Shown piece after piece: positions 1 through 64,000 of a stretch of DNA of 64,000 nucleotides. The DNA is from Prochlorococcus sp. scB243_498I20 (GTDB lineage: Bacteria; Cyanobacteriota; Cyanobacteriia; PCC-6307; Cyanobiaceae). The stretch spans positions 10,164-74,163 of the forward strand of contig JFMR01000114.1 of the NCBI GenBank assembly GCA_000635015.1, given 5' to 3'. The notes under the pieces are model-generated. The model did not search any database. It had not been told where the DNA came from and was given only the letters and a program-made list of their open reading frames with translations. Numbering within the stretch: position 1 is the first letter of the stretch; every line of letters begins with the position of its first letter. The position numbers and the translations under genes are program-made.

Positions 1-84
1 TTTTTTTAGTATTCTTTTTATTATTTCCGATGCGATTACATCTTCTCCATGACCATTGCATATAAATAATAGAGAATGAGACAG
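1..84 (-). CDS. 5' part of cyanobacterial lipid-A-disaccharide synthase-related protein (runs off window)
   Basis: Manual translation of the minus strand gives SHSLLFICNGHGEDVIASEIIKRILKK, the N-terminal NGHGED motif of this family; start codon uncertain (CTG at 84). Confidence 0.55.
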   Translation of the reverse strand, partial: MSHSLLFICNGHGEDVIASEIIKRILKK

Positions 85-126
85 CTTACTGTTAAGATCA
101 TTAAAAGACTCAATCGAATCTTTTTC

Positions 127-197
127 GGCGGCATGGCCAAGTGGTAAGGCAGAGGATTGCAAATCCTTTATCCCCAGTTCGAATCTGGGTGCCGCCT
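127..197 (+). tRNA. trnC: tRNA-Cys(GCA)
   Basis: GGCGGCA acceptor pairs with TGCCGCC; anticodon arm GAGGA-TTGCAAA-TCCTT; T-loop GTTCGAAT. Confidence 0.97.
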
Positions 198-285
198 TTT
201 TTAATTTTGAAACCAATTTTACTGTAATCCTTTCCAGAACAGTAAGTTTGGAGAATCGATTATACATCAATAAGCAAATTTCTTT

Positions 286-307
286 GACAGCAAGTAGACA
301 GCAAGTT
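286..307 (+). repeat. Tandem 11-bp repeat GACAGCAAGTA/GACAGCAAGTT (putative integrase arm sites)
   Basis: Seen directly; ~90 bp downstream of tRNA-Cys. Confidence 0.6.
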
Positions 308-392
308 TACTAGATTTTAAATAACTTAATATTAGTATCATATTTCTTTCTAATAAATCAAAATAATCAGATTTAAAAGATAATTTTTTTAA

Positions 393-1550
393 CTAGTCAT
401 TAAAGCCTTTGATTAATTGTCGGGTTGAATAAATTCCAACAAATGGAGCTGTTACTTCTTTTAGTACTCCAGTAGTTTTTCCAAAAAAACTATTTTTTAC
501 TGATATTAAATCGTCTTCTTTTAAATAAGGATTGCTTTTGGATCCTCTTTTTGCCCTTGCTGAGTAAGAAATATTTTTCTTCATTACTGTTCCACCTTTC
601 TCATACCTTATAAGAACAATTTTTCCAGAGAGAGGTTTTACCGGTCCAGTCAAATCGATAGCATCTGACAGTACAGCCTCAAGAGGAAGTTTCACAACTC
701 CAGGAGTTTCAACTCTACCAAAAATATTTACCGAGATAAATTTTGGAGAAATTCCCGATATAATCGATTTCGAGATTTGACTTTTATCGGCTTTACTTAA
801 CTTAGGAAAAAACAAACTATCTCCATCAAATATACGTATATCGTTAGTAACATCTGAATTATTCACATAAGCATTAAAATCAATAATTGCTCTTTTTTTA
901 CCTCCACCTTTTCCAAGAGGTATATCTCTTATGATTTCAATTCGAGATAAATCAGTTGAAGAAGTTATACCACCAGCTTTTCTAATAACATCAGAAATAG
1001 TAGTTAGATTTTCACTGAATCTTTTGACGACTAGATCGTTTGAAGATTTGTCATTTGATTTCAAATTTTGACCTATTTCTAATTGTTCATTATTAGTTCC
1101 TATGAATTCATCTAGTTCAGAATTATCAGATTCAACTTCACTAATAAAAGATCCTGATTGATAGGCGGGAAATTTAAGAAAACCAGGATTTCGTAACTCT
1201 CCTCTTGCTAGTACTCTAATGCTTTTAAATACTGCGATCCTTACTTTTATATCTGGATCAATAAGAAATTCGGAATATCTTTTTTCTAATAAACTTTTTA
1301 ATTCAGAAGTAGTCAGTCCTCTTACATAAGTTTCATCCAACCTTGGTAAAAATAATTCTCCTTCTTCATTAACTGGAAAAACTCCGCTTAGTTCATCCGC
1401 AGGAAAAAATCCTAGAAAAATCGAGTCTCCAGTATCAATTATGTAATCCTCTAATTCATTTCTTGACTCTAAGTACTCAATTTCTATTTGATTATTTTTG
1501 TTATTAGGCAAACTGGTATCAGCTTTAGCTATATCAAATATAAATAACAA
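393..1550 (-). CDS. Polysaccharide export protein with SLBB domains (Wza/KpsD-like)
   Basis: YIIDTGDSI...LFLPRLDETYVRGLT Poly_export motif; repeated GEL/GRV-xPG and AGG SLBB motifs. Confidence 0.85.
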   Translation of the reverse strand: MLFIFDIAKADTSLPNNKNNQIEIEYLESRNELEDYIIDTGDSIFLGFFPADELSGVFPVNEEGELFLPRLDETYVRGLTTSELKSLLEKRYSEFLIDPDIKVRIAVFKSIRVLARGELRNPGFLKFPAYQSGSFISEVESDNSELDEFIGTNNEQLEIGQNLKSNDKSSNDLVVKRFSENLTTISDVIRKAGGITSSTDLSRIEIIRDIPLGKGGGKKRAIIDFNAYVNNSDVTNDIRIFDGDSLFFPKLSKADKSQISKSIISGISPKFISVNIFGRVETPGVVKLPLEAVLSDAIDLTGPVKPLSGKIVLIRYEKGGTVMKKNISYSARAKRGSKSNPYLKEDDLISVKNSFFGKTTGVLKEVTAPFVGIYSTRQLIKGFND

Positions 1551-1889
1551 TAAAAAACATTAAATATTAAAAAAGGTTTAAATTTCTTTTTAAAAGAGGT
1601 AAATCCTATAAATGTATTTTTAGAGACTTTTTGTAAAATCAACTTTTTTAAAAACCCTATTTAAGACTAAATCATATTACTATTTTTCCAAATAAATAGA
1701 AATAGTTTTATCTTTTTCTCATTTTACTTATCTCTAGTTGAGACTTTAAACGTTTTGAACTTTTAAAAGTTAATCAGGACTAAACTTAACTCATTAATGG
1801 TTGTATATTTTCTACTTAATCTCTTGCTTTCTACAAGATAATTTTGTATGCAAGAATTATTTAACAAAGTAATAAATGTAAAATTTATG

Positions 1890-1911
1890 GTCAGCAACTA
1901 GGCAGCAAATT
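1890..1911 (+). repeat. Tandem 11-bp repeat GTCAGCAACTA/GGCAGCAAATT (putative arm sites)
   Basis: Same core, period and orientation as 286-307; ~50 bp before the degenerate tRNA-Cys copy. Confidence 0.55.
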
Positions 1912-1960
1912 GGAGATATAACTATTGTAAAGCCAGTAATAACATTCTTCACAAAAAATA

Positions 1961-1986
1961 CCCAGTTCAAGTTTAGTTACTGCCTT
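1961..1986 (+). repeat. Degenerate copy of tRNA-Cys 3' end (attR relic)
   Basis: CCCAGTTCAAGTTTAGTTACTGCCTT vs CCCAGTTCGAATCTGGGTGCCGCCTT; 7 mismatches, 6 transitions. Confidence 0.6.
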
Positions 1987-2183
1987 ATTTAATTTTTTTA
2001 CGGACTTAATTATTAAGTTTTAGAAGAACTTCAATTTCAAATAAAGTGTATAAAATTCCAATTATTGATATATATAAAATAATTTTTTTTGGAAAAATAA
2101 TATCTAAATTTAATTAATAAATAAAATTAAATGGATTTATTAATTATTTTCATCAGATTATTCATATATAAATTTGAATTATT

Positions 2184-2351
2184 TTAGTAATCATTATCTG
2201 CTACGCACATTCCTAAGCATCTAACACCATTTGATGCAGTTCTTTTGCAATGATTACATAAAATGGAATCTTTCTCTGAAGTAAGGTTAATTTTTGAATT
2301 ATTTTGGTCTTTAAAACTTGATAAATCTTGTGTTGAATCAAATAGGGTCAT
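2184..2351 (-). CDS. Small Cys-rich hypothetical protein
   Basis: CNHC...CLGMC motif at C-terminus; internal ATG at 2351 chosen as likely start. Confidence 0.65.
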   Translation of the reverse strand: MTLFDSTQDLSSFKDQNNSKINLTSEKDSILCNHCKRTASNGVRCLGMCVADNDY

Positions 2352-2982
2352 TCTTGGAATCATCACTTGAGTCGATACTAACAACAAGAGAAGCATTTGT
2401 GTTGGAAGAGGGTATATCCATAATTTTTACAGTTTCTTTAGGCTCATTAATCACTTGATTTTCTTGAGTACTCTCATCAACTGCACAAGCTTCAAGAGCC
2501 TCTCGAAGTAGTGAATCAAATGTTGCTCCAGGCAATCTATGTCTAGCAACCTCAAGAAAAGTCCTCGGTAATGATTCAGATGCAGCATCTCGTAAAGCAG
2601 GATTATTCTTTCTATGTTCTTGTTCTTCTTCGATTGATTTAATAAACCTAAGAGTGACATCTCTTTTGGTAGAGGCTTTTATCAGCGTATCGTTTTCAGG
2701 ATTACTAACGTTAGGTTCATTTTCAAGATCAAATAGTCTTTTTTCCAAACTATTTAAAACTTCATTAGCTTCTTTACTAATATGCGCTAATTGACCATCA
2801 GACAAATTAGGTAAATCAGCGACAAAAATTTTGCCATGATCCCTTAGCGTCAAAAAAGTTGGTCTTGGGCCTTGAGCCTGTCTGCCAATTGATTCAGAAT
2901 TATTACCTATTGGTCTTTTTGGAGGTGTAGGGCCAGCTGAACTACGTCTACGTGTAATTCTTTGATTATTTGCGAAGGGCAT
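2338..2982 (-). CDS. Conserved hypothetical protein (picocyanobacterial)
   Basis: 214-aa ORF with normal composition, low-complexity N-terminus and helical core, in core synteny next to purM. Confidence 0.75.
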   Translation of the reverse strand: MPFANNQRITRRRSSAGPTPPKRPIGNNSESIGRQAQGPRPTFLTLRDHGKIFVADLPNLSDGQLAHISKEANEVLNSLEKRLFDLENEPNVSNPENDTLIKASTKRDVTLRFIKSIEEEQEHRKNNPALRDAASESLPRTFLEVARHRLPGATFDSLLREALEACAVDESTQENQVINEPKETVKIMDIPSSNTNASLVVSIDSSDDSKNDPI

Positions 2983-3113
2983 TGAATAGAGGTTAAATCT
3001 TAATACTTAAACTTCCGATATAATTCGGCGGTAATTTTATTATATTACATCTAACTTTTTCATTTGGGTATAAAAAATAATTTTTAAAACTCATTTAAAA
3101 AAGATAAAAAATT

Positions 3114-4157
3114 TTAAGTTAAAATTTCTGGCAAAAATTTACTAATTATTGAATCATTTTTTCGAACTATCTTTCCAATTTCCCAACTATCTATATCATG
3201 ATCTTTACAGATACTTAATATCGCCTCCTTAAATTGTTTATCAATAATTAAACAAAAGCCCACTCCAAGATTGAAAGTATTCCAACAATCTTTTTCAGGA
3301 ATAGATCCTTTCTCTTTTAGGAATTTAAATAAAGTAGGTATTTCCCAAGAACTGGTATCTATATAAGGAATAAAATCAGGAGGTATACATCTTGGTAAAT
3401 TTTCTGGAATTCCTCCTCCAGTAATATGAGACATTGCTTTAATTTCAATATTTTCAGATAACATTTGGTTAATCACATTATTGTAAATTTTTGTAGGTTT
3501 CAATAACTCATCATAAAAATTTAAGTGAGAAACTTTTTTAAATTCTTTATCTATTTGATTATTGTTTTGAATTATTTTTCTTACTAAACTAAATCCATTA
3601 CTATGCACTCCATTACTTTTTAAAGCAATTATTAAGTCATTTTCAGATACTTTTTTACCATTAATAAGTTTATCCTCATCAACTATTCCAACACAAAATC
3701 CTGCAAGATCATACTTATTTTTTGAATAAAATCCAGGCATTTCAGCAGTTTCTCCACCGAGTAATGAACAATTATTTTCTCCGCAGCCATGTGAAATTCC
3801 CTGAACAACTTTCAATAATTGCTTTTTATCAAGTTTACCAGTAGCAATATAATCCAGAAAAAATAAAGGTCTTGCCCCACAAGTAATGATATCGTTCATA
3901 CACATAGCAACTAAATCAATACCAACCTCAAAGTGAAAGTTTTTACTTTGGGCTAATTCTAATTTTGTTCCAACACCATCAGTTCCTGAAACAAGAACTG
4001 GTTTTTTAAAACTATCGATAGGTATTCTAAACAAGCCTCCGAAACCACCAATACCCTCAATCACACTAGATGTATGAGTTCCTTCAACTGCTTGTTTAAT
4101 TTCGGAAACAAATTCTCGTCCAGCTTCGATATCAACACCTGATGTTTTGTAATCCAT
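3114..4157 (-). CDS. purM: Phosphoribosylformylglycinamidine cyclo-ligase
   Basis: MDYKTSGVDIEAG, TDGVGTK, GGETAEMPG, HSNGFSL motifs. Confidence 0.97.
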   Translation of the reverse strand: MDYKTSGVDIEAGREFVSEIKQAVEGTHTSSVIEGIGGFGGLFRIPIDSFKKPVLVSGTDGVGTKLELAQSKNFHFEVGIDLVAMCMNDIITCGARPLFFLDYIATGKLDKKQLLKVVQGISHGCGENNCSLLGGETAEMPGFYSKNKYDLAGFCVGIVDEDKLINGKKVSENDLIIALKSNGVHSNGFSLVRKIIQNNNQIDKEFKKVSHLNFYDELLKPTKIYNNVINQMLSENIEIKAMSHITGGGIPENLPRCIPPDFIPYIDTSSWEIPTLFKFLKEKGSIPEKDCWNTFNLGVGFCLIIDKQFKEAILSICKDHDIDSWEIGKIVRKNDSIISKFLPEILT

Positions 4158-4254
4158 TAAATAAAAATGATAGACTTTCCCTATATAGATATTCCTCCGA
4201 AGATTACTTTTGTCCAGTAATTATTTATCAAATAGATTTATTTTTTAAAACAAA

Positions 4255-5787
4255 GTGAAGAAAGTAATTTTAAGGAAAACTGAAGAAATAGAAAACTGGA
4301 GGAGAAATATAAAAAATGATATTAACTTCATTCCAACAATGGGTAATCTTCATAGTGGACATATAAAACTAATATCAACAGCAAAAAATGACAATTCTAA
4401 TGTTAATTTAGTAAGTATTTTTATTAATCCACTTCAATTTGATAACAATTTAGATTTAGAAAATTACCCTAAAACAATTGATAATGATATAAAAATCTCT
4501 TTTTCAAATGGCGCAGATGCCATCTTCATACCATGTAACGAAGATATATATCCACCGAATAATAAAAAAATTAAATTCCTAAAAGCTCCAATAGAGTTAT
4601 CTTCTGCATTATGTGGATTAAATCGAATTGGACATTTTGATGGCGTTTGTACAGTGGTTTATAGATTACTTAATCTCATCAAGCCAAAGAATCTTTACTT
4701 AGGAGAAAAAGATTGGCAACAACTTTTAATTTTAAAGAATCTTGTCCAAATAAAGAAATTAAATGTTGCTATTAAATCTATTCCTACACAAAGAGATTTT
4801 GATGGAGTTCCTTTAAGTTCACGTAATGTACATCTATCAAAAAACGAAAGAAAATTGATTAGGTTTTTTTCAAATGAGTTATTAGAAGCAAAAAGAAATT
4901 TTCAACAAGAAAAAAAAATCAATTTAAACGAAATAATTAAAAAGATATCAGCAAAAAAAATTTCAATTGAATATTTAGAACATTTACACCCTCATACACT
5001 CCAACAAGCAAGACTTGAGGATAATATTTCGTTACTGGCTGGTGCGATAAGATGTGGAAAGACAAGATTAATTGATCACGTTTTTCTTATGAAAAGAAGT
5101 CCGATTATTGCAATTGATGGTCCTGCAGGTTCAGGTAAAAGTACTGTAACAAAGTTAATAGCGGAGAAACTTAAACTTTTATACTTAGATACCGGAGCAA
5201 TGTATAGGGCATTGAGTTGGCTTCTTATAAAAGAAAGTATTGATTATAAAAAAGAAAAGAAATTACAGAATATTCTCAAAGATATATCTATTGTTTTTAA
5301 ATCGAATACAAATTCACATCAGGATGTTTACGTTAATAACTACTGTGTTACTGAAGAAATTAGGTCTCAAAAGATAAGTTCTATCGTTTCTAAAATTTCC
5401 TCAATAAAAGAAGTAAGAAATTTCTTAGTAAAAGAACAAAGAAAAATTGGAGAATCAGGCGGACTTGTAGCTGAGGGAAGAGATATAGGAACTACTGTTT
5501 TTCCTAATGCAGAACTTAAAATATTTTTAACTGCTAGCATCGATGAAAGAGCAAAAAGAAGAAAATCCGATAAAAATAGTAAAGACTCACAAGAAATAGA
5601 CCTTCATACCTTAAAAGAACTTATAAAGAAAAGAGATTTTGAAGATTCCAATAGGGAAATTTCACCTTTAATAAAAGCGAATGACGCAATAGAAATTATT
5701 ACGGATGGATATTCAATTAATGAGGTAGTGGATAAAATTATTGATCTTTATAATGACAAGATTCCTAAAGACACTGAGATCAAATAA
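4255..5787 (+). CDS. panC/cmk: Bifunctional pantoate-beta-alanine ligase / cytidylate kinase
   Basis: PTMGNLHSGH and LSSRN (PanC) fused to IAIDGPAGSGKST, EGRDIGT (Cmk). Confidence 0.96.
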   Translation: MKKVILRKTEEIENWRRNIKNDINFIPTMGNLHSGHIKLISTAKNDNSNVNLVSIFINPLQFDNNLDLENYPKTIDNDIKISFSNGADAIFIPCNEDIYPPNNKKIKFLKAPIELSSALCGLNRIGHFDGVCTVVYRLLNLIKPKNLYLGEKDWQQLLILKNLVQIKKLNVAIKSIPTQRDFDGVPLSSRNVHLSKNERKLIRFFSNELLEAKRNFQQEKKINLNEIIKKISAKKISIEYLEHLHPHTLQQARLEDNISLLAGAIRCGKTRLIDHVFLMKRSPIIAIDGPAGSGKSTVTKLIAEKLKLLYLDTGAMYRALSWLLIKESIDYKKEKKLQNILKDISIVFKSNTNSHQDVYVNNYCVTEEIRSQKISSIVSKISSIKEVRNFLVKEQRKIGESGGLVAEGRDIGTTVFPNAELKIFLTASIDERAKRRKSDKNSKDSQEIDLHTLKELIKKRDFEDSNREISPLIKANDAIEIITDGYSINEVVDKIIDLYNDKIPKDTEIK

Positions 5788-5789
5788 AT

Positions 5790-6263
5790 TCAAGAAATAC
5801 TTTCCAAAAAACCGTTTACAGAGTCTTCTAAAATATCAAGGACATAATCAAAGCCCTCATCACCTCCAAAATATGGGTCAGGAACTTCTGGCTCATTAAA
5901 AACTGATCTAAAATCTTGTATTTTTTTAATTGATGCTAAATCATTAGAAACTGTTCTATTTTTAAGATCTTGAATATTTCTAAAATTCGAATCGTCCATC
6001 GCAAGAATATAGTTAAATTCGTCAAAATCTTTGCTAGTTATTTGACGAGCCCTGCTTGAGATATTTATATCTCTTCTTTCTGCCGCAATTCTCATCCTAG
6101 AGTCAGCTTTTTTTCCAATATGCCAACTCCCAGTTCCAGCAGAATCTACAGTAAAGCCATCAGTTAATCCTTTCTTTTCAATTAGACTTATAAAGATAGC
6201 TTCTGCTGCAGGAGACCTGCAAATATTTCCCAAACATACAAAAAGAACAGAAATTTTTTTCAT
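5790..6263 (-). CDS. Low molecular weight protein-tyrosine phosphatase
   Basis: VCLGNICRSP P-loop and DPY motif. Confidence 0.95.
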   Translation of the reverse strand: MKKISVLFVCLGNICRSPAAEAIFISLIEKKGLTDGFTVDSAGTGSWHIGKKADSRMRIAAERRDINISSRARQITSKDFDEFNYILAMDDSNFRNIQDLKNRTVSNDLASIKKIQDFRSVFNEPEVPDPYFGGDEGFDYVLDILEDSVNGFLESIS

Positions 6264-6295
6264 ATGATTTTGAATTCCGTTAAATTATAAGACTT

Positions 6296-7057
6296 TTAAG
6301 TAGTAAATAAAACTTCTTTAATTAAAGATTCAGTAAATTCTTTACCAAACAAACTCCACAACATTGGCCTTGCTGGATCGTTATCTCTTCTATATTTCAA
6401 ATAATGATTTTGACCATTTATTAATTCTTTTTGCATTTCCATATTGGCTTCTTTGCTTTCAAAAAGAATTTCCAAATACAAATCAAGATATTCCTTAAAT
6501 GAGGTATAAAGTTGATTAGCAATTAAAAAATCACTTCTTTCTTCTTTTGGTAATTTTGACCAGATTACTCCTGGAGAAAAAAATCTAGCTACATCTGCAG
6601 ACATTTTTTCAGCTAATGGGAGTGATGAATGACAATTATTTTTGAGTTTTATAAGTTTTTTTAATAACTCATTACTGTATTGTTTTTGTATTTTTAATGA
6701 AGGCTGAAAATCTAATACTAATAAATGACTATTAGGTAGAGAAACAAAATCTACTCCAAAAAATGGGACGTTATAAAAAGTATTAGGAATAATTAAAAAA
6801 TTTAAAACAGAATAATTTGAGCTATTTATGCACACTGCTCTTGCGAAGTGAATTCTTTTTTTATGAGTTACACCCCAAGTAGAGAGACTAACCTTTTTTG
6901 TTGATTTTTTTGAACCATAAGTTGAATCTCTATAAGCATATTCTGAGGGTATTGTTTTTTCTAAACAGTTATATTTACTTAAATTATTTGTTAAATATTT
7001 TAAAAAATTATGCCATCTCCAATCTGGCCTGAAAAAAATAGAATCTTGTATTAACAT
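6296..7057 (-). CDS. pebB: Phycoerythrobilin:ferredoxin oxidoreductase
   Basis: Ferredoxin-dependent bilin reductase motifs ([17 protein letters not shown]); third gene of ho1-pebA-pebB. Confidence 0.9.
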
Positions 7058-7768
7058 TCAATGAATAATCTCATTATTTAATGTAAATAGAAATTTATCG
7101 ACAAATTTTTTTGTCCATTTTTCTCCAAAAAAAGATTTAAACAATTTATCTGCAGGGTCTTTTTCATAACTGTATTTATCATATTTAATTTGATTAATCT
7201 TTATTTCATCTTCATTTAAAAATTGATTAACAGGATTCGATTTATAAATGTTCAAATAATTATTTACAAATGAATGGAATATATTATTTAAATCTCTATC
7301 AAGATTTAATTTATTTCCTCTACATATAATCACCCATGGGGAAAAATACTTTTTTGAATCATATATATTCTTCATTTTATTATTATCAAATGCAGAATAT
7401 TTTTTCTTAATAATACCTAAACTTGAACAATATTTTTCAAGATATTTGCTTTCTTGAATTAAAGGTTGATAATCAAGAATTGCTAATAACTTTTGAGAAG
7501 TTCCAAACCATAAAATATCAGCTCCTAATATAGGCACCTCACTATCAAAATTAGGATATGCGACCGTATTTAACACTTGCAGTTTTTTGCCACCATCTAA
7601 TCTTGTTATCCGCCACTTTCTATATTCGGGAGATGCAAAAAGCCAATTTTTTATAATATATTTTGAATCTTCATTATGATGTTCTTTGAATTCACTAGAT
7701 ATTTGTACTTCATGTCCATTTAATTCATCAATATTTGTTTTAAGGAAAGCAACTAATGAATCAAACAT
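7058..7768 (-). CDS. pebA: 15,16-dihydrobiliverdin:ferredoxin oxidoreductase
   Basis: [32 protein letters not shown] motifs; between ho1 and pebB. Confidence 0.9.
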
Positions 7769-7773
7769 AAATA

Positions 7774-8484
7774 TTAGGTCTCGGTGCTTCCTTTCCTAAC
7801 TTTTTTTGTAATGTAATTGAATACAATCTTGCCTAAAACAGCAATCAAGTTACCTTCAAGCTCCTTAAACATTTTCATATTGTAAGTAAAAGCTTGATTA
7901 GCTTCATCAATAATTTGATCAGCAGTCTTTTGATTTATTGGAAGTTGATTCAAAGTAAGGGAATATTCTTCCTTAAATTTCTTTTCGTCAGCAATAAATT
8001 CAAACTCATAAAAATTTAAACCATCATTTCCCTCCAAGTTTAATGCTTTTTTTGCGATCCTTTTCAAGATTTGCCCCCCAGATAAATCTCCTATATAGCG
8101 AGTGTAATGGTGACCAACTAAGAGCTCTGGTGAATTTTTTGCGACATCTCGGATTCTTTCAACATATTCTTTTGCTGAGTGAGAAATATTAATTTCATTC
8201 TTCCAGTTTTCACCAAAATAAAATTTAAGATCATTTACAAGAGATTCTTTCCTAAATAATGATTTAAAACCTATAGGTTTTATAACGGGATGTTCCTCAT
8301 TGACCAGTCTTTCAATTTCTTCTTCCATAGCTTCATAAACAAAATATAAATCACTAATTAATTTTCTATAAGATTTTTTTTCAACAACTCCTTTTAAAAA
8401 ACAAGCCACAAAGCCAGTATTTTCTGCCATAGTATGGGATTTTTTTGTCCCTTCTCTTAATTGTCCTGCAAGAGCAACTGCCAT
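7774..8484 (-). CDS. ho1: Heme oxygenase (biliverdin-producing)
   Basis: [29 protein letters not shown]. Confidence 0.97.
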
Positions 8485-8541
8485 ATATTTTGTATAATTT
8501 TTGTAAGTGTATTTAATCTACAAGGAAAATACATAAAACAG

Positions 8542-8973
8542 CTAATTTTTGTTACCAGCGGATGTTGTAGAGAATAGCTTATAAAGTTCTTTACAAACCA
8601 AAAAAAGGTTATCTTTTTGTTCCTTTTGCGGTAGATGAGTACCAGTCATTTCCCAATCACCGATGGTAGCCACTCTCCATCTCTCGGAGGGAACAATCAT
8701 ACCTCTCATTATTATTCCCAACAATTTCGGAACTCTGCGATTATTGTCATTGTCAATTCTTAATTGTAGAAGTATTGCTCTACATTCAATAAGAGGACTC
8801 CAACCAGGGAAATGGAAGGCAAAATCAATAGTATCTTGCATGGATTCATTATTTGAATTGTCCCAGGGACTAAAGTTTACGCTTGCATCTGGAAAATATT
8901 TCCGAAACAAAGCTGCAGTGGAAGCAATCTTATTAGCTATTTCAACATTACTTACATTTGAACTCGCATTCAT
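8542..8973 (-). CDS. Conserved hypothetical protein
   Basis: Protein-like ORF filling the ho1-icd gap; start at internal ATG (MNASS). Confidence 0.7.
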   Translation of the reverse strand: MNASSNVSNVEIANKIASTAALFRKYFPDASVNFSPWDNSNNESMQDTIDFAFHFPGWSPLIECRAILLQLRIDNDNNRRVPKLLGIIMRGMIVPSERWRVATIGDWEMTGTHLPQKEQKDNLFLVCKELYKLFSTTSAGNKN

Positions 8974-9183
8974 AAGTAGCTGAGTATTTTTTTGAAAATG
9001 ACACAATTTGCTTTAACTTGCTTATTAACTACTTTTTCTTTTAATAAAGATGTTGAAATGCTGATTAATAAACTATTCTCTGTTCACATTTGAATAATAA
9101 ATTTCTAGGTTTTAAAGAAAATAACTCATCGCAAATTACAATACGAGGAACTTCAATGAGTTATCTTTTATTAATTCAATGCT

Positions 9184-10608
9184 ATGCCAAAATTTGAAAA
9201 ATTAACTTTACCTAATGAAGGCGAGATAATAACTTTTAGTAAAGGCAAACCTAATGTTCCTAATAATCCAATTGTCCCATTTATTAGGGGTGATGGTACT
9301 GGAGTTGATATTTGGCCTGCAACTCAAATCGTTCTTGATTCAGCTATTAAAAAAAGCTATGGAGATGAAAGAAAAATTAATTGGTTTAAAGTCTATGCAG
9401 GCGATGAAGCTTGTGAACTTTATGGAACATATAACTATCTCCCTCAAGATACTATTGAAGCAATCAAACACTTTGGTGTAGCCATCAAAGGTCCCTTAAC
9501 GACTCCCATCGGTGGAGGTATTAGATCTCTTAATGTTGCACTAAGGCAAATATTTGATTTATATAGCTGTGTTAGACCATGCAAATATTATTCAGGGACT
9601 CCAAGCCCTCACAAAAACCCCCAAAATTTAGACGTTATTGTTTATAGAGAAAATACTGAGGATATCTACATGGGAATTGAATGGGAATCTGAGGATAATA
9701 ATTGTCTTGCATTAATTAATCACTTAAATAACGTTGTCATACCAAAAAGTAAAAATTTAAAAAATAGATCTATACCAGACGGGTCAGGTATTGGTATAAA
9801 ACCTGTAAGTAAGTCTGGTAGCCAAAGGCATATTAGAAAAGCTATTGAACATGCCAAAAGATTATCAGGAGATAAAAGGCATGTGACTCTTGTACATAAA
9901 GGGAATATTATGAAATATACAGAAGGTGCATTTAGAGATTGGGGATATGAATTAGCAGTAAATGAATTTAGAGAAGATTGCATTACAGAAAGAGAAAGCT
10001 GGATTTTAGAGAATATTCAGAAAAATTCAGAAATTACAATTGAAAATAATGCTCGAAAAATTGAACCAGGTTTTGACAAGCTTACAAATAACAAAAAAGC
10101 ATTCATTTGCGAAGAAATTAAAGAAGTTATTGCATCAATATCAAATTCTCACGGAGATGGAAAATGGAGAGAACTTATTCTTGTTGATGATCGGATTGCT
10201 GATAGTATATTTCAACAAATTCAAACTAGACCTCAAGAATATTCAATTCTTGCAACCTTAAATCTCAATGGAGACTATGTTTCTGATGCAGCTGCAGCAA
10301 TTGTTGGTGGCCTAGGTATGGCTCCTGGTGCAAATATTGGAGATAATGCAGCAATTTTCGAAGCTACGCACGGTACTGCGCCAAAACATGCGGGCTTAAA
10401 TAAAATTAATCCAGGCTCAGTAATTCTTAGTGGTGTAATGATGCTTGAATATTTTGGTTGGGATGAGGCCGCTAACTTAATTACTAATGGTTTAAGTAAG
10501 GCAATAGAGCAAAAAAAAGTCACCTATGATCTAGCACGCTTAATGGAACCAAAAGTAGAGCCCCTATCCTGCAGCAGTTTTGCTGAAGAAATTATCTCAA
10601 ATTTCTAA
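9184..10608 (+). CDS. icd: NADP-dependent isocitrate dehydrogenase
   Basis: GDGTGVDIW, KGPLTTPIGGGIRSLN, NLNGDYVSD, FEATHGTAPK. Confidence 0.97.
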   Translation: MPKFEKLTLPNEGEIITFSKGKPNVPNNPIVPFIRGDGTGVDIWPATQIVLDSAIKKSYGDERKINWFKVYAGDEACELYGTYNYLPQDTIEAIKHFGVAIKGPLTTPIGGGIRSLNVALRQIFDLYSCVRPCKYYSGTPSPHKNPQNLDVIVYRENTEDIYMGIEWESEDNNCLALINHLNNVVIPKSKNLKNRSIPDGSGIGIKPVSKSGSQRHIRKAIEHAKRLSGDKRHVTLVHKGNIMKYTEGAFRDWGYELAVNEFREDCITERESWILENIQKNSEITIENNARKIEPGFDKLTNNKKAFICEEIKEVIASISNSHGDGKWRELILVDDRIADSIFQQIQTRPQEYSILATLNLNGDYVSDAAAAIVGGLGMAPGANIGDNAAIFEATHGTAPKHAGLNKINPGSVILSGVMMLEYFGWDEAANLITNGLSKAIEQKKVTYDLARLMEPKVEPLSCSSFAEEIISNF

Positions 10609-10610
10609 TT

Positions 10611-11960
10611 TTAAAAATTATTTTTATTTTCAAAAACTTTCCAAATATTAACCAGTGAATCTTTAGTGCCAATGTTTCCAGGATGAGTAACAATAGGAAG
10701 TTTTTCGCCATTATTTAGGTTGTACGTCACCACTGAAATGCCAGTTAAAATCTGACCTTTAAGATAAACATAATCTGCATTAAGTCCTTTACTAAGAATC
10801 AAATTTGTTGTTATTCCACCTTTTGAAATCAAATATCCTATTTCATACTTCAAATCTGCGACTAATTCAGCGATAAAACAAGCAAGTAAATTATAAAAAT
10901 TAAATAGTTCAGAAGAATCTAAAGACATAAATTTTCTTGAAGTAAACAAAACGGGAGTTTTTCCTTTCTCAAAAGAAAATCTAATTTCTCTTAAAAATTT
11001 ATTTTTAAACAAATTCCTTCGCTTCTGATTATTGCGTGATGAAATAATTTTAAAGAATTCAAAAACATCTAATTCAACTGGGTTGCAATTACTTATCTCT
11101 AATAAATCATTCAATTGTATTGTTGAAAGTTCTACATAAGATCCCACAATTATTAGTCCTGGAAGAAAACTTTTTTCTTTATTTCTTATTCTTAAATTAG
11201 AAAAAAATATTTCACTCTGAGAGACACTTTTTTTCTCAGAAATTGAACTTATAAAACTTGCTGCAGTTCGAAAAAGGAATTTTTTTTGTTTAATTAACTT
11301 TTTAATTACTAAAGAAAATTTTTTTAGTTGAGAATAATTTTCTACATCTACAACTACATGTTTATTATTCTTCAAGTGCTTTAATCTTTTAAAAACAATA
11401 TTATTTTCTTCATCATTTAGCATTTTGATATCTGACAATAAAAGATTTTGAATATCTTCAAAATTTATTTGCGATTTACTCTGCTGAAATAAAAGATTCT
11501 TGACATTACTTGTCTCATATCCAAAAATTTTATCTGTTGCAAAAATTGTTTGACTAATAGGAGTTTTATCAACAAAATGAGATCCATTAATTGTTAATCT
11601 TTTACCCTCTAGGAAAGCTGGAATATGAAAAGTAGCATCAAAAGGACCTAAGCAACTATTTAGAGCAATTGGCTCTAAAAAGTTATGTCCTCGAAGAGTA
11701 GAGTCTCCTCTACTTATAAAAATAATTTCTTCTTCATAAGCTTGAGAATTAATTACAGTCTTAAGATTTTTGCAAATTGCCTCTATTGTTAATTTCGCAT
11801 CATTTTCAGATAGTGACCTTGTATTAGCCAAAATAAAAAATAAATTAGATCTAGATTCAAAACCTTTGGCTAATGTTGAGCAGTCCCACTTAAGAAGTAA
11901 TAAGCAATCCTGAACAGTTTGAGAGCCTGTGGGATCATCATCTATTACGACAAATTTCAT
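10611..11960 (-). CDS. Four-carbon acid sugar kinase family protein (DUF1537/YgbK-like)
   Basis: VIDDDPTG, SRGDSTLRGH, SKGGITT, PGNIG motifs. Confidence 0.88.
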   Translation of the reverse strand: MKFVVIDDDPTGSQTVQDCLLLLKWDCSTLAKGFESRSNLFFILANTRSLSENDAKLTIEAICKNLKTVINSQAYEEEIIFISRGDSTLRGHNFLEPIALNSCLGPFDATFHIPAFLEGKRLTINGSHFVDKTPISQTIFATDKIFGYETSNVKNLLFQQSKSQINFEDIQNLLLSDIKMLNDEENNIVFKRLKHLKNNKHVVVDVENYSQLKKFSLVIKKLIKQKKFLFRTAASFISSISEKKSVSQSEIFFSNLRIRNKEKSFLPGLIIVGSYVELSTIQLNDLLEISNCNPVELDVFEFFKIISSRNNQKRRNLFKNKFLREIRFSFEKGKTPVLFTSRKFMSLDSSELFNFYNLLACFIAELVADLKYEIGYLISKGGITTNLILSKGLNADYVYLKGQILTGISVVTYNLNNGEKLPIVTHPGNIGTKDSLVNIWKVFENKNNF

Positions 11961-11973
11961 AAGTATTACAAAA

Positions 11974-12822
11974 TTACTTAAGAGATTTTATTTGTATTGA
12001 GGCATTTAACCTTTTACTATCATTTGAAGGAATCATAATGTTTCTAAATCCATCAACAAAAGAATTTCGGGGACTAGTCCAAGGTTCGAGACATATCATT
12101 CTTCTTGGAGGATCACTCCAAATAACGCCTAAATCAAAAGGATATGGATGATTTAAAGTTACCTCTCTTTTAAAAATTTTGTCTCTAAAAGAGCTTATAC
12201 CGGAAGTATACATAAGTAGATCAACTCCAAAATTAATTTTGTTTAATTCATCCAAAGTATTACTTAAAGTATTTCTTTCTTGATCCTGACAATTAAGTGG
12301 ATTATCAACAAACTCTAAATTTTTGAAATCTGAAACATTAAAATAAGGATGCAAACCAAAATTTATAGGCATAGCAAAGTCTGATTTGTTATGGATTGTA
12401 ACTTCAAATTCTAAAGAATTAATTTTTAAGGTAACTTCTATTTTTAGTTCGAAATCGAAAGGATAATATTTTTTGGTTTTTTTAGATGCATTTAAGAACA
12501 AACATAAAGATTTTTCATTAAAGGAATATTGCCATCGCAAATCCCTAGCGAAACCATGTTGTGGTAATTGCAAATAACCATTTCCAAATACTGAACTTGA
12601 GGTATTGAGATTTCCACAAATTGGAAACAAGATTGGAATGCCTCCCCTAATACTTTTTGTCTTGTCCATAAATCTTGTTTCATCGAGATAAAGTATTTCA
12701 TTACCATCCGAAACCCAATTTGTAATAATGCCTCCTCTTTCAGGACAAAATTTAATGTAATTGTTTTTATCTAATTGTAAGACAAACATTCCTTGGTCCT
12801 TATTAGATGATTCAAGTTTCAC
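11974..12822 (-). CDS. Aldose 1-epimerase / galactose mutarotase family protein
   Basis: IRGGIPILFP, HGFAR, GLHPYF, CLEPW. Confidence 0.9.
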   Translation of the reverse strand: MKLESSNKDQGMFVLQLDKNNYIKFCPERGGIITNWVSDGNEILYLDETRFMDKTKSIRGGIPILFPICGNLNTSSSVFGNGYLQLPQHGFARDLRWQYSFNEKSLCLFLNASKKTKKYYPFDFELKIEVTLKINSLEFEVTIHNKSDFAMPINFGLHPYFNVSDFKNLEFVDNPLNCQDQERNTLSNTLDELNKINFGVDLLMYTSGISSFRDKIFKREVTLNHPYPFDLGVIWSDPPRRMICLEPWTSPRNSFVDGFRNIMIPSNDSKRLNASIQIKSLK

Positions 12823-12831
12823 AATTATTAC

Positions 12832-13731
12832 TTAAAGAGAATCAACCCAATCCAAAATATGCTGATTAACTAATTCAGGTATCTCATCATGAGGACAATG
12901 TCCTGCATCAAGAATAATTTCTTTAGTATTCTTTGGTGTAAATTTTTTATATAGATTTCTTTTTTTTGGAGTGTTCATCCATGGATCTTTCCCTCCCCAA
13001 AGGAGTAACAATGGTGCATTTAGTTTTGCGAATAGCTTATCCAACGGCAATCCTTGAGGACCTGATGGGTTAAATACACTTCTAAAGACATTAAAAGCTC
13101 CAAAATCTAGAGAAGGCTTCCTTATTGACTCAACTAAGAAATCATCAACATTTTTTTTATCAACATAAACTTGATTCAAAGTTTTTTTAATATTTTTTGG
13201 ATTTCTCATATTCTCAAAAATCAAACGTTGAAGAACAATATTTTTTAAAAATATGCCGGCAACTGTTTCAATTGAAGTTTGCAACATATTCTTTTTGATA
13301 GTTTTTTCTTCACTAAAATATCCAGCAGCATTAAGTAAGATCACTCCTGCGTTTAGTTCATTTAATTCTGCACCAGCTGCTAATGCGGCATAACCACCTA
13401 ATGAATTTCCAACAACAATTGTAGGTTTTTTTATTTTCTCTTTAACATATGCGACAACCTGATCTTTCCATAAAGAACCTGAGTATTCGACGTCTTGAGG
13501 CTTAGGACTTTTTCCAAAACCGAGTAAATCCATAGCATGAACCTCGTATTTTGTACTCAAAACAGGGATATTAAATCTCCAATGATCTGTAGAAGCGCCG
13601 AAACCATGAATTAATAAAATTGCACATTCTTTTGATGTTTGCTCGGGCTTAGCGGAAACAGTATGAATTGGGTAATTTAAAAAATTCCAGTTATAATTTC
13701 CATTACTATCTATCAAAGCTGTCTTTTCCAT
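12832..13731 (-). CDS. Alpha/beta fold hydrolase
   Basis: HGFGAS, GNSLGG nucleophile elbow, AGHCPHDE. Confidence 0.92.
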   Translation of the reverse strand: MEKTALIDSNGNYNWNFLNYPIHTVSAKPEQTSKECAILLIHGFGASTDHWRFNIPVLSTKYEVHAMDLLGFGKSPKPQDVEYSGSLWKDQVVAYVKEKIKKPTIVVGNSLGGYAALAAGAELNELNAGVILLNAAGYFSEEKTIKKNMLQTSIETVAGIFLKNIVLQRLIFENMRNPKNIKKTLNQVYVDKKNVDDFLVESIRKPSLDFGAFNVFRSVFNPSGPQGLPLDKLFAKLNAPLLLLWGGKDPWMNTPKKRNLYKKFTPKNTKEIILDAGHCPHDEIPELVNQHILDWVDSL

Positions 13732-13772
13732 TCATTGAAATCTATCTTTATTGATTCTAATAAACTTATTTC

Positions 13773-15140
13773 CTAAAGAAGACCCACAGGATCGGCTGCA
13801 ACATCATCTGAAATTTTATTGCCATCATTTGGGGGCTTATCTTTTAGAACAATTCTTAAGAGTACAGGTGCAAGGAATGTAGTTCCTATAACCATTAATA
13901 AAATAGCTGCTTCAAGAGAAGGAGTTAATAACTTAGCACTTGTTCCTAGCCCAAGAAAAATTAAACCAACCTCTCCTCTAGGCATCATACCCAAGCCTAC
14001 AACTAATCTATTTGTAGGTTTATCACTTGAAAATACCCATCCGGCTGCAATTTTTCCAATAATCGCGACAACTAATAAAAATCCTGCAACTACAAGAGCT
14101 GATCTGCTTGTTGGATCAAGTGGATTTATAACAGATAAATCCATTCCAGCTCCAACTAATACAAAGAAAATAGTTGCGAATAAAGATACTAAAGGTAAAA
14201 CAGATTGTTGTATTGCATGATTATTTTTAGAACTACTAAGAATCAATCCTGCTGCAAAAGCCCCTAAAGCTGCTTCCAATCCTATGGCTGTTGCCACGAA
14301 ACAACACAATACAAGTATTACAAAAGAAGCTACAACCACGGCTCCTGGAGCCTTTAATCTATCTAGTAACCAATCAAAACCTGGAGCAGCTGTTCTACTT
14401 AATGCAATAGCAGCAATAACAAACACTACAGCTGCTGCAACTAATTTGATAATGGGTGCAATTTCTAAAGTACCTCCGGCTGCAAGGGCGACTACAACTG
14501 CCAGAATAACAATTCCCAAAATATCGTCTAAAACTGCTGCACCAATAACAATCTGTCCTTCTCTAGTTTTCAAATATCCCAATTCACCGAAAACACTTGC
14601 GGTAATTCCTATACTTGTGGCTGTCATAGATGCTCCAGCAAAAACTGCTGGAATTAGATCTACTTGGAAAATAAACATTAATCCAAAAGTTCCAAACGCA
14701 AACGGTAAAATTACGCCAGCCATAGCAACAGTAAAAGCCTGAGCACCGACAGCTACCAACTCTTCTAACTCACTTTCTAAGCCTGTTAAAAATAAAAGTG
14801 CATATAAACCAAGTGTTGCTACTGCTTGCAGCGAGGGAAAGCTTTCGAAGTAAACATCAGGTACTGCTTCTGGGGGGATTGACGCTAATGAACTAATAAC
14901 ATTTATAAGTCCCTCATTTAGTTCTGTTCCAGCTGAGGGCGGTATCAATAAATGGAATCCTGATGCTCCTATTACAACCCCTGCAAGAAGCTCACCTACA
15001 ATCGTTGGCAAACTAAGTCTTACTAATACTTCTGCTAATGCTCTTGCCGCTAAAAAGATCAATAAAAATCTTATAACTCCGATCAACGTTTCAGCAACCT
15101 CTAAATCATGTGCACTTAATTCAGCAAGTAAAGAATACAT
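13773..15140 (-). CDS. Na+/H+ antiporter (CPA2 family)
   Basis: Many TM helices; ATSIGI, AAVLDD, MMPRGEVGL. Confidence 0.92.
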   Translation of the reverse strand: MYSLLAELSAHDLEVAETLIGVIRFLLIFLAARALAEVLVRLSLPTIVGELLAGVVIGASGFHLLIPPSAGTELNEGLINVISSLASIPPEAVPDVYFESFPSLQAVATLGLYALLFLTGLESELEELVAVGAQAFTVAMAGVILPFAFGTFGLMFIFQVDLIPAVFAGASMTATSIGITASVFGELGYLKTREGQIVIGAAVLDDILGIVILAVVVALAAGGTLEIAPIIKLVAAAVVFVIAAIALSRTAAPGFDWLLDRLKAPGAVVVASFVILVLCCFVATAIGLEAALGAFAAGLILSSSKNNHAIQQSVLPLVSLFATIFFVLVGAGMDLSVINPLDPTSRSALVVAGFLLVVAIIGKIAAGWVFSSDKPTNRLVVGLGMMPRGEVGLIFLGLGTSAKLLTPSLEAAILLMVIGTTFLAPVLLRIVLKDKPPNDGNKISDDVAADPVGLL

Positions 15141-15271
15141 TTAAGTGTAAAAATAAACTACCTATTTGGAAGATAGTTTATTGAGGGCCCACTTTAAGAA
15201 ATATGTAAGAAAAAAGCAAAAATACTCAACAAGTGTGGATCTGAAGTTACAACAAAGAAATTTTCTTAAAA

Positions 15272-17836
15272 ATGGCTATTGTCTGTTATATGGCTAATCC
15301 AATGAATTCCAACAAACCCTTTGATCTGCGCTTGCCTACACCAGGCTGCTATTTAGATCCTGAAAAAGCTGGGATGGATTCAGATGCTGTTTTTCAAGGA
15401 ATGACAGCTCATCTTTTCTACACACTTGGAAAATTAGCAACCTCTGCAAGTCCTCACGACTTATATATGGCTTTGAGTTATGCAGTTAAAGATAGGCTAA
15501 TGACAAGATACTTGGCCAGCCAAGAAGTCATAAGAAAAAAACCACAAAAAACAGTAGCGTACTTATCGGCAGAATTTTTAATAGGTCCTCAATTAAGTAA
15601 TAACCTCCTCAATCTTGGCATAACTCAAGAAGCGGAAGATGCATTAAAAAGATTTGGTATTGAATCTTTATCAACAATACTCGAAGTGGAGGAAGAGCCT
15701 GGATTAGGTAATGGTGGTCTTGGTAGACTTGCTGCATGTTACATGGAATCATTAGCATCTCTACAAGTTCCAGCAGTTGGTTATGGTATTCGCTACGAAT
15801 TTGGCATATTCAATCAATTAATCAGAGATGGTTGGCAAGTTGAAGTTACTGACAAATGGCTAAAAGGTGGATGGCCTTGGGAACTTCCACAACCTGATGA
15901 ATCATGTTTTGTTGGCTTTGGAGGAAGAACTGAAAGTTATAGAGACGATAAAGGAAACTACAGATCAAGATGGATACCCTCTGAACATGCAATAGGTGTA
16001 CCTCATGATGTTCCAGTCTTAGGATACAGAGTAAATACATGTGACAGATTAAGATTATGGAGAGCTGATGCAACAGAAAGTTTTGACTTTTATGCTTTCA
16101 ATATTGGTGATTACTATGGAGCAGTAGAAGAAAAAGTTGCCTCTGAAACTCTTTCAAAAGTTCTATATCCAAATGATGGAACTGACGAAGGTAGGAGATT
16201 AAGACTCAAACAACAACACTTTTTTGTAAGCTGTTCTCTTCAGGATATGTTGAGAAGCCTTGAGAAAAGATCAATACCAATAACAGAATTCCCTAAACAT
16301 TGGACAGTACAATTGAATGATACCCATCCTGCCATAGCAGTTGCAGAATTAATGCGACTTCTTATTGACCAATATCAAATTGGCTGGGATAAAGCGTGGA
16401 ATATAACAACCTCCTCAGTTGCTTATACCAACCACACATTACTACCAGAAGCTTTAGAGAAATGGGATTTAGGTTTATTTAATGATCTTCTTCCCCGTCA
16501 TTTAGAAATAATTTATGAAATTAACTGGAGATTTCTTCAACAATTACGATTACGTTATCCTGGTGATGACAAGATCCTTCAAAAGCTATCAATAATTGAT
16601 GAAGAAGGCTCCAAATCAGTACGTATGGCTCACTTGGCTACAATTGGAGCACATCATATAAATGGAGTTGCTGCTCTTCATTCAGACTTAATAAAAAGAC
16701 AACTTCTTCCTGAATTCGCAGATCTATGGCCTGAAAAGTTTACGAATGTAACTAATGGGGTTACTCCAAGAAGATGGGTTGCCCTATCTAATCCATCATT
16801 ATCTAACCTTTTAGAAGAAGAAGTTGGTCCAGATTGGATAACAAATATGGACCTTCTTAAGAAGCTAGAAGAAAGAAAAGATGATAATAATTTTCTACAA
16901 AAATTTGAAGAAACTAAGCTAAATGGCAAAAGAAAATTAGCTAGTTTTATTCATTCAAAAACTGGAATCCTAGTAGATCCATCAAGTTTATTCGACGTTC
17001 AAGTAAAAAGAATTCATCAATATAAAAGGCAACATTTAAACGCGCTACAAATTATTGCTCAATATTTAAGAATCAAAAATGGTACAAACAAGTATGAAGT
17101 CCCAAGAACAATAATATTCGGAGGGAAGGCTGCACCAGGTTATTTTATGGCAAAGCTAATGATTAGATTTATTAATGGAATTGCTGATGTGGTTAATTCC
17201 GATCCAGATATGGATGGTTTGTTAAGAGTTGTTTTTCTTCCTGACTATAACGTCAAACTTGGTGAAATAGTTTATCCTGCCACAGATCTTTCAGAACAAA
17301 TATCAACTGCTGGAAAAGAAGCATCTGGAACTGGAAATATGAAGTTTGCGATGAATGGAGCGTTAACGATTGGAACCTTAGATGGAGCTAATGTGGAATT
17401 AAGAGATCTTGTGAAAAAAGAGAATTTCTTTCTTTTTGGTAAAACTGAAAGCGAAATTATGCATTTAAAAAATAATAATTACTCTCCCAAAACTTTTATT
17501 AATCAATCTCCAGAGCTTAAAGAAGTTATACGTCTTATTGAAATTGGCCACTTTAGCAATGGGGATAAAGAATTATTTAAACCGTTATTAAATAGCTTGA
17601 CTGGACATGACCCATTTTTCGTTATGGCTGACTTTGAAGACTACTTAAATAAACAGGATGTGGTGAGTGAATGCTGGAATAATAAAAAATCTTGGAATAA
17701 AATGGCATTATTAAATACTGCTAGATCAGGATATTTTTCTTCAGATAGATCTATTAGAGAGTACTGTAACTCTATTTGGAAAGTATCTCCAATGCCAGTT
17801 GAAATTACTTGCGACGTCGAAGAATTAACTAATTAA
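15272..17836 (+). CDS. glgP: Glycogen/alpha-glucan phosphorylase
   Basis: GLGNGGLGRLAAC, LNDTHP, KRIHQYKRQ, EASGTGNMK (PLP lysine). Confidence 0.97.
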   Translation: MAIVCYMANPMNSNKPFDLRLPTPGCYLDPEKAGMDSDAVFQGMTAHLFYTLGKLATSASPHDLYMALSYAVKDRLMTRYLASQEVIRKKPQKTVAYLSAEFLIGPQLSNNLLNLGITQEAEDALKRFGIESLSTILEVEEEPGLGNGGLGRLAACYMESLASLQVPAVGYGIRYEFGIFNQLIRDGWQVEVTDKWLKGGWPWELPQPDESCFVGFGGRTESYRDDKGNYRSRWIPSEHAIGVPHDVPVLGYRVNTCDRLRLWRADATESFDFYAFNIGDYYGAVEEKVASETLSKVLYPNDGTDEGRRLRLKQQHFFVSCSLQDMLRSLEKRSIPITEFPKHWTVQLNDTHPAIAVAELMRLLIDQYQIGWDKAWNITTSSVAYTNHTLLPEALEKWDLGLFNDLLPRHLEIIYEINWRFLQQLRLRYPGDDKILQKLSIIDEEGSKSVRMAHLATIGAHHINGVAALHSDLIKRQLLPEFADLWPEKFTNVTNGVTPRRWVALSNPSLSNLLEEEVGPDWITNMDLLKKLEERKDDNNFLQKFEETKLNGKRKLASFIHSKTGILVDPSSLFDVQVKRIHQYKRQHLNALQIIAQYLRIKNGTNKYEVPRTIIFGGKAAPGYFMAKLMIRFINGIADVVNSDPDMDGLLRVVFLPDYNVKLGEIVYPATDLSEQISTAGKEASGTGNMKFAMNGALTIGTLDGANVELRDLVKKENFFLFGKTESEIMHLKNNNYSPKTFINQSPELKEVIRLIEIGHFSNGDKELFKPLLNSLTGHDPFFVMADFEDYLNKQDVVSECWNNKKSWNKMALLNTARSGYFSSDRSIREYCNSIWKVSPMPVEITCDVEELTN

Positions 17837-18284
17837 TATTTTTCTTATCAGGTGAATCTGGGGTTTGATGAAATAATCTATTCAAAATTAATCGATCCAT
17901 ATTTAAAGGATCTGGGGCTAATTCATTTGCAATTTCTTTAAATTTTGATTCAATGTTGTTTGAAAATTTTGTATCAAATATTCTTTCCATTAATGCTTCA
18001 ATTGAATATAAATAAGCATTAACACTTTCAAGTTCATCTAAAGCTTCAGCAATTTCATTATCAGAAATATGTTTTTCTTCTGGACTAACATCTTTATTTA
18101 TTTCTCTCTCAGATAACTCACTCTGCAACTCGTCAGTAATCTTAGTACAAAGAGTTCTGAAAGATTGAAGAGATGCCCAATTCAATTCTTGTTGCTGTTT
18201 AAAAGTAGGAAATTCTCTAATAAGACGATCATGCTCTCTATAAAATCTCTGACAATCAGAGCATTGACATGGTTCTTCAGCCAA
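17829..18284 (-). CDS. Conserved hypothetical protein
   Basis: 151-aa helical ORF with CxCxxC near N-terminus. Confidence 0.7.
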   Translation of the reverse strand: MAEEPCQCSDCQRFYREHDRLIREFPTFKQQQELNWASLQSFRTLCTKITDELQSELSEREINKDVSPEEKHISDNEIAEALDELESVNAYLYSIEALMERIFDTKFSNNIESKFKEIANELAPDPLNMDRLILNRLFHQTPDSPDKKNIN

Positions 18285-18315
18285 AAGAAAATATAACTCT
18301 TTCTATATCATCTCA

Positions 18316-18648
18316 CTATTTGGGGAAAATTGTAGGACCATCTAATAATTCGTCATTTTCATCAAGTGAATCTGGACTATCTGGCAATGGTATCTCAATA
18401 CTAGTAACTAAATTAATAACATCTCTTAATCTCATAGAATCGGCAAACCATCCCATTGCTTGCTCGGCATCGCCTCTTTTTTCAGCATCATTTGCTTGAT
18501 CTTCGTGAGCTTCTGCCAATAAAGCAAGCCAGCACAGGCATCTTGCTTGAACTATTGAAAGATCTAAATCATTAGGTTGGGATTTAGAAATGCGCTCATG
18601 CTCTTGTTGTATTAGTAGCTTTAAACGCATATCATGCAACTTAGCCAT
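18316..18648 (-). CDS. Conserved hypothetical protein
   Basis: 110-aa helical ORF co-oriented with neighbour. Confidence 0.7.
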   Translation of the reverse strand: MAKLHDMRLKLLIQQEHERISKSQPNDLDLSIVQARCLCWLALLAEAHEDQANDAEKRGDAEQAMGWFADSMRLRDVINLVTSIEIPLPDSPDSLDENDELLDGPTIFPK

Positions 18649-18726
18649 AAAAGATTTACTACTAACTATACGCTAGCTAGAGAGTAGCAAATTTGCACAC
18701 ATACTACATATAGTTTTTTATTTTTA

Positions 18727-18800
<74 letters not shown>

Positions 18801-18838
18801 AATAGATGCTTTTTGTAGTACTTAGGACTATGCTAAAT

Positions 18839-19214
18839 GAAAGCAGGAGAGGCAATCGCGAGAAAGTTTTATTTTGGAAACAAAATAAAACTTTCTTGAG
18901 GAAAGTCCGGGCTCCCAAATGGTCAAGCTTGCTGGGTAATTCCCAGTGCGGGCAACCGTGAGGATAGTGCCACAGAAACATACCGCCTAATACTTTATGT
19001 ATGGCAAGGGTGCAAGGGTGCGGTAAGAGCGCACCAGCAACATTGAGAAGTGTTGGCTAGGTAAACCCCGGCCGGGAGCAAGGCTTAGTAGATTTATGAC
19101 CATTACAAAATCTACTTTTAAGAGCCGCTCGAGACTGTGAAGTAATTCCAGTCCTAGATAGATGATTGCCCATCTTAATACAGATGAACAGAACCCGGCT
19201 TATGACCTGCTTTC
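18839..19214 (+). ncRNA. rnpB: RNase P RNA
   Basis: GAGGAAAGTCCGGGC, AGTGCCACAGAAA, GGGTGCAAGGGTGCGGTAAGAGCGCACC, ACAGAACCCGGCTTAT; ends GAAAGCAGG/CCTGCTTTC pair. Confidence 0.95.
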
Positions 19215-19239
19215 TAATTTTTGTAATTATTTAAATCAG

Positions 19240-19989
19240 ATGACAAATATAATTAATGCAAAAAGAATTAATCAAATAACTGCTTTTTTAAAGTCTTTAA
19301 ATATTAACTCAAAAAGATTTTCTGAAATAATTAGAAATCAAAATATTTCAATCATTCATGATTTTAATGAAGCATTTATCCATTCCTCAAAGGACAAAAT
19401 AATAAATTATGAAAAACTAGAATTTTTTGGAGATGCAGTACTCAGATTAGCTGCGTCTAATTTTATTGAAAAAAAATATCCTCAAATGAGTGTAGGAGAA
19501 AGATCAGAGCTAAGAGCACAAATTGTAAGTGATGAATGGTTAACTAAATTAGGAAAAAAAATTGATATAGAGAAATTAATCATTAAAGGACCTAAAGCTC
19601 TTGGTGATGAAAATTCAAAAAATACGATTATTGGTGAGGCTACAGAAGCTTTAATCGGTGCTGTTTACAAGTGTTTTAATTCCATTCAAGAAGTAAATCT
19701 TTGGTTAGATGAAATTTGGGAGAAAGATTCAGAAATATTTTTAAAAGCTCCATATAAATTCAAATCTAAGACAGTTTTGCAAGAGTGGTGTCAAAGTAAA
19801 GGTTTTGATTTACCAGTTTATAAAATAATTGAAGTCTCAAAGAAAAATGGAGACCCTAAAAGATTTTCTTGCGATATATTTATCGAAGGATTAAGAGAAT
19901 CATCTTCATTCGGCAAGTCCCATAAACAAGCAGAAACGAATGCAGCAAAACTTTTAATAGAAAAATTTATAACTAAAGGTGAAATTTGA
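19240..19989 (+). CDS. rnc: Ribonuclease III
   Basis: EKLEFFGDAVL signature and C-terminal dsRBD; start moved to ATG 19240 because ORF-track start lies inside rnpB. Confidence 0.95.
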   Translation: MTNIINAKRINQITAFLKSLNINSKRFSEIIRNQNISIIHDFNEAFIHSSKDKIINYEKLEFFGDAVLRLAASNFIEKKYPQMSVGERSELRAQIVSDEWLTKLGKKIDIEKLIIKGPKALGDENSKNTIIGEATEALIGAVYKCFNSIQEVNLWLDEIWEKDSEIFLKAPYKFKSKTVLQEWCQSKGFDLPVYKIIEVSKKNGDPKRFSCDIFIEGLRESSSFGKSHKQAETNAAKLLIEKFITKGEI

Positions 19990-19992
19990 TTT

Positions 19993-20178
19993 TTATACTA
20001 TTTCTAAATTCGTTAGCTGAAAAGTAATGAGTTTATCCCAATTACCTCCTTCAAACAGAACCGCTGCTCTTTTTTTTGTAACTCTTTGTACAAACCCTTT
20101 ATATCCTCTGTATATAGAGTTGTCGTCTTTTACAATCACAAAAGAACCAGGGAGTATGGGTTTATTAGATAATTCCAT
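19993..20178 (-). CDS. ndhS: NAD(P)H dehydrogenase subunit NdhS
   Basis: ILPG...Y.G.VQRV...[15 protein letters not shown]. Confidence 0.92.
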
Positions 20179-20202
20179 AAAAAACTCTTTCTAATACAAT
20201 AT

Positions 20203-20742
20203 ATGATAAATAAAAATGAATGGTTAACTGTTGGATTAATTACATCATGTCATGGAATTAATGGACAGGTAAAGGTTAAATCTCTTAGTGATTTTGAAGA
20301 AAGATTTTTAAAACCTGGAATGAGATGGTTACAAAAAGAAAATGAACCTCCTTCAAAAATAGAACTTATATCAGGTTTCAAACAGCCTGGTAAAGAAACC
20401 TTTATAGTAAAGCTTCAAGGAATAAATACAAGAAATCATGCAGAGCAACTGAAAAAATTCAAAATTCTTGTAAAAACCGATACACTACCCATGTTAAATA
20501 AGGGAGAATTCCACTTATTGGAACTTGTAAATTTAGAGGTCAAGAGTTTAAAAAATGATGAATTAAAAACAATTGGAAAAGTTATCAATTTAGAAAATGA
20601 GAAAAATAATTTACTAGTTATTGAACTATTTAAAAATCAAAAAAAAGTTCTCATACCATTTGTTAAGGAAATAGTTCCATTAGTAGATATAAAAAATAAT
20701 TTTCTAATAATCAATCCTCCAAAAGGACTTTTAGAGCTATAA
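20203..20742 (+). CDS. rimM: Ribosome maturation factor RimM
   Basis: [31 protein letters not shown]. Confidence 0.93.
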
Positions 20743-20773
20743 ATTTAAAAAATAAAAATTTTCAAGAAAATCA

Positions 20774-22669
20774 TCATTCTACAGTTACACTTTTAGCTAA
20801 ATTTCTTGGTTGATCCACGTCAAGACCTCTATGAGCTGCAATGTGGTAACTCAATAATTGTAAAGGCACTATATTAAGTAAAGGTGAAATCCATACATTA
20901 GATGTCGGAACTTCCATTAAATAATCAAAAATTTCAGTACCATTACATTTGGGAGCAATTCCAATCAAATATGAATCTCTGGCTTTTGCTTCTTGAGCAT
21001 TACTGATCACTTTATCAAAAACTTCACTAGGAGAGGCAATAGAAATTACAGGTACTTTTTTGTCTAATAAAGCTATTGGTCCATGTTTCATCTCACCAGC
21101 TGGATATCCAGCCGCATGAATGTAACTAATTTCTTTGAGTTTTAAAGCTCCTTCAAGAGCAATAGGATAGTTTATTCCTCTTCCTAAAAATATGACATCT
21201 TTAATATTAAAAAAATCATGTGCAAGCTTTTCTGAAGATTTATTATGTTGTTCTAAAAGATCTTCTATTAATGGAGGCAGTTTTATAAGTTCAGTTGTTA
21301 AATTTCTTATCTCATCTGAGCTTTGACTACCTTTAATTTCCGCAAATTTTATAGCTAATCCGTAAAAAGAAAGTAATTGAGCAAAAAAAGTTTTTGTTGC
21401 TGCAACTCCTACTTCTATTCCTGCGCAGAGATCAATAATATTTGAAACCTGCCTTCCTATCGAGCTCTCTTTTCTGTTTGTAATTGCAATAAGGTTAGGT
21501 TTAAAACTTTTATCTTCAATCGAAGAACGTCTTTTTATTTCCATATCAATAGCTGCAATTGTATCAGCTGTTTCTCCAGATTGAGTGACTCCAATAGTTA
21601 ATGTGTTTGGAAGCAAAGGAGGTGGTGAATATCGAAATTCACTTGCATAAAAGACATTAGTGGGGAGACCCGAAAATTGTTCTAACAAAAAGCTGCCCAC
21701 CATTGCAGCATGTTTACTGGTACCACACGCAATAATTTCGATTCTTTCTATTGATTCAAAAAACTTAGTATCAAAAGTGTAATTAATTCGATACTGACCA
21801 TCTTCTAAGTTTTGAATTAAATAATTATCCAACCAGTTTTTTACGGTCTGTGGCTGATCAAATATCTCTTTTAACATGTAATGTTTAAAATTCATCTTAT
21901 CCATTATTTGCTCTGAGACTTTTAATGAAACTGGATTTCGATATTGCCTCTCATTGTTTATGTCATAGATTTCTATGCCAAGAGGAGTCAATAAAGCTAT
22001 TTCTTCATCTTCCATAGGCAAAATAATATTTGTAAAATTCGCAATAGCTGGTGTATCACTTGCGCAGATAAATTCGCCTTCACCCAAACCAATAATCAAA
22101 GGTGCTTGTCTTCTTGCAACTACCAAAGAGGTTGGAGCATCGGCACATAAAACTGCTAAGGCATAAGATCCTTCCAGATCAGAAATTACATTTCTTACTG
22201 CAACTAATAATGTTGAGCCATTATTCTCAAGATTCAGTTTACTTAACGTATTTAATTCCCTTTTAATCAGATGAGGAATTACCTCGGTATCTGTATCAGA
22301 ATTAAAAATGATACCCTCTTCCTCTAATTTATTTTTTAAGTCTTGGAAATTTTCAATAATGCCATTTTGTACAACTGCTATAGTTCCTGAACCATCAATA
22401 TGAGGATGAGCATTTTTTAACTCGGGTTTTCCATGTGTTGCCCATCTTGTATGACCTATTCCCACAGTTCCTGGAATATTCTCATCGTTTAGATTATTAA
22501 TTAAATTGTGAAGCTTTCCCTCTGCTTTATTACAAGTAATAGAATTTGTTTCAGGATTGATTACTGCAATGCCCGCGGAATCATATCCTCTATATTCAAG
22601 TTTTTCTAAGCCATTTATCAATAATGGTAACGCCTTTTTATAACCTGTTACAGCAACTATTCCACACAT
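20774..22669 (-). CDS. glmS: Glutamine-fructose-6-phosphate aminotransferase
   Basis: MCGIV, LEYRGYDSAG, GHTRWATHG, QSGETAD, PRNLAKSVTVE. Confidence 0.98.
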   Translation of the reverse strand: MCGIVAVTGYKKALPLLINGLEKLEYRGYDSAGIAVINPETNSITCNKAEGKLHNLINNLNDENIPGTVGIGHTRWATHGKPELKNAHPHIDGSGTIAVVQNGIIENFQDLKNKLEEEGIIFNSDTDTEVIPHLIKRELNTLSKLNLENNGSTLLVAVRNVISDLEGSYALAVLCADAPTSLVVARRQAPLIIGLGEGEFICASDTPAIANFTNIILPMEDEEIALLTPLGIEIYDINNERQYRNPVSLKVSEQIMDKMNFKHYMLKEIFDQPQTVKNWLDNYLIQNLEDGQYRINYTFDTKFFESIERIEIIACGTSKHAAMVGSFLLEQFSGLPTNVFYASEFRYSPPPLLPNTLTIGVTQSGETADTIAAIDMEIKRRSSIEDKSFKPNLIAITNRKESSIGRQVSNIIDLCAGIEVGVAATKTFFAQLLSFYGLAIKFAEIKGSQSSDEIRNLTTELIKLPPLIEDLLEQHNKSSEKLAHDFFNIKDVIFLGRGINYPIALEGALKLKEISYIHAAGYPAGEMKHGPIALLDKKVPVISIASPSEVFDKVISNAQEAKARDSYLIGIAPKCNGTEIFDYLMEVPTSNVWISPLLNIVPLQLLSYHIAAHRGLDVDQPRNLAKSVTVE

Positions 22670-22751
22670 GCGAAAATTTTTTTTTCAATTATATTTGAAA
22701 AAAAATAAATATTATAAAAACATGGACTCTCTTAAAACTGCACTATGCAAG

Positions 22752-23030
<279 letters not shown>

Positions 23031-23129
23031 CTATTGTCTTACAAAGAAATTAAAAAAATTAAGATATGCTTCACTCTTGTTAACTCTAGGGCATAAAATC
23101 ATATAGATAATTAGTAATTTCCATAAACT

Positions 23130-23369
23130 ATGTCACAAGAAATCCTCGAAAAAGTCTGTTCAATTGTTTCAGAACAATTAAGCGTTGAAGCAGGAGAAGT
23201 AAAATCAGATTCAAATTTCCAAAATGATTTAGGTGCAGATTCTCTAGATACCGTTGAACTCGTGATGGCTTTAGAAGAAGCATTTGATATTGAAATTCCC
23301 GATGAGGCAGCTGAAGGAATAGCAACTGTTGGTGATGCAGTAAAATTCATCGAAGAAAAAAAAGGTTGA
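23130..23369 (+). CDS. acpP: Acyl carrier protein
   Basis: [20 protein letters not shown]. Confidence 0.98.
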
Positions 23370-23375
23370 TAAAGA

Positions 23376-24620
23376 ATGCCAAATTTCCATCGAGTAGTTA
23401 TTACTGGTATTGGAGCAGTAACTCCAATTGGTAATAACATTGATGAATATTTAGTTGGTCTTCAAACCGGTACTAATGGGGTCTCAGATATTACTCTCTT
23501 TGATCCTGAACAACATCCCTGCAAATTCGCTGCAGAAGTAAAAAATCTTCAATCTGAGAATTTTATTGAAGCTAAAGAATCCAAAAGATGGGATCGTTTT
23601 TCCCAGTTTGGAGTTATTGCTGCAAAGCAAGCTTTTAATGATTCTGGACTTGAAATTACTGAAGCTAATGCATCAAGAATTGGAGTGATTATTGGATCTG
23701 GTGTTGGAGGCTTACTAACTATGGAAAGTCAAGCTCAAATATTGAGTCATAAAGGACCTAAAAGAGTAAGTCCATTTACAGTCCCAATGATGATTCCAAA
23801 CATGGCGACTGGATTAGCTGCCATCGCTTTAGGCGCAAAAGGACCAAGTTCATCTGTTTCAACTGCTTGCGCTGCTGGTTCAAATGCAATTGGTGATTCT
23901 TTTAGATTACTCCAACTCGGAAAGGCAGATGCAATGATCTGTGGAGGAGCAGAAGCAAGTATTACCCCTCTTGGAGTAGCTGGTTTTGCCAGTGCCAAAG
24001 CTCTTTCTTTCAGAAATGACAGTCCTCAAACTGCTAGCAGACCTTTTGATGCAGAAAGAGATGGATTTGTTATTGGAGAGGGATCTGGAATTCTTGTTTT
24101 AGAGACTCTAGAAAATGCACAAAAAAGGAATGCGAGAATTTATGCAGAAATAATTGGATATGGAACGACATGTGATGCTCATCATATTACTGCTCCATCT
24201 CCAGGGGGGGTTGGTGGCGCCGAAGCCATCAAATTAGCAATTGAAGATGCTTGTCTTAGCCTTGAAAAAGTTAATTACATAAATGCTCATGGGACAAGTA
24301 CATCAGCTAATGACAAAAATGAAACATCTGCAATTAAATCTATTTTTAGAGACAGATCTTACCTCATTCCTGTAAGCTCTACTAAGTCGATGACTGGTCA
24401 TCTCCTAGGAGGCTCAGGAGGTATAGAAGCTGTAGCTTGTATACTTTCTTTGACACATAATTTTATCCCTCCTACAATTAACTACATCAATCCAGATCCT
24501 GAATGTGATCTTGATTATGTACCAAATAATGCGAGAGAAGCTCAAGTAGGAGTTGCTCTTTCTAATTCTTTCGGATTTGGTGGTCACAATGTTTGCCTTG
24601 CTTTCAGCAAAATGAATTAA
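23376..24620 (+). CDS. fabF: 3-oxoacyl-ACP synthase II
   Basis: STACAAG, YINAHGTST, GHLLGGSG, SNSFGFGGHN. Confidence 0.97.
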   Translation: MPNFHRVVITGIGAVTPIGNNIDEYLVGLQTGTNGVSDITLFDPEQHPCKFAAEVKNLQSENFIEAKESKRWDRFSQFGVIAAKQAFNDSGLEITEANASRIGVIIGSGVGGLLTMESQAQILSHKGPKRVSPFTVPMMIPNMATGLAAIALGAKGPSSSVSTACAAGSNAIGDSFRLLQLGKADAMICGGAEASITPLGVAGFASAKALSFRNDSPQTASRPFDAERDGFVIGEGSGILVLETLENAQKRNARIYAEIIGYGTTCDAHHITAPSPGGVGGAEAIKLAIEDACLSLEKVNYINAHGTSTSANDKNETSAIKSIFRDRSYLIPVSSTKSMTGHLLGGSGGIEAVACILSLTHNFIPPTINYINPDPECDLDYVPNNAREAQVGVALSNSFGFGGHNVCLAFSKMN

Positions 24621-24664
24621 AGACTACCAATTCTGTATTTCCAACTTAACTTAATTTTAAAACA

Positions 24665-26671
24665 ATGGTCGCTGCATCTGTTTCATTAGAATCACTTTGT
24701 GTAAATAGTATAAGAATGCTTGCTGTAGATGCAGTAAATAAATCTAATAGTGGACATCCTGGATTGCCAATGGGGTGTGCTCCAATGGGTTATGCATTAT
24801 GGCAAAACATTCTTAATCACAACCCCAATAACCCAAAATGGTTTAATAGAGACCGTTTTGTATTGTCAGCTGGTCATGGCTGTATGCTCTTATATTCTTT
24901 GCTTCATCTGACAGGATACAAATCAGTCTCTATAGAAGATATTAAAGAATTTAGACAATGGGGGTCCAAAACCCCTGGGCATCCTGAAACATTCGAAACT
25001 GAAGGTGTTGAAGTTACAGCTGGTCCTCTTGGAGCTGGAATTTCAAATGCGGTTGGTTTAGCAATAGCTGAAACTCACTTAGCAGCTAAATTTAATAAAC
25101 CTGATTTCAATATAGTTGATCACTATACTTATGTAATAATGGGTGACGGCTGCAATCAAGAGGGTATCGCATCAGAGGCCTGCTCATTAGCTGGTCACCT
25201 TAAGCTTGGAAAATTAATTGCACTTTATGATGATAATCAAATTACAATAGATGGGCGAACAGACGTTTCTTTCACCGAAGATGTTTTAAAAAGATACGAA
25301 GCTTATGGATGGCATGTACAACATGTTGAAGATGGAAATCATGACGTTAAAGGAATAACTGAAGCTATCGAAAAAGCAAAATTAATTACAGACAAACCTT
25401 CAATCATAAAAATTTCTACGACCATAGGTTATGGTTCTCCAAATAAATCAGATACTGCTGGAATTCATGGAGCAGCTGTTGGAGAGGAAGAAGCTGCACT
25501 AACTAGAGAGTTTCTCAATTGGGAATATCCTCCATTTGAAATACCAGATGAAGTATATGCGCATTTTCGACAATCAATAAACAAAGGCGAAAACTTAGAG
25601 AAAGAATGGGATTCTAAATTTAAAGAGTATCAAAAAAATTATCCCTCTGAAGGAGCCGAGTTAAACAGAATGTTAAAAGGCAAATTACCTGAGAATTGGG
25701 ACTCAGATCTCCCTTCCTATACACCTGATGACAAAGGATTAGCCACAAGAAAGCATTCACAAATATGTTTAGGTGCTTTAGGACCTAACCTGCCTGAATT
25801 AATTGGTGGATCCGCAGATTTAACTCACTCAAACTACACAGATATTAAGGGGGAAACAGGGTCATTCCAGCCTCATAGTCCTGAAAAAAGATATTTACAC
25901 TTTGGTGTACGAGAGCATGCAATGGCAGCCGTACTTAATGGGATTGCCTATCACAATAGTGGTCTTATTCCTTATGGTGGGACCTTCCTTGTTTTCGCAG
26001 ATTATATGAGAGGTTCAATGAGGCTTTCGGCACTCAGCGAACTAGGAGTGATCTATGTATTAACTCATGATTCAATTGGTGTAGGAGAAGACGGCCCAAC
26101 ACATCAACCTATTGAAACTATCCCTTCTCTTCGTGCCATGCCCAACATGTTAGTTTTCAGACCGGGAGATGGAAATGAGACAAGTGGAGCTTATAAGCTT
26201 GCTATTCAAAATCGAAAAAGACCTTCAGCCCTTTGTTTAAGTAGACAAGGTATGCCAAATCAAGAAAATACTTCGATAGACAAAGTTGCCTTAGGTGGAT
26301 ATGTGGTTTCCGATTGCGAAGGAAAACCAGATCTAATATTTATTGGTACTGGAAGCGAACTGAATCTTTGCATTGAAGCAAGCAAAGAAATTTCAAGCTT
26401 AGGTAAAAAAATCAGAGTTGTTTCTATGCCTTGTGTAGAACTTTTCGAAGAACAAGAAGAATCTTACAAAGAAAGTGTTTTACCTAGTAGTGTGAAAAAG
26501 CGAGTTGTAGTTGAGGCTGCCCATTCATTTGGTTGGCATAAATATACAGGTTTTGATGGGATTTGTATTACTATGGATAGGTTTGGTGCTTCAGCACCAG
26601 GTGGAGAATGTATGAAAAATTTTGGATTTACGGTCGAAAACGTTGTTAATAAAACGAAGGAAATTCTATAA
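24665..26671 (+). CDS. tktA: Transketolase
   Basis: [43 protein letters not shown]. Confidence 0.97.
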
Positions 26672-26685
26672 CTAATGATTGATAA

Positions 26686-28056
26686 CTAAACTGAAGTATT
26701 ACATTCTTCAAGTTTATCTTTTAACAGATCAAGAGATTCATCTGAAATCTTTGAATTCATTGGACAATGTTTTGGGCCACACATTGAACAAAACTCGGCT
26801 TTTTTAAAGATTTCTTCAGGTAATGTCTCATCATGGTACTGTTTTGCCCTTTCGGGATCTAATGAAAGTTGGAATTGTTTATTCCAATCAAAGTTATATC
26901 TGGCATGACTAAGTTCATCATCTCGATCACGAGCTCCAGCCCTATGTCTTGCTATATCAGCAGCGTGAGCAGCTATTTTATAAGCAATTAATCCTTCTCG
27001 TACATCTTCTGCATTTGGAAGACCTAGATGTTCTTTTGGGGTTACATAACATAACATAGAAGTTCCATACCACCCTGCCATCGCTGCCCCAATAGCACTT
27101 GATATATGGTCATAACCAGGGGAAATATCTGTTACTAATGGACCAAGTACATAGAAAGGAGCTTCTGAACATTCTTCCATTTGCTTTCTCACATTGAACT
27201 CAATTTGGTCCATAGGTACATGACCAGGGCCCTCAACCATAACTTGAACATTATGTTCCCATGCTCTTCGAGTAAGCTCGCCTAAGGTCTTCAATTCAGC
27301 CAGCTGAGCATCATCAGAAGCATCATGTAAACATCCAGGCCTTAGCGAATCTCCAAGAGAAAAAGTGCAATCATATTTCTTAAAAATCTCACAGATATCA
27401 TCAAACCTTGTATAGAGCGGATTTTGCTTAAAATGATGTAACATCCATTGGGCTAAAATACCTCCCCCTCTACTTACAATTCCAGTAATTCTTCCTTTAA
27501 CTTTTGGCAAATGCTCTATTAATAGGCCAGCATGAATAGTTTGATAATCTACGCCCTGCTGACAATGTTTTTCAATAATATGAAGAAAATCGTCTTCTGT
27601 TAGCCTATCTATTGAACCATGTACACTTTCTAAAGCTTGATAAACAGGAACAGTTCCTATAGGAACAGGAGATTCTTGAATAATTGCTTGCCGAACTTCA
27701 TCTAAATTTACTCCTCCAGTAGAAAGATCCATAACCGTATCAGCACCATATTTAACAGCTAGTTTGAGCTTTTCTACCTCTTCATTGATATCACTTGCAT
27801 TAGGAGAAGCACCAATATTGGCATTGACCTTGCATCTAGAAGCAATACCTATAGACATTGGCTCAAGATTCAAATGATTAATATTTGCTGGAATAATTAA
27901 TCTTCCTCTTGCCACCTCCTCCATTATTAAAGAAGGAGGTAAATTCTCTTTTTTAGCAACAAAATCCATTTCTTCAGTGATATGTCCGTTTCTCGCAAAG
28001 TTCATCTGTGTAACATTTTTTTCCCCAAGACGAGGCTTAATCCAAGAACTTCTCAT
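26686..28056 (-). CDS. thiC: Phosphomethylpyrimidine synthase
   Basis: [37 protein letters not shown]. Confidence 0.98.
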
Positions 28057-28102
28057 AATTTCCTTATTTTTAAAAGTGTTATTACTAAAGTTTGATCAAA
28101 TC

Positions 28103-28186
28103 TCCACTTCCCTACATCAAAATTAATGATTTAGGTTCAAAGGGTATGATCTCAGCTAAGTTAAATTTCTTAGCACCCCTAGTATT
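28103..28186 (-). promoter_or_regulatory. TPP riboswitch
   Basis: Minus strand CTAGGGGTGC...GCTGAGATCATACCCTTTGAACCT...GTAGGGAAG directly upstream of thiC. Confidence 0.9.
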
Positions 28187-28253
28187 AATCTTATTAATAG
28201 CTCTTTTCTAAAAAATAGTCATCTCATATTGTGTGAAAATAAATAAAGTATTT

Positions 28254-28469
28254 TTATTTAACTTTTTGATAAGACTGTATTTTTTTTGTAATTTTTTTTC
28301 TATCCAATTTTCTGCTAATACCCCCCTCCAAAATAATTACAATCCCCATTAAGCCAATAGGTAAATAAAAAATCTTCTTAGAATTTTCCCTAAATATCAA
28401 TCCGATAGCAGATATGAGGATCATGAAAGGAGCCACAAAAGATAAAATAAATCTTTTATTAATTTTCAT
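28254..28469 (-). CDS. Small membrane protein (DUF3188-like)
   Basis: Two hydrophobic helices, basic tail; overlaps upstream stop by 4 nt. Confidence 0.7.
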   Translation of the reverse strand: MKINKRFILSFVAPFMILISAIGLIFRENSKKIFYLPIGLMGIVIILEGGISRKLDRKKITKKIQSYQKVK

Positions 28470-29650
28470 TCGCCAATTGTATTAATTTCTTTATTGTTTA
28501 ATTTTACAATGGATTCTGTTATCACTTTAATTCCAACTGCAATAGCTTTTTCATCTGGATCAAATTTAGAACTATGAAGAGGCGCACACCCATTTGAACT
28601 AGAAACTCCAAGTCTAAACATAGCTCCTGGAATATCATTTAAGAATTCAGCAAAATCCTCAGCTCCTAATGATGGTTTTTGTAATTCGATAACATTTTCT
28701 TGACCCAAAACCTTAACTCCCGAATCTCTGAGGACTTTATTAATTTCAGAATTATTATTAACAGCCGGAGTGATTTCTCTAAATATTACTTTTGCTTCAG
28801 CTCCGCAACTATTAGCTAAAGAAGTAATATTTTCATTGAGCCAATTACCTATAGTCGTAAATACTTTACGATTCGTGCATCTAACAGTACCAATTAAATT
28901 GACTTTTTCTGCAAGAACATTGAATGCATTGCCACCATTTATTTTCCCAAAAGTTATTACTACAGGATCTAAAGGGTCTAACTTACGTGTTATTGATTCT
29001 TGAATTCCTGAGATAACTTTTGAGGCCGCCCAAATAGCATCAACGCCTTCATGAGGTCGAGCACCATGGCCTGATTTTCCTTTAATCTCAATCTTAAGTT
29101 CTCCAGCAGCTGCAGTTAAGCTTCCCTCTTTAATGCCAATAGTCCCTACGGATAAATCAGGGTATACGTGAACTCCCAAAATATGAGTTAAACCATTAGT
29201 TGCACCATCCTTAATCATCCATCTAGCTCCACTCGCAATTTCTTCAGCGGGCTGAAAAATTATCCGAGTCCCAAAATTTAGTTTCAAATCCTTAATAATT
29301 TTAGCCACGCCCAGTCCAATCGAGATATGCAAATCGTGACCACAGGCATGCATAACACCATCTACTTTTGAAGAAAAACTTAATTTAGTTTCCTCAAATA
29401 TTGGCAAAGCATCCATATCCACTCTTAAGCCTATAATACCTTTATCCACGGGGCCGAAATCAGCTATTAATCCAGTCCTGCCTATAGATTCCCTAACATT
29501 CCAACCAATATTCTTTAAAAAACCACTGATCAAGATCGCTGTTTGATTTTCAAGTCCACTTAATTCTGGATGTGCATGGATATGTCTTCTTAAGTTAATT
29601 AATTCATCATTAAACGAATCAATTTTTTTATAAAATTGCTCTCTATTCAT
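28466..29650 (-). CDS. M20 family amidohydrolase
   Basis: HAHPELSG, RVDMDALP, MHACGHD, FQPAEE, GAEDF. Confidence 0.93.
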   Translation of the reverse strand: MNREQFYKKIDSFNDELINLRRHIHAHPELSGLENQTAILISGFLKNIGWNVRESIGRTGLIADFGPVDKGIIGLRVDMDALPIFEETKLSFSSKVDGVMHACGHDLHISIGLGVAKIIKDLKLNFGTRIIFQPAEEIASGARWMIKDGATNGLTHILGVHVYPDLSVGTIGIKEGSLTAAAGELKIEIKGKSGHGARPHEGVDAIWAASKVISGIQESITRKLDPLDPVVITFGKINGGNAFNVLAEKVNLIGTVRCTNRKVFTTIGNWLNENITSLANSCGAEAKVIFREITPAVNNNSEINKVLRDSGVKVLGQENVIELQKPSLGAEDFAEFLNDIPGAMFRLGVSSSNGCAPLHSSKFDPDEKAIAVGIKVITESIVKLNNKEINTIGE

Positions 29651-29653
29651 TAT

Positions 29654-30454
29654 TTATTTTAAATCGATAAAGTTCATTAAATCTTTAATTGGTTGTGGAG
29701 GCCATCTTCTTATTTTTTTTAACCATTCTTCATCACTATATCTAGGATCTAATTCAGTTACCGCTATCCAATTACTCTCTGCATTCCCAGATTCACCCTT
29801 AGACCAATTCAAAGCTGTTAAAGCTGCCCTCGCATCTGCAAAATTTGGATAACGTCTAATTAATTTTTTTAATTCTTTTTCAGATTCATCAATATTCCCC
29901 AACTGGAAATCTGCTAACGCCAAACTTGACCTAGCCATGGCAAATCCAGGATTATATAAAGCAGCTTTTGAAAATAAATCTCTTGCTTTATCCCAATGTG
30001 ATGTTGATCCTTCTACATTAGCCAAATTATATAATGCAGAGAAATTTTTACTATCTTGCGAAATAACGAACATATAATCTTTTTTCGCTTGTGACCATAA
30101 ACCCAATGCTTCCTCTGCTATCCCCCTGTTGATGTAAGGATCTATTTCACTAGGATTCAAACTTATTGCTTTATTTTGGTCATCTATTGATCCCTTCGCA
30201 TCTCCTATAACAAGTCTTATATTTCCTCTATTGCTAAAACCTGCAGCATCATTAGGATAAGAATCGAGATATTGATTCCATTCTTGTAAAGCGAGATTAA
30301 ATTTTCCGCCTGAACTTAAATTTAATGCATTTTTAAACAAATCCTCTCTCAAAGAAGATGAATAACATGGCGCAATATAAAAAATATTTAAAAAAATAAA
30401 AATAAATATAAAACAAACCTTAACTTTTTTAAAAGTTATCATTTTTTGCATCAA
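29654..30454 (-). CDS. TPR-repeat protein
   Basis: Repeated TPR helices (FSNRG, YINRG, LYNLA); start may be a few codons downstream. Confidence 0.88.
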
Positions 30455-31487
30455 TGTACTTTTTTCCTAAAGCAGTAAGCAATCTTCCACGAGGAGTTCT
30501 GGTGAGAAAACCAATTTTGATGAGATATGGCTCAACTACAAATTCTAACATTGAGGAATCATCACCCAAGCCCGCTGCAATTGAATCAAGGCCAATTGGA
30601 ATATTATTGTTTTGGTTAAGAAAAGATAAATAGTGTCTATCTAAAGAATCCAATCCTTTTTCGTCTATTTGGTAAGAATTTAAAGCTTTTTTTATTAAAT
30701 TCACTGAGATCCTATTAGTTTTCATGACAACTTGAGCGTAATCTCTAACTCGTCTTAATAATCTCAAAGCAATTCTTGGAGTCCCTCGAGATATTTTTGC
30801 TAAATCATAAGATGCTTCATCATCTAAATTGAGGTTTATGAAGTGAGAGAAATTAACAATAATTTGTTTTAATTCATCATATGTATAAAATTCAATTTTC
30901 TGAGATATACCAAATCTATCTCTTAGAGGTGCGCTTATTGAGGCTAATTTCGTTGTGGCGCCAATCAGAGTAAACCTAGGAAGATTAATTGTTCTGCAAC
31001 GTGCTCCTCTATTAGCTCCCATAGTTAAGTCGAGTCTAAAATCTTCCATTGCAGAATATAACAACTCTTCAGTTAACCTATTTAAGCGATGTATTTCATC
31101 TATAAATAAAACTTCACCTTCTTTTAATCCAAGAAGCAAGCCTACAATATCCCTTGGTCTTTCAATTGCTGGTGCAGTCGCTATTCTACATTTTGTGTTC
31201 AATTCATGGGCAATCAAAAAGGCAAGAGTAGTCTTACCTAGACCAGGCTGTCCATATAAAAGGGTATGCTCCAAAGGTTCTTTTCTAAAAATTGAAGCAT
31301 TTATAGCTATTCTTAAAGAAGATTTAAGTTGTTCTTGACCAATAAATTCATTAAAACTAAGAGGCCTTGCTAAGTTCAGATTATTATTTCTCTTTTCTTC
31401 TGGAATGATTTTTGAATCAACTAGCCTAAGCTCTTTTTTACGAAAAGAAAAGTCATTATCGCCTATATTGGATGAAATAATTGCCAT
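30429..31487 (-). CDS. ruvB: Holliday junction helicase RuvB
   Basis: LRP-like [40 protein letters not shown]. Confidence 0.97.
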
Positions 31488-31539
31488 AATAAAAGGTTAA
31501 TTGCAATTGTTCTGAGTAGAAAGATTTTTTACAACTAAA

Positions 31540-32034
31540 ATGGCAAAAAATTCAAACAAAGTTAAGAGAAATACTAATAAAGCAAATAATTTTAAACTTC
31601 TAGCTGAGAATAGATATGCAAAATTTCAATATGCAATATCTGAAACAATCGAAGCTGGAATTGAGCTTTTAGGTACTGAAGTAAAGTCCATTAGAAACGG
31701 AAAAGCAAATTTAAGAGATGGGTACTGTTCATTCAGGGATGGTGAGATCTTATTATTAAATGTTCACATTTCACCACATAAAAATGTGGGTTCTTTCTTT
31801 AATCATGATCCATTAAGAAATAGGAAGTTGCTACTGCATAAAAAAGAAATAATAAAAATGAAATCTAATACTGAAAAAAAAGGAATGACTATTGTTCCAT
31901 TATCTCTTTATTTAAAAGGCTCATGGATAAAACTAACTATTGGAGTTGGTAAAGGAAAAAAATTACATGACAAACGACAAGATGAAAAACAAAAAAGTAT
32001 CAAAAAAGAAATCAACGCAGCACTAAAAAGATAA
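31540..32034 (+). CDS. smpB: SsrA-binding protein
   Basis: EAGIELLGTEVKSIR, RKLLLHKKEI, GKGKKLHDKR. Confidence 0.97.
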   Translation: MAKNSNKVKRNTNKANNFKLLAENRYAKFQYAISETIEAGIELLGTEVKSIRNGKANLRDGYCSFRDGEILLLNVHISPHKNVGSFFNHDPLRNRKLLLHKKEIIKMKSNTEKKGMTIVPLSLYLKGSWIKLTIGVGKGKKLHDKRQDEKQKSIKKEINAALKR

Positions 32035-32058
32035 AATATATCAAGATTTCTTATACTA

Positions 32059-32304
32059 TCAATCTAAAGTTACAGAACTTGGAGGTGGAGAAGGATCTGG
32101 ATCTGCTATTAACATATGCTGTAATACTGTTTCAGGCCTCTCACTATCTCTCCAGCGAATTTTATATGCAGGCATTTTTGTACCTCTACTTGTAGTTTGC
32201 TCTACTGGTTCAATAACCCATCCTCTTCTTGATCGGCCTTGAGGATTTCTTTTTACTACTGCATCCGCGTGTTTGAAACGGAAACCAACACGTTCACCAC
32301 TCAT
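32059..32304 (-). CDS. Conserved hypothetical protein (SH3-like fold possible)
   Basis: 81-aa ORF co-oriented behind lysS. Confidence 0.7.
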   Translation of the reverse strand: MSGERVGFRFKHADAVVKRNPQGRSRRGWVIEPVEQTTSRGTKMPAYKIRWRDSERPETVLQHMLIADPDPSPPPSSVTLD

Positions 32305-32333
32305 TTAAAAAATTTCGTATTGGAATAATTTTT

Positions 32334-33872
32334 CTATTTTACTTCATTCAAGGGTAGTTTTTCACTTTTTTTGGAAGTTATTTCTGGTTTTAACAATGGA
32401 AAAGGTATTACATCTCTAATTGATGCGCTATTAGTAATTAACATAATTAGCCTATCAATGCCTATACCTAATCCTCCAGTAGGCGGCATCCCAATTTCTA
32501 AAGCATTCAAAAAATCTTCATCTATACAATGGGCCTCAAGATCTCCTTCATCTCTAAGAGATTGCTGTAATTGCATTCTTTCTCTTTGATCTACTGGATC
32601 AATCAACTCACTAAACGCATTAGCCAGTTCTCGACCAACAATGAATAATTCAAATCTTTGAACTATTTCTTTATTATCTTGATGAGGCCTAGCTAAAGGA
32701 GAAATTTCAACAGGATAATCAATAATAAAAGTGGGTTCTATCAGTTTTGATTCCACTTTCTGTTCGAACACCTCATTTAAAAGTCTTCCCATGGTATTGA
32801 CTTTATTAGAGAAATCAACATTTATATTTTTAACGGCTTGTTTTGCCGCTAGAAAGTCTCCATTGAAAGAATCAAAATCAATCCCTGTAAATTGTTTGAC
32901 AATATCTTTCATGGATATTCTTGACCAAGGTTTAGAAAAATCTATTTCTTTATTTTGATAATTTATAATTAAAGAACCACATGCATCAGCTACAATATCT
33001 TTAATTAATTCTTCAGTTAAATTCATCATATCGACATAATCAGAATAAGCTTCATAAATTTCAACTGATGTGAATTCTGGATTATGTCTTGTACTTATTC
33101 CCTCATTACGGAAGATTCTTCCCAATTCATACACTTTCTCAAATCCTCCAACAACCATTCTTTTTAAATGTAATTCTGTAGCTATTCTTAAATACAACGG
33201 AATATCTAATGTATTGTGATGAGTTATAAATGGTCTTGCTTCAGCACCACCTGCTTCGGATTGCAGAATTGGAGTCTCTATCTCTAAAAAATTTCTATTA
33301 TCTAGCCATTTTCTTATAAAACTTATGCACTTTGCTCTTGTTTTAAATACATTTTTAGAATGCGGATTAACTATTAAATCTAGATAACGTTGTCTATACC
33401 TTTTTTCAATATCAGTCAAACCATGCCATTTATCTGGTAAAGGTTGTAATGACTTAGATAACATTTCCCATTTTTCTACTTTAATTGAAAGCTCACCTTT
33501 ATTAGTTTTTTTAATTGTTCCATAGACGCCTATCCAATCACCAATATCTACTATTTCCTTGATATCTTCAAAAGAAAGTAATTTTTGTTTTTCTAAATTT
33601 AAATTAATAACCCTTTTATCTAGATAAAGCTGAATCTGACCTTCTTGATCGCTTATTGTGAAAAAGGCAATTTTACCCATTACCCTTTTTGCCATAACTC
33701 TACCAGCAAGAGAAACACTGAAGTCTTCCTCTTGACCATTTTCTAGATAATCAAATTCTTGGGTAAGAAAACTGGTAGTATGTGATACCTTGAAACTCTG
33801 CGCGTAAGAAGCAAATCCTTTACCAACGAGTGAATTAGCCTTTTGCAAGCGAGCTTCTTTTATTTCAGACAA
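32334..33872 (-). CDS. lysS: Lysine--tRNA ligase
   Basis: [38 protein letters not shown]. Confidence 0.98.
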
Positions 33873-33922
33873 AATTTATTTTAATATGTTTGTTTTATTT
33901 AATAAAATTATCAAACTATTGC

Positions 33923-34669
33923 TCAACTTGCCAAAGATGTTGCTGTTTCGCCAACTCTCTGAGATGCATAACCAATCCCTCTCACAGTTAATATTAATTC
34001 TGGATTTCTTGGGTCTGGTTCCAATTTACCTCTTAATCTTGCAACATATACATCTACAACTCTTAAATCTGCAGCCCTTCGAGGAGGATAACCCCATAGC
34101 TGTTCTAAAATTTCTGCTCGCGGAACAACCTTACCAGGCTCGTCAAATAATAACTCTAGGAGGCTAAATTCAGTATAAGTAAGACTAATTCTATCTCCAG
34201 CTCTAGAAACTTGTCTGCGATTAGTATCAACAACTAAACTCCCAAATTTCATAACTCCTTTACCTGAAGGAACTTCTTTGGTTTCAGTAACGGATACAGT
34301 TGGTCCCATTCTTCTCAAAATAGTAGCTATTCTAGCCTCTAACTCTTTAGGGCTAAATGGTTTAGATAAGTAATCATCAGCCCCTAAATCCAAACCTGCA
34401 ACTCTCTCTGAAATAGCCTCTAAAGCAGTTAAAAATATTATTGGTACGACTGATTCAGCTCTAATTCTTCTACAAACAGCAAATCCATCCATTTTTGGAA
34501 GCATAACATCAAGAACTATTAAGTCTGGTGAATCCCTGTGGAAAGATTCAAGAGCTTCTTCGCCGTTAGTAGCTGAATAAACTTGATAACCAGCTAGTTG
34601 AAGCCTCGTAACTAATACCTTCAAGACAGCTGGTTCATCATCAACAACTAAAATTCTTGCTTTTGACAT
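33923..34669 (-). CDS. srrA: OmpR-family response regulator, RpaB paralog SrrA
   Basis: Receiver + wHTH; WGYPPRRAADLRVVDVYVARLR is the SrrA-type variant of the RpaB recognition helix. Confidence 0.8.
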   Translation of the reverse strand: MSKARILVVDDEPAVLKVLVTRLQLAGYQVYSATNGEEALESFHRDSPDLIVLDVMLPKMDGFAVCRRIRAESVVPIIFLTALEAISERVAGLDLGADDYLSKPFSPKELEARIATILRRMGPTVSVTETKEVPSGKGVMKFGSLVVDTNRRQVSRAGDRISLTYTEFSLLELLFDEPGKVVPRAEILEQLWGYPPRRAADLRVVDVYVARLRGKLEPDPRNPELILTVRGIGYASQRVGETATSLAS

Positions 34670-34848
34670 AGTTAAAAAAGATTTATAGATATTTCAAAGC
34701 AAAAAAACTATTGCATTGAATATTTATACTAACAATTAAAAATATAACATTACGAACCCTCAAAGAGATATTCAGTAGGTTTAAAAAAATTTAAATAAGT
34801 TTAAGATATAAATTTTTTAAAACACTTTTTACTTCTTTACGAAATTCA

Positions 34849-35367
34849 TTAATGCAATTTTCTTCTTGAAAATTTAAACACTCTTAAAAGTTGGGAGCAA
34901 ATAAGGGGAGCAAAAAAACCTGTCAAAAAAACCTGCGCTAAAATATTTTTAGCAATAGGCATAAAAATTGTAAAATTAATATCTGAAAAATTTCTAAACA
35001 AAATTTGTAAAAAATAAAAAGTACCACATAAAAAACTTCCAAAAGAACATATCAAACCATACCTAAAATGTCCCACCAAAATATCACTATGTAATTTAAT
35101 TCTCCCAAACAAAAATCCACAAAAAATTAAGCCTGGTATTTGAGAAAAATTATTATCTAAAGTTATAGAATCTAAAATTAGACCTAAAAACAAACCAAAT
35201 ATTAATCCATTTATTGATCCATTCATCATTGACCAAGGCAATAACCAAAATAACGGCCAATATGGCTGAACACCTAACAATCCAAGCCAATTAGGGTGCC
35301 ACAAAAAAATAATTGGGATAAAAATAAAGCTTATTATGGATAATCTTTTTGTGAAAAATTTATTCAT
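34849..35367 (-). CDS. mreD: Rod shape-determining protein MreD
   Basis: Hydrophobic protein after mreC; ATG overlaps mreC TAA (TAATG). Confidence 0.8.
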   Translation of the reverse strand: MNKFFTKRLSIISFIFIPIIFLWHPNWLGLLGVQPYWPLFWLLPWSMMNGSINGLIFGLFLGLILDSITLDNNFSQIPGLIFCGFLFGRIKLHSDILVGHFRYGLICSFGSFLCGTFYFLQILFRNFSDINFTIFMPIAKNILAQVFLTGFFAPLICSQLLRVFKFSRRKLH

Positions 35368-36116
35368 TAAATATTTACTTTTAAAATTTGCACCCAATCA
35401 ATTAAGTGAGGTTTTGCCAAAAGTGAAATTTTTGCCGTTTTTTTTGATTGCAACGTCTCATCTATAGATTGGACAATCCCAATAGGGATATTTGGAGGTA
35501 ATAGCGTACTGGCTGGAGATGATGATACAAAATCTCCTACTTTAATATCAGCATCTTTTGAATACAGTATTAGGCTAGGATTATCATCTCCTGAACCAAC
35601 CAGTAGTCCATTAATTTGACTTCTGTCAACCCAAACCCCTAATTTACTTTCTGGAGAAGTTAATAATGTTACCGAAGAAGTAAAATAAGAAGTATTACTT
35701 ACTCTTCCTAATAATCCACCGGGGCCAGTAACAGTACTCCCAATTTCCACTCCATCTTTTGAACCTTTGTTTAAGATAATTTGTCTCCACCAACCGCCTG
35801 TTTTTCTCGAAATAACTGCTGCTGAAATATTATTATTATTGGATAATTGTTTAAGAGATAAAATCTCCCGTAACCTTAAATTATCCTTTTTAAGAAGATT
35901 TAATTTTATGAAAGATTCTTGATCTATGCTCTGAAGGATAACTTCTTTTTGAAATTGACCAGGCCAAAAAGGCCTTGAAATAAAGTAAAAAAAATCTTTA
36001 TACAAAGATCCTTTTGAAATCCTTACAAAGAAAAAAAATAAAAAAATTCCAAAGAATATCCAAGTTTTCTTTTTATGCCACCAACGACTAGAAGAAATTC
36101 GTCGGATGTCTAACAT
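35367..36116 (-). CDS. mreC: Rod shape-determining protein MreC
   Basis: LNKGSKDGV, GLLGRV, SSPASTLLPPNIPIG. Confidence 0.92.
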   Translation of the reverse strand: MLDIRRISSSRWWHKKKTWIFFGIFLFFFFVRISKGSLYKDFFYFISRPFWPGQFQKEVILQSIDQESFIKLNLLKKDNLRLREILSLKQLSNNNNISAAVISRKTGGWWRQIILNKGSKDGVEIGSTVTGPGGLLGRVSNTSYFTSSVTLLTSPESKLGVWVDRSQINGLLVGSGDDNPSLILYSKDADIKVGDFVSSSPASTLLPPNIPIGIVQSIDETLQSKKTAKISLLAKPHLIDWVQILKVNI

Positions 36117-36120
36117 ATTA

Positions 36121-37173
36121 TTAATCTCTTATCGCGTTCCTTATAAAGTCTGGCGTATCAACAACTCTTTTAAGTTTTTTAAAATCATCCAAAACTTCCC
36201 CACAGCCATTAACTACACAAAGCAGTGGATTTTCTGCTATGTGGGTAAAAATTCCAGTTTCATCGCTTAATAAGTCATTAATTCCTCTAACTAAAGCACC
36301 ACCTCCTGCAAGCATAATCCCCCTATCAACAATATCTGCAGCAAGTTCAGGAGGAGTTCGCTCTAAAGTTCTTTTTACAGCTTCAACTATTTTGCTCAGT
36401 GTTTCAGCCATAGCTTCTCTAATTTCTCCTGAGGTCAAAGTTACTGACCTTGGGAGACCAGATAAAAGATGTAAACCTCTAACCTCCAAGGTAGTCTTAT
36501 CAAAATCTTCATCTGGGAATGCAGACCCAATCTTGATCTTAATATCTTCTGCAGTTCTCTCTCCAACAACTAAATTATGAACTTTTTTAAGGTACAAGGC
36601 AATTGATTCGTTTATTTCGTCGCCAGCTATTCGAACAGATTCGCTTAATACAGTTCCACCCAAACTTAATACTGCAACCTCAGTAGTACCACCACCAATA
36701 TCAACAATCATAGTTCCAATTGGCTCAGTTACCGGTAATGATGCACCTATTGCTGCTGCAACAGGTTCATCTATTAAATGGACTTCTCTAGCTCCCGCTA
36801 ATCCAGCTTCTCTTACTGCTCTTCGCTCGACACTAGTCACTCCGCTTGGAATACCAATAACTATTCTTGGAGCGACTATACCCTTGCCTTCGTTACATTT
36901 TTGAATAAATGTTTTAATCATTTGTTCCGCAGCATCAAAATCTGCAATAACACCATCTCTAAGTGGTCTTACAGCCCTAATATTGCCAGGTGTTCTTCCA
37001 AGCATTAGCTTTGCTTCTTTACCAACAGCTAATGGAATCCCTTCCTCTAAATCCATAGCTACTACAGAAGGCTCTTGTAAAACAACTCCCTTACCTGATA
37101 CGTGTATAAGAGTGTTGGCTGTCCCTAAATCTATGCCAATGTCTCTAGAAAATTTAAATCTGTTAAAAATCAC
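36121..37173 (-). CDS. mreB: Rod shape-determining protein MreB
   Basis: [31 protein letters not shown]. Confidence 0.98.
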
Positions 37174-37305
37174 AATAGGAATTCTTTTTTATAAATAATA
37201 TATCTATTTTTTATTAAGCTTTCACAATTCTCTCATTTGGTTATGAATAGCACGCAAAACTTTGAGCAGAATCTAAAAATATGAGTAGTATAAAAAGAAA
37301 AAACC

Positions 37306-37677
37306 ATGGAAATTAACACTATTAACCTGGTTGGCAGAGCCGGTAGAGAACCTGATGTCAGATATTTTGAATCTGGAAGTATCGTAGCTAATTTTACTCT
37401 TGCAGTGAATAGAAGAAATAGAGATGAGGAGCCTGACTGGTTTAATTTAGAAATATGGGGCAAACAGGCGCAAATCGCAGCAGATTACGTTAAAAAAGGA
37501 TCTTTAATTGGAATCACAGGAAGCTTTAAAATTGATAGTTGGAAAGATAAAAATACTGGGGAAGATAGATATAAACCAGTTATTAGGGTAGACAGTTTAA
37601 ATTTACTGGGCTCCAGAAAAGATTCTAATAATAACCAATACGCTAATAGTAGTAACTCTAGTGAAATTCCTTTTTAA
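37306..37677 (+). CDS. ssb: Single-stranded DNA-binding protein
   Basis: LVGRAGREPD, DWFNLEIWGKQA, C-terminal EIPF. Confidence 0.95.
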   Translation: MEINTINLVGRAGREPDVRYFESGSIVANFTLAVNRRNRDEEPDWFNLEIWGKQAQIAADYVKKGSLIGITGSFKIDSWKDKNTGEDRYKPVIRVDSLNLLGSRKDSNNNQYANSSNSSEIPF

Positions 37678-38333
37678 GCTCTATTTTTTTTTAAAATTCT
37701 AATAAGTGTTTTAATAAAAAAATATAAGAAAATTAAAATTAAAATTGGCTTTATAACATATTTAATTTGCTCTAGGTAATTTTCAATAACTAGATATTTT
37801 TCACCAAATAAATAACCTGCATAAGTGAGAAGTGCTACCCATATCAAGCTCCCAAATGTTGTCCAAATTAAAAATTTTCTTAATGGCATAAGTTCTATGC
37901 CAGCGGGAACTGAAATTAAAGTTCTTATCCCTGGTACTAATCTACCCCAAAAAACTAAAGAAACCCCGTATTTATCAAACCACCTTTTACTTTTACTTAA
38001 ATCATTAGAAGAAATACCCAGATATTTTCCTTTTTTATCAAGAAAATTTGATAGTCTTTTTTCATTTACTAATCTACCCAAATAATACCAAGGCAATGAT
38101 CCTAAAATAGTTCCAAGTAATCCCCAAAAAACTAAAATATAGAAGTTTAATTTTTGTTGATAAACGAAAAATCCTCCCAATGGCATTATTATTTCTGAAG
38201 GAATTGGAGGAATTATATTTTCTAAAAACATAGCCAAACAAATAGTGAGGTATGCAATTATTGAATTTTTTTCAACAGCCAAACTTATGTAGTCGGGAAT
38301 TGAAGTAAAAAAATTTACAAAAATTAAACTCAA
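37674..38333 (-). CDS. DedA family membrane protein
   Basis: ENIIPPIPSE, GRLVPGIRTLISVPAG. Confidence 0.93.
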   Translation of the reverse strand: MSLIFVNFFTSIPDYISLAVEKNSIIAYLTICLAMFLENIIPPIPSEIIMPLGGFFVYQQKLNFYILVFWGLLGTILGSLPWYYLGRLVNEKRLSNFLDKKGKYLGISSNDLSKSKRWFDKYGVSLVFWGRLVPGIRTLISVPAGIELMPLRKFLIWTTFGSLIWVALLTYAGYLFGEKYLVIENYLEQIKYVIKPILILIFLYFFIKTLIRILKKNRA

Positions 38334-38335
38334 AC

Positions 38336-39754
38336 TTAGTATCTATAAAGTTCTGGTTTATAAGGTCCTTCAACAGAGACATTAATATAATCAGCTTGTT
38401 CATTAGTTAATTTTGTTAATTTTGCACCAATTTTATCAAGATGTAATCTAGCCACCATTTCATCCAAATGCTTTGGTAAAACATAAACCTTCTTAGCATA
38501 TTTTTCTGAATTATTGAAAAGTTCAATTTGAGCAAGTACTTGATTTGTAAAAGAATTACTCATAACAAAACTTGGATGTCCAGTGGCACAACCTAAGTTC
38601 ACCAATCTACCTTCAGCTAAAAGAATTATTTTATTGCCACTCGGTAAAGTTATGTGATCAACTTGAGGCTTAATATTTTCCCATGGATAATCTTTCAATG
38701 AAGCCACATCAATTTCATTATCAAAGTGGCCGATATTACAAACTATGGCTTCATCTTTCATCTTGATAAGATTTTCGTTTGTTATTACCTTATAGTTCCC
38801 AGTTGCGGTAACAAATATGTCTATTTCTTCCACAACATCATCTAATGTAACAACACTAAAACCTTCCATAGCCGCTTGGAGAGCACAAATTGGATCAACT
38901 TCAGCAACTTTTACAATTGCGCCAAGTCCCCTTAGAGACTGTGCCGAACCTTTACCTACATCTCCAAAGCCCATTACTAAAGCAACCTTTCCAGCAATCA
39001 TCACATCAGTGGCGCGCTTTATACTATCAACTAGAGATTCTCGGCAGCCATATAAATTATCAAATTTGCTCTTAGTTACTGAATCATTGACGTTGATAGC
39101 AGGGAAGGGTAAAGCATTTTGCTTTTGCAATTGATAAAGTCTTGCAACGCCTGTTGTAGTTTCTTCAGTAACGCCGATGATATTACTTTTGATTCTTGAA
39201 TAAAAATCGCTGTCATTTTTCAACTTAGACTTAATAGAATTGAATAAAGCAATTTCCTCTTCATTACTAGGATTATCTAAAACAGATAAATCTTTTTCTG
39301 CTTTACTACCAAGGATCAATAAGCCAGTTGCATCTCCCCCATCATCAAGAATCATATTTGGAGAGTCTGAACCCCAATCAAGGATATAGTGGGTATATTT
39401 CCAATATTCATCAAGAGTCTCCCCTTTTTTTGCATATACAGGAATTCCTTGATCTGCGATGGCTGCTGCTGCATGATCTTGAGTTGAAAAAATATTGCAT
39501 GAAGCCCATTTCACTTCGGCGCCAAGACTAACAAGAGTTTCTATTAAGACTGCAGTCTGAATAGTCATATGAAGACTTCCAGCTATTTTTGCACCTTTTA
39601 ATGGTATTTCAGAATGATATTTATCTCTAAGTGCCATTAATCCTGGCATTTCCGTTTCGGCAATTTTAATTTCTTTACGACCAAAATCTGACAAGGAGAT
39701 ATCAGCAATTACGTAATTAGGGAGGGAGGTCTTGATAGAATTTGCTATAACCAT
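38336..39754 (-). CDS. ahcY: Adenosylhomocysteinase
   Basis: [41 protein letters not shown]. Confidence 0.98.
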
Positions 39755-39791
39755 ATCTAGTAAATAATTTATTATTTACTATAAGCGATTT

Positions 39792-40241
39792 TTGTTTAAT
39801 TTAGTGTTTATTGAAAATTTAAAAGATACTTTAAATTTAGGGGAAAAACTCTCACACAAATTAAATCCCCAATCAATTGTTTTATTACAGGGCCCAATTG
39901 GGGCTGGGAAAACTTCATTTGTTCAAGGGATTGCTAATGGCTTATCAATCTCTGAAGACATTACAAGCCCTACATTTGCTTTATCGCATCACTATAACTC
40001 AGGAAAAATTCCACTAATTCACCTTGATTTGTACAGATTAGGAAATGTTTCTTCAGCAAAAGAAGTTTTTTTTTCAGAAGAAGAAGAAGCAATACAAAGA
40101 CAAGCTATTTTAGTTATTGAGTGGCCAGAATTAATAGAACCTTTTATTGATAATTTCTGGAAAATAGAAATTAGTTACGCAAAAAAATATGGAAGAAACT
40201 ACGAAGTAAGAGATCCCAAAAATTTATTAACCTTCTCGTAA
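39792..40241 (+). CDS. tsaE: tRNA threonylcarbamoyladenosine biosynthesis ATPase
   Basis: GPIGAGKTSF, TSPTF, HLDLYR, VIEW. Confidence 0.95.
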   Translation: MFNLVFIENLKDTLNLGEKLSHKLNPQSIVLLQGPIGAGKTSFVQGIANGLSISEDITSPTFALSHHYNSGKIPLIHLDLYRLGNVSSAKEVFFSEEEEAIQRQAILVIEWPELIEPFIDNFWKIEISYAKKYGRNYEVRDPKNLLTFS

Positions 40242-41197
40242 GATGGCTGTTGCTCGATGGCGCCTTCACCAAGACAAGTTAATAATCCACAAACACTTGC
40301 GAACTTAATGCAATCTTCTATCTCTAGTTTATTTGAAGGATATCCAGAAGAAATTAATTTTGAAATAAAGCCCGCTAGAAAAGCATCTCCTGCGCCAGTT
40401 GTATCAACAATTTTTAGTAAAGATGGAGTTTCTGTAATTCCCTGCAATCCGTTGATATACCATGTAATAGGATTTTTCCCATCAGTTATTATTACATCTG
40501 GTCTATTAGACAATTGTTGAGATATTAGTAAAGGGTTTTCATCCTCAAAAAACAAAGTTGCTTCTTCCTTAGCAAGCTTTAAAACATGTGCATGATTTAA
40601 AAAACTCTTGATTAAATTAACTCTTGCGGCTTGACTTATTTCTGAAGAAAAACTTGAATTATCCCAAAATACCTCCCTCCAATTCAAATCAATAACTATT
40701 TTGACTTCAAATTTTTTAGCCTGTTCAAGAAGAAAAAAAATAGTCTCTGCTGATTTTGGAGATGATAATAAGATCGTTCCTGTAACCAAATATTTTATTT
40801 CTAAAAAAGATTTCTCTAAATTTAAAATTTTTTTTTCAATTAATTGCTTTCTAAGAACTTCGTCCGCAAAGCATGAATGAGAACTTTCTTCAAAGCCTAA
40901 AAAAAAACGATCCCCAAATTGATCTCTATCTACATTAACCACACGAGTAGATGAATCATTATTTAATTGCAAAAAATCTAAATTAACACCTAATTCATTA
41001 AATTTCGTAATGAATTGTTTTCCATAATCGTCATTACCCAAACTTCCTATAAATATTGAATCTATTTTTAATTTTCTTAATGCACAGGCAACGTTAGCTG
41101 GCGCACCACCCAAAAAATCTGTAAATTCTTGATTTGACTTATTTCTGATTTTGTCTATTAAAGCCTCTCCAATACACATGACCCTTTTCTTTTTCAT
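40199..41197 (-). CDS. PfkB family carbohydrate kinase
   Basis: GGAPANVA, DLNWR, DTTGAGDAF. Confidence 0.93.
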   Translation of the reverse strand: MKKKRVMCIGEALIDKIRNKSNQEFTDFLGGAPANVACALRKLKIDSIFIGSLGNDDYGKQFITKFNELGVNLDFLQLNNDSSTRVVNVDRDQFGDRFFLGFEESSHSCFADEVLRKQLIEKKILNLEKSFLEIKYLVTGTILLSSPKSAETIFFLLEQAKKFEVKIVIDLNWREVFWDNSSFSSEISQAARVNLIKSFLNHAHVLKLAKEEATLFFEDENPLLISQQLSNRPDVIITDGKNPITWYINGLQGITETPSLLKIVDTTGAGDAFLAGFISKLISSGYPSNKLEIEDCIKFASVCGLLTCLGEGAIEQQPSYEKVNKFLGSLTS

Positions 41198-41286
41198 AAA
41201 TGAACACTTTTTTCTTTAATAAGAATAATTTATTTAAAACGAATAATATTTTTTTTAATTAAAGTTTAATTAAAAGTATATTCATA

Positions 41287-42201
41287 GTGTCTTTAAATAA
41301 ATCTAAAACTTGGAATTGGAAAAATTGGGAAATTTCTTGGTCTTTATCAAAAGAGTCTACTTCTGAAAAAAGTATTAAAATTCTATTAGTTCATGGATTT
41401 GGGGCATCAAAAAACCACTGGAGACATAATCAAGATTTTCTTGGTAAATTTTCTAATTGCTACGCAATTGACTTATTAGGATTTGGGAAAAGCAGTCAAC
41501 CTAGTGCTTTATTAAATTACGAACCCGATAAAGAAAACTCAATTAAATATTCATTTGATTTGTGGGGTAATCAAATATCAACATTTTGTGAAGAGGTAAT
41601 AAAATCTCCTGTTTACTTGGTAGGAAATTCAATTGGTGGTGTTATTGCATTGAAAGCTGCTGAAATCCTTAAAGATAATTGCAAAGGTATCATTTTGATT
41701 GATTGTGCACAAAGAACTATGGATGATAAACGTTTAAAAAAAAGCGATATCTTAATGAATCTACTGAGACCCGTCCTTAAAACGATTGTCAGACAAAGAG
41801 TGATTAGTAATACACTTTTTTCAAGAGCTGCTAATCCAAAAGTTATAAAGAAAATACTTGAACAAGCTTACCCTTCAGGAAAAAATATCGATAAAGAATT
41901 GATTGAAATCCTTTATGTACCCACTCAAAGGAAAAATTCTAAAGAAGCATTTCGCGGGTTTATTAACTTATTTGATGACTATCTTGCTACTGACCTTTTC
42001 GATAAAATTGATGCTCCAATTCAATTGATTTGGGGTGAGAAAGATCCTTGGGAATCTTTAAATGAAGCAAGAGAATGGAAGAAACAATTCAGGAATATTA
42101 AAAGATTAGATATTGTTGATGGTGCTGGACATTGTCCTCATGATGAAGAACCTGAAAAAACAAATAAGTTTATTAATGAATTTATTCAAGAGACAAAATA
42201 A
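41287..42201 (+). CDS. Alpha/beta fold hydrolase
   Basis: HGFGAS, GNSIGG, AGHCPHDE; paralog of 12832-13731. Confidence 0.92.
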   Translation: MSLNKSKTWNWKNWEISWSLSKESTSEKSIKILLVHGFGASKNHWRHNQDFLGKFSNCYAIDLLGFGKSSQPSALLNYEPDKENSIKYSFDLWGNQISTFCEEVIKSPVYLVGNSIGGVIALKAAEILKDNCKGIILIDCAQRTMDDKRLKKSDILMNLLRPVLKTIVRQRVISNTLFSRAANPKVIKKILEQAYPSGKNIDKELIEILYVPTQRKNSKEAFRGFINLFDDYLATDLFDKIDAPIQLIWGEKDPWESLNEAREWKKQFRNIKRLDIVDGAGHCPHDEEPEKTNKFINEFIQETK

Positions 42202-43187
42202 GCTTCTACATTATCACTTAGTCTCCTTAAACCTCTTAATCCATCTCTTTCTAAATTTCTTACTCGATCTCTACTGATCCCCAGCACCCTTCCTATACCT
42301 GTAAGAGACATTGGCTCGTCACCATCCATTCCGTATCTCATTCTTAAAACTCTACATTGCAGATCAGGTAATTGATGTAAAAGAGAATGCAGATCACCTC
42401 TCATACAATCCATCTCTATTTGTTCGTCAGGTAAATCTTCGCCTCCTGCCAGTAAATCTAATAAAACAGTATCTTCTCCATCACCAACTTTGGTTTCAAG
42501 ACTAACTGGCTGGCCAGCTTTACACATCAAATCTTTAACGTCATCTTCGGGAAGATCTACGTATTTAGCAAGTTCGCTTACAGTTGGGGTTCTAGACATT
42601 TCTTGACTGAGCTCTCTCTGTCCTTTTTTTAACTTATTTAACATTTCGGTTATGTGAATTGGAAGTCTTATTGCACGACTCTTTTCAGCAATTGCTCGTG
42701 TAATACCTTGTCTGATCCACCAGTATGCATATGTTGAAAACTTGTAACCTCTGGCTGGATCAAATTTTTCAACCCCTCTGACCAATCCTATAGTTCCCTC
42801 CTGAATTAAATCTAAAAGTTCCATATTTCTTTTAGTATATTTTTTTGCAACGCTTACAACCAATCTTAAGTTCGCTGCAACCATTCTTTCCTTAGCTCTC
42901 TGTCCAGCTCTCAATCTTTTTTTTATTATGGAAGTAGATAAATTTAATTTAGTAGATAGTTCATCAATACTGGGCTTATCTCCAGTTAATTCAATAATTT
43001 CCAATTCTGCTCTTTCAACTTGCATGTACTCTTGTACTTGTCGACCTAAAGTAATTTCTTGCTCATGAGATAGTAATGGGACTCTCCCAATATCCCTCAA
43101 GTATGATCGAACAAGATCTACATCATTACTAGCTTTAATACTTGCTATTGAGGTCAGTTTATTTTCGCTTATTGTTTCAGAAGACAT
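42186..43187 (-). CDS. Group 2 sigma-70 factor (RpoD-like)
   Basis: DLVRSYLRDIGR, ANLRLVVSVAKKY, DLIQEG, KFSTYAYWWIRQ, region 4 RDRVRNLE; start at internal ATG. Confidence 0.93.
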   Translation of the reverse strand: MSSETISENKLTSIASIKASNDVDLVRSYLRDIGRVPLLSHEQEITLGRQVQEYMQVERAELEIIELTGDKPSIDELSTKLNLSTSIIKKRLRAGQRAKERMVAANLRLVVSVAKKYTKRNMELLDLIQEGTIGLVRGVEKFDPARGYKFSTYAYWWIRQGITRAIAEKSRAIRLPIHITEMLNKLKKGQRELSQEMSRTPTVSELAKYVDLPEDDVKDLMCKAGQPVSLETKVGDGEDTVLLDLLAGGEDLPDEQIEMDCMRGDLHSLLHQLPDLQCRVLRMRYGMDGDEPMSLTGIGRVLGISRDRVRNLERDGLRGLRRLSDNVEAYFVS

Positions 43188-43287
43188 GAAAGTTGAATGA
43201 TGTTTTGTAAACAATACCATTAAGAAATGTAAAGTTAAACAAAAAAATCCACATTTTTACAAAAATGAGAATAAATACCTAGTCAAT

Positions 43288-44694
43288 TTAAGTCAATGCT
43301 GAGTTTAATAGCCATTTTGCTGTACTGAGATAAATAAATACACCAGCAATATCAGTTACGGTTGTAATGAAGGGGGAAGACATTAAGGCTGGATCCAATT
43401 TCATTCTGTCAAACAACAAAGGAAGAATCGCTCCAGTTGTAGCAGCTAAAGTTGTTATGAATATCAAACTTATTCCAACTGCAGAGGCGATTAAAGGTCC
43501 TTCTCCTTGCCACCAAGCAAAGGGAAATACTACAAGCATCATGAAAACACCTAAAAGAGCGCCCGTTATTGCCTCCTTAAATACTGCCTTAATAGCACCA
43601 AGAGACTTCAATTTTTGAGTACTTAATCCTCTAATGACAACAGTTGAGCTTTGGGCACCAACGTTTCCCCCAGTACCTATAAGTAGTGGAATAAATGCAG
43701 CTAATAAAACTATTTCTTTTAATATTTGATCATTCATGGCTATAACTTTTGTCGTTAAACCATTTGCTAAAACCAAGATTAATAACCATAAAATTCTTCT
43801 TCGGGCAATCGTAAATAAGCTACTTTGGAAATAATCATCTTCATCACCTGGTTGCACTGCCCCCGCTGCATAAATATCTCTTGTTGCTTCTTGTTCTATG
43901 ACATCTATTAAATCATCAACAGTTACTATCCCGACCAGTCTTTTTTCTTTATCAACGACAGGCAAAGCTAAAAAATCATATCTTTGTATTGCTCTAGCAA
44001 CCTCTTCTTGATTCGTATTAGTAGAAATATTAACTACATCTCTTGTCATAACGTCACCAATTGGCTTAGAAGGATCAGCAGTTACAAGGTCTCTTAAAGA
44101 GAGGATACCAGTTAAATGTCTTTCTTTATCTGTAACATATAAGCTATAGATAGTTTCAGTAAATGGGGCTCTTTTTCTAACTAAAGAAAGAGCCTCAGCT
44201 GCTGTTTGCATCTCTTTAAGGTCTATAAATTCAGTTGTCATTAATCTTCCGGCGGTTTCAGGCTCATATCCAAGTAATTCAGCTGTTACTTTCCTTTCTC
44301 CAGGACTAAGAGCAGACAAAAATTTTCGTACAACCTTTGCAGGTAATTCATCAAAAAGTTGAACTCTATCATCAGGAGACATTTTTTCAACGATTTCTAA
44401 AACCTCTCCTGAGCGAAGTCTTTCTAATAAAGTTTGCTGAACTACTGGATCTAAATATTCATAAACCTCAATTGCCTCATTTTTCTTTAATAATCGAAAT
44501 GCTAATGCCTGCAATATTAGAGGAAGGCTTCCAATAGCATCTGCAATATCAACGGGTTGGGAAGGCTCTAAAAGTAACTTTGCCTCATCATAATTTCCCG
44601 CGATGAGCAATTCCTCAAGTTGAATAGTAATATTTTCTCTTGTACTTAAATCTGAAGATAACGATGTAACTGTTTCAAGATTATTTTCTTTCAT
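43288..44694 (-). CDS. mgtE: Magnesium transporter MgtE
   Basis: CBS pair plus TM domain with GNVGAQ and DPAL.S.P.ITT..D. Confidence 0.96.
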   Translation of the reverse strand: MKENNLETVTSLSSDLSTRENITIQLEELLIAGNYDEAKLLLEPSQPVDIADAIGSLPLILQALAFRLLKKNEAIEVYEYLDPVVQQTLLERLRSGEVLEIVEKMSPDDRVQLFDELPAKVVRKFLSALSPGERKVTAELLGYEPETAGRLMTTEFIDLKEMQTAAEALSLVRKRAPFTETIYSLYVTDKERHLTGILSLRDLVTADPSKPIGDVMTRDVVNISTNTNQEEVARAIQRYDFLALPVVDKEKRLVGIVTVDDLIDVIEQEATRDIYAAGAVQPGDEDDYFQSSLFTIARRRILWLLILVLANGLTTKVIAMNDQILKEIVLLAAFIPLLIGTGGNVGAQSSTVVIRGLSTQKLKSLGAIKAVFKEAITGALLGVFMMLVVFPFAWWQGEGPLIASAVGISLIFITTLAATTGAILPLLFDRMKLDPALMSSPFITTVTDIAGVFIYLSTAKWLLNSALT

Positions 44695-44737
44695 AAATAT
44701 AATCCCTTATCAAAGTAACAACACCATTATATGAAAT

Positions 44738-45067
44738 CTAAGTAATTTTTCTACTTATCCAGAACCCGAAAAGCATTGTGAATAAATTTACGATAATGAT
44801 TAAATTAAAAAAAATTAAAAATTTTATCCAGTCCCCTTGATTTAAAATTTTGTACAAAAAATATATAAATCCGCTGAAGGATGTAAAGCAGGAAAAAAAA
44901 CCACTCAATAAAATTTTTTCAGTTGAATAACTTAATCTTTTACTGACAAAAAAACCCACTAAAAATGATCCAATTATTGAAATAAAAAAATTATTATTTA
45001 TTGTTAATCTTAAAAAAGTAGCTAGATAAGCCGCTAAAAAAATATAAATAAAATTATTTATTTTCAC
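44738..45067 (-). CDS. crcB: Fluoride channel CrcB/Fluc paralog
   Basis: N..GSF..G and GFFSCFTSFS motifs. Confidence 0.75.
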   Translation of the reverse strand: MKINNFIYIFLAAYLATFLRLTINNNFFISIIGSFLVGFFVSKRLSYSTEKILLSGFFSCFTSFSGFIYFLYKILNQGDWIKFLIFFNLIIIVNLFTMLFGFWISRKIT

Positions 45068-45068
45068 T

Positions 45069-45434
45069 TTAAAAAAACTGAATAAAAAAATAACCCAAAT
45101 AAAAGAAAAGAAATGAAAAAATTATCACTTCAATATAGTGGAAAAATAATCTTAGGTATTTTCTCTTTTTAAATAAGATAAATAATTGATATATAAATGA
45201 AGAAAATGTACTAAAACATCCTAAAAAACCACTGTAAAATAAAACTAAAATTTCGTTATTCAAGAAATTTAAAGCTACTAAAATTCCTAAAAAAAAAGAT
45301 GATAAAAAATTTACTATTGAAGTATTCTGAATATCAAAACCAATACTTTTTTTAAAATTATTTTGTATAAATATTCTCAGTATTGTTCCAAAAGTACTGC
45401 CGATTAAAATTATACTTATTGAACTAAAATCCAA
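45069..45434 (-). CDS. crcB: Fluoride channel CrcB/Fluc
   Basis: G.ILR, VNFLSSFFLG, GFLGCFSTFSSF. Confidence 0.85.
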   Translation of the reverse strand: MDFSSISIILIGSTFGTILRIFIQNNFKKSIGFDIQNTSIVNFLSSFFLGILVALNFLNNEILVLFYSGFLGCFSTFSSFIYQLFILFKKRKYLRLFFHYIEVIIFSFLFFYLGYFFIQFF

Positions 45435-45437
45435 AAT

Positions 45438-47731
<2,294 letters not shown>

Positions 47732-47881
47732 TTAATATAAAAAAAATACTAAACTTTTAAAATGTTATGTTTAAAAGGTCTTTCATTAAACTTACCACCA
47801 CAATAAAGTAAAGGCTCGAAGTCAATGAAAAAATTAATCACTTTAATTATATAGCTAATATTTTTTTCTTCAGAAATTCAT

Positions 47882-48781
47882 ATGTCTTCAAATCCACCTC
47901 ATGTAATAATTTTAATTGGGCCAACTGCAAGTGGCAAAACAGAATTAGCTCTTGAAATTGCAGAATACTTTAAAACTAATATACACAATATCGATTCAAG
48001 GCAAATATATAAGTCCATGGATATTGGAACAGCCAAGCCATCTAAAATTCAACAAGAAAAAATAAAACATTTTTTAATAGATATTGAAGAACCAATCAAT
48101 CCAATTAATGTCAAACAATTTCAAGAAATTGCTCAAATATCTATTAGCAGAGAAATTAAACAAGATAATTTACCTTTTCTTGTTGGAGGAAGTGGGTTGT
48201 ATATGAACTCAATAACAAAAGGGTTTTTTGTACCAGATGTCCCTCCTCAAAATAATTTAAGAAAACAATTAGAAGAACTTGGTCAGGAAAAATGTTGGGA
48301 ACTGTTAAAAAATTGTGATCCATTATCAACAAAAACAATCAATTGTGCTGACCACATTCGAACAATAAGAGCTTTAGAAGTCTTCTATGTAAAAGGTAAG
48401 CCTTTGTCAACTCTGAAAGTTCAGAAACCACCTAATTGGAAAATATTAGAGCTCGGATTAGACAGAAATAATTTAAAGGAGAGAATTTTTCAAAGAACAA
48501 AAAATATGTTTTTATCTGGAATTATTGAGGAGACGAAGCACCTTATCTCTAAATACGGATTTGATTTGCCAATATTAGAAACAATTGGTTATCGAGAAGC
48601 TAAGGATGTTTTAAATAACCGTTCAACAATTGAAAAAGCGATTGAGTTAACTACGACAAAAACGATTCAATTCGCAAAAAGACAAAAAACTTGGTTTCGT
48701 AATAAAAATAATCCTATTTGGCTTAATAACAAAAACCTTCTAAAAGATGCAATAATTAAGATAGAGTCTTTTTTAAGCTAA
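47882..48781 (+). CDS. miaA: tRNA dimethylallyltransferase
   Basis: [39 protein letters not shown]. Confidence 0.97.
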
Positions 48782-48834
48782 CTTTATCAAAATAGATTTT
48801 ATTCATCATCCCATCAAATTATTAAATTAACTGA

Positions 48835-49407
48835 ATGCCTCCACGCCCACGTTTTGATCGCCGAGCTCCCGTTAGAGAGCTACCAAATATAAATGAAAGA
48901 ATAAAATACCCTCAATTAAGAGTTGTCGATTCAGATGGAAAACAATTAGGTGTTATAGATAGAATAAAAGCATTAGAAATAGCATCTCAAAGAGAACTTG
49001 ATTTAGTATTGGTGAGCGAAAAAGCAAATCCTCCCGTTTGCAGAATAATGGACTACGGAAAATATAAATTTGAACAAGAAAAGAAAGCTAAAGAAGCAAG
49101 GAAAAAATCCCATCAAACAGAAGTCAAAGAAGTAAAAATGAGGTATAAAATTGACAAGCATGATTATGATGTTCGCATAGGTCAAGCTACTAAATTTCTA
49201 AAATCGGGAGACAAAGTAAAATGTACTGTGATTTTTAGAGGTAGAGAAATTCAACACTCAAATTTAGCTGAAACACTTCTTTTGAAAATGGCTAATGATT
49301 TAGAAGAGCAATCAGAAGTTCAACAAAAACCAAAAAGAGAAGGGAGAAACATGATTATGTTTTTAAGCCCTCGAAAAACTCCTCTCGTTAAAAAAGATGA
49401 TGGGTGA
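48835..49407 (+). CDS. infC: Translation initiation factor IF-3
   Basis: [21 protein letters not shown]. Confidence 0.97.
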
Positions 49408-49484
49408 TAAATTGTTATCTAAAAACTATGACAAATGTTAAAGTGTCACTATGAACAAAATAAATTAGTAAAGGTTTTTAGAAA

Positions 49485-50471
49485 GTGAGATTCCATATTC
49501 AACAAGAAAGTGATATCCCAGCATCTACTCAACTATATAATCAAATTTGTTTTGCAATTGCAGCAAGACATTATCCTCCAGGCCACAGGCTTCCAAGCAC
49601 TAGGCAACTTGCAATGCAGACTGGACTCCATCGAAATACTATAAGCAAAGTATACAGACAATTAGAAATAGATGGAGTTGTTGAAGCAATAGCTGGTTCG
49701 GGTATCTATGTAAGAGATAATCTTTCTAAAAGAGAATTTAAAAAATCAGATTACTCAAAAAATAAGATAAGTAAACAACCAGATCAAGAAGCAAAGAAGA
49801 TTATTGACAGCTTAATAAATCTCGGATGCTCTTTACAAGAAACAAGAGAAATATTGACCAATGAAATTGATTGGCGTATTAAGTGCGGATCAAGAATCAT
49901 AGTCAGTACTCCAAGAGAAGATATAGGCGCTTCAATGTTAATAGCAGAAGACCTTTCTAAAACAATTAATGTTCCAGTAGAAGTTGTTCCTATGGAAGAA
50001 TTAGAAAAAGTTTTGAGTAATTCTAATAATGGTACAATTGTCACAAGCAGATATTTTATTCAGCCTCTAGAAAAAGTTGCTAAGCAACATGAAGTGCGTG
50101 CTATTGCTGTTGACCTGAGCGATTTCCAAAAGGAATTAAAAATACTCAAGGAATTAAATGCTGGAAGTTGTGTAGGTATTGTTAGCATAAGTCCTGGTTT
50201 ATTGAGAGCAGCAGAAGTCATAATCCACAGCATGCGAGGAGATGAATTAATTCTTATGACGGCAGTATCAGACAATAACAGTAGATTGCTATCACTTTTA
50301 AAGGCTTCGAACCATATAGTGTGTGATGGACCTAGTTTGTCAGTTGTAGAAAACACATTATTAAAAAATCGTTCTCAGTTGATGAGATTACCTCAAATAA
50401 TATGTGCTAAAAATTATTTAAGTATCGAAACAATAAATCAATTAAAAAAAGAAATAGGTGTTATTTGTTAG
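49485..50471 (+). CDS. GntR-family regulator (cyanobacterial PlmA-type)
   Basis: N-terminal wHTH LPSTRQLA...HRNTISKVYRQLE; long C-terminal domain; GTG start. Confidence 0.85.
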   Translation: MRFHIQQESDIPASTQLYNQICFAIAARHYPPGHRLPSTRQLAMQTGLHRNTISKVYRQLEIDGVVEAIAGSGIYVRDNLSKREFKKSDYSKNKISKQPDQEAKKIIDSLINLGCSLQETREILTNEIDWRIKCGSRIIVSTPREDIGASMLIAEDLSKTINVPVEVVPMEELEKVLSNSNNGTIVTSRYFIQPLEKVAKQHEVRAIAVDLSDFQKELKILKELNAGSCVGIVSISPGLLRAAEVIIHSMRGDELILMTAVSDNNSRLLSLLKASNHIVCDGPSLSVVENTLLKNRSQLMRLPQIICAKNYLSIETINQLKKEIGVIC

Positions 50472-50477
50472 ACCAAA

Positions 50478-51212
50478 ATGCTAAGAACTTTTAAATCAGA
50501 TATAGAAATTATCAAAGAGAGAGATCCTGCTGCTAGAGGAATAATAGAGATATTTCTTTGCTACCCAGGCTTTCAATCCATAGTTATCCATAGGTTTACA
50601 CATAGATTATGGAAATTAAAGATTCCTTTGATCCCCCGCTTGTTAAGTCATACCAATAGACTCTTAACAGGCATTGAAATACATCCTGGAGCCAAAATTG
50701 GTAAACGTGTTTTCATAGATCACGGAATGGGAGTTGTAATTGGAGAAACTGCGGAGATAGGAAATAATTGTCTGCTATATCAGGGAGTCACACTAGGAGG
50801 AACTGGTAAAAGTCATGGGAAAAGACACCCCACCTTAATGGAAAATGTTGTAGTTGGAGCGGGTGCGAAAGTACTTGGATCCATCACGGTAGGATCTAAT
50901 ACCCGTATTGGAGCTGGTTCAGTAGTTGTTCGAAATGTAGAGGGAAATAGTACTGTGGTTGGAGTTCCTGGCAGAGTAGTGCATCAAAGTGGTGTTAAAG
51001 TAAACCCTTTAGCTCACTCTGCCTTACCAGATGCAGAAGCTAATGTGATAAAAAATTTAATGGATAGGATAGATTCTCTTGAAAATGAAATTCTTAAATT
51101 ACAAAAAACAATACAATGTATAGCTAGCTCTGAATCTATTGATATTTCTAAACTCGGTGATTCTCAAAATCTCAAAGATAAAGAGATTTTTGAATTTCTT
51201 GGAGATGATTAA
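50478..51212 (+). CDS. cysE: Serine O-acetyltransferase
   Basis: RDPAA, TGIEIHPGA, QGVTLGGTG, RHPT, VVGVPG. Confidence 0.96.
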   Translation: MLRTFKSDIEIIKERDPAARGIIEIFLCYPGFQSIVIHRFTHRLWKLKIPLIPRLLSHTNRLLTGIEIHPGAKIGKRVFIDHGMGVVIGETAEIGNNCLLYQGVTLGGTGKSHGKRHPTLMENVVVGAGAKVLGSITVGSNTRIGAGSVVVRNVEGNSTVVGVPGRVVHQSGVKVNPLAHSALPDAEANVIKNLMDRIDSLENEILKLQKTIQCIASSESIDISKLGDSQNLKDKEIFEFLGDD

Positions 51213-51220
51213 ATATTGAT

Positions 51221-54052
51221 TTAATTTTTTTCATTAATGTCAGTTTTAGGTTGAAACATAAACATTGAATAAATAACATTTCGTCTCATATTAGTCATCA
51301 TTTCGAGAAACATGTCATATCCTTCGTTTTTATATTCGATTAATGGATCTTTTTGACCATAACCTCTCAATCCGACTGATTCTCTCAAGGAATCCATGGA
51401 TTGAAGATGTTCTCGCCATAAATTATCTATTTGCTGCAAAATGAAAAATCTTTCAGCTTCTCTCATTAATCCTGGTCGAATCTTTTCTATTTGTGATTCC
51501 TTTAAATCATAAGCTATGCGCAACTGCTCTTGAAGGTAATTTTTTAATTCTTCTATTGACAGTAAATTAATATCATCAGATTTAAGATCATCTAATAAGT
51601 ATATAAATTCTTTGACTTTAGAAATTAATTGATCAATATTCCATTCTTCAGGGGGAAGATCAGGATTAATATAAGCATCTACAATTTCAATCATTGTCCT
51701 TTCTCCATATCCTATTACTTGTCTCTTTAAATCAATTCCTTTCAATACTCTTAGTCTTTCTCCATAAACTGCTTTTCTTTGATTATTCATTACCTCGTCG
51801 TATTCAAAAACTTGTTTTCTAATATCGTAATAGTAGGTTTCAACTTTCTTTTGAGCACTTTCTAGAGACCTAGTAAGCATTCCTGACTCAATAGGCATAT
51901 CTTCATCAACTCTAAAGGCGTTCATTAGGTTTGCTACTCTATCTCCTCCAAAAATCCTTAATAAATTATCATCTAAAGATAAAAAGAATCTTGTACTTCC
52001 AAGATCACCTTGTCTTCCTGCTCTACCTCTAAGTTGATTATCTACTCTTCTTGATTCATGTCGCTCAGTACCAATGACATGTAAACCGCCAGCTTCTCTT
52101 ACTTTTTCTTCCTCATGAATCAAAACTTCTTCATATTCTTTTTTTACGTCAGACAAAGATTCTCTCAAAAGCTTTATCAAGTTATCATCAGTTGGTGCTT
52201 TTTCTGCAGCTGTAGCTATCCTGTCATCAAGCTCCAAGACAGAAAGTTGTCTTTCGCCCCAATTTTTAACAAGTTCATCAGACAAAAGAGAGAGTTTCTT
52301 TTCAATTGCTTCATCTAATTTGCAAGGGAAAAGGCTTGTTGAAGAATTTGAAATGTTCTTTTTAAGATTTGAACCAGCTTTTGTAGAAAAACCACCCTTA
52401 GATTTTGAATTTCTTTGTTTAGGTATTGGTGGCTTATGCTCATTATCAGGTTTGACTAACAAAGGAATTAAAATTTCTTTCAATTTAAGCCTTGCCATAT
52501 AGTCACTATTACCGCCAAGTATTATATCTGTTCCCCTTCCAGCCATATTAGTTGCAATAGTAACAGCACCTGCTCTTCCTGCCTGAGCAACAATTTCTGC
52601 CTCACGTTCAACGTTCTCTGGCTTAGCGTTTAACAAATTATGTGGGATTTTTTCTTCTGATAAAAGTGAACTTAATAATTCACTTTTTTCAACACTTGTT
52701 GTACCAACTAAAACAGGTCTGCCCTCTCTATGAATTTGCGCAGTTTCTTTAGCAACGGCTTTCCATTTACCAATCTCTGTCTTAAATACTTGATCAGACC
52801 AATCTTGTCTCTTTCTTATTTGATTTGTCGGTATAACTGTTGATTCTAATTTATAAGTTTTTTCAAATTCAACCTCCTCAGTTTTTGCAGTTCCCGTCAT
52901 TCCTGCTAAACCAGGATATAAAAGGAAAAAATTCTGATAAGTTATGGATGCTAATGTTTGAGTCTCAGGCTGAATTGGAAGACTCTCTTTCGCTTCTATT
53001 GCCTGATGTTGTCCATCACTCCAACGTCTTCCTGGCATTACCCTACCAGTAAATTCGTCCACTATGACAGCCTCATCGTTCTTAATAATATAATTAACAT
53101 CTTTAATAAATAATTCTTTGGCTTTTAAAGCATTAGTTATGTAGTGCGCCCAAGGATCTTGAGGATTATATAAATCATTAACACCCAAATACTCTTCACA
53201 TTTTGCAAAACCCTGATCAGTTAATATACAACTTCTCTGTTTTTCATCAACTTCATAATCGCCTTCTGGATCAATACCATCTTTACTTAATTCTTTTGCT
53301 TTGACTAATGCAAGAGATAATTCTGCAGCCTTTTGATATTTTTCTTGTGGTCTTTCAACTTGGCCAGAAATGATTAGAGGCGTTCTTGCTTCATCAATTA
53401 ATATTGAATCAACCTCATCAATGACACAATAATTAAATTTTCTTTGAACTACCTCACTAATATCAGTAGCCATATTATCTCTTAAATAATCAAATCCTAA
53501 TTCTGAATTTGTTGCATAAGTTATATCACAATCATAATTTTTCTTTCTATCAACTGGATTCATATCTTGCTGAATCAAACCAACGGATAAACCTAAAAAA
53601 CGATGAACTTGTCCCATCCACTCTGCATCCCTTCTAGCTAAATAATCATTGACAGTAACAACGTGAACCCCTTTCCCAGTTAGAGCATTTAAAAAACATG
53701 GTAATGTTGCGACAAGAGTTTTTCCCTCTCCAGTCTTCATCTCAGCAATTTGATTCTCATTTAAAACCATCCCACCTATTAACTGAACATCAAAGTGTCT
53801 CATATCAAGAACACGTTTACTTGCTTCTCTTACTATTGCAAAGGCTTTAGGAAGAAATTCTTTTAGGAGTTCTTTTTGTTTTTTAAAATCTAATTCTGCT
53901 GAAATATTTGATTTAAGATTTTGAGTTTCTTTTCTAAGCTCATCATCAGTCAATTGAGAAATTTCTTCTTCTAAAAAATTTATCTCGTCAACTATTGGTT
54001 GATAGCGCTTTAACTTTCGTGTATTCGGATCTCCCAACAAAAGTTTTAGCAT
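51221..54052 (-). CDS. secA: Preprotein translocase subunit SecA
   Basis: [47 protein letters not shown]. Confidence 0.98.
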
Positions 54053-54225
54053 AAGTCAAAGTCCTTAAAAAATTTATCTAATAACAAACATTATAAATTA
54101 GTGCGTTACAACAGAATGAAGAAAACTATTATCTCTTTATTTTATAGAAACGATCGATTAATGTATTTAGATTGAAGTCAAAAAAATACCTTGCTGACAT
54201 CACTTTTCAAAAATCTTATTCATAA

Positions 54226-54681
54226 ATGAAAGAAATATCTCTAATCAAACATGCTAAAGGAGCTTTAGGATTAAGGTTTTTTGGATTAGGTCCTAATCTT
54301 AAACCAACAAACGGATTAATTAAGCTACAAAAATTACTAGATACCAATGCTTTTTGGGCAAAAAATAGAACAATTAATGATCTAAAAATATGTCTTGCTA
54401 ACAGTGATGTCGTAATAAGTCTTTGGGTTGGCAAGGAAATAGTTGGTTTTGGTAGAGCTTTAACCGATGGTATTTACCGCGGAGTGCTTTGGGATATTGT
54501 TATAGATCAAAATCACCAAGGCAAAGGTTTCGGTACATTAATTCTAAACAATCTTTTATCTTCCAAAAAAATTAAAAACACAAAAAAATTGTATTTAATG
54601 ACAACAAATAAAAAATTATTTTATTCTCAATTTGATTTTAAAGAAGTAACTTCTCAAAATTTATTGATTCGTGAAATATAA
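54226..54681 (+). CDS. GNAT family N-acetyltransferase
   Basis: GFGRALTDG...WDIVID..HQGKGFG motif A. Confidence 0.9.
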   Translation: MKEISLIKHAKGALGLRFFGLGPNLKPTNGLIKLQKLLDTNAFWAKNRTINDLKICLANSDVVISLWVGKEIVGFGRALTDGIYRGVLWDIVIDQNHQGKGFGTLILNNLLSSKKIKNTKKLYLMTTNKKLFYSQFDFKEVTSQNLLIREI

Positions 54682-54708
54682 AGCACTCTGTTTATGAAGA
54701 AAACAAAA

Positions 54709-55140
54709 TCAAGATACAAATTTAGTATAAAGCCATCTTATAAAAGGTCCTAAAATAGGAACTGGTCCAAAAGTTGGGCCGCAAAAATCAAAGTAATCTC
54801 TGTGCTCTTTTATTAATCCATTTTCACCAAATAATAAACGTGTAGTTCCTGGATAAATAAATTCTTTACCCATAATTTTTAAACCCATTGTCCATTCAAC
54901 AAATCCACAATCACCAGTTATGGAAATTGCATGAGTTTCTAAAAAAACATCATCACATCTCTTAACTAGTTTTTCTTGAGCTTTAATATAAGAATCTAAC
55001 CCCTTTGTTTCTTGAGTTGGGTCTGTAAAAATAACATTCTCATTATAAAATTCAGCCCATTTTTGTTTTGTTGGTGCATCTGTACCATAAGGTTTAGTAA
55101 ATAATCCTTTTAAATCCTCAATAGAAATTACTCTTGTCAT
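54709..55140 (-). CDS. NTF2/SnoaL-like family protein
   Basis: FY.ENV.FTDP, HRDYFD motifs; start at internal ATG. Confidence 0.88.
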   Translation of the reverse strand: MTRVISIEDLKGLFTKPYGTDAPTKQKWAEFYNENVIFTDPTQETKGLDSYIKAQEKLVKRCDDVFLETHAISITGDCGFVEWTMGLKIMGKEFIYPGTTRLLFGENGLIKEHRDYFDFCGPTFGPVPILGPFIRWLYTKFVS

Positions 55141-55184
55141 TACTAAATTGAATTGGAGATATCCTAAAGGATACAAACATGAAA

Positions 55185-55228
55185 AGCGGATGAAGAGATT
55201 CGAACTCTCGACATTCTCCTTGGCAAGG
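55185..55228 (-). repeat. 3' half of tRNA-Gly(GCC) (att junction)
   Basis: Reverse complement CCTTGCCAAGGAGAATGTCGAGAGTTCGAATCTCTTCATCCGCT; no D-arm or 5' acceptor strand upstream. Confidence 0.9.
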
Positions 55229-55299
55229 GGCTACACTTACCCTAAAAAGAAAGTCATACCAACTACTTTACACTATATTATTACTATATATTAACGAAG

Positions 55300-55320
55300 T
55301 AGTGCAGATATTAGTGCAGA
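55300..55320 (+). repeat. Direct repeat TAGTGCAGA x2 (12-bp period), putative arm sites
   Basis: Seen directly, ~70 bp inside the tRNA-Gly junction. Confidence 0.6.
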
Positions 55321-55407
55321 AGCCCAATTTTCGTCTTTATATACTTATCGTAGCTATACCAATCTAACTGGCTAATTTTTTAAGTATATTTAGCGCTACT
55401 AATTAAT

Positions 55408-55433
55408 AAAAAAGGGGGAAGCTCCACACCCCC
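55408..55433 (-). terminator. Putative intrinsic terminator
   Basis: Minus strand GGGGG-tgtggagctt-CCCCC followed by TTTTTT; short stem, long loop. Confidence 0.45.
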
Positions 55434-55546
55434 TATAAGTTAGCAGATTGCAGTAATAGCAACAGTTTTATTATATACTCTATTTATAAATAAGGTTATA
55501 TTAAAAGTGTATAATTTATATTCTTTCCTCTAGCTTAATTTTCTAG

Positions 55547-55888
55547 ATGCGTAAAAGAGCAACTAAACAAGAAATTGAATTAAGAGTTGCACATGCTGCT
55601 GAATTAGTTGCTGAAGGGCAGGCATATTCATCTATTACTTCCCATATTGCCGCAAAATATGGCATCTCAAGAAGAAGAGCCAGGCAGATCACTTCTAATG
55701 CTTATCTTTTGCTGAAAGATGATATTGAAAAAGGGGACTTAAATCGTCCTGAAATGACAGCAAAATTAGTATGTACTTTAGAAAATGCAATGTATAAAGC
55801 AATGCGAGAAAAACAATATTCTGCAGTTGCAAGTAATGCAAAAGTTCTTATGAAATTAATAGGGTTGGAAGCAAAAATAAAAAGTTAG
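55547..55888 (+). CDS. Mobile-element hypothetical protein with HTH (terminase small subunit-like, tentative)
   Basis: Predicted HTH (SHIAAKYGISRRRARQI) and C-terminal YKAM...A.VL.KLIGL helices; stop abuts tRNA-Pro fragment. Confidence 0.7.
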   Translation: MRKRATKQEIELRVAHAAELVAEGQAYSSITSHIAAKYGISRRRARQITSNAYLLLKDDIEKGDLNRPEMTAKLVCTLENAMYKAMREKQYSAVASNAKVLMKLIGLEAKIKS

Positions 55889-55889
55889 A

Positions 55890-55939
55890 GCGGGTGCTTT
55901 GGGAGCACTAGGTCGCAGGTTCGAATCCTGTCGCCCCGA
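55890..55939 (+). repeat. 3' two-thirds of tRNA-Pro(TGG) (att fragment)
   Basis: GCG-GGTGC-TTTGGGA-GCACT-AGGTC-GCAGG-TTCGAAT-CCTGT-CGCCCCGA; 5' acceptor/D-arm absent. Confidence 0.9.
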
Positions 55940-55987
55940 TCAGTTATAGCAATGGATTACAAATATTCGAGTTAGTCTTATATTGAG

Positions 55988-56011
55988 AAAGGAGCGCTAA
56001 AAGGAGCGCTA
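55988..56011 (+). repeat. Perfect 12-bp tandem repeat AAAGGAGCGCTA x2, putative arm sites
   Basis: Seen directly, ~50 bp downstream of tRNA-Pro fragment. Confidence 0.7.
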
Positions 56012-56056
56012 GGGTTATGTACTTTGTATATACTTGTGCCTTACATTTACAGGAAA

Positions 56057-57184
56057 TTATTTATCCCATAGATGAATTGTCAAATCTTTGTTATGAGTCA
56101 ATTCATTAAATTTATCAATTTCAAGATTAGTGTTGTACATAATCATTGGCAATTCCATTTCATGTAATGAGCCATGGGCTCGATAACCTTCATCTAAGGT
56201 TTCATATTCTTCATCTGCTTCTCCAAACATAGTATTTTTATCACCTTCGACAACCAAATCCCCAATATGATGAATACTAGTTTTATATTTATCAGCAATA
56301 TACTTACTATCATAAACTTCATCAACTCCCTCAAGAGATTTTATGATATCTCTAACAGGCTCTTTATCTTCAGGATCCTTTAGCCATATCCAAGAGCACC
56401 CAGTATAGTTTTTGTGATGTTTTATATAGTAATCTCGCTCTGGAGACAATGCGAATAACAAAGGTATACCTCTGTTTTCACAGACTTTGGCTAAATTCCA
56501 ACATCTAGTTTTTTTGTTCATACTATGGTCAGCTGTTAGAAGAATGGCTGCATCTGGAGCACATTCAGTTATCTCTCCAAGTCTTGCATCCATTTTTTGA
56601 AGATGTAACTGTGAGCCTATTTCCTCAGGAGCCCATCTATGCATCGGATAATCAGTTATGTGCACATAAATTAAGTCGATAGATTTATCCTTTTTTAATA
56701 AATAAATTGCTGCATGCCAAAGCCAATCATTAACTTCAGAAGAATAAATATGAGCAGGTTCACCAATAGCTTCAACTAAATCTTTCGGTGGATTTTCTGC
56801 AGTTATTGCGATATCAGCAGAATCTCCAAAAAGCTCAGTTGATTTCTTTTTGGAGCTTAAAACTGCTACCTTTTTGTTACGCTTTTTTCCTTTAATAAAA
56901 ACCGAATCAACCTTTATTAGGTTTTTGTCATTCATGTACTCAGGAGTACCACTTTCGCGATTAAAATAAGAATTTGCAATGATTCCATGATCTTTAGGCC
57001 ATGAACCGGTTGCGATGCCTACATTATTTACGTTCGTGACACTTGGATAACATCCTGATACTTTTTTAAATAACCCTTCTTTAATTAATTTATTCTTTAT
57101 TACGGGTAAATTAGTTCCTTCAAGATATGTTAGACCAAAACCATCTAACATCCCAATGACACATCTTTGATTTTCAACTAGCAT
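56057..57184 (-). CDS. phnA: Phosphonoacetate hydrolase-like enzyme (alkaline phosphatase superfamily)
   Basis: MLDG, PSVTNVNN (Thr nucleophile; PhnA PSFTNPNN), TDYPMH, TADHSM, RAHGSLHE match PhnA ligand motifs; last gene of phn ABC operon. Confidence 0.7.
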   Translation of the reverse strand: MLVENQRCVIGMLDGFGLTYLEGTNLPVIKNKLIKEGLFKKVSGCYPSVTNVNNVGIATGSWPKDHGIIANSYFNRESGTPEYMNDKNLIKVDSVFIKGKKRNKKVAVLSSKKKSTELFGDSADIAITAENPPKDLVEAIGEPAHIYSSEVNDWLWHAAIYLLKKDKSIDLIYVHITDYPMHRWAPEEIGSQLHLQKMDARLGEITECAPDAAILLTADHSMNKKTRCWNLAKVCENRGIPLLFALSPERDYYIKHHKNYTGCSWIWLKDPEDKEPVRDIIKSLEGVDEVYDSKYIADKYKTSIHHIGDLVVEGDKNTMFGEADEEYETLDEGYRAHGSLHEMELPMIMYNTNLEIDKFNELTHNKDLTIHLWDK

Positions 57185-57248
57185 TTAAATTCTGTTTTTT
57201 TTAAGTTATTTTCCTTAGGTTAAATATCATTTAAGTAGAAATTAAGCT

Positions 57249-58049
57249 CTAATTATTAATATATTTGTTCCGAATATTCACACTTAATTGTTCAACAATA
57301 ATTACAAGTATAAAAATTAAAATTAATATTGTGGATGCTTGATCATAATTAAACATTTCCATTGCAACTTTTAATTCAATACCAATTCCTCCTGCTCCAA
57401 CTAATCCTAAAACTACAGATGAACGTACTGCTTTTTCAAGACTAAATAATGAAGTATTAATAAATGAAGGTAAGACTTCAGGGAGTACTGCACAAAAAAT
57501 TATTGCTATTTTTGAAATACCTATTGCCTCCAATGCTTTTTGAGGTTTTTTTTCAATCTCTTCCATGGCTTCTGCAAAGAAACGCCCAGAGAATCCAATA
57601 GTATCAACAATTATGGTGAGGGTCCCAGCTGAGGTACCAAGTCCAATAGTCGCAACAAAGAAAATTGCCCAGATAAGATCTGGAATCGTTCTTAAAAATG
57701 CAATTAAGCCTCTAGAAATTTTATACAATTTTGGAATTGGACTTAGTTCTTTAGCCGCAAATATTGCCAAAGAAAATCCTCCCAATATTCCTACAAATGT
57801 CCCTACAAATGCTATCTGTAAAGTCTCAAGAATCGATTTCAAAAGAGGGAAAATCCTTGAAAAATTTGGAGGTAGCATTTCACTAAGAAGACGAATCATA
57901 TATGGCACACCTTTTAAGAACTCAAGAGGTGATAAACCAACTTGCTTACTAGACCAAATGAAAAACAATAGAACTAAAAGGTATGAGAAATAAACTAAAT
58001 TATTTGTTTTATCCCATCTTGGAGGTAAATCTCTATAATTATTTTTCAT
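57249..58049 (-). CDS. phnE: Phosphonate ABC transporter permease
   Basis: ETLQIA..GT, RTIPDLIWAIFFV..IGLG, EKAVRSSVVLGLVGAGGIG. Confidence 0.93.
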   Translation of the reverse strand: MKNNYRDLPPRWDKTNNLVYFSYLLVLLFFIWSSKQVGLSPLEFLKGVPYMIRLLSEMLPPNFSRIFPLLKSILETLQIAFVGTFVGILGGFSLAIFAAKELSPIPKLYKISRGLIAFLRTIPDLIWAIFFVATIGLGTSAGTLTIIVDTIGFSGRFFAEAMEEIEKKPQKALEAIGISKIAIIFCAVLPEVLPSFINTSLFSLEKAVRSSVVLGLVGAGGIGIELKVAMEMFNYDQASTILILIFILVIIVEQLSVNIRNKYINN

Positions 58050-58051
58050 TT

Positions 58052-58831
58052 TTATGCAGCATAAAATTCATTAACATCAAGTTCATTAAGTTCTTTAGAT
58101 TTAATATTTATTTTGATTACTCCATCTTTCAAACCAATTACTCTATTTGCATAATGTTCAGCATGCTTTAAGTCGTGAGTTGTAAAAAATAGCGTAATTC
58201 CTTGCTTTAAAGTGAGATCTTTTAGAAGGTTCATAACTTCAATTCCAACCTTTGGATCTAGACTTGCGACAGGTTCATCAGCGATCATTAACTTGGGTTT
58301 TTGCATTAGAGCACGCGCTATTGCTACCCTTTGAGATTCCCCTCCAGAAAGTGTATTAACGTTATTCTTTGCAAAATTTTTTAATCCAACTTGATCTAAA
58401 CAATTCAGAGCCCTAGATCTAATTTCAGAGGGAGCAAATGCCTGATACCATAATCTAGGATTTGGGTGGGAATTTAAAGATCCATGAATAACATTACTTA
58501 AAACGCTCAACCTTGGTACTAAATTATGAGTCTGCCAAATAAAAGCAATATCTCGTCTATAAAACTTTAGTAAATTATTATTTTTCATATTCAAGCGTAT
58601 CTGATTAGTATAAATTTCTCCTTTTTCAATATTTGTTAAACCTAAAAGACATTTGATTAAAGTAGATTTTCCACTACCATTTGATCCAATTAGTGCAACT
58701 GATTCTCCATAACTTACATTTAAATTTATTTCTCTTAAAACTTTTTTATTTTTAAAAGATTTACTTAAATTTGTTACTTTTAATATTTCATGAGAATCTC
58801 TTAGAATAGATGATTTTGTAAACTTTTCCAT
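58052..58831 (-). CDS. phnC: Phosphonate ABC transporter ATP-binding protein
   Basis: GSNGSGKST, LSGGESQRVAIARAL, ADEPVASLDP, HNLVPRLSVLSNV. Confidence 0.93.
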   Translation of the reverse strand: MEKFTKSSILRDSHEILKVTNLSKSFKNKKVLREINLNVSYGESVALIGSNGSGKSTLIKCLLGLTNIEKGEIYTNQIRLNMKNNNLLKFYRRDIAFIWQTHNLVPRLSVLSNVIHGSLNSHPNPRLWYQAFAPSEIRSRALNCLDQVGLKNFAKNNVNTLSGGESQRVAIARALMQKPKLMIADEPVASLDPKVGIEVMNLLKDLTLKQGITLFFTTHDLKHAEHYANRVIGLKDGVIKINIKSKELNELDVNEFYAA

Positions 58832-58869
58832 GAGATTCTCTTGAAAAAAATAATAAAGAAATTTCTAAT

Positions 58870-59757
58870 CTACAAAAATTTATTAAATTTATTTACTCCA
58901 ATGGTTTTATACATTGATCGCACGTAATCATAATCGCTATCTTTTGTATTAGGTAAAAATTGCATTCCAGTAAATTTCTTATTATCTTCTCCAAGAAGTA
59001 TTGCACTTATCATTTCATCAGAATTCTTAGACAGAACACTTTTTATTTTATTCACGGATTTTTTATCTAAACCTTTTCTATAAAGCAAAATATCATTAGG
59101 CAAATCTCGACTTCTAGCAATAACTTTAAATGCACCTGGTTGATACTGTTTATCAATTGATCTTAATTTCAAAAACTTATCATTGGTTGTAGCAAATGCA
59201 GCGACATCTCCTCTTTTGAGTGCTTCCCAACCAACTTTAACGCTTGTATGAAAAGGCTTTATATCTCTTAAAGGATCTAGCCCTGCATCTTTCATAACTT
59301 GAAAAGGAGCCAAGTGCTTTGAGGTGGAGCCAACTGATCCCATTGCAACTTTTTTATTCTTAAGATCTTTTACATCTTGTATTGGACCATCAGCCATTAC
59401 GACAATAGAATTAAAATAATCTGGTCTTGAAAACCCTACGAGAGTTTGGGCATCTGTCTTATTTTTAAAAATTACGTATTCTGCAGGGCCTGTTAAAACT
59501 AAATCAATCTTTTTATTTCTCATAGCTTCAACTGCAGCTGTTCTATTCGGAACAGGGTAAAACTTAATATTCAATCCAGTTTTTTCAATCAATTTATCTC
59601 TGAAGGGACCAAACTCAGTTTGCAATTGTTCCATTCCTTCTAGGTCAGTAATTGCGAAATTAATAATTTCTTGTGCAATTGCAGAGACTGACATTGCTGA
59701 AGACGCTAGAATCCCTATAGCAAGGACTTTTGTTTTAGAAAAAAAACTCTTTAACAT
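58870..59757 (-). CDS. phnD: Phosphonate/phosphite-type ABC substrate-binding protein
   Basis: Signal peptide (AIA-QE), GPAEY, DLKNKKVAMGSVGSTS.H, LPND motifs. Confidence 0.88.
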   Translation of the reverse strand: MLKSFFSKTKVLAIGILASSAMSVSAIAQEIINFAITDLEGMEQLQTEFGPFRDKLIEKTGLNIKFYPVPNRTAAVEAMRNKKIDLVLTGPAEYVIFKNKTDAQTLVGFSRPDYFNSIVVMADGPIQDVKDLKNKKVAMGSVGSTSKHLAPFQVMKDAGLDPLRDIKPFHTSVKVGWEALKRGDVAAFATTNDKFLKLRSIDKQYQPGAFKVIARSRDLPNDILLYRKGLDKKSVNKIKSVLSKNSDEMISAILLGEDNKKFTGMQFLPNTKDSDYDYVRSMYKTIGVNKFNKFL

Positions 59758-59825
59758 TTTTTGAGTAGTTGATATCCAAAGAATAAAGAATATTCATCTT
59801 TTAAAGTTATGTTTTTTTTAGAGGG

Positions 59826-59855
59826 AATTTAAAAAAAGTTTAAGTTCAGATTAAT
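59826..59855 (-). promoter_or_regulatory. Putative Pho box (3 repeats) upstream of phnD
   Basis: Minus strand ATTAATCT-gaa-CTTAAACT-ttt-TTTAAATT: TTAA cores at exact 11-bp period. Confidence 0.55.
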
Positions 59856-59887
59856 TTTTAAAAATACAAAAACTTTTTTTTTCATTT

Positions 59888-59906
59888 CTTAATTACTTCT
59901 TAATTC
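59888..59906 (+). promoter_or_regulatory. Putative Pho box (2 repeats) upstream of phnZ
   Basis: CTTAATTA-ctt-CTTAATTC, 11-bp period, ~40 bp before GTG start. Confidence 0.5.
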
Positions 59907-59943
59907 AAATCAATTAATATCACTTCGTTTTTAATGATTTTAA

Positions 59944-60540
59944 GTGAAATACAAAACTATAAAAAATTTCAAAAACAAATTACAAGATTCTGATAACGAT
60001 GAATTTGCTGATTTATTATTTGATTTTATTAAGGAGGAAGGAAAAACTGCTTATGATGAATCTGTCTCTCAATTACAACATGCTCTCCAAACAGCATCAC
60101 TCGCTCGCACTGAAGATGGCAGAAGGCATATAGTAATTGCTTCTTTATTGCATGATATAGGTCATCTTTTTATTGAAGAGAATGACGCAAAAAAAATAAA
60201 AGATCTTAACCATGAAATTATTGCTTCAAATTTTTTAAAAGATTTTTTCTCTGAAAAAATCACGGAAAGTATCCGCTTACACGTTGTCGCAAAAAGATAT
60301 TTATGCTCAATCGATAATTCTTATTATGAGAGATTAGCTAAATCATCTAAAAAAAGCTTTGTGGTTCAAGGTGGAGCTTTAGAAAAAAAAGAGATTATTG
60401 AACTGGAAAATAATATCTACTTTAAAGACGCAATTCAATTAAGGAAATGGGACGATAGAGCCAAGGTTTCTCTAAAAGAAGTTGAAGAATTAGATACTTA
60501 TAAAGAAATGATTGTTGCCGAAAGATTTGCTAATTATTAA
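59944..60540 (+). CDS. phnZ: HD-domain phosphonate oxygenase PhnZ-like
   Basis: Y.E.VSQLQHALQ, LLHDIGH, HE, LHVVAKRYLC, S...QGG, LR.WDD.AK. Confidence 0.88.
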   Translation: MKYKTIKNFKNKLQDSDNDEFADLLFDFIKEEGKTAYDESVSQLQHALQTASLARTEDGRRHIVIASLLHDIGHLFIEENDAKKIKDLNHEIIASNFLKDFFSEKITESIRLHVVAKRYLCSIDNSYYERLAKSSKKSFVVQGGALEKKEIIELENNIYFKDAIQLRKWDDRAKVSLKEVEELDTYKEMIVAERFANY

Positions 60541-60822
60541 AAATATTGTTAATTGCACATTTTATAGATCGAATTTTCCAAAAAACTGTCAAACCTAAGA
60601 CCTAATTAACAGAGAGCACTATGTCGTAGAGAAGAGAGTCAACCGAGACACCCAAAATTCTATTAAAGATATTTTCTATTTCGATCAGAAACACAAATCA
60701 AAAAGGCATCGATTCATGCAGGCGAACCTTGGCTTACTACATCCAAGGCCAGCTTTATTCATTAGTAAAAGTATATATATTTTGAGAGCGTTTGCAACAA
60801 GTATTTCTAAGTCTTTTCTATT

Positions 60823-60842
60823 ACTTACCAACACTTACCAAC
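60823..60842 (+). repeat. Tandem 10-bp repeat ACTTACCAAC x2
   Basis: Seen directly, 12 bp left of site A copy 1. Confidence 0.65.
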
Positions 60843-60854
60843 ACTCATAAAAAA

Positions 60855-60876
60855 GGTGCAAGTAGCAAGCGTTTCA
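60855..60876 (-). repeat. Cassette site A copy 1
   Basis: + strand GGTGCAAGTAGCAAGCGTTTCA; TCA is the TGA stop of ORF 60874-61290. Confidence 0.85.
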
Positions 60877-61290
60877 TCTAGGAAGTATTCTATTTAATTC
60901 GGGATATTCAATTCTTAATTCTTCTATAAATGCATCAACGGTCTTTGATATCTCGTCAGTAGTATTCAAAATAGAATTTTTATATTTTAGATATTCGGAA
61001 ACTTGAAATAATTTCATAGTTGATTTTGTTAAAAGTAATGTTGCAAGAGGAGATTTATCTGCCAATTTAGTTGAAGGAAAATATTTTATAGTTTCAGGAT
61101 AAGTTTTTTCCATATCCTCAATATAGTCTTCTATCTTTTCATTTAATTCATCATATTTTGATGATAAAAACTTTTTGGTATTTAAATATTCAAAACCTGC
61201 GAATAAAAAACCAATAGGAAAACTTAAAAATAATATTGAAAGAGAAAGCCTAAGAAGATTTTGGGAAAATTTTTCCATAGAAATAATCAA
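60874..61290 (-). CDS. Hypothetical membrane-anchored protein (cassette ORF)
   Basis: One N-terminal TM helix, acidic helical domain. Confidence 0.7.
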   Translation of the reverse strand: MIISMEKFSQNLLRLSLSILFLSFPIGFLFAGFEYLNTKKFLSSKYDELNEKIEDYIEDMEKTYPETIKYFPSTKLADKSPLATLLLTKSTMKLFQVSEYLKYKNSILNTTDEISKTVDAFIEELRIEYPELNRILPR

Positions 61291-61394
61291 TTAAATTTAT
61301 TTAAAACATATCAAGGTTAAAAGTAAGTAAAGCATGTAATATTTTTGCTTTCTTCTTCCGATCTACTGAAATATTTAATTTTTATAATTTCTAT

Positions 61395-61408
61395 ATCGAC
61401 TGTCAATC
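61395..61408 (-). repeat. Cassette site B partial copy
   Basis: ATCGACTGTCAATC identical to part of 63048-63091. Confidence 0.75.
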
Positions 61409-61418
61409 GTATTTAATA

Positions 61419-61444
61419 TAGCGGTGCAATTAGTAAGCGTTTCA
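61419..61444 (-). repeat. Cassette site A copy 2
   Basis: + strand TAGCGGTGCAATTAGTAAGCGTTTCA; TCA is the TGA stop of ORF 61442-61837. Confidence 0.85.
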
Positions 61445-61837
61445 ATTTTTATTGTTAACTAATCCATAGATACATAAAAGAGGATTCACTATCAAAACAA
61501 TCCAGAAAGGAGGAGGGGGTCCTCCATCAACAATTGTCCCAGCGTTAAAAGTATTAAATAGAGCTACTGCCAAAAAACAAAACATCAAAGCTAATTCACC
61601 TGATAAAACTTTTCTTAAGGAGGCTTTATCTTTAATGGAACTACAAATAATCAATAAAAAACCTATTCCTAAATTACTAGCAGCTACAACATCTGCAGTA
61701 CCTCTAACAAGAAGCAATGTTTCACTTGAAGCGTTGCCTGCAATAGTTTCCACTGAAAAAATTAGTAGAGAAATAATTAACAACCCCAACAGGATATGAA
61801 GCGCTCCAGTAGTTTTTAAAATATTTTTTAACTTCAT
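61442..61837 (-). CDS. Hypothetical integral membrane protein, ~4 TM (cassette ORF)
   Basis: Four hydrophobic segments; GGPPPPFW motif. Confidence 0.8.
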   Translation of the reverse strand: MKLKNILKTTGALHILLGLLIISLLIFSVETIAGNASSETLLLVRGTADVVAASNLGIGFLLIICSSIKDKASLRKVLSGELALMFCFLAVALFNTFNAGTIVDGGPPPPFWIVLIVNPLLCIYGLVNNKN

Positions 61838-61882
61838 AAAAAAAGGAGCTTATTTCCCCCTTATTGTAGATCGACTGTCAAT
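61838..61882 (-). repeat. Cassette site B full copy
   Basis: AAAAAAAGGAGCTTATTTCCCCCTTATTGTAGATCGACTGTCAAT directly abutting the ATG. Confidence 0.88.
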
Positions 61883-61886
61883 TTAG

Positions 61887-61901
61887 AGTAGTAAGCGTTT
61901 C
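61887..61901 (-). repeat. Cassette site A copy 3 (truncated)
   Basis: AGTAGTAAGCGTTTC, 4 bp from site B. Confidence 0.8.
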
Positions 61902-62111
61902 GTTTAAAACAAAGTTCTAGTTTTTTCGTTTTTTTTCATTAACCTTCCACATTTTCTTGAACATATAATTTTTATGTTCATTGCAATACATTTAGCAGAA
62001 GTAATAATGCGTAAGTGTATATTAACTATACAGAATCCGTTCCAAAATTCTGTAGGTTTAAGGTCTTCCCTATCTTTCAACTCCTATTAATAGTTGAAAA
62101 TAAAAACCTAT

Positions 62112-62294
62112 TTACCACCACATACCGAGATTCAATTTTTTTGCATCTCTATTACATGCAAGCTCACACTCGTTTAACTCTTTGACTGAGAGAGCCTCAA
62201 GTATTCTTGCCATATCAATAGAAGATAGTTCTCCATTAACGTTCCACTTAAGTGTAGTTTTACGTTGAGGTGTGTTTTTTGTTTTTTTCATCAT
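62112..62294 (-). CDS. Small hypothetical protein
   Basis: 60-aa ORF, TLKWN..GELS.IDM.RIL...C.L.C pattern looks protein-like. Confidence 0.6.
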   Translation of the reverse strand: MMKKTKNTPQRKTTLKWNVNGELSSIDMARILEALSVKELNECELACNRDAKKLNLGMWW

Positions 62295-62442
62295 GACTTT
62301 TTAAGGTCGGGATAATTAAATAGCATGATTATTTAAAATTCTCAAATATTTATTGAGTAAAAGAGTATAAATTACCAAAAAAATGTGAAGTTTTTATAAG
62401 TTAAAGAATTAAATTTATTTATCAAGAATCTAGAAATTCAAT

Positions 62443-62468
62443 TAGCCGTGCAAGTAGTAAGCGTTTCA
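62443..62468 (-). repeat. Cassette site A copy 4
   Basis: TAGCCGTGCAAGTAGTAAGCGTTTCA immediately after the TAA at 62469-62471. Confidence 0.85.
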
Positions 62469-63047
62469 TTAAGGAAGATACTTATTCCTATTTATTGGTT
62501 CATTTTGGAGGATTCTCATGGCTTCTGGTGAGTTAGTAACTCCTATTATTGCGACCAAAATAACACCTAGTGCTAACAAGGCATATGCTCTCTGTTTATT
62601 TGCTTTTACCTTTCTAATACTTTCTTCTTCATAAACTTTCTTAAAATGAGCTTCCCATTTTTCAACAAAAGTAGGTTCAACTAACTTTTCATCAATTTCT
62701 TTATTTTTTGCCTCCGCTTCGCCATTAAATTTATTTTTAAATTCTGGGAAATCATTATGGCTTAAAGCCCATTATTTCCACGATGTCCATTCTTGTAATT
62801 GTGTTTGTTTTGCTTGACCTTGAATTAAAAAAGCGTCTCCGCCAACATCAGCACCTGCCATACCCGTAATTGCTCCAGCTATGGCTCCATCACGCCTGCT
62901 TGTATTTTTAGGAGGCCTTGCTTCTACATCATGTAATTTTAAAAATTCAACAACTATTACATCTAAACCAACTAAGGGAACTTTTTTTAATTCAGGATTA
63001 TCTCTGTAAATTCTGGTTAATTCAGATTGTTTCCATTCTTTAGTCAT
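62469..63047 (-). pseudogene. Hypothetical protein with in-frame premature stop (cassette ORF)
   Basis: Frame reads ...EWTSWK-TAA(62772-62774)-WALSHNDFPEF... and stays open for 100 more codons incl. a TM helix to TAA 62469. Confidence 0.75.
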
Positions 63048-63090
63048 AAAAAAGAAGCTAATTGCCCCTTATTGTAGATCGACTGTCAAT
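63048..63090 (-). repeat. Cassette site B full copy
   Basis: AAAAAAGAAGCTAATTGCCCCTTATTGTAGATCGACTGTCAAT; 26-bp core identical to 61857-61882; 6 bp from integrase stop, abuts ATG. Confidence 0.88.
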
Positions 63091-63096
63091 CTTAAA

Positions 63097-64000
63097 TTAG
63101 ACACCTACTTCAAAGGCATTTTTTTGATGTCTAGCAACAGCAGCTTCGATAGATGCTTCACTAGTCCAACGGCCGTAAAAATTTAAATGTGTTGCGGGTG
63201 TATGACCCATTGCTTCGGCGGCATCTCGAATTGAGATTGGATTATCACTAGCTTTGTGAGCTATCCAAGCCCATCTATGACGAAGGGAATATGGCGTTAA
63301 TCCTTTAGTCTTTTTAGCTATCTGTTTCCAAATAATTGTTCTATTTAATTGTTGGGTTAATGTTGCACCAACATCAGCAAATCTTCTCTTTTTCTGAACC
63401 ATCTTAATTTGATTTTCGATCGCTTCTGGAAGTCCAACTAAACCGCTTTTATATTGTGCTACAAGCTCATTTCCTAGCCCTTCTCTGCCCAATATATCTA
63501 GTGCAAATACTCTACGAGGTGGATTCTTTTTGCCCTTATTCTGGACGTTTTTCTTGATACTTCCGACAAATAATTTATTACCATCTCTTACTTCAAGAGT
63601 GGCTAATTCTGAAAGTCTTAATCCATGCAATGCGATCAATCCGACCGCTAAATATAACTTAGGATTTGTCGCTTTTAGTGTGTCTAATAATATTGCTAAA
63701 TCAGCGTCAGATATTGGTGGAGTTACTGTATCTTCTGTAGTTCTAGTATTATCTCCGACCAGTTCTTTAGCTAAGTCTTTATGGGGTGGAAACCATCTTT
63801 CACTCATACCGTGGCGGTTGACTCCATATTCAAGAATTTTATAAACGGAATCTAAATATCTTTTTCTAGAATCTGAACCCGATGGAATATCATCAAAGAA
63901 ATTTTTAGCGTATTTTTTGACAAAATCTTCTCCCGAAGTTGGTGTAGGTTTTTTATTCATTACTTCTCTAAATCGATCAACTCTTCTAGTCCACTCCATA
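63097..64000 (-). CDS. Tyrosine recombinase/integrase (5' end outside window)
   Basis: HGLRLSEL (Arg), PYSLRH, AMGH, FY catalytic tyrosine near C-terminus. Confidence 0.92.
   Translation of the reverse strand, partial: MEWTRRVDRFREVMNKKPTPTSGEDFVKKYAKNFFDDIPSGSDSRKRYLDSVYKILEYGVNRHGMSERWFPPHKDLAKELVGDNTRTTEDTVTPPISDADLAILLDTLKATNPKLYLAVGLIALHGLRLSELATLEVRDGNKLFVGSIKKNVQNKGKKNPPRRVFALDILGREGLGNELVAQYKSGLVGLPEAIENQIKMVQKKRRFADVGATLTQQLNRTIIWKQIAKKTKGLTPYSLRHRWAWIAHKASDNPISIRDAAEAMGHTPATHLNFYGRWTSEASIEAAVARHQKNAFEVGV

Follow-up and report, generated by a model that had tools for sequence, protein, structure and literature searches.

A probable phosphorus-scavenging cassette with a PhnA-like hydrolase and PhnZ, carried as cargo in a tRNA-Gly-integrated element of Prochlorococcus

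The stretch of Prochlorococcus sp. scB243_498I20 DNA that we analyzed (64,000 nucleotides of contig JFMR01000114.1, hereafter the window) contains five closely spaced genes in two divergent groups. The minus strand carries a phnD-type gene whose product is a signal-peptide-bearing substrate-binding protein of the periplasm (58870-59757), phnC for an ABC ATPase (58052-58831), phnE for an ABC permease (57249-58049) and a 375-amino-acid PhnA-like ORF (56057-57184), separated in that order by 38, 2 and 64 nt. On the plus strand, 186 nt from phnD, lies phnZ (59944-60540), an ORF with a GTG start that encodes an HD-domain di-iron oxygenase of 198 amino acids. PhnE scores above its family cut-off (TIGR01097, 269 bits against 216.7), and the best family of PhnC is TIGR02315 (251.7 bits, cut-off 266.1). 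PhnD reaches 110 bits with TIGR01098 (cut-off 112.05) and 126 bits with PF12974, and PhnZ 187 bits with TIGR03276 (cut-off 214.6) and 184 bits with NF052439, the hydroxymethylphosphonate dioxygenase family. All five ORFs of the initial annotation were thus found. At least six independent copies have all of them intact, and all five genes are under purifying selection: dN/dS at informative divergence is 0.04-0.22 across the set, with about 0.10 for the PhnA-like gene, 0.13 for phnC, 0.08 for phnE against variant B (the phnZ-less form of the cassette), and, for phnZ, 0.04-0.12 when cassette copies are compared with each other and 0.22 when the comparison is with the native gene.

Other phosphonate genes had been reported as missing, and within the window tblastn found no match to PhnY*, PtxD, HpnX or HpnW. 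This does not extend to the genome, which encodes PhnY*, PtxD and an HpnWX cluster elsewhere; contig C45 carries phnC2D2E2E3-ptxABCD-phnY*-phnZ. PhnJ was found nowhere in the genome, and the best genome matches to phnW and to the phnY dehydrogenase lie on other contigs, below cut-off. The lack of a phnW or phnY dehydrogenase in the genome that could make phosphonoacetate internally speaks against that compound as a substrate.

The 186-bp region between phnD and phnZ (59758-59943) contains a candidate Pho box on the plus strand (59888-59917), CTTAATTA ctt CTTAATTC aaa TCAATTAA. The cyanobacterial Pho box, reportedly described by Su et al. in 2007, is a repeat of PyTTAAPyPy(T/A), and the candidate fits this repeat with linkers of 3 nt. 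Such motifs match the AT-rich window 8 times against 4.4 expected, which is not significant alone. Every variant of the cassette keeps the candidate, even the form without phnZ, which is homologous to the window only as far as 59918.

[quoted passage not shown] It finds the PhnA structures 3szy and 1ei6 by phmmer (E about 1e-31), and its AF2 model (pLDDT 94.4) matches PhnA in Foldseek with TM 0.85-0.87, against 0.62-0.69 for the NPPs. Residues D14, T50, K112, K114, D178, H182, D219, H220 and H337 are invariant in its family. The fold is that of characterized PhnA (EC 3.11.1.2; P. fluorescens 23F, 1EI6; S. meliloti, 3SZY), and the PhnA-like enzyme also keeps its Lys-x-Lys pair, the ligands of the two metals and the nucleophilic Thr, which stands in a PS-x-TN-x-NN motif. 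However, the two are only 24-30% identical, and PhnA is longer by about 30-50 residues. Between the two lysines, clade A has a basic residue (KKK or KRK), and true PhnA mostly an acidic one (KDK or KEK). Their neighborhoods also differ, since phnDCE or Pst-like importers accompany the PhnA-like genes, whereas phnW, phnY and a LysR or GntR regulator accompany PhnA (PMC3266647). According to a review (PMC10574752, citing Kim 2011), the two lysines of PhnA stabilize the aci-carboxylate leaving group. Lys-x-Lys is found almost throughout the superfamily, however, and therefore has no power to identify the substrate. In the tree, clade A is separate from true PhnA, which has 100% support and a long stem. 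We rejected the PhnA-like protein as a true phosphonoacetate hydrolase, the activity first assigned to it, given its 145 bits against the TIGR02335 equivalog cut-off of 407.55 and its position outside the true PhnA clade. The pairing proposed in the same annotation does stand in a broader form, as a PhnA-superfamily hydrolase beside a PhnZ oxygenase. The substrate would be phosphonoacetate-like or another small phosphorus compound.

The cassette PhnD (N-terminus MLKSFFSKTKVLAIGILASSAMSVSAIAQE) has as its closest structures P. aeruginosa PhnD, P. stutzeri PtxB and E. coli PhnD (E 1e-13 to 1e-15). Against binding proteins encoded beside clade-A genes in other phyla it scores 216-405 bits, and against the genome's own PhnD2 and PtxB only 32-37 bits; by this measure it is evidently the cognate partner of the PhnA-like clade. 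A cognate phnDCE precedes the clade-A gene in 14 of the 41 non-Prochlorococcus loci with enough upstream flank, and in all nine of the highest-scoring ones. Tandem clade-A paralogs occur at 13 loci; both of those examined come after PstS/C/A/B-like genes, which hints that the substrate may be nearer to phosphate than to phosphonoacetate. At the four closest non-Prochlorococcus loci a SAM methyltransferase adjoins phnDCE and the PhnA-like gene. The Prochlorococcus cassette lacks a methyltransferase, unlike the phnDCE-plus-methyltransferase cassettes of marine heterotrophs, the SAR11/HIMB59 phnCDE-ubiE (PMC12416821) and fGIphn-A (PMC10734472), although it resembles these in being mobile, PhnDCE-centered, accessory and found in low-phosphate waters.

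Within the genus, the full gene is present in 3 of 285 species genomes, with remnants in two more. Variant B is the commoner Prochlorococcus form; it lies in a tRNA-Pro island, flanked by tRNA-Pro fragments and, in wild cells, directly upstream of phoB-phoR-pstS-chrA-MFS-gap-arsR. The five genes are not an original unit; the core is phnDCE plus the PhnA-like gene, the combination found in other phyla and in variant B, and phnZ is absent from all 41 non-Prochlorococcus clade-A loci. Between the cassette phnZ and the phnZ of contig C45, nucleotide identity is 88% and amino-acid identity 86%, with homology running from 4-5 nt before the start codon to about 10 nt past the stop, and this pattern points to a later addition copied from the native phnY*-phnZ operon. 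Equivalents of the PhnZ ligands (H46, H70, D71, H90, H113 and D170) are present, as are H74 and E39. The GTG start is kept in all five copies, but it follows the nearest -10-like sequence by just some 9 nt, a point against the scavenging reading. In two carriers, G252 (89% complete) and G039 (67% complete), the cassette phnZ occurs with neither phnY* nor a native phnZ, so that the cassette copy is not redundant there.

The MIT9301-type ptxABCD-phnY*-phnZ cluster (Sosa 2019, PMC6581173) encodes a PhnZ type 86% identical to that of the cassette, in which all ligands are present. Unlike that cluster, the cassette lacks phnY* and ptxD, and its phnZ has a three-codon deletion, a GTG start, a different promoter and an unrelated PhnD-type transporter as its neighbor. 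Strain MIT9301 can be grown on methylphosphonate, and also on hydroxymethylphosphonate, which forms part of marine DOM (PMC6581173); growth on the latter makes PhnZ without PhnY* a plausible route. The proposed scavenging of partly processed phosphonates is therefore plausible on the PhnZ side; the PhnA-like protein, for its part, is not an established phosphonoacetate hydrolase.

The cassette (about 4.7 kb, window 55890-60631) is the cargo of a 9.3-kb element integrated at tRNA-Gly(GCC). A 54-nt direct repeat (family D1) recurs at a spacing of 9328 bp. The intact tRNA-Gly(GCC) lies just past the window end (C114:74676-74747, equivalent to window 64513-64584), and a partial copy of 44 nt, 100% identical to the intact gene, forms the distal att repeat (55185-55228, minus strand). 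A tyrosine recombinase of 445 amino acids (minus strand, 63097-64000 and running on to 64434; full ORF L009:9097-10434) matches PF00589 and the integrases phrog_1 and phrog_216 (E 3e-14 for the two), and the tRNA is 78 nt beyond its ORF. Outside the repeats are core genes, with secA, GNAT and SnoaL on one side and ribH, mutS, cobH, holA, lysC and uvrB on the other. A 113-amino-acid HTH protein (55547-55888, plus strand; weak Sigma70_r4; phrog_34910, E 1.4e-7), a possible regulator or excision helper, accompanies the cassette at locus L104 (homology window 60546 to 55547) but not at L006. The cassette border is marked by a 3' fragment of tRNA-Pro(TGG) (55890-55939, plus strand), whose 50 nt are 100% identical to positions 25-74 of tRNA-Pro(tgg). 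This fragment stands on both sides of the phnZ-less cassette at L099 and occurs six times at L098, adjoining an intact tRNA-Pro, and we read it as a relic of an earlier integration site. The element also contains, besides the nested tRNA-Pro fragment, an array of small repeat-bounded ORFs.

Cassette copies with different flanks (L006, L007, L012, L013 and L104) are 95-99% identical, and the L104 copy sits between tRNA-Thr and a partial tRNA-Thr. The suggestion that the module is mobile is thus borne out by the tRNA-Gly att repeats, the adjacent integrase and the presence of the cassette at three different tRNA islands. Prochlorococcus cargo tycheposons likewise have a tyrosine recombinase adjoining the intact tRNA, a partial tRNA at the far end, and nutrient-acquisition cargo that recurs at several tRNA islands. 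In the 9.3-kb element we recognized no replication module (primase, helicase) of the kind typical of many tycheposons. Cargo tycheposons with phosphorus-acquisition genes, for phosphite and phosphate, have been described, but the present cassette is not among that cargo (Hackl et al., bioRxiv 10.1101/2020.12.28.424599). Nor is it among the catalogued picocyanobacterial systems, which comprise phnD1C1E1, phnC2D2E2E3 and ptxABDC-phnYZ (PMC10119275) and PhnD1-3 (PMC10284923), and no account of it turned up in the literature that could be searched.

We consider that the locus is probably best explained as a phosphorus-scavenging cargo cassette in a tycheposon-type element at tRNA-Gly(GCC) of high-light Prochlorococcus, and that the cassette is most likely a phosphate-starvation scavenging kit. 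Under phosphate stress, the shared control region with its Pho-box-like repeat would drive transcription in both directions. To the left, PhnD, PhnC and PhnE would import a small phosphonate-type anion, from which the co-transcribed cytoplasmic hydrolase, with its two metals, Thr50 and Lys112/Lys114, would release phosphate; as its most likely substrate we would guess phosphonoacetate, or a related phosphonate whose leaving group is of the carboxyl type. To the right, PhnZ would oxidatively cleave alpha-hydroxyphosphonates such as hydroxymethylphosphonate or (R)-1-hydroxy-2-aminoethylphosphonate, either imported as such or, in this genome, produced out of methylphosphonate by the PhnY* of the other contig. 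The phnDCE plus PhnA-like unit, common to distant phyla and variant B, is ancestral, and phnZ was copied in later.

The hydrolase might instead leave C-P bonds alone, acting as an NPP-type phosphodiesterase, a phosphonate-monoester hydrolase or another P-O hydrolase on an imported ester, with PhnZ as the sole C-P-cleaving enzyme. PF01663 (Type I phosphodiesterase/NPP) is indeed its sole Pfam family above cut-off, and the low TIGR02335 score, the placement outside true PhnA and the Pst-like operons of some relatives all lean this way. We nevertheless think this quite unlikely, since by fold the protein resembles PhnA (TM 0.87) far more than it does any NPP (0.69 at most), sequence similarity to NPPs is limited to the first ~100 residues, the PhnA-specific lysine pair is invariant in the family, and the enzyme, a cytoplasmic one, is linked with an importer of the PhnD type. 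Clade A could also act, by an unrecognized route, on some small phosphorus anion, other than phosphonoacetate, to which PhnD-like or PstS-like proteins can bind, such as a phosphonoformate-like compound, phosphite (P-H), thiophosphate or phosphoramidate. E. coli alkaline phosphatase can reportedly hydrolyze phosphite (Yang and Metcalf, 2004) and other P-X anions too. The association with PhnDCE-type importers in some lineages and Pst-like ones in others, the basic residue between the lysines and the absence of a phosphonoacetate-making pathway would also agree with such a substrate; on the other hand, the active-site residues are those of PhnA and ptxABCD in the same genome already covers phosphite use, and we regard this alternative as unlikely.

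It is very unlikely, in our view, that phnZ is merely a redundant or decaying hitch-hiker from recombination with phnY*Z, leaving only phnDCE and the PhnA-like gene functional. Native homology does begin at the start codon of a gene with a GTG start and no phnY*, and neither variant B nor any of the 41 loci outside Prochlorococcus has phnZ, but against this the ORF is intact with every ligand, the GTG is retained throughout, dN/dS is low, and in G252 and G039 it is the only phnZ. Scavenging by both enzymes remains our preferred reading. A small mobile element brings together a transporter and two different enzymes that probably cleave C-P bonds, one of them from an uncharacterized family, and in times of phosphate scarcity it probably allows the ocean's most abundant photosynthetic bacterium to draw its phosphorus from unusual compounds.

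All five genes of the phosphonate cassette are intact and lie where the initial annotation had placed them, within a stretch (55890-60631) that recurs in other genomes. On the minus strand are phnD (58870-59757), which matches TIGR01098 and PF12974 and encodes a signal peptide, phnC (58052-58831), phnE (57249-58049) and the gene for a 375-aa PhnA-like protein (56057-57184) that has no signal peptide, with gaps of 38, 2 and 64 nt between them. On the plus strand, 186 nt from phnD, is phnZ (59944-60540), which matches TIGR03276 and NF052439 and encodes the di-iron ligands. NCBIfam and Pfam concur on the transporter and PhnZ assignments, and all three PhnCDE importer subunits match family models. 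PhnE was above the curated cut-off in the NCBIfam profile search, PhnC reached 251.7 bits against a cut-off of 266.1 with the PhnC model still its best family, and PhnD reached 110 bits against 112.05 on TIGR01098 (122 bits for PhnD of the phnZ-less variant B) and 126 bits on PF12974. Chance ORFs and pseudogenes were rejected because the reading frames are intact and because of the dN/dS values. The list of genes reported as absent is also correct for the window, where tblastn found no PhnY* (the 2-oxoglutarate dioxygenase), PtxD, HpnX or HpnW.

That the PhnA-like protein is a phosphonoacetate hydrolase is not established. Its score on TIGR02335, the equivalog model for phosphonoacetate hydrolase PhnA, was 145.3 bits, against a curated whole-protein cut-off of 407.55 bits; its relatives P0005, P0011, P0026 and a paralog at locus L029, with 45-57% identity, scored 158-177 bits. 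In a maximum-likelihood tree of 68 superfamily members, the characterised PhnAs 1ei6 and 3szy fell in a 27-row clade (SH-aLRT 100) on a long stem of 0.61, and the window protein fell in a separate 9-row clade (SH-aLRT 96), here clade A, on the opposite side of the midpoint among shorter homologues. The gene neighbours are phnDCE and phnZ, with none of the phnW, phnY dehydrogenase or LysR/GntR genes that form the context of phnA, and neither phnW nor phnY dehydrogenase was found above cut-off in the whole genome. True phnA has been reported to be confined mainly to Proteobacteria (PMC3266647).

The protein nevertheless shares the fold and the active-site residues of PhnA. A phmmer search against PhnA structures gave E values of about 1e-31, and a confident AF2 model (pLDDT 94.4) superposed best on PhnA, with TM scores of 0.85-0.87 versus 0.62-0.69 for NPPs. 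T50, K112, K114, D14, D178, H182, D219, H220 and H337 correspond in the alignment to catalytic residues of PhnA (Thr64 to T50, Lys126/Lys128 to K112/K114), and the nucleophile, lysines and metal ligands do not vary across 25 members of the family. The two lysines of PhnA stabilise the aci-carboxylate leaving group (PMC10574752), and we considered the pair as a discriminator of substrate; this was dropped, as the pair is conserved superfamily-wide. The same catalytic residues are kept in almost all of the approximately 70 superfamily representatives examined, and since the whole superfamily shares them, they are no proof of substrate identity. We suggest that they mark PhnA-type chemistry and not the substrate. 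Clade A has a basic residue between the lysines (KKK/KRK), and true PhnA mostly an acidic one.

Clade A extends well beyond Prochlorococcus. Among the 41 loci from other bacteria that had enough upstream flank to be examined, a cognate phnD-phnC-phnE set lies directly upstream in 14, including all nine top scorers, a tandem clade-A paralog is present in 13, and phnZ is present in none. In both of the tandem cases checked (L029:2424-8131 and L035:3223-7985), the pair follows PstS-family, PstC, PstA and PstB-like genes, which suggests that importers of both the phosphate and the phosphonate type handle the clade-A substrate. The cassette PhnD scored 216-405 bits against the PhnDs of foreign clade-A cassettes and only 32-37 bits against PhnD2 and PtxB of its own genome, which argues for a common history of phnDCE and the PhnA-like gene, with all four probably acquired together. 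At an E value of 1e-60, the family was found in none of 400 other cyanobacterial genomes sampled from 155 genera, and no donor was identified among them. The four highest-scoring, and thus closest, cassettes from outside Prochlorococcus also carry a small SAM methyltransferase gene, placed between phnE and the PhnA-like gene or following them (L001:7241-7978, L003:7296-7967, L005:9124-9780 and L008:9123-9776). When its product was checked for resemblance to the phosphonate O-methyltransferase DhpI, the PDB and NCBIfam matches were to generic TehB-like class I enzymes; phnCDE-methyltransferase operons have been reported in SAR11 and HIMB59 (PMC12416821).

The fifth gene has another origin, which makes the cassette a recent mosaic and no ancestral unit: phnZ is copied from a native operon, and variant B lacks it. 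The cassette PhnZ scored 187.1 bits against 214.6 (TIGR03276) and 184 against 300 (NF052439). The native PhnZ of the same genome, encoded on contig C45, is also under both cut-offs (193.6 and 213.1 bits), so these cut-offs exclude the whole lineage. H46, H70, D71, H90, H113 and D170, together with H74, align to the PhnZ iron ligands and catalytic histidine, which we take to be H34, H58, D59, H80, H104, D161 and His62 of PDB 4MLM. The two phnZ genes have 88% nucleotide and 86% amino-acid identity, and their homology starts 4-5 nt before the start codon and runs to about 10 nt past the stop, with a 9-nt deletion. The ATGA of the native operon is GTGA at the start of the cassette phnZ, and the GTG start is kept in five of five copies of variant A, the phnZ-bearing form. 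Copies of the cassette phnZ compared with one another give a dN/dS of 0.04-0.12, and comparison with the native gene gives 0.22. We infer that the cassette phnZ is a graft from the native phnY*Z operon.

Three PhnZ-like lineages occur in the genus: the native type in about 20 genomes, the cassette type in 3 and an HpnZ-like type in about 25. No PhnY*-type dioxygenase gene adjoins phnZ anywhere in the window, and a PhnY* gene is present on C45 of the same genome. Two other carriers of the cassette, G252 (89% complete) and G039 (67% complete), had no detectable phnY* and no native phnZ, so that the cassette phnZ is not redundant there. Strain MIT9301 grows on hydroxymethylphosphonate, which is present in marine DOM (PMC6581173), and this compound is therefore a plausible natural substrate for a PhnZ that is paired with an importer and lacks PhnY*.

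The proposed mobility of the cassette is well supported, by its occurrence at several tRNA islands and by the tRNA-Gly repeats and recombinase that accompany it. Near-identical copies (95-99% identity over 55890-60631) occur with different flanks in SAG scB245a_519A13 (L006), in AG-915-K06 (L007), where the cassette adjoins an HpnWX-type cluster, and in two metagenome contigs (L012 and L013). Another lies between tRNA-Thr(GGT) and a partial tRNA-Thr on a 622-kb contig (L104). The left border of the cassette is a 50-nt 3' fragment of tRNA-Pro(TGG). Variant B is about 90.5% identical and ceases to match the window at 59918, short of phnZ. At locus L099, tRNA-Pro fragments stand on either side of it, and at L098 it occupies a tRNA-Pro island and immediately precedes phoB-phoR-pstS-chrA-MFS-gap-arsR. 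The collection indexes a single exact protein sequence of variant B, encoded beside phoB-phoR-pstS, in 165 sample blocks, so that this form is not a one-cell curiosity; the variant-A cluster has 98 member sequences. Among 285 species-representative genomes, the full PhnA-like gene is found in three and C-terminal remnants in two more. These 70-codon fragments, 89% identical and each with a stop (G121:C35:772-981 and G133:C1:120745-120954, loci L096 and L095), look like remnants of lost cassettes.

The Prochlorococcus assembly to which the window (C114:10164-74163) belongs is 1.59 Mb in size and 95% complete. Shortly beyond the end of the window, at what would be positions 64513-64584, is an intact tRNA-Gly(GCC), adjoined by the gene for a 445-aa tyrosine recombinase (63097-64434), and a partial tRNA-Gly copy of 44-54 nt (55185-55237) lies 9328 bp from the intact one. 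Core genes border these repeats on their outer sides, with secA, GNAT and SnoaL at one end and ribH, mutS, cobH, holA, lysC and uvrB at the other. Cargo-carrying tycheposons are arranged in this way, with the recombinase next to the intact tRNA and the incomplete tRNA copy at the far end; their integrases form a monophyletic group of tyrosine recombinases targeting seven island tRNAs (bioRxiv 10.1101/2020.12.28.424599). No primase, helicase or polymerase ORF was found within 55185-64434; that source attributes a replication module to many, not all, tycheposons. The small ORFs of the element had no Pfam or PHROG match, and Rfam gave no match in 54900-64000. Between 60855 and 63096 are small, unrelated, co-oriented ORFs (138, 131, 60 and 91 aa) parted by two repeat motifs. 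D3 is present three times; D4, 43 nt long, is present twice, once immediately behind the integrase stop, and D4-like copies are found in both L006 and L104.

The 186-bp spacer holds a candidate Pho box at 59888-59917, CTTAATTA-ctt-CTTAATTC-aaa-TCAATTAA, that fits the cyanobacterial pattern and is conserved in both variants. The pattern has 8 matches against 4.4 expected in the AT-rich window, which is not significant, so that we retain the motif as a candidate solely for its conservation. Independent support for a role in phosphate stress comes from variant B, which lies immediately upstream of phoB-phoR-pstS, and the divergent cassette transcripts may be under Pho-type regulation from the spacer. 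Elsewhere in the window, at 41254-41274, a palindromic match to the double Pho-box pattern, TTTAATTAAAGTTTAATTA, occurs on both strands with zero mismatches.

The cassette had been viewed as a minimal kit, which does not describe a host genome rich in other phosphonate genes. On C45:271725-280686 (L010, L011), a phnD (332 aa)-phnC-phnE-phnE set, corresponding to phnC2D2E2E3, lies together with ptxABCD, a GNAT gene, phnY* and phnZ. Methylphosphonate hydroxylase is the best family for this phnY*, and hydroxymethylphosphonate dioxygenase for this phnZ. Strain RS01 is the only other known bearer of phnC2D2E2E3 combined with ptxABDC-phnYZ (PMC10119275). No phnJ was found above cut-off in the whole genome. 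The same contig carries an HpnWXZ-type cluster (C45:260057-264069, L010:2058-6070) with an ABC permease, a PhnX-like hydrolase (TIGR03351, 152 bits) and an FAD oxidoreductase (TIGR03364, 420 bits, above cut-off); a TAA stop breaks the HpnZ-like HD gene of this cluster. The cluster that adjoins the cassette in AG-915-K06 is similar.

The configuration had not been recognised for picocyanobacteria, and this still holds: it is absent from the catalogued systems, which are phnD1C1E1, phnC2D2E2E3 and ptxABDC-phnYZ (PMC10119275), with PhnD1, PhnD2 and, in MIT9314, a lone PhnD3 among the binding proteins (PMC10284923). We found no description of it in the searchable literature, which excludes most subscription journals, so that a prior description is possible. 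Published surveys would miss the cassette, because one used trusted HMM cut-offs and required co-occurrence of phnW, phnA and phnY (bioRxiv 10.1101/2020.11.04.368217) and another required matches to both PhnY and PhnZ (PMC6581173).

The original observation thus stands, and its interpretation holds in part: mobility is borne out, the PhnA label is not established, and neither an ancestral five-gene unit nor a minimal set of phosphonate genes in the host fits the findings. The cassette is genuine and mobile, and selection maintains it. Judged by its genes, it combines a predicted transporter-coupled, uncharacterised hydrolase of the PhnA superfamily with a recruited PhnZ, and most likely serves phosphorus scavenging. 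It is conceivable, though we would not expect it, that clade-A enzymes are not phosphonoacetate hydrolases but widespread, transporter-coupled cytoplasmic hydrolases of an unrecognised small phosphorus compound, and that the phoBR-adjacent cassette and its mobile, phnZ-bearing derivative give wild Prochlorococcus in phosphate-poor oceans an undescribed phosphorus source.

Prochlorococcus is the most abundant phototroph of the ocean and is phosphorus-limited across wide regions. It is known to obtain reduced phosphorus through ptxABCD, for phosphite, and phnY*Z, for methylphosphonate. To these the cassette adds a third enzyme, of hydrolytic type, which comes with an importer of its own. It also illustrates how tRNA-targeted elements assemble pathways, here from four genes imported together, a fifth copied out of a native operon and a promoter common to both, with parts moved among at least three tRNA islands. 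Clade-A enzymes are coupled to phosphorus importers in many phyla, and knowledge of their substrate would add an entry to the Pho regulon.

Follow-up and report, generated by a model that had tools for sequence, protein, structure and literature searches.

A short PhnA-like hydrolase encoded behind a PhnD-type importer on a tRNA-Gly island of Prochlorococcus

The window, that is, the whole stretch of 64,000 nucleotides from Prochlorococcus sp. scB243_498I20 that was analysed, carries a phnD-C-E-hydrolase operon, in which the hydrolase gene is last and which diverges from the gene of a PhnZ-like oxygenase. The operon rides on an island of ~9.4 kb integrated at a tRNA-Gly gene, a setting missed by the preliminary description of this DNA. 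The features of the locus are as follows:

55184–55228, minus strand: tRNA-Gly(GCC) 3′ fragment, a 45-bp exact direct repeat marking the far island end
56057–57184, minus strand: short PhnA-like hydrolase (P0001), 375 aa
57249–58049, minus strand: PhnE-type ABC permease (TIGR01097, 269 bits, above the cut-off of 216.7)
58052–58831, minus strand: PhnC-type ABC ATPase (TIGR02315, 251.7 bits, just below the cut-off of 266.1)
58870–59757, minus strand: PhnD/PtxB-family periplasmic binding protein (PF12974, 126 bits; TIGR01098, 110 bits, cut-off 112)
59758–59943, no strand: divergent intergenic region with two Pho-box-like 8-mers at 11-bp spacing
59944–60540, plus strand: PhnZ-like HD-domain oxygenase (TIGR03276, 187 bits, cut-off 214.6)
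63097–64000, minus strand: divergent tyrosine recombinase, 445 aa in full, running past the window to about 64434

Within the operon, phnE follows phnC after 2 bp and the hydrolase gene follows phnE after 64 bp. The binding protein has an N-terminal signal sequence and is ~25% identical to the solved PhnD, PtxB, and HtxB proteins, 57–61% identical to its counterparts from this cassette in other phyla, and only 26% identical to the genome's own PtxB-like protein. In the divergent intergenic region, the Pho-box-like pair is located at 59888–59906 (CTTAATTA ctt CTTAATTC); the pattern, a weak match, occurs three times in the window compared to 0.28 expected occurrences, and the pair is suggestive only as a site of phosphate control. 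A scan of promoters and terminators revealed nothing exceeding the shuffled background. The PhnZ-like oxygenase gene has no adjacent phnY*, and its product matched TmpB and PhnZ in the PDB (E about 1e-23). The oxygenase shares 85% identity with the PhnZ encoded in a phnY*-phnZ cluster on another contig of the same genome (C45), and no PhnZ-like gene was found beside the cassette in other phyla. Based on these two observations, we rejected PhnZ as an ancestral part of the cassette; judging from protein identity, the gene is a Prochlorococcus-type paralogue that was recruited locally.

The intact tRNA-Gly(GCC) gene, which contains the 45-bp repeat, lies just beyond the window (window-equivalent 64513–64584) and is adjoined by the recombinase, whose PF00589 match (E 1e-4 only) is below the gathering score. 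The tRNA 3′ repeat together with a recombinase beside the intact tRNA identify a tRNA-integrated island. Small ORFs at 60874–63047 had no family matches. The binding protein, permease, ATPase, and hydrolase showed a parallel 47–61% identity to the cassette in Verrucomicrobia, Desulfobacterota, and Spirochaetes, and we conclude that the four-gene unit was acquired horizontally as a block. A recent transfer from a high-GC donor is unsupported, both by the GC content of the cassette (0.30–0.34, compared to 0.325 for the window) and by the nearest outside relatives, which are only 54–57% identical. The hydrolase gene occurs in only two Prochlorococcus species genomes, this one included, while about 146 near-identical hydrolase sequences are present in public assemblies and the same five-gene module was found on a metagenome contig. 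Comparison with the second Prochlorococcus allele revealed 45 synonymous and 24 non-synonymous codon differences, which leave the invariant residues untouched and correspond to a rough dN/dS of about 0.16; on the evidence of these codons, the gene is under purifying selection. One public allele, P0004, lacks 11 residues, invariant positions among them.

The hydrolase ORF is intact, with an ATG start and no internal stop in its 375 codons, and the encoded protein has no signal peptide and is therefore predicted to be cytoplasmic. We located MLDGFG (D14-G15), PSVTNVNN (47–54), TDYPMH (177–182), TADHSM (217–222), and RAHGSLHE (335–342), and thus all motifs quoted in the preliminary description (DG, PSVTNVNN, TDYPMH, TADHSM, RAHGSLHE). 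The canonical counterparts given there (PSFTNPNN, TDYVQH, RSHGG) are indeed seen in the solved PhnA structures and in representatives passing the TIGR02335 cut-off, for example P0215 and P0231.

Profile scoring and structure prediction, both of which had been proposed as checks, placed the enzyme on the PhnA side rather than among the nucleotide pyrophosphatases/phosphodiesterases (NPPs). The PhnA model TIGR02335 scored 145.3 bits (E 2.7e-42), which is below the equivalog cut-off of 407.55, on a scale where true PhnA representatives reach 416–462 bits and other members of the short subfamily 155–217 bits. The PF01663 profile (type I phosphodiesterase/NPP) scored 87.4 bits with a gathering threshold of 23, indicating membership at the superfamily level only. 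The best PDB matches were PhnA (3szy, 4.7e-31; 1ei6, 6.8e-31; residues 23–352), whereas NPPs reached only E 1e-5, over the N-terminal 80 residues. With these profile and PDB scores, the resemblance to PhnA is too strong to be due to chance. The AlphaFold model (pLDDT 95.2, pTM 0.93) has a PhnA-like overall fold with a cap domain, and Foldseek matched it to PhnA (1ei6, 3t02/3szy) at a TM of 0.86–0.87 (E 5e-34), compared to a TM of 0.71 or less (E 5e-19) for the best NPP. Clustering with generic nucleotide pyrophosphatases was not seen in this bioinformatic comparison. We therefore rejected a generic NPP identity, based on the distances in sequence and fold, as well as a canonical PhnA equivalog identity, based on the TIGR02335 score and tree placement; the hydrolase clearly sits on the PhnA branch of the alkaline-phosphatase superfamily.

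Residue roles were taken from two reviews (PMC7916636, PMC10574752), which yields the following assignment:

Predicted active site of P0001: T50, nucleophile; D14, D219, and H220, metal one; D178, H182, and H337, metal two

All seven residues align to the set of S. meliloti PhnA, where the metal ligands are Asp29, Thr68, Asp250, and His251 as well as Asp211, His215, and His377 (PMC7916636). The two-metal and Thr-nucleophile residues are invariant in a 38-sequence alignment of the clade and in 21 of 21 canonical PhnA representatives. Sequence, fold, and residue conservation thus agree with the initial view of a PhnA-like enzyme whose catalytic residues are all in place. The preliminary description did not mention a lysine pair that is also present: K112 and K114 ("SSKKK") align to "TAKDK" of PhnA, corresponding to P. 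fluorescens Lys126/Lys128, which stabilise the aci-carboxylate leaving group (PMC10574752), and they are invariant in the 38-sequence alignment as well as in ten of ten members of the clade and 21 of 21 canonical representatives. Loop positions that do not vary within either group but differ between the two include S247, E249, R250, and Y252 of the short group, which are L, I, T, and P in canonical PhnA. These loop differences could reshape the substrate pocket and, because characterised PhnA is very substrate-specific (PMC10574752), such changes are likely to matter.

In a quick maximum-likelihood tree (IQ-TREE, unrooted) of 76 full-length representatives, canonical PhnA and the hydrolase clade were split on branches with 99% SH-aLRT support. 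The short PhnA-like subfamily comprises 326 loci among GTDB species genomes and is enriched in anaerobes such as Desulfobacterota; its members are currently named "phosphonoacetate hydrolase" or "alkaline phosphatase family protein". Across this subfamily, the residues that had been described as substitutions are nearly invariant rather than peculiar to the Prochlorococcus gene. Rather than a one-off "divergent" PhnA, the enzyme is an ordinary member of a large conserved sister subfamily. Overall, the observation behind the preliminary description is confirmed, and its interpretation is partly supported; an altered substrate specificity compared to PhnA is a plausible prediction.

Among 66 short-subfamily loci with at least 4 kb upstream, an ABC importer adjoins the hydrolase gene in 40, directly upstream and either PhnD-type (22 loci) or Pst-like (18 loci). 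LysR regulators are present in eight of the 22 PhnD-type loci, and some relatives use PstS-like binding proteins that score below threshold. In 40 carrier genomes searched, neither PhnY nor canonical PhnA exceeded its cut-off in any genome, and 21 carried a tandem pair of short PhnA-like paralogues. Within these pairs, the partner scored about 180–220 bits against TIGR02335, compared to 140–175 bits for the copy orthologous to the Prochlorococcus gene; since the partner is nearer to PhnA by score, the orthologue may have a non-phosphonoacetate role. In other phyla, a SAM methyltransferase gene often adjoins the cassette. It is absent in Prochlorococcus and hence not essential. These methyltransferases showed only generic class I matches, with no conserved Cys pair and no match to DhpI, and thus gave no hint of a role in arsenic/selenium methylation or phosphonate O-methylation.

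Genome-wide, the best match to the PhnW model reached 131.6 bits (cut-off 400.8) and that to the PhnY dehydrogenase model 108.9 bits (cut-off 635.65), in agreement with the initial statement that phnW and phnY are lacking. The genome thus does not contain the PhnW and PhnY components of the PhnW-PhnY-PhnA pathway for 2-aminoethylphosphonate, and, since the hydrolase is encoded behind a dedicated PhnD-C-E importer, its substrate is most naturally taken to be imported directly. The same genome carries, on another contig, a ptx-phnY*-phnZ cluster and a 2-aminoethylphosphonate-type cluster, which had been missed initially; a ptxD-type phosphite route is thereby already present.

Taken together, we consider it probable, if only just, that the gene product is a two-metal hydrolase of the PhnA branch which, in the cytoplasm, cleaves the C-P bond of an imported phosphonocarboxylate and releases phosphate. 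A small phosphonate would be captured by the periplasmic binding protein and imported through PhnC/PhnE, whereupon Thr50 would attack the phosphorus at the two-metal centre while Lys112 and Lys114 would stabilise the carboxylate-bearing carbanion leaving group as in PhnA. Hydrolysis of the phospho-threonine intermediate would then provide phosphate to a phosphorus-starved cell. Phosphonoacetate is the default, unproven candidate substrate, and a related phosphonocarboxylate is about equally possible. Several points speak against this reading. Both lysines are kept throughout this branch of the superfamily and might serve a more general role, and the importers beside many relatives are Pst-like rather than of the phosphonate type; the 145-bit score, the 99%-supported separation, the loop differences, the tandem paralogues, and the weak Pho-box count as further points.

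A narrower sub-case of phosphonocarboxylate cleavage, which we regard as possible but doubtful, is that the enzyme is an isofunctional phosphonoacetate hydrolase and the cassette an import-and-cleave module for phosphonoacetate like the phnA region of P. fluorescens 23F. Conservation of every catalytic and leaving-group residue of PhnA, PhnA as the best structural match, and a LysR-transporter-hydrolase layout resembling the phnR-phnA-transporter region of P. fluorescens are consistent with such a function, as is the absence of canonical PhnA from the carrier genomes, which is expected if one enzyme replaces the other. In contrast, the wide margin by which the TIGR02335 cut-off is missed, the subfamily-specific polar loop residues at positions where PhnA has hydrophobic ones, and the tandem paralogues in many genomes, which argue for two specificities, speak against it. 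We put forward equally tentatively that the short subfamily represents a new hydrolase specificity for C-P or other P-X bonds, acting on a different imported phosphonate instead of phosphonoacetate. The substrate may then be phosphonoformate, phosphonoalanine, or a hydroxy- or amino-substituted phosphonocarboxylate, or the tandem paralogues may act on two substrates, with the Ser247/Glu249/Arg250/Tyr252 loop recognising the substrate.

Phosphonocarboxylate cleavage also has to be weighed against hydrolysis of P-O bonds, in which a cytoplasmic phosphodiesterase, phosphomonoesterase, or phosphonate-monoester hydrolase of the NPP type would free phosphate or phosphonate from an imported organophosphorus ester. 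Alkaline-phosphatase-superfamily enzymes are promiscuous, PF01663 is the Pfam family of the type I phosphodiesterases/NPPs, the Pst-like importers at 18 of the 66 loci fit general phosphorus scavenging, and tandem paralogues could perform a diester and then a monoester step. We nevertheless consider this unlikely, as the similarity to NPPs in sequence and fold is far below that to PhnA, the invariant lysine pair distinguishes PhnA chemistry from ester hydrolysis, and the known ligands of PhnD-type binding proteins are phosphonates, phosphite, and hypophosphite rather than esters. Cleavage of another P-X bond in a reduced or unusual phosphorus oxyanion, for example the P-H bond of phosphite delivered by a PtxB/HtxB-like binding protein, is very improbable. 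E. coli alkaline phosphatase hydrolyses the P-H bond of phosphite as a side reaction, and the about equal similarity of the binding protein to PtxB/HtxB and PhnD, the enrichment in anaerobes, and the sub-threshold PstS-like proteins of some relatives would fit, but such a reaction leaves the carboxylate-handling lysines without a role and would duplicate the ptxD-type phosphite route of this genome. Finally, decaying mobile-element cargo without current function, to which the occurrence in only two Prochlorococcus species genomes and the shortened P0004 allele might point, is hardly credible in view of the intact frame, the full set of invariant residues, the low dN/dS, the confident model, and the recurrence of the module in metagenomes.

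A large part of the dissolved organic phosphorus in the sea consists of phosphonates, and no phototroph is more abundant in phosphorus-poor gyres than Prochlorococcus. In the literature searched, the phosphonate and phosphite routes of Prochlorococcus were PhnY*/PhnZ and Ptx, and a hydrolytic PhnA-type route was not described. The cassette would represent such a route, putatively circulating among wild high-light cells of the Atlantic type by way of a mobile island. If the specificity is new, Prochlorococcus would gain a phosphonate pool beyond the reach of the PhnY*/PhnZ and Ptx systems, and the annotation "phosphonoacetate hydrolase" would be wrong in hundreds of cases in anaerobes. One characterised member would calibrate many annotations of the subfamily as well as metagenomic "phnA" counts.

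Among known systems, PhnA (P. fluorescens 23F, 1EI6; S. meliloti 1021, 3SZY/3T02; TIGR02335) agrees with the hydrolase in fold and cap (TM 0.87) and in having a two-metal site, a Thr nucleophile, a Lys-x-Lys pair, and an HH motif, and P. fluorescens phnA likewise lies beside a transporter without phnW or phnY. The hydrolase differs from PhnA in being only 24–30% identical, 30–45 residues shorter, and part of a separate clade, with the motifs PSVTNVNN, TDYPMH, LSPERDYY, and RAHGS where PhnA has PSFTNPNN, TDYVQH, LPITDPY, and RSHGG. Unlike most canonical phnA genes, for which phnW-phnY are present in 71 of 89 operons (PMC3266647), the short hydrolase gene was never found with phnW-phnY. With the NPPs (Xac NPP, ENPP1-7; PF01663), it has the superfamily, Pfam family, Thr nucleophile, and metal ligands in common, whereas it resembles them far less closely than PhnA (E 1e-5, TM 0.64–0.71). 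NPPs, which are secreted or ecto-enzymes, attack P-O bonds and do not have the lysine pair with which PhnA handles the leaving group. The island resembles tycheposons, the tRNA-targeting integrative islands of Prochlorococcus, in its tRNA 3′-end site with a 45-bp direct repeat, its size of ~9 kb, the recombinase beside the intact tRNA, and its nutrient-acquisition cargo, but its recombinase is only a weak Pfam match. The ptxABCD-phnY*-phnZ cluster of Prochlorococcus (MIT9301 type; phosphite/methylphosphonate) is also flexible-genome phosphorus-scavenging cargo of high-light strains and, like the island, encodes a PhnD-family importer. In contrast to this cluster, the island has neither PtxD nor PhnY*, its importer is only 26–35% identical, and the C-P cleaving partner would be a putative hydrolase instead of an oxygenase pair.

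Four genes (binding protein, PhnC, PhnE, hydrolase; intergenic gaps of 38, 2 and 64 bp in that order) run in the same direction, with the hydrolase gene at the end, in a window of AT-rich base composition (GC about 0.32), and a PhnZ-like gene is transcribed divergently from this operon:

55184-55228, exact 45-bp repeat of the 3' part of tRNA-Gly(GCC)
56057-57184, minus strand, hydrolase (intact ORF, 375 aa)
57249-58049, minus strand, PhnE
58052-58831, minus strand, PhnC
58870-59757, minus strand, PhnD/PtxB-family binding protein with signal sequence
59944-60540, divergent from the operon, PhnZ-like HD oxygenase

All PhnA-type motifs claimed in the preliminary description were found in the translated ORF (D14-G15; PSVTNVNN, 47-54; TDYPMH, 177-182; TADHSM, 217-222; RAHGSLHE, 335-342), and the canonical motifs given there (PSFTNPNN, TDYVQH, RSHGG) are seen in solved PhnA structures and in representatives passing the cut-off of TIGR02335, the NCBIfam equivalog model for phosphonoacetate hydrolase (PhnA). 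Searched exhaustively, a set of 1.84 billion representatives yielded 895 relatives in total, which split into a diverse short group (360-380 aa; PSVTNVNN, R-x-HGS; TIGR02335 155-217 bits) and a canonical group (400-425 aa; PSFTNPNN, RSHGG). Three of four canonical representatives scored over the cut-off (416-462 bits), and the fourth, a shorter protein of 384 aa, reached 333 bits. The only meaningful NCBIfam match of the hydrolase was to TIGR02335 (145.3 bits, curated cut-off 407.55), and it passed Pfam PF01663 (87 bits, threshold 23), which by profile score places it near PhnA, yet under the equivalog line. In a quick, unrooted maximum-likelihood tree, canonical PhnA formed one well-supported clade and the hydrolase clade lay elsewhere (separating branch 99% SH-aLRT). 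The divergence from the canonical motifs noted earlier is real, but because the substitutions are fixed within each group it marks a whole subfamily rather than drift of a single gene. Group-invariant differences (short/canonical) were V52/P, C59/T, N152/S and S339/G, and the most striking was the loop S247-E249-R250-Y252 of the short clade versus L-I-T-P in canonical PhnA. Judged by sequence, the hydrolase is not a canonical PhnA; its subfamily appears uncharacterised, with inconsistent database labels ('phosphonoacetate hydrolase' or 'alkaline phosphatase family protein'), and the substitutions may or may not affect substrate specificity. One protein cluster (P0004, 22 member sequences) holds a 364-aa allele missing 11 residues after position 241, including the invariant F244, S247, P248, D251 loop; this could be an inactive form of the enzyme or an artefact of assembly.

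PhnA structures from S. meliloti and P. fluorescens matched the hydrolase at E about 5e-31 over nearly its full length, whereas matches to ENPP-type structures were confined to the first 80 residues and reached 1e-5 at best. For the AlphaFold model (pLDDT 95.2, pTM 0.93; input alignment of 38 sequences), the top PDB matches were all PhnA chains (TM 0.85-0.87, E down to 5e-34), with NPPs ranked after them (TM 0.64-0.71, E 5e-19 or weaker). In both sequence and predicted fold, the hydrolase therefore does not cluster with generic nucleotide pyrophosphatases, and its initial assignment as PhnA-like holds.

In S. meliloti PhnA, the first metal is assigned to Asp29, Thr68, Asp250 and His251 and the second, the binding site of the substrate carboxylate, to Asp211, His215 and His377 (PMC7916636). 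Counted through HMMER alignments, the corresponding sets in the hydrolase are D14, T50, D219, H220 and D178, H182, H337. The aci-carboxylate leaving group in PhnA is stabilised by two lysines, a pair that distinguishes this chemistry from the ester hydrolysis of the superfamily (PMC10574752). In the HMMER alignments K112 and K114 correspond to P. fluorescens Lys126/Lys128 ('SSKKK' aligned to 'TAKDK'). Metal ligands, T50, K112 and K114 showed no variation in the 38-sequence clade alignment (mean column identity 66%), and in a 76-sequence wider-family alignment the lysine pair was present in 10/10 clade members and 21/21 canonical PhnA representatives, with K112 in 41 and K114 in 38 of 45 other PhnA-like representatives. 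The chemistry may well be that of ordinary PhnA, and a role as a P-O esterase appears rather improbable.

On balance, we favour the prediction that the hydrolase is a C-P hydrolase of an imported phosphonocarboxylate. A small phosphonate would be captured in the periplasm and imported by the ABC transporter, Thr50 would attack it at the two-metal centre, Lys112 and Lys114 would stabilise the carboxylate-bearing leaving group, and phosphate would be released. The hydrolase lacks a signal peptide and therefore acts on an imported compound.

GTDB species genomes contained 326 related loci, and we surveyed the neighbourhoods of the best 80, of which 66 had at least 4 kb upstream. A PhnD-type importer lay directly upstream of the hydrolase in 22 of these 66 (LysR regulator neighbours in 8/22, SAM methyltransferase neighbours in 5/22) and a Pst-like importer in 18, while neither type was detected in 26 with the reference proteins used; a tandem second paralogue adjoined the hydrolase in 21/66. 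The Pst-like loci (L041 2357-8113; L067 3448-8161; L077 2298-8104; and 15 further) encode PstS under cut-off (134-174 versus 206.6 bits), PstC, PstA and a PstB-like ATPase, and one or two short PhnA-like genes come next, in the position that phoU normally occupies; the importers' cargo may be other than phosphate, and a DeoR/SorC-type regulator lies upstream in Methylophaga. A SAM methyltransferase that neighbours the hydrolase in Verrucomicrobia, Spirochaetes and other groups (L001 7241-7978; L003 7296-7967; L005 9124-9780; L006 9096-9749) is a conserved class I protein of ~220 aa with invariant K-x-HPH-x-Y and HWH motifs and no specific family match. The obvious candidate substrate, phosphonoacetate specifically, is possible but tentative: the LysR-transporter-hydrolase layout resembles the P. 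fluorescens 23F region, but the TIGR02335 score is far under cut-off, the polar loop is unlike canonical PhnA, many relatives are paired with Pst-like importers, and tandem paralogues are common, the partner being consistently nearer PhnA (about 180-220 versus 140-175 bits). A phosphite-type role is very unlikely.

PhnW and PhnY were both missing from the genome search, as had been claimed. Among 40 carrier genomes searched whole, none had canonical PhnA or PhnY dehydrogenase over cut-off. Importer linkage and the lack of PhnY thus mark the subfamily as predicted transporter-coupled enzymes that act on a phosphorus compound taken up from outside, and rule out the last step of 2-aminoethylphosphonate breakdown as its role.

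When the four proteins were compared with their counterparts in the cassettes of Verrucomicrobia, Desulfobacterota and Spirochaetes, their identities ran in parallel (hydrolase 54-56%, binding protein 57-61%, permease 58-61%, ATPase 47-49%), indicating inheritance as a unit. In contrast, the PhnZ-like gene was not found beside the cassette outside Prochlorococcus in the related loci compared and is 85% identical to PhnZ of the same genome's phnY*-phnZ cluster on another contig (C45), and was therefore recruited within Prochlorococcus. The 186-bp spacer between operon and PhnZ-like gene holds two Pho-box-like octamers at 11-bp spacing, a suggestive candidate Pho box (3 pattern matches in the window versus 0.28 expected); the same scan gave a palindromic pair of such Pho-box-like octamers at 41254-41274 (TTTAATTAAAGTTTAATT, both strands). 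The second copy of the 45-bp repeat lies within an intact tRNA-Gly just past the window end (window-equivalent 64513-64584), adjoined by a divergent 445-aa tyrosine recombinase, and the phosphonate module therefore rides as cargo on a ~9.4-kb integrative element. A tRNA 3'-half-like sequence (T-arm and acceptor, GGTCGCAGGTTCGAATCCTGTCGCCCCGA) at 55890-55939, about 120 bp beyond the hydrolase stop and just downstream of a 113-aa ORF (55547-55888), would imply nested or serial integrations within this island.

The hydrolase gene was absent from 36/36 other species-level Prochlorococcus genomes in the relatives search; when all GTDB species genomes were scanned, AG-915-K06 (94% identity, same five-gene module) was the sole other Prochlorococcus carrier. 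The identical module occurs on one metagenome contig, and public assemblies contain about 146 near-identical sequences. The literature searched reported no PhnA-type gene in Prochlorococcus. Between the two single-cell genomes, 69/375 hydrolase codons differ (18%; 45 synonymous, 24 non-synonymous), giving a dN/dS of roughly 0.16, and invariant residues are untouched. By this measure purifying selection acts on the hydrolase, and its being a decaying gene is very unlikely. The three adjoining transporter genes differ in just 6-10 codons each (about 2%), which places a homologous-recombination breakpoint close to where phnE meets the hydrolase gene (window 56057-58049 versus L014 2483-4478).

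Besides the module in the window, the genome has two loci on contig C45. A second phosphorus-redox cluster of MIT9301 type (L012 14225-19993), adjoined by an ACR3 arsenite exporter, encodes a PtxB-like binding protein, PhnE/PtxC, a PtxD-like dehydrogenase, a PhnY*-like hydroxylase (NF052437, 220 bits) and PhnZ (NF052439, 213 bits). The third phosphonate locus (L012 2725-9486) encodes an AEP-type ABC ATPase (TIGR03265, 473 bits), a HAD hydrolase (TIGR01548) and an HpnW-like FAD oxidoreductase (TIGR03364, 420 bits), together with a PhnZ/TmpB-like HD oxygenase whose frame is broken by a TAA stop; this locus is possibly an oxidative aminophosphonate route in decay.

What makes the setting notable is that a single wild Prochlorococcus cell carries a third phosphonate module, this one mobile; the consequences for annotation of the PhnA-like subfamily are also worthwhile. 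The island is like the tycheposons of Prochlorococcus in its tRNA repeat and recombinase, the features on which the likeness rests. Whereas phnW and phnY are usual in canonical phnA operons (71/89; PMC3266647), the 40 short-subfamily carrier genomes searched have no PhnY over cut-off.

Follow-up and report, generated by a model that had tools for sequence, protein, structure and literature searches.

Promoter and signal-peptide-start modules border exchangeable gene cassettes in genomic islands of Prochlorococcus

A repeat-bordered array in a tRNA-Gly island

The window analyzed here, a 64,000-nucleotide stretch of the genome of Prochlorococcus sp. scB243_498I20, contains a tyrosine recombinase gene and, behind it, a row of small genes separated by two short repeats, A and B (Table 1). 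Read along the minus strand, the order is integrase stop, B, a frame of 193 codons, A, a small-ORF region, A plus B, ORF131, A plus a partial B, ORF138 and A, just as the initial annotation had described it, including the two junctions at which A and B adjoin (61887-61901 with 61838-61882, and 61419-61444 with 61395-61408). Repeat A, which reads (A/T)TGAAACGCTTACTACTTGCAC on the minus strand, occurs at 60856-60877, 61424-61445, 62448-62469 and, in truncated form, 61888-61903; B, which reads ATTGACAGTCGATC... on the same strand, occurs at 61838-61882, 63048-63094 and, as the box only, 61395-61408. These are the four A and three B copies first noticed, at the same positions, and their numbers are far above chance: the A 14-mer, with up to two mismatches allowed, is matched 5 times in the window where 0.23 matches are expected, and B is matched 3 times where 0.11 are expected; 5 and 3 matches, respectively, are reached in none of 100 shuffles.

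Table 1. Coordinates of the array and of the borders of the island that holds it (window positions)
Feature	Position	Strand	Description
Tyrosine recombinase gene	63097..64000	-	ORF; 445 aa; continues to window-equivalent 64434 (contig C114:73260-74597)
Intact tRNA-Gly(GCC)	64513-64584 (window-equivalent)		ARAGORN on contig C114
B3 promoter/terminator module	63048..63094	-	box 63090-63077, -10 TACAAT 63076-63071, hairpin 63070-63052
First cargo frame	62469..63047	-	193 codons, in-frame TAA after codon 91 (translation)
A4 stub	62422..62469	-	ATGAAACGCTTACTACTTGCAC..., encodes MKRLLLARLIEFLDS and stop
Small-ORF segment	61904..62421	-	60-aa ORF 62112-62294, 58-aa ORF 61904-62080
A3	61888..61903	-	truncated A (ACGAAACGCTTACTAC) that lacks a start codon; 5 nt link it to B2
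B2 promoter/terminator module of ORF131	61838..61882	-	box 61882-61869, -10 TACAAT 61868-61863, hairpin 61862-61842
ORF131	61442..61837	-	hydrophobic small protein, no family assigned; widely dispersed cassette
A2 stub + B'	61395..61445	-	(TTG)KRLLIAPLY and stop, overlaps ORF131 stop; 15-nt linker; box only
ORF138	60874..61290	-	N-terminal hydrophobic segment, no family
A1 stub	60845..60877	-	MKRLLLAPFL and stop; ATG overlaps TGA of ORF138
Tandem ACTTACCAACACTTACCAACAC	60823..60844	+	both copies conserved in genome G162
tRNA-Gly(GCC) 3' fragment, 44 bp	55185..55228	-	identical to intact gene; far border of 9.3-kb island

The integrase directly precedes the array and is co-directional with it, as first noted, but its gene is longer than had been read, encoding 445 aa and running past the end of the window. 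The protein has PHROG integrase matches (E 1e-13), scores 22.7 bits against Pfam Phage_integrase, which is under the cut-off, and among NCBIfam models finds only archaeal XerA, at 35.8 bits where the cut-off is 220 bits; the NCBIfam integron-integrase models gave no match. Its ORF begins 78 nt downstream of the intact tRNA-Gly(GCC) gene, and a 44-bp direct repeat, made up of part of this gene and an identical 3' fragment, flanks a 9.3-kb island. A tRNA-adjacent tyrosine recombinase and a partial-tRNA repeat at the far end, the hallmarks of tycheposons and tRNA islands, are therefore both found here, and the array forms that end of a tycheposon-like integrative island at tRNA-Gly(GCC) which carries the variable cargo. 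On the best explanation of the locus, which we regard as probable when taken whole, the integrase serves the tRNA-Gly att site and not A or B. A tRNA-Gly fragment at 60560-60850, which would make the integrase and array a separate element, was considered and rejected, its alignment score falling within the range of shuffled controls. The tandem ACTTACCAACACTTACCAACAC has a sole partner in the genome, ACTTACAAACACTTACAAACAC, which sits between tRNA-Gly and the integrase start, so that the pair brackets integrase and array.

None of the cargo ORFs matches a protein family at cut-off in Pfam, PHROGs or NCBIfam. The first begins at an ATG (63047) behind the B3 hairpin and its T-run; it had been described as a broken ORF of 192 codons, and broken it is, but the frame has 193, and its one in-frame TAA makes it either a pseudogene or two ORFs. 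It has no Pfam match above cut-off, and its DNA homology to two other genomes (G151 and G158, 78-81% identity) ends at B3; the ATG of A4 lies directly 3' of its TAA. The small-ORF segment has no B module upstream; other genomes carry it in one piece, with matches that run from query positions 1328/1414/1536 to 1877/1911. ORF131, whose ATG at 61837 follows B2, has homologues of 84-100% identity in dozens of genomes and in differing contexts. Behind it, B' consists of the box without a hairpin, and TTGACA-17-AAAAAT is available as an ordinary promoter; the same composite of A stub, linker and B recurs in MED4, in two further genomes (G021 and G017) and elsewhere in this genome (C45:254830). ORF138 is present as annotated, but it probably starts at the ATG at 61278 and so has 134 aa instead of 138; its homologue in MED4 lies directly behind a canonical B at 1361462. 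The position of A1 runs on, in other genomes (L057-L059), as a full-length exported-protein gene.

B as an expression signal, A as the start of exported proteins

B is a promoter with a putative terminator, an alternative that the initial annotation had itself raised, with the layout ATTGACAGTCGATC, TAnnnT, GC hairpin, T-run and ATG. In published dRNA-seq of MED4, 5 of about 12 B copies have a primary transcription start site (TSS) 26-28 nt past the point where the box begins, inside the hairpin loop (box start to TSS, 1347087 to 1347115, 358211 to 358183, 359655 to 359627, 360017 to 359991 and 1352082 to 1352055; Read et al. 2017 supplement). The sites at 358183, 359627 and 359991 were checked in all four data sets, that at 1347115 appears in two 12-h tables only, and that at 1352055 was read in one data set. 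Gene distances in the TSS tables agree with the ATGs in the retrieved MED4 sequence and, at a density of about 0.6 TSS per kb per strand, the coincidence with B is far beyond chance. The remaining copies have no TSS at the predicted place in these data sets, and may be silent, decayed or condition-dependent. Extrapolated from the MED4 copies, transcription is predicted to start near 63062 in B3 and near 61854 in B2.

Among 63 copies surveyed for structure, TAnnnT stands at index 14-19 in nearly all, as TAAAAT, TAACAT, TAAACT or TACAAT. This variable -10 hexamer forms the last part of an ATTG-N4-TCGA-N4-CAAT palindrome that had earlier been read into B, and the palindrome fails across the family. 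A GC hairpin with T-run is found in 34 of the 63, compared with 4 of 2000 random sites (0.2%), a good hairpin being absent from 29, and an ATG stands at index 41-47 in 32. The stems vary by compensating changes (AGAGGG/CCCTCT, GGGGC/GCCCC, GGAGC/GCTCC), a terminator scan picks out B2 and B3, the latter with a hairpin of -6.3 kcal/mol, and transcripts from the mapped start sites are predicted to be unstructured. Since the TSS lies within the loop, the hairpin could terminate transcripts arriving from the upstream gene, whereas those begun at B would lack its 5' half and read on. B would in this way form a self-contained expression signal, in which the 14-bp box at about -28 to -15 and the -10 element are followed by the GC-rich hairpin and T-run, with the ATG about 16 nt past the TSS. 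The box is perhaps an operator; we know of no protein that binds it.

Several other readings of B were discarded. If TTGACA within the box were a -35 element, its spacing to the -10 would be 7 nt; the mapped TSS agrees with the -10 alone and is incompatible with a -10 situated 17 nt further on. Taken as an sRNA or as a member of a known RNA family, B has no match in Rfam even at E up to 5, and taken as a phage-derived promoter it is matched by no cyanophage among 50,697 phage records; in IMG/VR, true B modules occur on only 3 low-GC contigs. The box is 1 base off the anticodon arm of tRNA-Asn (C36:62890-62903), which would make B a tRNA-derived att remnant, but the similarity spans about 18 nt and stops short of the T-arm, and is therefore taken as probable chance. 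Yfr11 of MED4, which ends just before one B copy, is distinct from B.

Module A is the start codon and signal-peptide beginning common to many unrelated exported proteins, its sequence ATGAAACGCTTACTACT encoding MKRLLL. Eighteen of 46 copies surveyed open full-length exported proteins whose mature parts are unrelated, and 27 are stubs of fewer than 25 codons; all four in the window are decayed stubs, 6-15 codons long, abutting the preceding stop codon. The Arg codon CGC is kept in A and makes up 1.9% of Arg codons genome-wide. A was also considered as a terminator or structured site, for which it has no pairing potential, and it proved to be coding. In the arrangement that we propose, A sits immediately at the stop of the gene before it.

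Exchange of cassettes at the modules

The modules depend on no integrase, are restricted to the high-light Prochlorococcus genus and gather in its genomic islands. Both were present in all 24 other genomes of the genus that were scanned, grouped in few regions per genome, whereas none of 78 genomes that represent 63 other genera of the family has B. Of 201 genomes of the genus, 32 carry the integrase family, and homologues of 27-49% identity are found in 28 genomes of the genus besides the one studied here; the family is absent from MED4, which carries at least 12 B and at least 9 A copies, and most A/B clusters of the genome studied here have no integrase nearby.

It is at these modules that single-gene cassettes pass from island to island and from species to species. 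That the ORFs are exchangeable had been proposed at the outset, and a check of content across genomes agrees, with borders that coincide with A and B. A 1,036-bp block (A1, ORF138, A2/B', ORF131 and B2) recurs at 99-100% identity between differing flanks in 11 other species-level genomes, and the ends of homology (HSPs) accumulate along the borders of A and B. How far the ORF131 cassette lies from the core gene ribH varies greatly among closed genomes. B3 persists behind the integrase stop in G162, G066 and G180, followed by a different first gene in each; the three integrase loci are about 96-97% identical in DNA and 98-99% in protein. Homologues of ORF131 always have B upstream (24 loci); ORF131 copies sharing at least 99% identity stand behind at least five B variants, in which box, -10 and hairpin types are combined, and on the downstream side divergence begins at varying points within or after A.

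These observations are probably best explained as a whole by portable promoter/terminator and signal-peptide-start modules, with cassettes exchanged by homologous recombination through them. Through the modules, genes with no other relationship would share 20-60 bp of nearly identical sequence, and B-ORF-A cassettes would be swapped there between islands and species, most likely through homologous recombination or gene conversion of the kind proposed for PeSLs, the promoter-early stem-loops of T4-like phages. Mosaic B copies ahead of near-identical ORFs favor recombination through the modules. What counts against it is the shortness of the anchors, 14-45 bp, for RecA-dependent double crossovers; any mechanism, moreover, is expected to leave its breakpoints at gene borders, since selection keeps whole genes. 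We extend the proposal only tentatively to an integrase-free cassette exchange network throughout high-light Prochlorococcus, in which A and B are kept also as recombination anchors. A stronger version of the network, with the 14-bp box as the site of a dedicated and so far hypothetical enzyme, seems to us improbable.

The alternative that survives best is that A and B are merely expression and export signals, spread by duplication and selection and without any causal role in recombination. The promoter activity of B, the signal-peptide start in A and the tiny island spacers filled by modules all suit it, and it places breakpoints at A and B because survivors keep whole genes and intergenic space consists almost entirely of the two. 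It is nevertheless unlikely: modules nearly identical at the nucleotide level, down to the rare Arg codon in A, flank unrelated genes across islands and species, mosaic B copies ahead of near-identical ORFs show exchange inside the module, and A stubs without function travel with the cassettes.

We consider still less likely a dedicated trans-acting enzyme, genus-wide and without a linked integrase, that moves B-ORF-A units at the 14-bp box or the end of A. Such an enzyme would account for a sharp 5' edge of B (ATTGACAG) in at least 14 different upstream contexts, for a box conserved far beyond the needs of a promoter spacer, for efficient transfer, as implied by blocks 99-100% identical across species, and for anchors that are short for ordinary homologous recombination. 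However, no candidate enzyme is linked to the modules, the mosaic B variants speak against a single fixed crossover point, A stubs decay gradually as signal-peptide remnants and do not end at one nucleotide, and the sharp edge is also expected of a functional operator box.

The proposal of the initial annotation, an integron-like system in which the adjacent tyrosine recombinase captures and reshuffles cassettes site-specifically at A and/or B, is very improbable and largely refuted by distribution: the array does begin with B straight after the integrase stop, cargo does change right behind B in near-identical integrase loci and cassette borders coincide with A and B, but the repeats occur with or without an integrase throughout the genus, an outcome that the annotation itself had named as telling against its reading, the integrase already has a classical tRNA-Gly att site with its 44-bp direct repeat and matches no integron-integrase model, cassettes led by a mapped promoter are not promoterless, A has no predicted structure, an attC-like imperfect palindrome is lacking and crossover positions vary within both B and A.

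For that original claim the outcome is negative, with no new integron-like recombination system at this locus. Flexible genes of Prochlorococcus lie mostly in genomic islands, and tycheposons account for the arrival of whole elements at tRNA genes, not for the reshuffling of single island genes. For the latter, the lineage-specific module pair suggests a concrete, testable mechanism, supplying every small gene with a promoter of its own, a putative insulating terminator and a stretch of shared homology. If it holds, the modules let single genes hop between islands and species, and the exchange network explains the turnover of island genes outside tycheposons in Earth's most abundant phototroph. 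To our knowledge, few expression parts exist for Prochlorococcus, and a TSS in a terminator-like loop with a 16-nt leader would make a compact insulated part that could be reused. In the literature that could be searched, nothing turned up on mobile promoters or on intergenic repeats of Prochlorococcus, though the motif may have been described before; full-text searches with the A and B sequences returned unrelated primers only, and those for PRE1, an island repeat that the annotation had mentioned, nothing usable.

Comparison with known systems

The array resembles an integron in that repeats set apart small, mutually unrelated genes, all facing the same way beside a tyrosine recombinase, and in that cassette content varies among relatives. 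It differs in having no IntI-type integrase, no attI, no Pc promoter and no attC palindromes, in cassettes that carry their own B promoters, in repeats that are genus-wide without the integrase, and in an integrase that is co-directional and not divergent. The orientation, and the unlikeness of the repeats to attC, had been recognized from the start: A contains no inverted repeat, and the sole hairpin is the GC stem and T-run of B, which stands 5' of the ORFs and holds the mapped TSS in its loop.

In the vlp, vsp and vsa surface lipoproteins of Mycoplasma, a conserved 5' end and signal peptide are joined to variable mature parts, and the 5' region recombines. A shares with them a start and signal-peptide region conserved at the nucleotide level in front of differing mature parts. 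Its mature parts, however, are unrelated proteins and not repeat variants of one family, many of its copies are non-coding stubs, and neither an inversion system nor a phase-variation tract was seen here.

The island resembles tycheposons in its tyrosine recombinase beside a tRNA gene, the partial-tRNA direct repeat at its far end (Hackl et al., bioRxiv 10.1101/2020.12.28.424599), and its cargo, a nutrient-related phosphonate gene cluster and small genes of unknown function. It differs in its target: the seven named tycheposon targets are Pro-tgg, Ser-tga, Ala-ggc, Thr-ggt, Arg-tct, Met-cat and tmRNA (bioRxiv 10.1101/2020.12.28.424599), and Gly-gcc is not among them by label, though the label 'Ala-ggc' might mean the same gene. 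Primase, helicase and polymerase families were absent from the array ORFs and integrase (Pfam, PHROGs and NCBIfam over 60.5-64.4 kb); a replication module is also absent from many tycheposon elements (bioRxiv 10.1101/2020.12.28.424599). In the main text of that preprint the word 'promoter' is absent and no motif resembling A or B is described, and the preprint leaves the turnover of island genes outside elements to 'more stochastic processes' (bioRxiv 10.1101/2020.12.28.424599).

A close likeness, with no claim of sequence similarity, is to PeSLs, the mobile regulatory cassettes of T4-like phages (Arbiol et al. 2010, PMC2839356; Comeau et al. 2014, PMC4122927). Like PeSLs, B is a short conserved composite of promoter and terminator-like stem-loop between genes (mapped TSS; hairpin in 34/63 copies). 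PeSLs lie in hyperplastic regions and flank small ORFan genes, and B copies cluster in few island regions; PeSL regions differ between close relatives by insertion, deletion or replacement, and here cargo is replaced behind B3. The differences are that B and A lie in islands of cellular chromosomes, with no match in the 50,697 phage records, that PeSLs carry canonical -35/N17/-10 boxes beside the stem-loop while B has its TSS inside the hairpin loop and a 14-bp box replacing a normally spaced -35, and that the second module, A, is a coding start and not a regulatory motif. Both have been proposed as portable homology for modular shuffling, and in the module pair the PeSL motifs would have their counterpart in a cell.

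Array layout and the island that carries it

Reading the minus strand, the array comprises small genes delimited by two repeats, A (copies A1-A4) and B (full copies B2 and B3, box-only copy B'), and lies 3' of an integrase gene. The order and positions initially annotated for these repeats are confirmed. The A 14-mer is found five times in the window (0.23 expected) and the B 13-mer three times (0.11 expected), and no shuffle equalled either count.

The source genome (1.59 Mb, 167 contigs, 31% GC) encodes the integrase at its full length of 445 aa; the nearby tRNA-Gly(GCC) gene, 78 nt away and just beyond the window end, is intact. Because a 44-bp 3' fragment identical to the intact gene lies at 55185-55228, the array can be recognised as the terminal part of a 9.3-kb integrative island, which additionally holds a tRNA-Pro fragment and a cluster of phosphonate genes. 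A tandem motif, ACTTACMAACACTTACMAACAC, has only two copies in the genome, one between the tRNA and the integrase and one just past A1, and the same pair is found in genome G162; no tRNA-Gly fragment was found beside the distal copy. The tandem resembles an HLR1 (RpaB-type) direct repeat, and it could equally represent arm-type sites of the integrase or mark the limits of an inner element.

Several further features were noted. The first cargo frame (62469-63047, minus strand) is interrupted by a lone TAA after codon 91 and has homologous DNA at 78-81% identity in G151 and G158. The ~190 nt past A1 (60664-60850) are 94% conserved in G162 in the same placement relative to integrase and array, with the genomes diverging beyond; this stretch also holds a 49-aa ORF, and a hairpin at 60727-60748, CCTTGG-CTTACTACAT-CCAAGG, contains an inverted partial copy of A. 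In a sister element (L111, G066:C6), a B-led cargo gene at 9033-9644 is followed by a tRNA-Pro fragment region, and its protein, beginning MDGTVYVLTNPAMPDLVKIGKTTRDV, looks like a GIY-YIG/T5orf172-type nuclease domain.

Features of the array and its surroundings (window positions) and B copies of the cultured strain MED4 with a transcription start site (TSS; MED4 positions)
Feature	Position	Strand	Context
Integrase stop codon		minus	first element of array in minus-strand order
B3	63094-63048	minus	after integrase stop
193-codon frame, one in-frame TAA		minus	after B3
A4	62469-62448	minus	after 193-codon frame
Segment with 60-aa and 58-aa ORFs		minus	after A4
A3 joined to B2	61903-61888 + 61882-61838	minus	
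ORF131		minus	after B2
A2 + box-only B'	61445-61424 + 61408-61395	minus	after ORF131
ORF138		minus	after A2/B'
A1	60877-60856	minus	last element, after ORF138
Tandem CTTACMAA-CA-CTTACMAA	60823-60844 and window-equivalent 64433-64454 (C114:74597-74618)		pair brackets integrase and array
MED4 B 1347087	TSS 1347115	plus	16 nt upstream of PMM1401; in the two 12-h tables only
MED4 B 358211	TSS 358183	minus	16 nt upstream of PMM0377; in all four tables
MED4 B 359655	TSS 359627	minus	orphan; in all four tables
MED4 B 360017	TSS 359991	minus	20 nt upstream of PMM0379; in all four tables
MED4 B 1352082	TSS 1352055	minus	24 nt upstream of PMM1408; read from one table

Content of modules B and A

That the repeats might be promoter/terminator modules had been raised as an alternative in the initial annotation, and for B this is supported. 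Aligned copies share the order ATTGACAGTCGATC, TAnnnT, GC stem, loop, second half of the stem, T-run and ATG. Among 63 copies, most have TAAAAT, TAACAT, TAAACT or TACAAT as the -10 hexamer, 34 carry the GC hairpin and T-run (as do 4 of 2000 random sites), the stems vary by compensating changes, and in 32 the ATG lies 41-47 nt from the box start. A simple terminator scan flags B2 and B3. In published dRNA-seq data for MED4 (Read et al. 2017, PMC5607370, supplementary tables 8-11), a primary TSS lies 26-28 nt past the first box base at 5 of 12 B copies. Since the tabulated gene distances agree with ATG positions in the MED4 sequence, the coordinates match, and at a density of ~0.6 TSS per kb per strand the coincidence at five copies cannot be due to chance. 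B is thus shown to be a compact promoter.

The MED4 start site sits within the hairpin loop; transcripts begun there leave out the 5' stem, and no structure is predicted for them, while the complete hairpin, A and U tracts included, is predicted to fold at -9 to -12 kcal/mol. The discriminator and start site of B would be built into a terminator of incoming transcription. The box occupies the stretch from about -28 to -15, which in a normal promoter is just spacer, and its TTGACA lies 7 nt from the -10 and so is not a standard -35; the 14-bp box may be an operator. Allowing one mismatch, the box 14-mer has 21 copies in the source genome, in five or six clusters, and the box occurs in 24 of 24 other genus genomes scanned (2-15 copies each). 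Outside the genus, the B 16-mer was not found in any of 78 genomes that represent 63 other genera of the family.

Upstream of ORF138, the box TTGACA of B' lies 17 nt from AAAAAT (61378-61406, minus strand), an ordinary -35/-10 pair, and ~115 nt of other sequence stand in place of the hairpin and leader of B; 12 genomes have kept this arrangement. The B box is also one base off the tRNA-Asn anticodon arm read in antisense (ATTAACAGTCGATC; G000:C36:62890-62903), a likeness that spans ~18 nt and is probably due to chance, with a tRNA-derived origin of the box being possible. In relatives, several B copies (L033:5929, L041:8837, L040:3274, L036:8322, L031:4666, L058-L061) are preceded, at a distance of ~20-25 nt, by short pieces resembling the tRNA-Pro anticodon arm (...GCACTAGRT...), so elements that target tRNA-Pro may in some cases open with a B-led gene. 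Three low-GC 'viral' contigs of IMG/VR (L043, L046, L047) also contain genuine B modules complete with hairpin, T-run and ATG, one 6.6-kb contig having three; their DNA probably comes from Prochlorococcus islands or tycheposons and was recovered in the viral fraction.

Module A is the start of a signal peptide. In many copies from relatives it runs on as ATG AAA CGC TTA CTA CTC CCA CTA CTA GCT GCT ..., encoding MKRLLLPLLAALALPTAVNA. Among 46 copies, 18 start full-length proteins of 49-322 aa with unrelated mature parts, and 27 are stubs of fewer than 25 codons, most commonly MKRLLLAPLx followed by a stop. Lipoprotein-type signals are present in two A-led proteins. The start codon usually comes immediately after a stop codon (TAAATG) or overlaps with one (ATGA). 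Retention of CGC, a codon that accounts for 1.9% of Arg codons in the source genome, places the identity of A at the nucleotide level, beyond convergent signal peptides. All four window copies are stubs: MKRLLLAPFL, (TTG)KRLLIAPLY and MKRLLLARLIEFLDS, each followed by a stop, and one truncated copy that has no start codon. MED4, G021, G017 and other places in the source genome show a recurring composite in which a 15-nt linker joins an A stub to B.

Cassette exchange at A and B

The interval 60560-63100 was compared across the genus, each species cluster being represented by one of 201 genomes. Eleven other genomes share a 1,036-bp block, A1-ORF138-A2/B'-ORF131-B2, at 99-100% identity, whereas the core gene ribH is just 80-95% identical across seven genomes, indicating recent transfer. 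Both flanks of the block differ between genomes, and match ends cluster, in positions along the query, at 1321-1326 (B2 outer edge), 288-305 (A1), 826-888 (A2/B') and 1877-1911 (A4). ORF131 alone is found in dozens of genomes, always with B before it and an A stub after it; upstream, at least 14 distinct sequences take over precisely at ATTGACAG, and downstream at least eight continuations occur. Its cassette lies ~207 kb, ~715 kb or >1 Mb from ribH in closed genomes and 3 kb here, which points to different islands, provided that the usual genome synteny holds. At three loci with a tRNA-integrase-B3 region 96-97% identical to that of the window, a different first gene directly follows B3, and two of these sister loci have further A and B modules downstream. 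Judged from these comparisons, cassettes evidently move at A and B.

The shuffling proposed in the initial annotation is thereby upheld, on a genus-wide scale; its integron-like mechanism is not, and another is likely. The integrase is a divergent tyrosine recombinase that matches PHROG integrase families, scores under the Pfam cut-off, has no match to integron-integrase models, and is already served by a classical tRNA att site. Its family (E up to 1e-20) is present in 32 of the 201 genomes and, at the same threshold, absent from MED4; in the source genome just one other homologue, a distant one, lies near an A/B cluster. A and B are thus not tied to the integrase, since they occur in its absence, as in MED4, a finding that the initial annotation had named as counting against its integron-like reading. 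All integron criteria that could be tested came out negative.

We propose that the modules would serve cassette exchange as sites of homologous recombination or gene conversion. In front of ORF131 copies with ≥99% identity stand at least five B variants, which differ in box (two to three types), -10 (two) and hairpin (two), with all four -10/hairpin combinations seen; this mosaic rules out a single fixed crossover point and implies exchange at several places within the module. Downstream, divergence starts after 12, 17, 23 or >38 nt of A, or within the next B, and the sequence past the A stub still resembles a decayed signal peptide (AP-L/I/F...), so that A has no hard end. Both features favour homologous recombination or gene conversion and are a poor fit to a site-specific enzyme. 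The module anchors are short for homologous recombination, however, and a dedicated enzyme that moves the cassettes is possible, although the mosaic B variants speak against a fixed crossover point for it. It is also possible that A and B have no causal role in recombination.

Relation to known systems

No description of A or B was found in the searchable literature, in which coverage of key papers is incomplete; B is absent from the 50,697 phage records searched, and no replication gene was found among the array ORFs scanned. The closest known analogue of B is PeSL, a promoter/terminator motif of T4-like phages that has been proposed to mediate modular ORFan shuffling (PMC2839356, PMC4122927). 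The two are alike in function but differ in layout, host and sequence. Although its tRNA-Gly(GCC) is outside the published list of tycheposon targets, the island overall conforms to the tycheposon principle. A and B are apparently undescribed, lineage-specific modules built on a principle that is already known.

Follow-up and report, generated by a model that had tools for sequence, protein, structure and literature searches.

Why should unrelated genes in a Prochlorococcus genomic island end at the same base of a shared motif? In the 64,000-nucleotide stretch of DNA analysed here (the window), four copies of such a motif, which we call site A, lie among small genes on the minus strand. A sequence-only reading of this locus had proposed that site A supplies or abuts the stop codons of these genes, and that cassettes are cut or joined precisely at this point, as where integron cassette ORFs end within attC. 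On the gene strand site A reads (TAA)ATGAAACGCTTACTACT[TC][GC]CACC, coding for MKRLLL(A/P)…, and its logo is TAAATGAAACGCTTACTACT[TC][GC]CAC[CT]nCTA. The exact 13-mer of site A occurs four times in the window, each time at one of these copies, and nowhere else in it. The copies and the genes around them are as follows.

60855-60877, minus strand: site A copy 1 (A1), ATGAAACGCTTGCTACTTGCACC; its ATG opens a 10-codon stub, MKRLLLAPFL-stop
60874-61290, minus strand: orf1, 138 aa, membrane-anchored, of no family
61423-61445, minus strand: site A copy 2 (A2), TTGAAACGCTTACTAATTGCACC; stub (M)KRLLIAPLY-stop, then a 15-nt linker, then site B
61442-61837, minus strand: orf2, 131 aa, multi-pass membrane protein, of no family
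61887-61903, minus strand: site A copy 3 (A3), ACGAAACGCTTACTACT; without start codon and without TGA, with site B after 5 nt
61904-62294, minus strand: A4-A3 unit, with two small ORFs at 62112-62294 (60 aa) and 61904-62080 (58 aa)
62447-62469, minus strand: site A copy 4 (A4), ATGAAACGCTTACTACTTGCACG; 15-codon stub MKRLLLARLIEFLDS-stop
62469-63047, minus strand: 192-codon unit gene, interrupted by an in-frame TAA at 62772-62774

By both coordinates and sequence, the four copies meet stop codons as had been described. The motif's TGA is itself the stop of orf1 at A1 (60874-60876) and of orf2 at A2 (61442-61444); at A4 it comes immediately after the TAA that ends the 62469-63047 frame, and at A3 the TAA of ORF 61904-62080 stands 1 nt ahead of the TGA-equivalent position, which reads CGA. 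The window's unit genes gave no significant matches to Pfam or PHROGs, and the 62469-63047 frame is probably a pseudogene, as relatives have Gln where the TAA at 62772-62774 stands.

The same relationship holds genus-wide. We counted co-directional ORFs of at least 40 aa that end no more than 8 nt from the motif, and found such a same-strand end in 50 (58%) of 86 distinct, unrelated upstream gene families, compared with 3.1% when positions were drawn at random from these loci and 9.6% at ordinary first-ATG gene starts in this genome. Copies of site A number approximately 5-30 per genome, against 0-2 for a reversed control pattern (151 genomes of the genus). A chance coincidence would draw on the frequent stop codons of AT-rich sequence, and the window's genome has only 31% G+C; given the two sets of controls, however, we assign this explanation next to no probability. 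The idea that site A supplies the stop was not supported, as homologues lacking the motif end at the same codon: those of orf2 keep the TGA, and those of orf1 have TAA or TAG within one or two codons of the stop position.

What had been overlooked is that site A contains an ATG start and signal-peptide codons, which account for the stop adjacency. Among the 50 stop-adjacent families, the motif's own TGA is the stop in 20 and a TAA stands at -4 in 21; in 41 of the 50 the arrangement is precisely ATGA at offset 0 or TAAATG at offset -4, the two classic layouts of stop-start coupling. Unrelated genes thus share one terminal base within the motif because its ATG overlaps (ATGA) or abuts (TAAATG) the upstream stop.

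We consider it reasonably probable that site A is the start codon and first five to eight codons of a signal-peptide module common to unrelated secreted-protein genes of Prochlorococcus islands. Its codons are ATG AAA CGC TTA CTA CT..CA CC. (MKRLLL[A/P][P/L]), and the start position in 117 non-redundant copies is occupied by ATG in 91, TTG in 11 and GTG in two. In 33 of these 117 contexts site A opens an ORF of at least 40 codons. The proteins led by site A bear unrelated domains (PDZ, SdiA-regulated/beta-propeller, trypsin-like protease) and also include a small membrane protein; their nucleotide identity is 88-96% at nt 1-24 and mostly 74-85% at nt 25-63 (approximately 50% for one), and is at background (approximately 30%) beyond the end of the signal peptide. 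Sec-type signal peptides have a positively charged n-region, a hydrophobic core and an AXA-like cleavage site, and by eye this textbook pattern is matched by MKRLLLPLLAALALPTAVNA and by the variants that head the PDZ, beta-propeller and protease proteins.

The remaining contexts hold stubs. In approximately 70% of site A copies, among them all four of the window, there is no more than a stub of 6-20 codons; stub lengths peak at 10 and seven codons, and most stubs keep a start codon in coupling position. Nothing beyond the first 15-23 nt is left in these stubs, and site B often comes next. Site A has neither an inverted repeat nor a fold, the A end and the B end are not inverted copies of one another, and neither site matched Rfam at E ≤ 1. 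Several other identities were rejected for site A: a MITE or REP-type repeat, which would bring terminal inverted repeats or a palindromic body, with target-site duplication; a gene start on the opposite strand (ATGCAAGTAGTAAGC…), as the frames are mostly no longer than 25 codons, with no evident gene; and a conserved micro-peptide, as frame and tail vary among copies.

Site B opens with a near-palindrome, ATTGACAGTCGAT(C); a TAnnnT hexamer stands at a fixed distance from this, and a small hairpin and a T-run then lead up to the next gene's ATG. The window has site B at three positions.

61395-61407, minus strand: site B core ATTGACAGTCGAT, ahead of the 60874-61290 gene; a variant with a long leader behind
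61840-61882, minus strand: site B leader of the 61442-61837 gene, with core, TAnnnT hexamer, small hairpin, T-run and ATG
63048-63090, minus strand: site B leader of the 62469-63047 frame, with core, TACAAT, hairpin, T-run and ATG; starts 6 nt past the integrase stop

The TAnnnT hexamer stands at its fixed offset in 149 of 168 site B contexts, with an ATG approximately 30-34 nt further on, and a hairpin is predicted in 121 of the 168, against 61 in shuffled sequence. From this layout we infer that site B is promoter-like or leader-like; the near-palindrome could alternatively act as an RNA hairpin. A phage promoter, or a phage-borne motif, was rejected: among 2.9 million viral contigs there were 93 scattered matches to the 14-mer of site B and 32 to the 16-mer of site A, almost all single and, in our judgement, at about chance level. 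Only two viral contigs resembled fragments of islands, of phage with host genes, or of tycheposons, integrative elements that target tRNAs in Prochlorococcus (Hackl et al., preprint 10.1101/2020.12.28.424599). On one viral-fraction contig, three B-led units lie beside phage-like genes.

Upstream of site B, site A is either intact (zero or one mismatch; 31 of 168 contexts) or absent (137 of 168), with no decayed intermediates. The spacing between the two is 23 nt in 24 of the 31 cases; the linker varies in sequence and in length (5-27 nt), and site A is better conserved than this linker. Such bimodal presence and better conservation, together with the coupling position of most start codons and the two peaks of stub length, would be consistent with a stub kept for a function of its own, whether as a termination-reinitiation micro-ORF clearing ribosomes where each unit ends, as an RNA signal at the 3' end, or as an upstream element or operator for the promoter in B, the joints then being incidental. 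We regard this as quite unlikely, given that the micro-ORF conserves neither its frame nor its peptide tail, some variants run through B or end elsewhere, copy 3 is startless, most B sites have no A before them, and there is neither an Rfam match nor a fold.

Comparison across genomes shows that site A behaves as a real joint, at which, as at site B, single-gene units are gained, lost and re-paired in Prochlorococcus genomic islands. Between the empty and the filled form of one locus the difference is 568 bp, with a 15-bp direct repeat of site A, ATGAAACGCTTACTA, on either side; five more indels with A at their flanks measure 475-1481 bp. Behind one upstream gene, site A leads on to at least eight different sequences, the A-linker-B form was found behind at least 12 different genes, and for upstream partners U1/U4/U8 and downstream partners D1/D2 all four combinations across site A exist. 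The gene orf1 is 99-100% identical in at least 12 genomes, where it has at least eight different downstream partners, and the A3-to-A4 block is 100% identical in one other genome. Across approximately 200 genomes, homology blocks stop at the outer boundary of A or of B, and many different sequences start right after positions +15 to +23 of site A. A two-unit block of 1,028 bp, bounded by the outer ends of A and B, is 99-100% identical in approximately 12 genomes, with at least seven different neighbours on its left and at least six on its right. In the genomes that share this block, the core gene mutS is only 94-98% identical; the spread of the block has outpaced core-genome divergence. Some breakpoints lie between B leader and ORF, as one gene was found behind two leader types. 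The proposal that cassettes are cut or joined precisely at site A is thus borne out in part, by the precise A-flanked indels of units, the free combination of partners and the homology blocks that end at A or B.

A tyrosine recombinase is encoded beside these units, and a tandem repeat lies at their other end.

63097-64000, minus strand: 3' part of a tyrosine recombinase gene of 445 codons, which continues beyond the window edge
60824-60844, minus strand: tandem GTGTTGGTAAG x2, directly after A1

An intact tRNA-Gly(GCC) adjoins the integrase just past the window (genome contig C114:74676-74747), and an exact 44-nt copy of its 3' end is found at 55185-55228 in the window. The integrase is that of a tRNA-Gly integrative (tycheposon-type) element, approximately 9.3 kb long, which carries the A/B units as cargo. 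Because its own att is the 44-nt tRNA-Gly repeat, this integrase is not the recombinase of the A/B units. Against NCBIfam the 428-aa integrase scored 36 bits (cut-off 220) to an archaeal XerA model and matched no integron-integrase model; against Pfam, Phage_integrase fell below its cut-off, and matches were to generic integrases only. The tandem recurs only once elsewhere in the genome, as GTGTTTGTAAG x2, a short way upstream of the integrase ORF; the two pairs are candidate arm-type sites of the integrase that would bracket it together with the four units. As the array lies inside a tRNA-Gly element and islands in this genus accrete at tRNAs (preprint 10.1101/2020.12.28.424599), site A might itself be a tRNA- or tmRNA-derived attachment remnant of serial tycheposon integrations. 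This is very unlikely: the best alignment of the 23-nt A to the genome's ARAGORN tRNAs has nine mismatches, which is chance level, no tmRNA was found, and the real att is the 44-nt tRNA-Gly end.

Alternatively, A and B may be halves of a dedicated site of approximately 50 nt, in the role of attC, at which an unlinked or tycheposon-borne recombinase moves single-gene units. Such a site would fit the precise unit indels between direct copies of A, an A stub that is sharp at either edge and runs directly into many unrelated sequences, the intact-or-absent state of A before B, the fixed A-B spacing, and a unit block younger than the core genome. Two different tyrosine recombinases, the window's integrase and one at locus L057, also directly precede same-orientation B-led units. 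However, A shows neither the dyad symmetry nor the spacer that recombinase cores typically have, A-linker-B lacks a single-strand fold, the linker is variable in sequence and length, breakpoints fall between B leader and ORF as well, and the adjacent integrase has its own tRNA-Gly att. Moreover, A/B units occur in both orientations within a 30-kb island stretch that has no integrase, no integrase was seen in the fetched flanks of most of the 12 genomes with the identical 1,028-bp block, and no candidate enzyme was found. We therefore consider a dedicated site possible but unlikely. Similarly doubtful is the broader claim that Prochlorococcus islands hold a gene-capture system of their own, bipartite, with A at the 3' end of one unit and B at the 5' end of the next, and with its recombinase encoded elsewhere. 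If gene capture of this kind did operate, an in-frame ORF behind A would become a coupled, secreted product, and Prochlorococcus would possess a functional integron made of unrelated parts.

Recombination through the short sequence that A and B provide appears to be the most likely mechanism. Island genes are packed nearly without spacer, which leaves A and B as the sole sequence common to otherwise unrelated units, and A-led genes, lacking a leader of their own, are placed in a stop-start coupling layout behind any preceding gene. Exchanges, deletions and insertions between units therefore resolve inside A and B. They would come about by unequal crossing-over or slippage between direct copies or by double crossovers with incoming DNA, and selection would purge those products with broken ORFs. 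Taken as a whole, a site A that is a gene start and signal-peptide module, with joints made via short shared sequence, is the best explanation, and one in which we have moderate confidence. Several points nevertheless speak against it. Approximately 70% stubs are many for mere relics; the intact-or-absent state of A before B implies homogenisation, recent spread or selection on A; each junction of A with a different sequence needs a non-homologous event just after A, for which plain homologous recombination is insufficient; and RecA-type recombination would have little to work with in 15-23 nt of identity.

Prochlorococcus is the most abundant phototroph on Earth, and its wild populations differ mainly by small island gene sets. 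We found no explanation in the literature searched for the origin of single-gene differences below the scale of whole tycheposons. A full-text search with the motif strings returned no description, the motifs are not described in the Prochlorococcus ncRNA paper, in the 2025 HLII recombination preprint or in the general literature on islands, cassettes and repeats that we searched, and the text of the tycheposon preprint (10.1101/2020.12.28.424599) makes no mention of such motifs. All through the genus, and in other small-genome Prochlorococcus lineages as well, A and B are interspersed among island genes and mark swap points; the A/B modules thus offer a concrete, testable handle on fine-scale island remodelling. 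A single portable signal-peptide module would be common, at the nucleotide level, to unrelated secreted proteins. For annotation, the dozens of stubs per genome that begin ATG AAA CGC… should not be called genes.

Like integron arrays, including integrase-less attC clusters, the A/B arrays consist mostly of single-gene units separated by a short conserved site; as with integron cassettes, ORFs end at or in that site and the same unit is found in many contexts, and strains differ by the presence or absence of entire units precisely at site A (the 568-bp difference and the five other indels). In contrast to integrons, the integrase beside the array is not of the IntI type, and A-linker-B has neither the imperfect inverted repeats nor the single-strand hairpin of attC (folded as DNA on both strands, its minimum free energy is -2.1 to -2.8 kcal/mol, with z of +0.2 to +0.6 against shuffles). 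The RYYYAAC / GTTRRRY cores are absent at the unit boundaries, which read TAAATGAAACGC… and …ATTGACAGTCGATC. Where integron cassettes are promoterless, co-oriented and read from a single platform promoter beside the integrase, many units here have their own B leader (TAnnnT); units lie on both strands and away from any integrase, and site A itself encodes the beginning of a signal peptide. Of the integron analogy, the joining and separation of units at A therefore stands, while IntI, the attC fold and the cores have no counterpart.

The geometry at 41 of the 50 stop-adjacent families appears to be that of translationally coupled genes, except that the downstream cistron at site A is a 6-20 codon stub in approximately 70% of copies. 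The element resembles tycheposons in its tyrosine recombinase by tRNA-Gly, the 44-nt partial-tRNA repeat at its far end and its nutrient (phosphonate) cargo; unlike tycheposon joints, which are partial tRNAs, A and B are not tRNA-derived and divide the cargo at the scale of single genes. B-led units resemble phage morons (promoter-gene-terminator) as self-contained single-gene expression units between other genes, but have no evident 3' terminator and have junction motifs in common. Lastly, a conserved 5' leader before unrelated or hypervariable bodies, with recombination in the part they have in common, is known from orphan CdiA-CT/Rhs toxin modules, prochlorosin procA leaders and conotoxin signal sequences. 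Site A differs from these families in being a Sec-type signal-peptide start whose partners include non-secreted, B-led units; it is like them in that a short coding 5' segment is common to unrelated bodies at the nucleotide level, and that truncated 'orphan' copies retain the shared segment alone.

The window (contig positions 10164-74163 of JFMR01000114.1, C114 below) comes from a genome of 1.59 Mb with 31% G+C in 167 contigs. Its four copies of site A (A1-A4), a repeated gene-start motif of 15-23 nt, alternate with site B, a second conserved promoter-like or leader-like module, and with the single-gene segments between such modules that we call units:

Leftward from 63097, minus strand: tyrosine recombinase, B, a 192-codon frame (62469-63047), A4
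Leftward past A4, minus strand: two small ORFs, A3, 5 nt, B, orf2 (61442-61837)
Leftward past orf2, minus strand: A2, a 15-nt linker, B, orf1 (60874-61290), A1

All four A copies are stubs, that is, copies with a short dead frame, and A3 has CGA where the others have TGA. The 192-codon frame is interrupted by an in-frame TAA (62772-62774), at a position read as Gln in relatives with an intact frame, such as locus L097. Either a pseudogene or a sequencing error is the probable explanation.

The sequence-only reading held that unrelated genes end at site A more often than chance allows and at a non-random distance from it, and both points are borne out. The TGA of the motif is the stop of orf1 and orf2, a TAA abuts A4 and another lies one base before A3. 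Sorting the A copies by what lies upstream gave 86 distinct families; in 50 of them an ORF of at least 40 aa on the same strand ends within 8 nt of A, against 3.1% for random positions and 9.6% for ordinary gene starts of the window's genome. Among these 50 families, 41 end either on the motif's own TGA (ATGA overlap; 20 families) or with TAA at -4 (TAAATG; 21 families). These are the two canonical layouts of stop-start coupling, and this geometry explains the stop adjacency of A. The idea that C-termini might differ where A is missing did not hold: orf2 homologs without A keep the TGA at the position that it has in orf2, and orf1 homologs without A end in TAA or TAG, 1-2 codons or less from the orf1 stop position. 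Thus, A neither cuts nor extends the upstream protein, and starts exactly at that protein's stop.

In 77 of 87 families an adenine precedes the motif on the gene strand, which gives ATG AAA CGC TTA CTA C, with conservation running on as T[TC][GC]CAC[CT]nCTA. Its translation, MKRLLL[A/P][P/L]L, is a signal-peptide start. A is a coding start, from which ORFs of at least 40 codons begin in 33 of 117 non-redundant copies; the proteins that it leads include PDZ, SdiA-regulated/beta-propeller, trypsin-like protease and small membrane proteins. Between unrelated A-led proteins, identity is 88-96% over nt 1-24, mostly 74-85% (about 50% in one protein) over nt 25-63, and at background beyond the signal-peptide end, the fall coming straight after the predicted cleavage site. 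This pattern argues that the signal-peptide coding piece is a shared portable module, with A as its best-kept 5' tip. Near-identical signal-peptide coding sequence was seen across unrelated secreted proteins at four loci in other genomes and at C45:268531 in the window's own genome. In the remaining 84 copies A opens just a stub, the commonest frame lengths being 10 and 7 codons. A form that recurs at many loci (e.g. C49:16119 in the window's own genome) joins A (…CTTGCAT) to an A-run and a hairpin, which are a B-type leader in reverse complement; the leader's ATG overlaps the end of A, and no ORF lies behind it. The form is a head-to-head junction of module ends.

B reads ATTGACAGTCGAT(C). 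In 149 of 168 contexts TAnnnT comes behind it at a fixed offset, and an ATG lies about 30-34 nt beyond. By its sequence B resembles a promoter, with a near-palindrome like that of an operator and a 5' leader. Folding predicts a small hairpin and T-run for 121 of the 168 contexts, against 61 for shuffled sequence. The arms of the commonest hairpin pair on the gene strand only via a G-U pair, which suggests an RNA role for the leader; B might instead be an RNA element. A lies upstream of this promoter-like module in just 31 of the 168 contexts, there with 0-1 mismatches; the remaining 137 are at background, with no decayed A copies upstream.

Genes on the two sides of A combine freely. Behind orf1, whose last 45 bases before A are identical throughout, A leads on to at least 8 different sequences, the A-linker-B form is found behind at least 12 different genes, and for several pairs all four combinations of upstream and downstream partner are present. 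At C45:268531 a cupredoxin-like gene, A and a PDZ gene stand in that order; in another genome these two genes are separated by 568 bp comprising linker, B, an orf1 homolog and A, an insertion bounded by the 15-bp direct repeat ATGAAACGCTTACTA. Five more A-flanked indels (475-1481 bp) concern units led by B as well as entire secreted-protein genes led by A. In a BLAST search of window 60600-63100 against 200 genus genomes, the outer limits of A and B are where homology blocks start and stop. The 1,028-bp block from A1 to the B ahead of orf2 is 99-100% identical in about 12 genomes, with at least 7 kinds of neighbour on its left and at least 6 on its right; as mutS is only 94-98% identical in these genomes, the block must have spread more recently than the lineages diverged. 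A and B are thus the joints at which whole units are reshuffled, gained or lost. The earlier proposal that cassettes are cut or joined at A as in integrons is borne out in part: the joint is real, as indels, free partners and block edges attest, but the integron mechanism is not supported.

The recombinase ORF has 445 codons and, past the window end, an intact tRNA-Gly(GCC) as its immediate neighbour, of whose 3' end an exact 44-nt copy lies at window 55185-55228; the approximately 9.3 kb from the tRNA to this copy carries phosphonate genes and the A/B units. Tycheposons are tRNA-targeting integrative elements of Prochlorococcus (preprint 10.1101/2020.12.28.424599), and the element has this kind of layout, with recombinase, tRNA and partial tRNA repeat. 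The integrase has no match among integron-integrase models, and has an att different from A/B. A tandem repeat occurs at two places only in the whole genome:

Window 60824-60844: GTGTT(G/T)GTAAG x2, just after A1
C114:74597-74617, past the window end: GTGTT(G/T)GTAAG x2, just upstream of the integrase ORF

These GTGTTKGTAAG tandems bracket the integrase and the four A/B units (approximately 3.6 kb), and are possibly arm-type binding sites of the integrase; alternatively, they may mark where a smaller inner element ends. Between phnZ and A1 (window 60700-60760) there is a 6-bp inverted repeat, CCTTGG…CCAAGG, with GGTTCG-like bases; this stretch has no Rfam match and may be a decayed piece of an RNA gene or else a former att site. 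A weak plus-strand tRNA match at 55868-55932 (24 bits, under the Rfam threshold) is consistent with a tRNA-Pro fragment elsewhere in the window. At a locus in another genome (L057), a different tyrosine recombinase (390 aa) is directly followed by B and then by the window's two-unit block again, its orientation unchanged.

Given the near-zero spacers, A and B, with the leader and signal-peptide piece, would be the sole homology between unrelated units, and for that reason this is where crossovers, slippage from one direct copy to another and double crossovers involving incoming DNA would resolve; ORF-breaking products would be removed by selection. Such a passive mechanism leaves unexplained why stubs outnumber real starts by over 2:1, why they break off sharply on the right at +15 to +23, where dozens of unrelated sequences are attached, why A upstream of B is all-or-none, and why B-led units lie directly behind a tyrosine recombinase in two genomes; 15-23 nt of identity is also short for RecA-type recombination. 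A dedicated recombinase acting at A/B therefore keeps a small but real probability. Several observations favour the passive mechanism: A lacks dyad symmetry and the A-linker-B composite has no fold, the linker can be as short as 5 or as long as 27 nt, units lie in both orientations along 30 kb of island that contain no integrase, and one gene is found with either of two B leaders in front of it, so that breakpoints fall also at the leader/ORF border.

With up to one mismatch, A occurs in 148 of 151 genus genomes. A genome has about 5-30 copies, which cluster in islands, against 0-2 copies of a reversed control pattern. Within the family it is limited to genera with genomes of at most 1.9 Mb, which we take to be other Prochlorococcus lineages, and is absent from the larger-genome genera. 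The exact 50-nt A-linker-B string is present in 27 named species representatives. Of these, 26 are single-cell or metagenome-assembled genomes of Prochlorococcus or picocyanobacteria, and the other is a 2-kb contig that was binned as Flavobacteriales. Many A copies in drafts lie no more than 60-300 nt from contig ends (five genomes provide examples). Draft assemblies seem to break at the repeated modules, and the arrays are therefore probably under-counted. Viral contigs show no enrichment of A/B. One IMG/VR contig (3300006334_000917, 6.6 kb) has three consecutive B-led small host-like genes adjoining larger ORFs that look phage-like, judged from their N-terminal sequences; B-led units may travel in cyanophage genomes too.

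A and B have no match in Rfam, and neither the motif strings nor the concept was found in a full-text literature search of incomplete coverage. A tRNA-derived origin of A was rejected: the best match of its 23 nt among the genome's tRNAs has 9 mismatches, as expected by chance. The A/B arrays are like integron arrays in outcome but fail every structural feature tested (IntI, attC fold, core sites, single promoter with polarity), and the integron analogy is not supported as a mechanism. The units sit inside a tycheposon-like element; their joints, unlike those of tycheposons, are not tRNA-derived. We regard the A/B system as akin to two kinds of arrangement already known, gene starts coupled to an upstream stop and island arrays that resemble cassettes.
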